The position numbers and the translations under genes were made by a program. This document shows, piece by piece, positions 1-10,145 of a DNA stretch of 10,145 nucleotides. How positions within the stretch are numbered: the first letter of the stretch is position 1; each line of letters begins with the position of its first letter. The notes beneath the pieces were generated by a model that saw only the letters and a list, made by a program, of their open reading frames with translations, was not told the DNA's origin and searched no databases. The stretch is from Bacteriovoracaceae bacterium (GTDB taxonomy: Bacteria > Bdellovibrionota > Bacteriovoracia > Bacteriovoracales > Bacteriovoracaceae): assembly GCA_049599895.1 (NCBI GenBank), contig JBMYPC010000113.1, positions 1 through 10,145 of the forward strand, given 5' to 3'.

Positions 1-831
1 TTCCTCGGCGACTTCATGAGCATGGTTGGCGGCAATTTCTCTTAATGTTTTAAGATCGTAGACCGGTTTTCCAAATGAACGAGAACTCATCACTTCTTTT
101 TTCTTTTGCTGAGTCTCTCCAATTGGAAAGCATGAAACTCCTCTGAGCTCATCTTGAATTTGAAGGCCAACTTTTGTTAACGTTTTTTTGATCAGAGCTT
201 GATTTTCAAAATCTCGAAAATCAAGTGCTGTTTTGATTCCCATAAAAATTAAGCGAGCTTCTCGTCCTTTTGAAACTCCCCAAAGCTTGTTAATAGGCAT
301 TTGTTTGAGGGCTTCTTTTTGATCCTCTTGAGTGAGAAGTGAAACGACTCCATTGAAAGACAGATCTTTTTTAGCGATAAAACAAGCGGCTTTTGTAAGG
401 CCTTTTGTTGGAGCAACACCAATAGAGACGGGGACTTTAGTAAACTGTTCAACCGTTTTTTTTATTTCTAAAGAGAATTGATGAGGGTTTGAAACTCCTG
501 TGAGATCAATAAAGGCTTCGTCAATGGAATAGACTTCGACGTTCGAAGAAAATGTTTTAAGGATATTAATGATTCTTTTTGAAACCTCCGTGTATAAAGA
601 AAAGTTAGAGGAAAAAATGGCGACTTTGTGCTTTTGGCAAAAGCTTTTGACTTTAAAGTAAGGAACACCCATTTGGATCCCAAGAGATTTCGCTTCTCGG
701 TTTCTTGAGATCACACATCCATCGTTATTTGAAAGGACAATAACAGGCTTCTTTTTTAGATCAGGTCTAAAGATTTTCTCACAGCTACAAAAAAATGAAT
801 CGCAATCGACAAGGGCCATGACATTTTTCAT
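1..831 (-). CDS. umuC: Y-family translesion DNA polymerase V catalytic subunit UmuC (3' end outside the window)
   Basis: Hand translation from ATG at 831-829 gives 277 open codons to the window edge: MKNVMALVDCDSFFCSCEKIFRPDLKKKPVIVLSNNDGCVISRNREAKSLGIQMGVP...VEVYSIDEAFIDL...VSIGVAPTKGL...LWGVSKG...SSRSFGKPV. It contains the UmuC hallmarks D-C-x-S-F, SNNDGC, YSIDE and SRSF. The start overlaps the umuD stop (TAATG). Not in the ORF track because there is no stop in the window. Confidence 0.96.
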   Translation of the reverse strand, partial: MKNVMALVDCDSFFCSCEKIFRPDLKKKPVIVLSNNDGCVISRNREAKSLGIQMGVPYFKVKSFCQKHKVAIFSSNFSLYTEVSKRIINILKTFSSNVEVYSIDEAFIDLTGVSNPHQFSLEIKKTVEQFTKVPVSIGVAPTKGLTKAACFIAKKDLSFNGVVSLLTQEDQKEALKQMPINKLWGVSKGREARLIFMGIKTALDFRDFENQALIKKTLTKVGLQIQDELRGVSCFPIGETQQKKKEVMSSRSFGKPVYDLKTLREIAANHAHEVAEE

Positions 832-1229
832 TAAAGCCTTCGAATAATTCCGCTGACTGTTCCAAAAATACTAAAATCACAATCAGAGCTAAGAATGATA
901 GGGGAGAACTTTTGATTATCTGATTGAAGCATTATTTGATGATTTTTTTGGATGAACCGTTTGCAAATTCTTTTTCCAAGATATTCAGCGACGACAATGT
1001 CGTTTGTAAGAGGAGTTCGAGAACAGTCTACTATCAAAAGATCATTTGAAGAAATTGTAGGAGACATGGATTCGCCTTTGGCCTTCATGAAAAAAGTTGA
1101 ACTTGGGTTTTTTACTAAAAGCTGATGAAGATCGAGCTCTTTTTCATCATAGTCTTCAGCTATTCCAAAGAGGCCACAGAGGACCTCGCCAAGGTAGAGT
1201 TCCGATTTTATAAAAGGAGAAGGCTTCAT
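831..1229 (-). CDS. umuD: DNA polymerase V accessory subunit UmuD (S24 autopeptidase)
   Basis: Cys-Gly cleavage site (VLCG, followed by AEDY...LDL), catalytic Ser in GESM and Lys in ICKR, no N-terminal HTH, directly upstream of umuC. The ATG at 1229 (MKPSPF) is preferred over the track's TTG at 1256, which falls inside the predicted promoter. Confidence 0.93.
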   Translation of the reverse strand: MKPSPFIKSELYLGEVLCGLFGIAEDYDEKELDLHQLLVKNPSSTFFMKAKGESMSPTISSNDLLIVDCSRTPLTNDIVVAEYLGKRICKRFIQKNHQIMLQSDNQKFSPIILSSDCDFSIFGTVSGIIRRL

Positions 1230-1237
1230 AGAAATAT

Positions 1238-1266
1238 ATGATACACTTACGCACAACTTACGTAAA
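1238..1266 (-). promoter_or_regulatory. Putative sigma70 promoter of umuDC
   Basis: Minus strand reads TTTACG (1266-1261), 17-nt spacer, TATCAT (1243-1238), 8 nt, then ATG (1229). Confidence 0.55.
1245..1265. repeat. Direct repeat ACTTACG x2 (11-bp period) plus TTACGTAA palindrome; candidate operator
   Basis: ACTTACG at 1245-1251 and 1256-1262; TTACGTAA at 1258-1265; overlaps the predicted -35 and spacer of umuD. Confidence 0.45.
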
Positions 1267-1348
1267 TGCCTGGTGCGAAATAATGTATCTACTTGAAAAC
1301 CTGAAGCCTCAAGACCCTCAATAGGCTAAATTAAATTCCAAGTCTTTC

Positions 1349-1362
1349 GAGCTTTAAAGCTC
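1349..1362. promoter_or_regulatory. Perfect 14-bp palindrome, candidate transcription-factor site
   Basis: GAGCTTTAAAGCTC is its own reverse complement and lies just upstream of a TAGAAT -10-like hexamer (1369-1374) preceding the beta-barrel gene. Confidence 0.4.
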
Positions 1363-1384
1363 TAGGGGTAGAATAAAAGGAGGG

Positions 1385-2242
1385 ATGGGCAAAAGGTTAG
1401 AATTGATTCGCTTAATACTCATTATTAGTTTTTTAAGTTTGTTTCCAGTGAGTCTGCTGGCGCAAAGTTCAACAAGCTCTCAATCAGCAGTGATTGGCAA
1501 CTTGAGATTTAATTATGAAAGTGTTGATTGGGAATACCGAGAGTTTACTGGCTCGGGTGATGAGCTTATGAAAGACTATGGGAAACTCACAGGGTTTTCT
1601 TCAGAGCTTCAGGGGCAAGTTGGTTTTCTTCAATTAACTTCATCATATAGGTATCTTTCAGGTAGTACTCGGTATGAAGGGGGTCTTCAGGACTCCAATG
1701 GAAACTATGCGGGAGATTATGATACTGATTCAAAAAATAAAATTGTAAATTACGAATTAGGAATCCACCGTGTTTACGACATAGGGGCGGGACAAGTTTG
1801 GACCATGGGAATAGGCTATTATATTCGAAAGCTTGATAACCCTGAACTTCCCTCAGATCCCTATGACTATTCTCGATACGCGACCTATAAAACCATTCCC
1901 TTCACCTTAAAGTATGTGAATAAGAGCTTTGATTTTTTTCGCTTTGAGGCCATCGCAAAACTTCATACATTCTTTAAAGGAGAAACTGACACTCGCTCGT
2001 CTGAAGTCAACCCAGAGTCAACAGATGTTGTCTTTCAACAACCCAATGGTAGAGGTTTAGAGCTTAAGTTGAACTCATTTTTTAATACAGGCTATGGGAG
2101 ACTTATGTTTGGTGCTTACGGAACTTTTTGGTCTGTAGAAGATAGTGATTATGAGCCTGTTCCTGGTAGTGATTCACTTATTCGTTATGAACCAGAAAAT
2201 AAAACATCAGTGATAGGATTTAATGTCGGTCTTGCTTACTGA
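1385..2242 (+). CDS. Exported outer-membrane beta-barrel protein, function unknown
   Basis: Signal peptide (basic N-terminus, hydrophobic core, LLA/Q at about residue 26); Tyr/Gly/Phe-rich alternating strands; no Cys; C-terminal strand ending in an aromatic residue (VIGFNVGLAY), typical of BAM substrates. Confidence 0.8.
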   Translation: MGKRLELIRLILIISFLSLFPVSLLAQSSTSSQSAVIGNLRFNYESVDWEYREFTGSGDELMKDYGKLTGFSSELQGQVGFLQLTSSYRYLSGSTRYEGGLQDSNGNYAGDYDTDSKNKIVNYELGIHRVYDIGAGQVWTMGIGYYIRKLDNPELPSDPYDYSRYATYKTIPFTLKYVNKSFDFFRFEAIAKLHTFFKGETDTRSSEVNPESTDVVFQQPNGRGLELKLNSFFNTGYGRLMFGAYGTFWSVEDSDYEPVPGSDSLIRYEPENKTSVIGFNVGLAY

Positions 2243-3138
2243 AAAAAATAATTTTCAATTTCTTTGAAGTTCTCAAAAACATTATTCTTTTTTTGTTCAA
2301 TATACTCGGACTGCAAAAGAGCATACTTTGGTCCAAGAAGTTGAAGCTCATCAGAGAGCTTGTCTCCAATCATAAAGCTTAAATGAGGGTCAATATTCCA
2401 TTTTCTTATGGCCTTAATAAGCATACCCGGTTCAGGTTTTCTTTGTGAACTCATCTTTGCATAATCTTTTACTTTTCCATCGGGGTGATAAGGACAGTAA
2501 AAAGCATCAAGAAATTGAATTTGATAGCGATCTTGAAATTCCTTGAGCATTGCTTGGTGAAAATTTTCAAGTTCTTTCAAAGTAAATTTTCCTTTTGCCA
2601 CACCAGATTGATTACTAAGAATAATAAGCTCAAGGCCATTAGCTGTTGCTTTTTTTAAAAGGGGAACGACCTCTTCTTTGAGATGAAGATCCGAGACCTT
2701 ATGAGGGTAGTGAGTGTCATGAATGAGAATTCCATCTCGGTCGAGGAATAAGGCCCTTTTATTAAGATCATTCAAATTTTCCTCTGGGATCGTTTGAAAG
2801 AGGGCAAAATCTTGAAATCTTTGTTGATCATTAACTAAAAGAAAATGAGAACTCTGAAGCATTTGATCTTTTTTTACACAATAATAAGTGAATCTAAAGT
2901 TCGAAGAAGAGAGTTCCTCAAGCTTCTCGATTTGAGCTTTCTGAAGAAAAAAAGGCTCTTCGAGATTAAAAAAGAGCGTGGGAGCATCTTTTCGTTTTTG
3001 TTGATCAGGGTCACTTCGCTTTGCTGGAAGAGAGATCGAACATATCTTTTTTAGGTGTGAGAGGTATTTTTCAGAAGTCTGCTCAGGTGATCCAATAAAA
3101 GATTCGGAGAAAAAAGGTTGTATTGTCAGTGATTTCAT
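2236..3138 (-). CDS. gmhB: D,D-heptose 1,7-bisphosphate phosphatase-like HAD-IIIA hydrolase with N-terminal extension
   Basis: FLDRDG (D133/D135), SNQSGVAKG, YCPYHP...RKPEPGM and IGDKLSD match GmhB/HisB-N motifs. The 3' end overlaps the convergent beta-barrel gene by 7 nt. Confidence 0.82.
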   Translation of the reverse strand: MKSLTIQPFFSESFIGSPEQTSEKYLSHLKKICSISLPAKRSDPDQQKRKDAPTLFFNLEEPFFLQKAQIEKLEELSSSNFRFTYYCVKKDQMLQSSHFLLVNDQQRFQDFALFQTIPEENLNDLNKRALFLDRDGILIHDTHYPHKVSDLHLKEEVVPLLKKATANGLELIILSNQSGVAKGKFTLKELENFHQAMLKEFQDRYQIQFLDAFYCPYHPDGKVKDYAKMSSQRKPEPGMLIKAIRKWNIDPHLSFMIGDKLSDELQLLGPKYALLQSEYIEQKKNNVFENFKEIENYFFQ

Positions 3139-3179
3139 CTTCTTAGAGTTTAGAATAGCTTACATCAAATGAGAAATGT

Positions 3180-3208
3180 GTGACACGGCATTTCCTGGCT
3201 GCTATAAG
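3180..3208 (+). promoter_or_regulatory. Putative sigma70 promoter for the ABC exporter genes
   Basis: GTGACA (3180-3185), 17-nt spacer ending in TGC (extended -10 TGn), TATAAG (3203-3208); 28 nt upstream of ATG 3237. Confidence 0.45.
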
Positions 3209-3236
3209 GGTTTCTAATTCAAAACAAAATTGGGCA

Positions 3237-4931
3237 ATGAGTAATAAATCGATCCTCAGTGGGAGTCTTTCCTATTTCATTTACAAGGCCTTTACGGGAT
3301 ATTTCTTCTTTTATCTCTTGGCCTTAGTTTGTCTTTTTATGACCCATCTTATTCAAAGTGAGCTACCATTTCTTGCTAAAGATATTGCAGGGCTCGTGGA
3401 AGGGAAGGTTCTTGAAACGAGTACAGGGTTCTACGTTCTTCTTGCTGTCGGAATCATTATTTTTAGAACCGGCTCAAGATTCCTCTTTTTTTACCCAGCA
3501 AGAGTTCTTCAAAGAGATGTACGAGTTGAACTTATCGAGAAACTCGAAAAGGCACCTCCTTTTCGTTATGAAAAGCTTTATCCATCAGGTGAAATCCTAC
3601 AGATCACATCTAATGACCTTGATAATCTCAGAGGGCTCATCGGTTTTGGATTATTGCAAATTGGAAATATTATTATTGCTCTGTCAATTTTGATCCCCCG
3701 ATTAGCTGGGTTTAATCCAAGGCTGCTTATTGCTTTGATTCCTTTGTTCTCAGCATTTGTTTTCTTCACCGTTTTAGTGGCAAGAAATAGAAAGTTTTAT
3801 CAAAAGACCCAGGAGTATCAAGGACAGATTCAGCAATATCTTGTTGAGAGTTATGATGGAAAGACCACTATCCAAAACTATGAGGTCGAAAAGCTCTTTA
3901 TTAACTTATTTAATAAATACTCTTATCGAGAACTTTTGAATTTCTACAAAGCAGGAAAGAATATTGCCTTTTCGATTCCCTTAGTTCCATTTGGTGTCGG
4001 AGTTTCCCTTTTGTGGGGCGCCCATATTATCTTTAGCGAGTCTTTGGGAGCAGAGGCTTTAATTTTATTTTCAGGCTTTATCTTTCTTTTTTTAGAGCCT
4101 CTGATGTTTCTCTCATGGATTGGTGTTGTCTTTACAAGGGCCATTGTTTCTTGGAAACGAATTAAAAAGTTAGTTTTGGACCTCGATGATGAAAGTGAAA
4201 AAGAAAAAGAATTAAAGACCCTTGAAAATCATGATTTGAGAAATGCCTATGAAGTTATGCTTTGGGGGAAATCTCTAAGAGTCGCAGGTGATTCAAAAAT
4301 TCTTGGTATTGTGGGTCCAACGGGAGTCGGAAAGAGTGAGGTAATGAAGCAAATTGCCTATCTTAATAAGTTTGAGGGCGTGAGTTCATCGTATGTTGCT
4401 CAAGAGCCTTATTTATTTAACGACACCTTAGAGAGAAATCTTCTTCTAGGCGAGTCATTAAAGTCGACGAAGGATCGTGAAGGTGAGTTTTATCAAAGAA
4501 AACTTGATCTTGCTTTAAAACTTCTTAAAGTTTTTGATCTTGAGGTTTTAACTGGTGATCCTCAAACTTTACTTTCTCTAGAGGTGGGAGAGAATGGAAA
4601 ACTTCTCTCTGGTGGGCAGGCCAAAAGAGTTTGTCTTATTCGAAGCCTTTTAAGTGAATCCGAAGTCATTCTTTGGGACGATCCTTTTTCATCGGTGGAC
4701 CTTGTGATGGAACGAAAGATTATGGAGGAGATCAAAGAAATTGGTCTTCTTAAAGAAAGGAGAGTCATATTAACGACTCACCGGTTATCAACGCTTAAGT
4801 TCTGCGATGATTATATTTACTTAAGTCAAAAAATTGAAGAAATTGAAAAAGATAAAACAAAAATTAGTTTAACAAACGAGAACTCAAGATTATATGAGCA
4901 TTTCAAAGCACAGATTGTGGATAATATTTAA
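3237..4931 (+). CDS. Heterodimeric ABC exporter subunit A (TMD-NBD, MdlA-like, non-catalytic Walker B)
   Basis: Multiple TM helices, then Walker A GPTGVGKS, Q-loop YVAQEP, signature LSGGQ, Walker B VILWDD (Asp in place of the catalytic Glu), H-switch THR. ATG 3237 is preferred to the track's GTG 3180. Confidence 0.9.
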   Translation: MSNKSILSGSLSYFIYKAFTGYFFFYLLALVCLFMTHLIQSELPFLAKDIAGLVEGKVLETSTGFYVLLAVGIIIFRTGSRFLFFYPARVLQRDVRVELIEKLEKAPPFRYEKLYPSGEILQITSNDLDNLRGLIGFGLLQIGNIIIALSILIPRLAGFNPRLLIALIPLFSAFVFFTVLVARNRKFYQKTQEYQGQIQQYLVESYDGKTTIQNYEVEKLFINLFNKYSYRELLNFYKAGKNIAFSIPLVPFGVGVSLLWGAHIIFSESLGAEALILFSGFIFLFLEPLMFLSWIGVVFTRAIVSWKRIKKLVLDLDDESEKEKELKTLENHDLRNAYEVMLWGKSLRVAGDSKILGIVGPTGVGKSEVMKQIAYLNKFEGVSSSYVAQEPYLFNDTLERNLLLGESLKSTKDREGEFYQRKLDLALKLLKVFDLEVLTGDPQTLLSLEVGENGKLLSGGQAKRVCLIRSLLSESEVILWDDPFSSVDLVMERKIMEEIKEIGLLKERRVILTTHRLSTLKFCDDYIYLSQKIEEIEKDKTKISLTNENSRLYEHFKAQIVDNI

Positions 4932-6651
4932 ATTCAAAGAAGCTTCTTGGCTTTTACCTGCGATAGGTGTTTGTCTGATTTTATCAGCAACTCTTGGTGG
5001 TATTGTTCCATTTCAGATAAAGAAACTTGGAGATGTTTATGGAGAAGAAGCTAAATTCTATGAACAAATAAAGGTTCTCTTTTTCGTTTTCTTTGCTGTG
5101 TATGCCAATCGAGCTCTTTATCAACTTTGTATTAATAAGTTCATCAAACTTCTTATGCATAATGCTCGAAATCTCTGTTACGGCTATTGGGTCCGTTTTA
5201 AGAATAATGAATCCAAACAAGATCGGTTTCCTATGGGGGAAGTGATTGCTCGGATCATGAGTGACACAGAGGCGATCAGGGAGCTAATTACCTCTGGAAC
5301 CTTTGGTGTTCTTATTGATGTGAGTTTTGTGGTTTCTTCACTTATCAGTTTCATTAGTATTAATACGAAAACCGGAAGTATCCTTGCCATTGCTGAGTTT
5401 GCTGCAGCGGTAGGGTTAATTTTTGGTAGTAAGTACATGCGTTCAATATTCTTAAAGGTTCGAGAATCTCGGGGCTATGTCTATAGATCAATTTCTAATG
5501 CTTCAGGGGGCTTTCGTGAAATGTATTACAACCCCAATGAAAATTATGCCAGTGTTTCAACAAAGAGACGCTTTGATGATTTCTTAAAGAAACAGTTGGT
5601 CGCAAATTTTTGGGATGCGAGTTATTATTCATTTGCAGAATCTCTTTATCCACTCTTTCTTCTTTTAGTTATTTTTCTGATTCCTTATAGCGCTATTACG
5701 GAAACAGCTGTCATTTTTGCAATCCTTGATCTTATTCAAAGGTCCATTAATCCAGTAAAAGACATATCGGGAAAGGTGGCGAACTTACAAAGAGCGGCTA
5801 CAGGATTTATTCGAATTAGTGAATTCCTTGAAAAGAGTGGTGCCAAAGAAAATGGTCATCAGTTTAAAGTAGATGTGAGCGAAGTTGAGAAGTTTGAAAT
5901 TACTGTTAATAAGTTTGAATATGAAAACTCGAAATCAAGAGAGTCTTTTGCATTAAAAGAAATTAACTTTACCGTAAAAAAGGGTGAAGTTCTAGGGATT
6001 GCAGGGTTTTCGGGAAGTGGAAAATCAACTCTACTCAAAATCTTAGTTGGACGTCTCCCTCTCGAAGATGGCCTTCTTTCTTTCCAAGGTCAAAATGGAA
6101 CGGAAGTTTTCAATACACAGAAAACTGAAAACTCATTAGATAACGCAAGTCTTTTAAAGAAATATGTTGGGCTGGTTTCTCAAGACTCCCATGTTTTTGG
6201 GGAGAGCCTTCTTTTTAATTTAACCTTTTCCAATGAAGCCACGAAAGACTTTGAAGATTTTTGGGAGTTTGCTTGCTCAAAGATTCCCTACCTTCAAAAG
6301 TGGAAGGGAAAGTTAGAAGAAAGAATTGAGCGAAGTGAATTATCAGCAGGTCAAAGACAATTAATCAGTGGGCTTCGCTGCTGTTATCTTAAAAAGCCGG
6401 TGATTCTTCTTGATGAAATCTCGGCTTCTCTTGACTCAGAACTTGAAGTCGCTTTGAGAGAACTTATTAAACTCATTCAAACTCATTCCATTACCTTAAT
6501 AGTCGCCCATCGGATTGAGACAATTCTTGAGTCGGATAGGATCTTTCTTTTAGAGCAGGGGAGGATTGTTGCAGATGGCCACCATCAAGATCTTGTCAGC
6601 AACAGTTCAAGGTATCGTCAATTTTTAAGTAGGTTAAGTCTTGATCAATAA
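4894..6651 (+). CDS. Heterodimeric ABC exporter subunit B (TMD-NBD, MdlB-like)
   Basis: TM helices, Walker A GFSGSGKS, Q-loop VSQD, degenerate signature LSAGQ, consensus Walker B ILLDE, H-switch AHR. Overlaps the upstream gene; the start could be ATG 4894 or TTG 4915. Confidence 0.9.
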   Translation: MSISKHRLWIIFKFKEASWLLPAIGVCLILSATLGGIVPFQIKKLGDVYGEEAKFYEQIKVLFFVFFAVYANRALYQLCINKFIKLLMHNARNLCYGYWVRFKNNESKQDRFPMGEVIARIMSDTEAIRELITSGTFGVLIDVSFVVSSLISFISINTKTGSILAIAEFAAAVGLIFGSKYMRSIFLKVRESRGYVYRSISNASGGFREMYYNPNENYASVSTKRRFDDFLKKQLVANFWDASYYSFAESLYPLFLLLVIFLIPYSAITETAVIFAILDLIQRSINPVKDISGKVANLQRAATGFIRISEFLEKSGAKENGHQFKVDVSEVEKFEITVNKFEYENSKSRESFALKEINFTVKKGEVLGIAGFSGSGKSTLLKILVGRLPLEDGLLSFQGQNGTEVFNTQKTENSLDNASLLKKYVGLVSQDSHVFGESLLFNLTFSNEATKDFEDFWEFACSKIPYLQKWKGKLEERIERSELSAGQRQLISGLRCCYLKKPVILLDEISASLDSELEVALRELIKLIQTHSITLIVAHRIETILESDRIFLLEQGRIVADGHHQDLVSNSSRYRQFLSRLSLDQ

Positions 6652-6675
6652 ACAAGCATGACAGGAACCCGAAAT

Positions 6676-6713
6676 GAAGCTAACCTAGAAGGAGTATTTT
6701 TAGGAGGCTTTTT
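6676..6713 (+). promoter_or_regulatory. RNA hairpin covering the dsbA Shine-Dalgarno (possible translational control element or weak terminator)
   Basis: GAAGCT-AA-CCTAGAA [loop GGAGTAT] TTTTAGG-A-GGCTTT; the 3' arm contains AGGAGG (6702-6707), 8 nt before ATG 6716. Confidence 0.5.
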
Positions 6714-6715
6714 AA

Positions 6716-7774
6716 ATGACAGGTAAGAATTTGACGAAATTTTTAGTAGTTTCACTATTGGGGACTGTTTTACTAGGACTTTGGTCTTGTACCGAAGAAG
6801 CGGTATCTGAGCCACAATTTATTTTCAAACCTGCTCCAAACAAAACGACTGCTGCAAAATTTGGCGACGTTGAAATTAATTACGACGAACTTCATAAGGG
6901 AGTTGAGTCGGAGCTTTATGAAGCCCGCATGAAAGTCTATGAAATTGAAATGAACCGTCTTCAAGGACTTTTGATTGAAAAAATTATCGAAAAAGATCCA
7001 AAGAAAAAGGGCCTTAGTAACGACGAGTATCTCGATAAGTACATTGCTAAAGATATGAAGGTTTCCGAGCAAGACATTCAGAAATTTGTCAAAGAAAGAA
7101 ACATTCCTAAAAACCAAATTGAAAAGTATAGGCCAAGAATTATTAAATTTCTTGAGATGGAGAATAAGAAAAAGGCGGTTGATCTTTGGCTTGCCAAGCA
7201 AACTAAGAAAACTCCTGTTGAAGTTTATCTCAAGAAACCATCAAGACCTGTGTTCAATGTAAGGTTGGGAAAGGCCCCGTTTACCGGAGATGCAACAGCA
7301 AAAGTGACTCTTGTGGAGTTTTCAGATTTTCAATGCCCTTATTGTGCTAAGGGGGCCAAGATCATTGATGATTTAAAGAAAAAGTATGGAAAGAAACTGA
7401 AAATCGTTTTTAAACATTTTCCTCTTCACTTTCATAAAGATGCAAAGCTTGCAGCTGAAGCGAGCCTTTGTGCCCATGAGCAAAAACCAGAAGCTTTTTG
7501 GAAAATGCATGATGAGATGTTTGCTGATCAAGCGGGGCTTAAAATTAATGGATTAAAAGCAAAGGCCAAAAAAATTGGCCTTAAAATGCCACAGTTTAAT
7601 AAGTGTTTAGAATCAGGAACATACAGGGCCCAAGTCGAAGAAGATATGAAAGATGGAGAAGCCGCTGGAGTGAGAAGCACACCTACATTTTATGTTAACG
7701 GGAAAATGATCAATGGGGCACAACCTGTTGAGGTCTTTTCTGAAATTATAGATGCCGAATTTGCGAAGAAATAA
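6716..7774 (+). CDS. DsbA/BdbD-family thiol-disulfide oxidoreductase, probable lipoprotein, with N-terminal helical domain
   Basis: FSDFQCPYC active site, KHFPL and GVRSTPTF cis-Pro loop; signal peptide ending LGLWS-C25 (lipobox-like); strong AGGAGG SD. Confidence 0.9.
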   Translation: MTGKNLTKFLVVSLLGTVLLGLWSCTEEAVSEPQFIFKPAPNKTTAAKFGDVEINYDELHKGVESELYEARMKVYEIEMNRLQGLLIEKIIEKDPKKKGLSNDEYLDKYIAKDMKVSEQDIQKFVKERNIPKNQIEKYRPRIIKFLEMENKKKAVDLWLAKQTKKTPVEVYLKKPSRPVFNVRLGKAPFTGDATAKVTLVEFSDFQCPYCAKGAKIIDDLKKKYGKKLKIVFKHFPLHFHKDAKLAAEASLCAHEQKPEAFWKMHDEMFADQAGLKINGLKAKAKKIGLKMPQFNKCLESGTYRAQVEEDMKDGEAAGVRSTPTFYVNGKMINGAQPVEVFSEIIDAEFAKK

Positions 7775-7825
7775 CCAAGCGACCAGATCGGTAATGGGGG
7801 CATATTCGAGCAGTTTTTGCTTGGT
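7774..7825 (+). other. Possible 3'-UTR stem-loop after dsbA
   Basis: ACCAAGCGA (7774-7782) can pair with TTGCTTGGT (7817-7825), one G-U pair, enclosing 34 nt. Not a classical intrinsic terminator. Confidence 0.3.
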
Positions 7826-7847
7826 ATTATCCAATTTCAATCAGGTT

Positions 7848-7853
7848 TATAAT
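7848..7853 (+). promoter_or_regulatory. Consensus -10 hexamer upstream of the coiled-coil gene
   Basis: TATAAT 41 nt before ATG 7895; no good -35 at 16-18 nt spacing. Confidence 0.3.
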
Positions 7854-7894
7854 TAAACATAATGGCAACTTTTCCAGGAAGGGAATTTCGCTAA

Positions 7895-9871
7895 ATGTCA
7901 GGAACTGATCAGGTAAATCTAAAAGTAAATCGTCTAAGAAAGCGCTATCAAGATGCGATTGAAGACGTGCGTAAAGAGAATGAGCAAAACCTGTCGGAGC
8001 TCAAAAAAAGCTACGAGGCCAAGAATCAAACCGCTGTCGATAATTACAAAAAAGATCGCGAAAGGATTGAACAAAAAAACCTTGAAAGTATTGAAAGGTA
8101 TAAAGAAAAGCTCTCCGAAACCATGAGCAAGAAAAGCCAGGATTATGAAGATAGCGTACGTCAGATGAAAAAAGACTACGAGAATCTTAATAAAAAAGAT
8201 AGAGAAGGCGTTCAAGAAAAACTCAATCGCATTTCAAACGAATACAATGAAAAAGAACGAACTCTTGATCAAAGAACCTTTGACCAAGTTTTTGAAGTTA
8301 AAAGACAAGCTGACAGAAGACAGCTAAGAGATCGTATTGGTTTTTCTCAAGACATGGAACTCTATGAGGAACATACAAAAGACCGTATGCGTGAGCTTGG
8401 TAACTCAAATGCCAAAGAGATCAAAGATCTGAACAATCGACACAAAGACTTTCTTCTCGCAAGTAATACAAGACATATTCAAGAAAAAGAAGCTCTTAAG
8501 AAAAATCTGATGGATTATGCAGGAAAGCTTAAAAACCAAAACACAGATGAAAAGAGTGCGATGCGAGAAACATTTGAAAATAATATTAAGGCCATCAATG
8601 AAAATAAAAACTTTCAACAGGTCAAGATGGAGAAGAATTATTCAGGAATTATTCAAAATAATGCAGCTAAAGCTGAGCAACAAAGACGAACAACTGAAAA
8701 AGATCTTTTAAATCAACTTGATGACGTTAAAAAGCAGGCCTTCGATAGAAGTCGAAGAAATAATACTGTCGTTAATGAACTCAAAACCACCAATCGTACA
8801 AATCAAAGAGTTAATGAACAGATGATGGGTGAGGTAAAACGCAAGATCAAGCTTGTAGGCCAACGAGGGAATGATAAAATTAATGTCGCTGAAGATAATT
8901 TTCAAAAACAACTCAATGAGTTAGGAAGACAAAATCAAAACTCCCGTATTCGAGAGCGTGAAGCTTTACTTTCTCAAGCGAATGAAGAAAAAAACCAAAT
9001 TATCACTGATAAAATCGCCACTGTTAATCGAGAAAAGCAGGACAACAAAATTGAAGTTTCAAAGTATCAGCAGCAATTAAGAGATCAAGAAAGAAGTAAT
9101 CAGATTCGTTTATTTGAAGCAAATCTTGCCAATAAAAAGATGCTCCAACAGAGATCAATCGAAAGAAGCCAGCAAATGAGTGAAGTTTCTGAAAGAAACC
9201 GCAATGCTCTTAAGGCCATGCAAGAAAATCATGAAAATGAGAAAATCGAATACATGGAAGAAACTCGAGATCGAGTGGCCAAAACAGACCTCAATTTGAG
9301 AAAGACTTTTGGTGATAAAATTTCAAAACTTGAGCAGAGACAAGAGCAGCAAGTTCAGATGCTTCAAGACACTCTTGATCGAACTATTAAAAAGTACGAA
9401 GCATTGTTGGTTTCAACTAAGAACCAAGGCATGCAAGAACTTGAAGACTTTAAGAAGCTCGCCAAAGATCAAATGGATATTCAAAAGAAGAATTTCCAAC
9501 ATGTACTTGAGCAAAAAGAGTTAGACCGTATTAATGAGAAGACTTCAATGAAGCAAGAGTTTGCAAAGAAGCTTACTGATACGAAAGAAGCTGAAGAGCT
9601 TAGAGTGATGGATATTACCAATCGTTATGAGCGGCAGATTAATACTGAGAGAAAGAACTATTATAAAGCCCTTAAGCAGAAGCTCACTGAAGCCCATCGT
9701 CAGTTAGAAAATTTAAGAAATCGTTCAGAAGTCGAGAAAAATAATATTAGAGTTCAGTTAAATACGAGAATTTCAGATCTTCAGCGAGAGAACCTGAAGA
9801 TCCGACAGCTTAACGAGGAGCGAAAACAGTACCTCGATCCAGTTGATCCGGATAAAATAGACGTCTCTTAA
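7895..9871 (+). CDS. Cytoplasmic hendecad (11-residue) repeat helical/coiled-coil protein, function unknown
   Basis: 658 aa, rich in K/E/Q/N/R/D; no Cys or Trp; Pro only in the C-terminal DPVDPD; no signal peptide or TM segment; clear 11-residue periodicity. Confidence 0.88.
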   Translation: MSGTDQVNLKVNRLRKRYQDAIEDVRKENEQNLSELKKSYEAKNQTAVDNYKKDRERIEQKNLESIERYKEKLSETMSKKSQDYEDSVRQMKKDYENLNKKDREGVQEKLNRISNEYNEKERTLDQRTFDQVFEVKRQADRRQLRDRIGFSQDMELYEEHTKDRMRELGNSNAKEIKDLNNRHKDFLLASNTRHIQEKEALKKNLMDYAGKLKNQNTDEKSAMRETFENNIKAINENKNFQQVKMEKNYSGIIQNNAAKAEQQRRTTEKDLLNQLDDVKKQAFDRSRRNNTVVNELKTTNRTNQRVNEQMMGEVKRKIKLVGQRGNDKINVAEDNFQKQLNELGRQNQNSRIREREALLSQANEEKNQIITDKIATVNREKQDNKIEVSKYQQQLRDQERSNQIRLFEANLANKKMLQQRSIERSQQMSEVSERNRNALKAMQENHENEKIEYMEETRDRVAKTDLNLRKTFGDKISKLEQRQEQQVQMLQDTLDRTIKKYEALLVSTKNQGMQELEDFKKLAKDQMDIQKKNFQHVLEQKELDRINEKTSMKQEFAKKLTDTKEAEELRVMDITNRYERQINTERKNYYKALKQKLTEAHRQLENLRNRSEVEKNNIRVQLNTRISDLQRENLKIRQLNEERKQYLDPVDPDKIDVS

Positions 9872-9959
9872 GCTCATTTTCTTCAATCAATCCTTTTTCA
9901 ATTCACCTTTATTTTGGTAAGTTCCAGATGTTACGAAAATTACCCTTAAAGGAGTTCCT

Positions 9960-10145
9960 TTGCGACGAGCTAAAATTGTCGGTACCCTAGGTCCGGCTTC
10001 AAATGAAGTTGCTGTTATTAAGGATTTAATCAAAGCTGGCCTAAACGTCGCGAGAATTAATTTCAGTCATGGTACTCATGAGGCCCATGCCCAAACAATC
10101 AAGAATGTCAGAACCGCTGCAAAAGAATGTGGTGTACAGGTTGGA
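9960..10145 (+). CDS. pyk: Pyruvate kinase (5' part, runs out of the window)
   Basis: AAGGAG SD (9949-9954), TTG start at 9960, translation MRRAKIVGTLGPASNEVAVIKDLIKAGLNVARINFSHGTHEAHAQTIKNVR, matching the PK N-terminal KIVxTLGP and RxNFSHG motifs. Not in the ORF track. Confidence 0.96.
   Translation, partial: MRRAKIVGTLGPASNEVAVIKDLIKAGLNVARINFSHGTHEAHAQTIKNVRTAAKECGVQVG

Follow-up and report, generated by a model that had tools for sequence, protein, structure and literature searches.

A hinged, two-armed hendecad rod protein of conserved length in the Bacteriovoracaceae

The peripheral-stalk subunits of rotary ATPases (b in the F-type, G in the V-type) form near-straight or right-handed hendecad coiled coils that serve as rigid stators. 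Exchangeable apolipoproteins are secreted eukaryotic lipid carriers, built of proline-punctuated 22-mers that display a class-A charge pattern. The available text of PMC5889406 describes perilipin 4 (Plin4) as an indel-free array of 11/33-mers, ~1000 aa in length and with a weak hydrophobic face, that is rich in Thr, Gly and Val, has almost no aromatics and near-identical repeats, and is unfolded in solution. Naturally occurring long coiled coils of the hendecad type are largely unexplored (PMC9858780, in the portions available). According to the same source, Scy from Streptomyces exceeds 1000 residues and is almost entirely composed of hendecads, while in both Scy and FilP the N-terminus carries a DivIVA-like heptad domain and the core is rich in alanine, as suits a dimer; a rule quoted there holds that the axis-facing position of a hendecad is Ala in dimers, a higher oligomer being formed otherwise. 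Rods of 37 nm formed by FilP build up into striated filaments (PMC6599971, available text).

A protein that resembles Scy and FilP in being a hendecad-dominated rod of the bacterial cytoplasm with no enzymatic domain is encoded in a window of 10,145 nucleotides (the whole stretch of DNA analysed; contig JBMYPC010000113.1) from a Bacteriovoracaceae bacterium, and comprises 27 plus about 29 hendecads (Table 1). Scy and FilP, which are DivIVA-related coiled-coil proteins of an intermediate-filament-like kind, are found in Actinobacteria, whereas the rod family belongs to the Bdellovibrionota, and no sequence relationship between them was detected. The Bacteriovoracaceae family further differs in that its hendecads begin at about residue 2 with no Pfam match to DivIVA, in that the axis-facing position is Tyr or Phe (44%) and seldom Ala (5%), and in having a central hinge and a fixed length. 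We consider it about an even bet (probability roughly 0.5) that this self-associating, two-helix protein is a straight coiled-coil strut, spacer or scaffold of fixed length in the cytoplasm.

Table 1. Positions, in the window, of the rod gene, its parts and its upstream signals
Feature	Position	Strand	Basis
Candidate -10 promoter hexamer TATAAT	7848..7853	+	47 nt upstream of ATG; consensus match
CCAGGAAGG, Shine-Dalgarno-like ribosome-binding motif	7874..7882	+	motif read and orthologue comparison
Whole ORF, hendecad rod protein	7895..9871	+	open frame, 658 aa and TAA stop
N rod, residues 2-298	7898..8788	+	27 hendecads in a single unbroken register; constant phase, family register map
Hinge region, residues 299-328	8789..8878	+	register shift, low model confidence, Gly312/322/325
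C rod, residues 329-646	8879..9832	+	about 29 hendecads, four-position a-d-e-h core; predicted helix
Short variable non-helical tail, residues 647-658, and stop codon	9833..9871	+	carries both Pro

An initial annotation had read this sequence as a rod of 11-residue repeats, and the hendecad (11/3) reading is confirmed. Set out in rows of 11 from R15, the sequence parses as first described, with positions 4, 8 and 11 hydrophobic; of the first 25 rows, 15 have Y, F, N or H at position 4. A long stretch of constant 11/3 phase is present as claimed, with its limits at residue 1 and about residue 297 rather than at about 289, and the pattern does resume beyond it, following a single shift of ~1 residue at 290-310 and not the several shifts that had been supposed. 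From this shift onward the phase at 11/3 is roughly constant to the C-terminus, and the constancy on either side of it indicates that there are two long in-phase segments. The Fourier analysis that had been proposed as a check, run on a hydrophobic indicator, places the peak at 3.66 residues (power 33.1; 300 shuffles: mean maximum 6.4, best 12.2); power at the heptad period of 3.5 residues is 0.1, so that no dominant 3.5-residue period exists. The 3.66 peak is seen in both halves of the protein (power 23.7 for residues 15-289 and 15.0 for residues 290-658), and in a genome-wide comparison of 2545 ORFs no shorter than 150 aa the 11/3 signal of the rod protein ranks first, the runner-up reaching 17.2. 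All of the relatives examined peak at 3.65-3.685, with power between 17 and 55, and the register map of the family shows 27 hendecads strictly in phase, followed by Gly-Gly and then a second register. The family alignment places the hinge of the 658-aa protein against this Gly-Gly, which is conserved in the main group, and leaves the variable tail unaligned. As had been claimed, the repeats are invisible in the DNA, where no 33-nt periodicity was found; repeat identity is absent at both the DNA and the protein level, and the age claimed for the repeats is supported.

AlphaFold predicts helices at residues 4-317 and 329-646 of the 658-aa protein (pLDDT 72.9), with a pLDDT of 70-85 in the N rod up to residue 290 and below 50 in the hinge at 299-313 and 315-328; the DSSP break falls at 318-328. 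For a member of the main group the predicted helices are 6-291 and 304-645 (pLDDT 77.3), separated by a break at 292-303. The prediction is of helix at moderate confidence, and not of disorder, and that helix spans residues 4 to 646 apart from the hinge break. The expectation that the protein lacks a globular head is borne out. Also upheld are the absence of proline before the last 10 residues (Pro occurs solely at 649 and 652) and that of a signal peptide or transmembrane segment, the mean Kyte-Doolittle value being no higher than 0.34 for every 19-residue window of 58 members. What does not survive is the single continuous fibre of ~95 nm: in its place are two rods, about 44 and 48 nm long, joined by a conserved and indel-tolerant hinge, and on the models the rod length could be ~45 nm if the protein is folded back and ~95 nm if it is extended. 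The pTM is 0.20-0.22 for both members, and the models do not fix the relative placement of the arms. In the main-group member these are unequal, at 286 and 342 residues, which does not favour simple hairpin closure as the cause of the fixed length. When the core columns of the two rods were scanned for covariation in antiparallel and parallel registers, the best z over ~280 offsets was ~3, no more than noise for 58 sequences, and complex prediction for the N arm (1-317) with the C arm (329-658) returned a score of 0.00, which says nothing either way. Structural searches found no match to the protein in the PDB with Foldseek and, in the ESM Atlas, no feature match above 0.83 and no structural match above TM 0.27. 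A wide search with VIA-align retrieved single long helices only, the best of them a tropomyosin chain (Z = 9.0), with ATP synthase subunit b chains among the structural matches to single arms; rows covering both arms had an rmsd of 80-158 Å and are uninformative on fold-back.

The 658-aa protein is a divergent member of an unannotated Bacteriovoracaceae family. No Pfam or NCBIfam family was found for it, and in place of a full-length match to a known family the Pfam search at E <= 0.01 was empty, a sub-threshold match to ZMYND8_CC aside; a literature search that included the available text of PMC3526173, PMC6985089 and PMC13147790 found no description of the family. A word-indexed homologue search of 7996 scored candidates returned the self-match alone, and homologues were obtained by exhaustive search and genome searches. 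The search for homologues and paralogues called for in the initial annotation places the family in most of the Bacteriovoracaceae genomes searched, its profile detecting the rod gene in 126 of 151, while in other families of the phylum the profile gives weak, partial and non-collinear matches only. A second full-length paralogue exists, and several genomes have in addition a short paralogue of ~185 aa that resembles the N-terminal part. For a close orthologue pair with unsaturated dS, dN/dS is 0.042, showing directly that the rod gene is under strong purifying selection; this value and the conservation led us to reject a spurious ORF.

Length in the 58 full-length members is 647.5 +/- 4.8 aa despite a median identity of 17%, which lends indirect support to the earlier suggestion of a molecular ruler. 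As a control, relatives of the same genome's heptad coiled-coil protein, taken from the same genomes, span about 1040 to 1780 aa. Among the 58 members, indels of at least 5 residues consist of a 10-residue deletion and an 11-residue insertion, present solely in P0001 (the 658-aa protein) and P0002, and in P0001 the pair is not symmetric around the hinge. Small indels cluster at profile positions 277-313, and the hinge is the sole indel-tolerant part. Larger indels, which are rare, are shown directly to come in multiples of 11; length variants of 603 aa (a net difference of 33 residues) and 825 aa (differing by 176 + 4 residues) were found. Both termini are the best-conserved parts of the protein and polar core residues are conserved column by column, a specificity that fits a defined packing.

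At the core of the N rod, positions 2 and 10 are aliphatic in 53% and 50% of cases, and the central position of the stripe, 6, holds 44% aromatic residues, 29% N/Q/H and 5% Ala; Ala is similarly scarce at the flanking core positions (5-6%). The C rod has a four-position core, a-d-e-h. Overall, the 658-aa protein has 12 Gly, 29 Ala and 30 Tyr + Phe. The stripe is narrow and weakly hydrophobic. Core positions are only ~50% hydrophobic, and this, coupled with the low GRAVY of the family (-1.3 to -1.7), implies that a coiled coil would be marginally stable. The polar face is rich in Glu, Lys, Arg, Asn and Gln, with K/R and D/E spread almost evenly. A nucleic-acid-binding polycation was rejected, net charge across 28 members being -9 to +33 and mostly near 0.

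Two uninterrupted helices of ~300 residues, each with an 11/3 hydrophobic stripe and with a short glycine hinge between them, would be expected to self-associate through the stripe, which probably drives helix-helix packing rather than lipid binding and would likely yield a stiff, nearly unsupercoiled rod of fixed length. The presence of bulky Tyr or Phe at the axis-facing position, where Ala would suit a dimer, points to a bundle that is antiparallel or has more than two strands; one example would be fold-back hairpins pairing into a four-helix rod of ~45 nm. On such a scheme length itself may be the selected property. It is very improbable, in our estimation, that the protein does not self-associate at all and is a monomeric stable single alpha-helix, or two such helices, whose conserved N- and C-terminal ends would bind the partners that it spaces or tethers over a long distance. 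Enrichment is seen for i,i+4 pairs of opposite charge (family mean z +2.8) and depletion for those of like charge (z about -1.9), and the fixed length, the superior conservation of the termini and the short N-terminal-like paralogue would all suit a tether. Single alpha-helix (SAH) domains, however, have a dense i,i+4 network of Glu with Lys or Arg and no hydrophobic seam, whereas in the 658-aa protein the enrichment is moderate, at 0.09 opposite-charge pairs per residue, and a monomer would leave exposed a continuous stripe of Tyr, Phe, Leu and Ile recurring every 3.67 residues.

The main rival to a self-associating strut is a giant amphipathic helix of the apolipoprotein or perilipin type, whose 11/3 stripe would rest against a surface of lipid (the inner membrane, a storage-lipid body or a vesicle) and whose role would be to coat, shape or stabilise that surface; the fixed length might then, by analogy with the belt proteins of lipid discs, determine how large the coated object is. 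We regard this as rather unlikely. The best PDB sequence match of the family profile is apolipoprotein A-I (E = 2.2e-6, 29 bits, gapless over profile positions 113-293), and it and ApoA-IV (E = 0.0019) are the only solved chains matched below about E = 1e-3, in line with the 11-residue amphipathic-helix periodicity that these proteins have in common with the rod family. Both matches weaken with a 28-row profile, and the same profile also matches true coiled coils of rotary ATPase peripheral stalks, namely ATP synthase subunit b (E = 0.006) and V-ATPase subunit G (E = 0.048). Matches common to ApoA-I and to coiled-coil hendecad proteins look like a product of periodicity and composition. The stalk subunits are themselves about a quarter of the length of the rod and are attached through a transmembrane helix or to the ATPase, and their genes lie in ATPase operons; none of this applies to the rod protein. 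As for lipid binding, 11-mer periodicity is a hallmark of lipid-bound 3-11 helices, and Plin4 illustrates how great length may offset a weak hydrophobicity (PMC5889406, available text); the stripe of the rod family is likewise narrow and weakly hydrophobic. In that text, though, Plin4 has almost no aromatics where 44% are found at the central position of the rod family, which also has diverged repeats, a stripe marked by aromatics and a polar face of quite different composition. With apolipoproteins the differences are as marked, for the rod protein is 2.7 times as long as ApoA-I, has no Pfam apolipoprotein match at E <= 0.01 and no signal peptide, and its family is of lower hydrophobicity, lacks proline punctuation (0-3 Pro per member) and has an even distribution of charge in place of the class-A pattern. 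Strict length, intolerance of indels and column-specific conservation would moreover be unexpected in a generic surface coat.

A different role for a soluble helix would be that of an LEA-like or hydrophilin-like protectant of proteins and membranes under osmotic or starvation stress in the free-living attack phase. The extreme hydrophilicity of the family would suit such a role, as would a content of 40% charged residues with no Cys or Trp in the 658-aa protein, and the strong consensus -10 box and Shine-Dalgarno motif appear compatible with high expression. Group 3 LEA proteins likewise have an 11-residue repeat, with 11-mers rich in Ala, Thr, Gly and Lys. The rod repeats are not Ala/Thr/Gly-rich, however, Gly amounting to ~2%, and there is no match to LEA_4 or any other Pfam family. 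Nor are the repeats homogenised, each column keeping its own conserved residues, and while protective repeat proteins usually differ in repeat number this family is fixed in length. AlphaFold, furthermore, predicts helix without a partner, and we think a protectant function very unlikely.

Chemoreceptor cytoplasmic hairpins and the arms of SMC and Rad50 proteins consist of arms of similar length joined by a hinge and are conserved in length. The rod family also has two arms, a hinge and a conserved length, but the rod protein has no head domains, ATPase neighbour or transmembrane part; a search for ATPase heads of the SMC/Rad50/MukB type found no SMC_N or AAA match in the 658-aa protein, whose sequence is predicted to be helical from residue 4 to 646. 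Crescentin and the Ccrp proteins of Bdellovibrio (a title cited in PMC6985089) and Helicobacter are likewise cytoplasmic coiled-coil scaffolds of bacteria sharing the phylum or the lifestyle, but they are heptad-based, and the rod protein has almost no power at that period. Consistent with this distinction, the same genome's 1587-aa heptad protein matches the Pfam models Filament, Rod_CreS and Tropomyosin, and the hendecad rod matches none of them. A more ambitious proposal, which we advance as speculative and think doubtful, is that the family represents an unrecognised cytoskeletal element of the Bacteriovoracaceae. This would be an unsupercoiled hendecad strut with an aromatic axial core, antiparallel or four-stranded and ~45 nm long or ~95 nm when extended, whose length, quantised in 11-residue (1.65 nm) steps, would set a cellular dimension as an intracellular ruler, with the second full-length and the 185-residue paralogues as co-assembling partners.

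Hendecad rods of this kind are overlooked by Pfam coiled-coil models and heptad-based predictors. The family provides a clean natural model, with about 56 uninterrupted hendecads, a single hinge and an aromatic axis-facing core that contrasts with the alanine cores of Scy and FilP, and its length is kept within 1% in spite of extensive sequence divergence. Were length to be the selected property, this would be a testable bacterial case of an intracellular ruler or strut, and would also supply rules for designing straight helical rods free of supercoiling. Lipid binding, if that is its role instead, would make the protein a bacterial equivalent of the giant amphipathic helices known from apolipoproteins and perilipins. 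The Bacteriovoracaceae are predatory bacteria with cultivable and genetically tractable members (Halobacteriovorax, Bacteriovorax).

The gene context is housekeeping in character and does not connect the rod gene with the cytoskeleton, the envelope or motility. Its conserved neighbourhood comprises an ABC exporter pair, a DsbA-like protein and pyruvate kinase, and the paralogues are located elsewhere among housekeeping genes. An operon with the ABC exporter and DsbA-like genes was rejected, on the grounds of these separate locations, of a terminator-like hairpin that 16 of 33 orthologues have downstream of the DsbA-like gene, and of the rod gene's own -10 box. A generic promoter and terminator scan of the window found nothing above shuffles near the rod gene. 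Among the 33 orthologues, a sigma-28-like pattern lies upstream in 4 and a sigma-54-like pattern in none; the strict -35/-10 sigma-70 pattern is also absent from all 33, the -10 box alone being conserved. In 28 of them a TA[N]A[A/C]T hexamer precedes the start by 25-90 nt (200 shuffles: mean 8.9, max 18), and TATAAT in the present sequence probably functions as the -10 box. The word CCAGGAAGG, allowing at most one mismatch, is found in 13 of the 33 (shuffles: mean 0.1, max 1), and 22 have a Shine-Dalgarno-like word that precedes the start by 5-24 nt (shuffles: mean 2.2, max 7). At the level of sequence, these upstream signals show directly that the rod gene carries a putative -10 box and ribosome-binding site of its own.

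The initial annotation had described the product of the rod gene as a 658-residue protein built from hendecad (11-residue) repeats, and Fourier analysis confirms this. When hydrophobic residues (A, F, I, L, M, V, W, Y) are scored as a binary indicator, the protein has a single dominant period of 3.66 residues (power 33.1) and a power of 0.1 at 3.5 residues; across 300 composition-preserving shuffles, with the maximum taken over 2-40 residues, the mean of the highest power was 6.4, with no value above 12.2. The same peak appears on the Kyte-Doolittle scale (27.8 versus a shuffle maximum of 12.9), and the 11/3 signal is found in both halves (power 23.7 in residues 15-289, 15.0 in 290-658). The proposed parse into rows of 11 from R15 holds, with hydrophobic residues at positions 4, 8 and 11. 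The long in-phase stretch also stands, running from residue 1 to about 297 rather than ending at about 289, and it is followed by one shift of approximately one residue between 290 and 310, after which the phase is roughly constant to the C-terminal end. Proline is, as had been claimed, confined to the last 10 residues (649 and 652 only), and cysteine and tryptophan are absent; likewise, no 33-nucleotide repeat is visible in the DNA, and no signal-like or transmembrane-like segment was found in 58 family members (top 19-residue hydropathy mean 0.34). No other of the 2545 ORFs of 150 aa or more in this 3.27-Mb genome comes close to the rod protein in 11/3 signal; the second-best has a power of 17.2. 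Raised 11/3 periodicity is also seen in two proteins of the same genome without a Pfam family, L150 (G000:C9:19684-20379, +; 231 aa, power 17.2) and L153 (G000:C59:2010-4493, -; 827 aa, power 15.3), neither of which matches the rod-family profile at E <= 1e-5.

The full-length match to a known family that would have spoken against the annotation was not found in Pfam or NCBIfam, and a word-indexed homologue search returned the rod protein itself only. An exhaustive search of 1.84 billion representatives gave 21 proteins at E <= 1e-3, query included. The best relative (656 aa) is 32% identical, and most others align end to end at ~20% identity with lengths of 629-653 aa, four being shorter (140-388 aa); where public sources give relatives a name, it is that of a hypothetical protein from Halobacteriovorax sp. 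or Bacteriovoracaceae. As a single query the protein has a match in 39 of 151 Bacteriovoracaceae genomes. A profile from an alignment of 28 full-length members (A1) reveals a family in 126 of the 151, from 57 of 69 genera; among the 110 genomes with a completeness of 90% or more, 94 have a match. Almost all matches span positions 1 to ~640 of 648. In a phylum-wide sample of 301 genomes, the profile matched 62 of 67 from Bacteriovoracaceae and just five from other families, the latter weakly and partially. The outside-family matches include hendecad proteins of 549, 686 and 593 aa (L154, L155 and L156, from G361, G381 and G377, genomes of other Bdellovibrionota families) with peaks at 3.655-3.665 and powers of 21-33, whose similarity to the profile is weak and non-collinear (full-sequence E from 1e-7 to 3e-17). 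Hendecad rods therefore exist elsewhere in the phylum, and long ones of differing lengths may be widespread in Bdellovibrionota; the form with fixed architecture and length is specific to Bacteriovoracaceae.

Some genomes (at least 10) encode a second full-length paralogue, purely hendecad and 641-646 aa long, at a locus unrelated to that of the main rod gene (L133-L142, e.g., G119:C1:241522-243435). Several also encode a short, purely hendecad paralogue of ~185 aa covering profile positions 6-185 (L143-L149, e.g., G013:C3:153016-153543; power 16-27 over ~185 residues only), a possible co-assembly partner of the N-terminal rod. Both kinds are surrounded by unrelated housekeeping genes, the second paralogue adjoining a D-Tyr-tRNA deacylase gene in two loci.

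Measured after trimming to the conserved start, 58 full-length members (28 from A1, 20 more distant orthologues and 10 second paralogues) have a length of 647.5 +/- 4.8 residues (range 629-658) at a median pairwise identity of 17%. The few internal indels are small and concentrate in the hinge (profile positions 277-313), both rods being almost indel-free. The only indels of at least five residues among the 58 are a 10- or 11-residue deletion and an 11-residue insertion, 47 columns apart and common to the window protein and its closest relative, which may reflect the alignment slipping locally by one hendecad instead of two genuine events. The profile search also gave a few split or longer frames, and two length variants were examined: a 603-aa form in one genus (L158, G109:C2) lacks a net 33 residues (3 x 11), and an 825-aa form in one genome (L157, G038:C50) duplicates 176 profile positions (16 x 11) with four additional linker residues. 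As a length control, the 1587-aa classic heptad coiled-coil protein of the same genome (L152, G000:C18:26191-30954, +; power 51.6 at 3.5 residues) has relatives ranging from ~1040 to 1780 aa in the same 151 genomes, with partial matches only. L152 matches Filament, Rod_CreS, Tropomyosin and EzrA in Pfam and is a candidate Ccrp-type cytoskeletal protein. The rod gene has a dN/dS of 0.042 in the single close pair with unsaturated synonymous sites, and 0.04-0.07 in four more pairs with dS >2.

Per-column hydrophobicity resolves the family alignment into an N-terminal rod whose 27 hendecads keep a single register without interruption (columns 1-297), a conserved Gly-Gly at columns 298-299, and a second register from column ~309 to ~638. 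The hydrophobic stripe of the N-terminal rod comprises positions 2, 6 and 10 of each repeat: positions 2 and 10 are 53% and 50% aliphatic, and position 6, which an 11/3 wheel places at the centre of the stripe, is 44% aromatic and 29% Asn/Gln/His, with just 5% Ala. The C-terminal rod has a four-position a-d-e-h core, with 47% and 67% hydrophobic (aliphatic plus aromatic) residues at central positions 4 and 8 and 31% and 45% at edge positions 1 and 11. Opposite-charge i,i+4 pairs are over-represented (mean z +2.8), whereas those of like charge are depleted. AlphaFold2, fed with the family alignment, predicts helices at 4-317 and 329-646 in the window protein (arms of 314 and 318 residues; mean pLDDT 72.9, below 50 over residues 299-328) and at 6-291 and 304-645 in a main-group member from a near-complete genome (286 and 342 residues; mean pLDDT 77.3), in which the predicted break falls at the Gly-Gly. 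Neither model places the arms relative to each other (pTM 0.20-0.22), a covariation scan between them gave noise only, and structure searches matched single long helices only. The unequal arms of the main-group member weaken hairpin closure as an explanation of the fixed length.

An 11/3 stripe runs approximately parallel to the helix axis, and packing through it gives nearly unsupercoiled, straight bundles in which each hendecad has one core residue facing the bundle axis (PMC9858780). Dimers consequently need a small residue there, which accounts for the alanine-rich cores of the Streptomyces hendecad rods FilP and Scy, or else a higher oligomer forms (PMC9858780). The rod family has Tyr/Phe or Asn/Gln/His at the axis-facing position and hardly ever Ala. 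Such bulky residues suggest that the helices would pack through the stripe as an antiparallel, staggered or more than two-stranded bundle. A monomeric single-helix spacer is less likely, as is an LEA-like protectant. The family shows column-specific conservation, including polar core residues, and its termini are well conserved. This conservation, the intolerance of the rods to indels other than in units of 11, and the fixed length favour an assembly that has a defined, specific register and depends on its length, over a generic coat.

The main rival is a lipid-binding helix of the apolipoprotein or perilipin type. The profile enlarged to 58 rows indeed matches ApoA-I (E = 2e-6) and ApoA-IV (E = 0.0019), but it also matches true coiled coils, namely ATP synthase subunit b and V-ATPase subunit G. 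Moreover, the family lacks the proline punctuation, class-A charge pattern, signal peptide and Pfam membership of apolipoproteins: its polar face is rich in Glu/Lys/Arg/Asp/Asn/Gln without class-A segregation. Members have net charges of -9 to +33, mostly near zero. Perilipin 4 differs in composition and repeat identity (PMC5889406). Our main reading, that the rod protein is a strut or scaffold formed by a cytoplasmic coiled coil of fixed length, has a probability of about one half. The alpha-helix rises 0.15 nm per residue, which gives arms of ~44 and 48 nm and a molecule of ~45 nm if folded back or ~95 nm if extended.

Scy and FilP, likewise hendecad-rich bacterial rods, are functionally the closest known proteins; however, their defining features (a DivIVA-like head and an alanine core) are absent from the rod family, and no sequence relation to them was seen. 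The rod protein does not belong to the heptad CCRPs: its period is 3.66 residues and, unlike the 1587-aa heptad protein, it has almost no power at 3.5. The literature searched contained no description of the family, which would be a new form of hendecad coiled-coil rod, distinguished by aromatic residues in the axial core, one hinge and a fixed length quantised in hendecads.

Features of the window, with strand and remarks
Feature	Position	Strand	Remark
UmuC-like polymerase V subunit	1-831	-	runs past the left end of the window
UmuD-like gene (Peptidase_S24)	831-1256	-	one-base overlap with UmuC-like gene
285-aa ORF	1385-2242	+	no Pfam or NCBIfam family
HAD-IIIA (GmhB/histidinol-phosphatase-like) phosphatase	2236-3138	-	convergent with 285-aa ORF
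ABC exporter half-transporters	3180-4931 and 4894-6651	+	38-nt overlap; in 3180-7774 block
DsbA/thioredoxin-like protein, 352 aa	end of 3180-7774 block	+	after the two ABC exporter genes
Candidate -10 hexamer TATAAT	7848-7853	+	window instance of conserved signal
SD-like motif CCAGGAAGG	7874-7882	+	window instance of conserved signal
Rod gene	7895-9871	+	open ORF, 658 residues

Within 1.5-kb flanks, all 19 first relatives have pyruvate kinase downstream of the rod gene; upstream, 18 have the DsbA-like gene and 17 the ABC exporter, one of the loci being truncated by a contig end. Among 20 distant orthologues, 16 have all three neighbours, two the DsbA-like gene alone and two none. In the same comparisons these neighbours share 40-60% identity and the rod ~20%. 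Of 33 orthologues, 28 have a -10 hexamer upstream of the start (mean of 8.9 and maximum of 18 in shuffles), 22 an SD-like word (shuffle mean 2.2) and 13 CCAGGAAGG with at most one mismatch (shuffle mean 0.1); in 16, a terminator-like hairpin lies 3' of the DsbA-like gene. These -10 and SD signals, with the hairpin, mark the rod gene as a predicted transcription unit of its own. The exporter pair and DsbA-like gene stand beside it across most of the family despite its own promoter signals, and the gene context says nothing about rod-protein function. In the DsbA-like protein the thioredoxin domain covers residues 187-347 only, behind a long N-terminal extension. The N-terminal extension of ~125 residues in the HAD-IIIA phosphatase has no family match, and a UmuD-UmuC pair occupies window positions 1-1256 (-).
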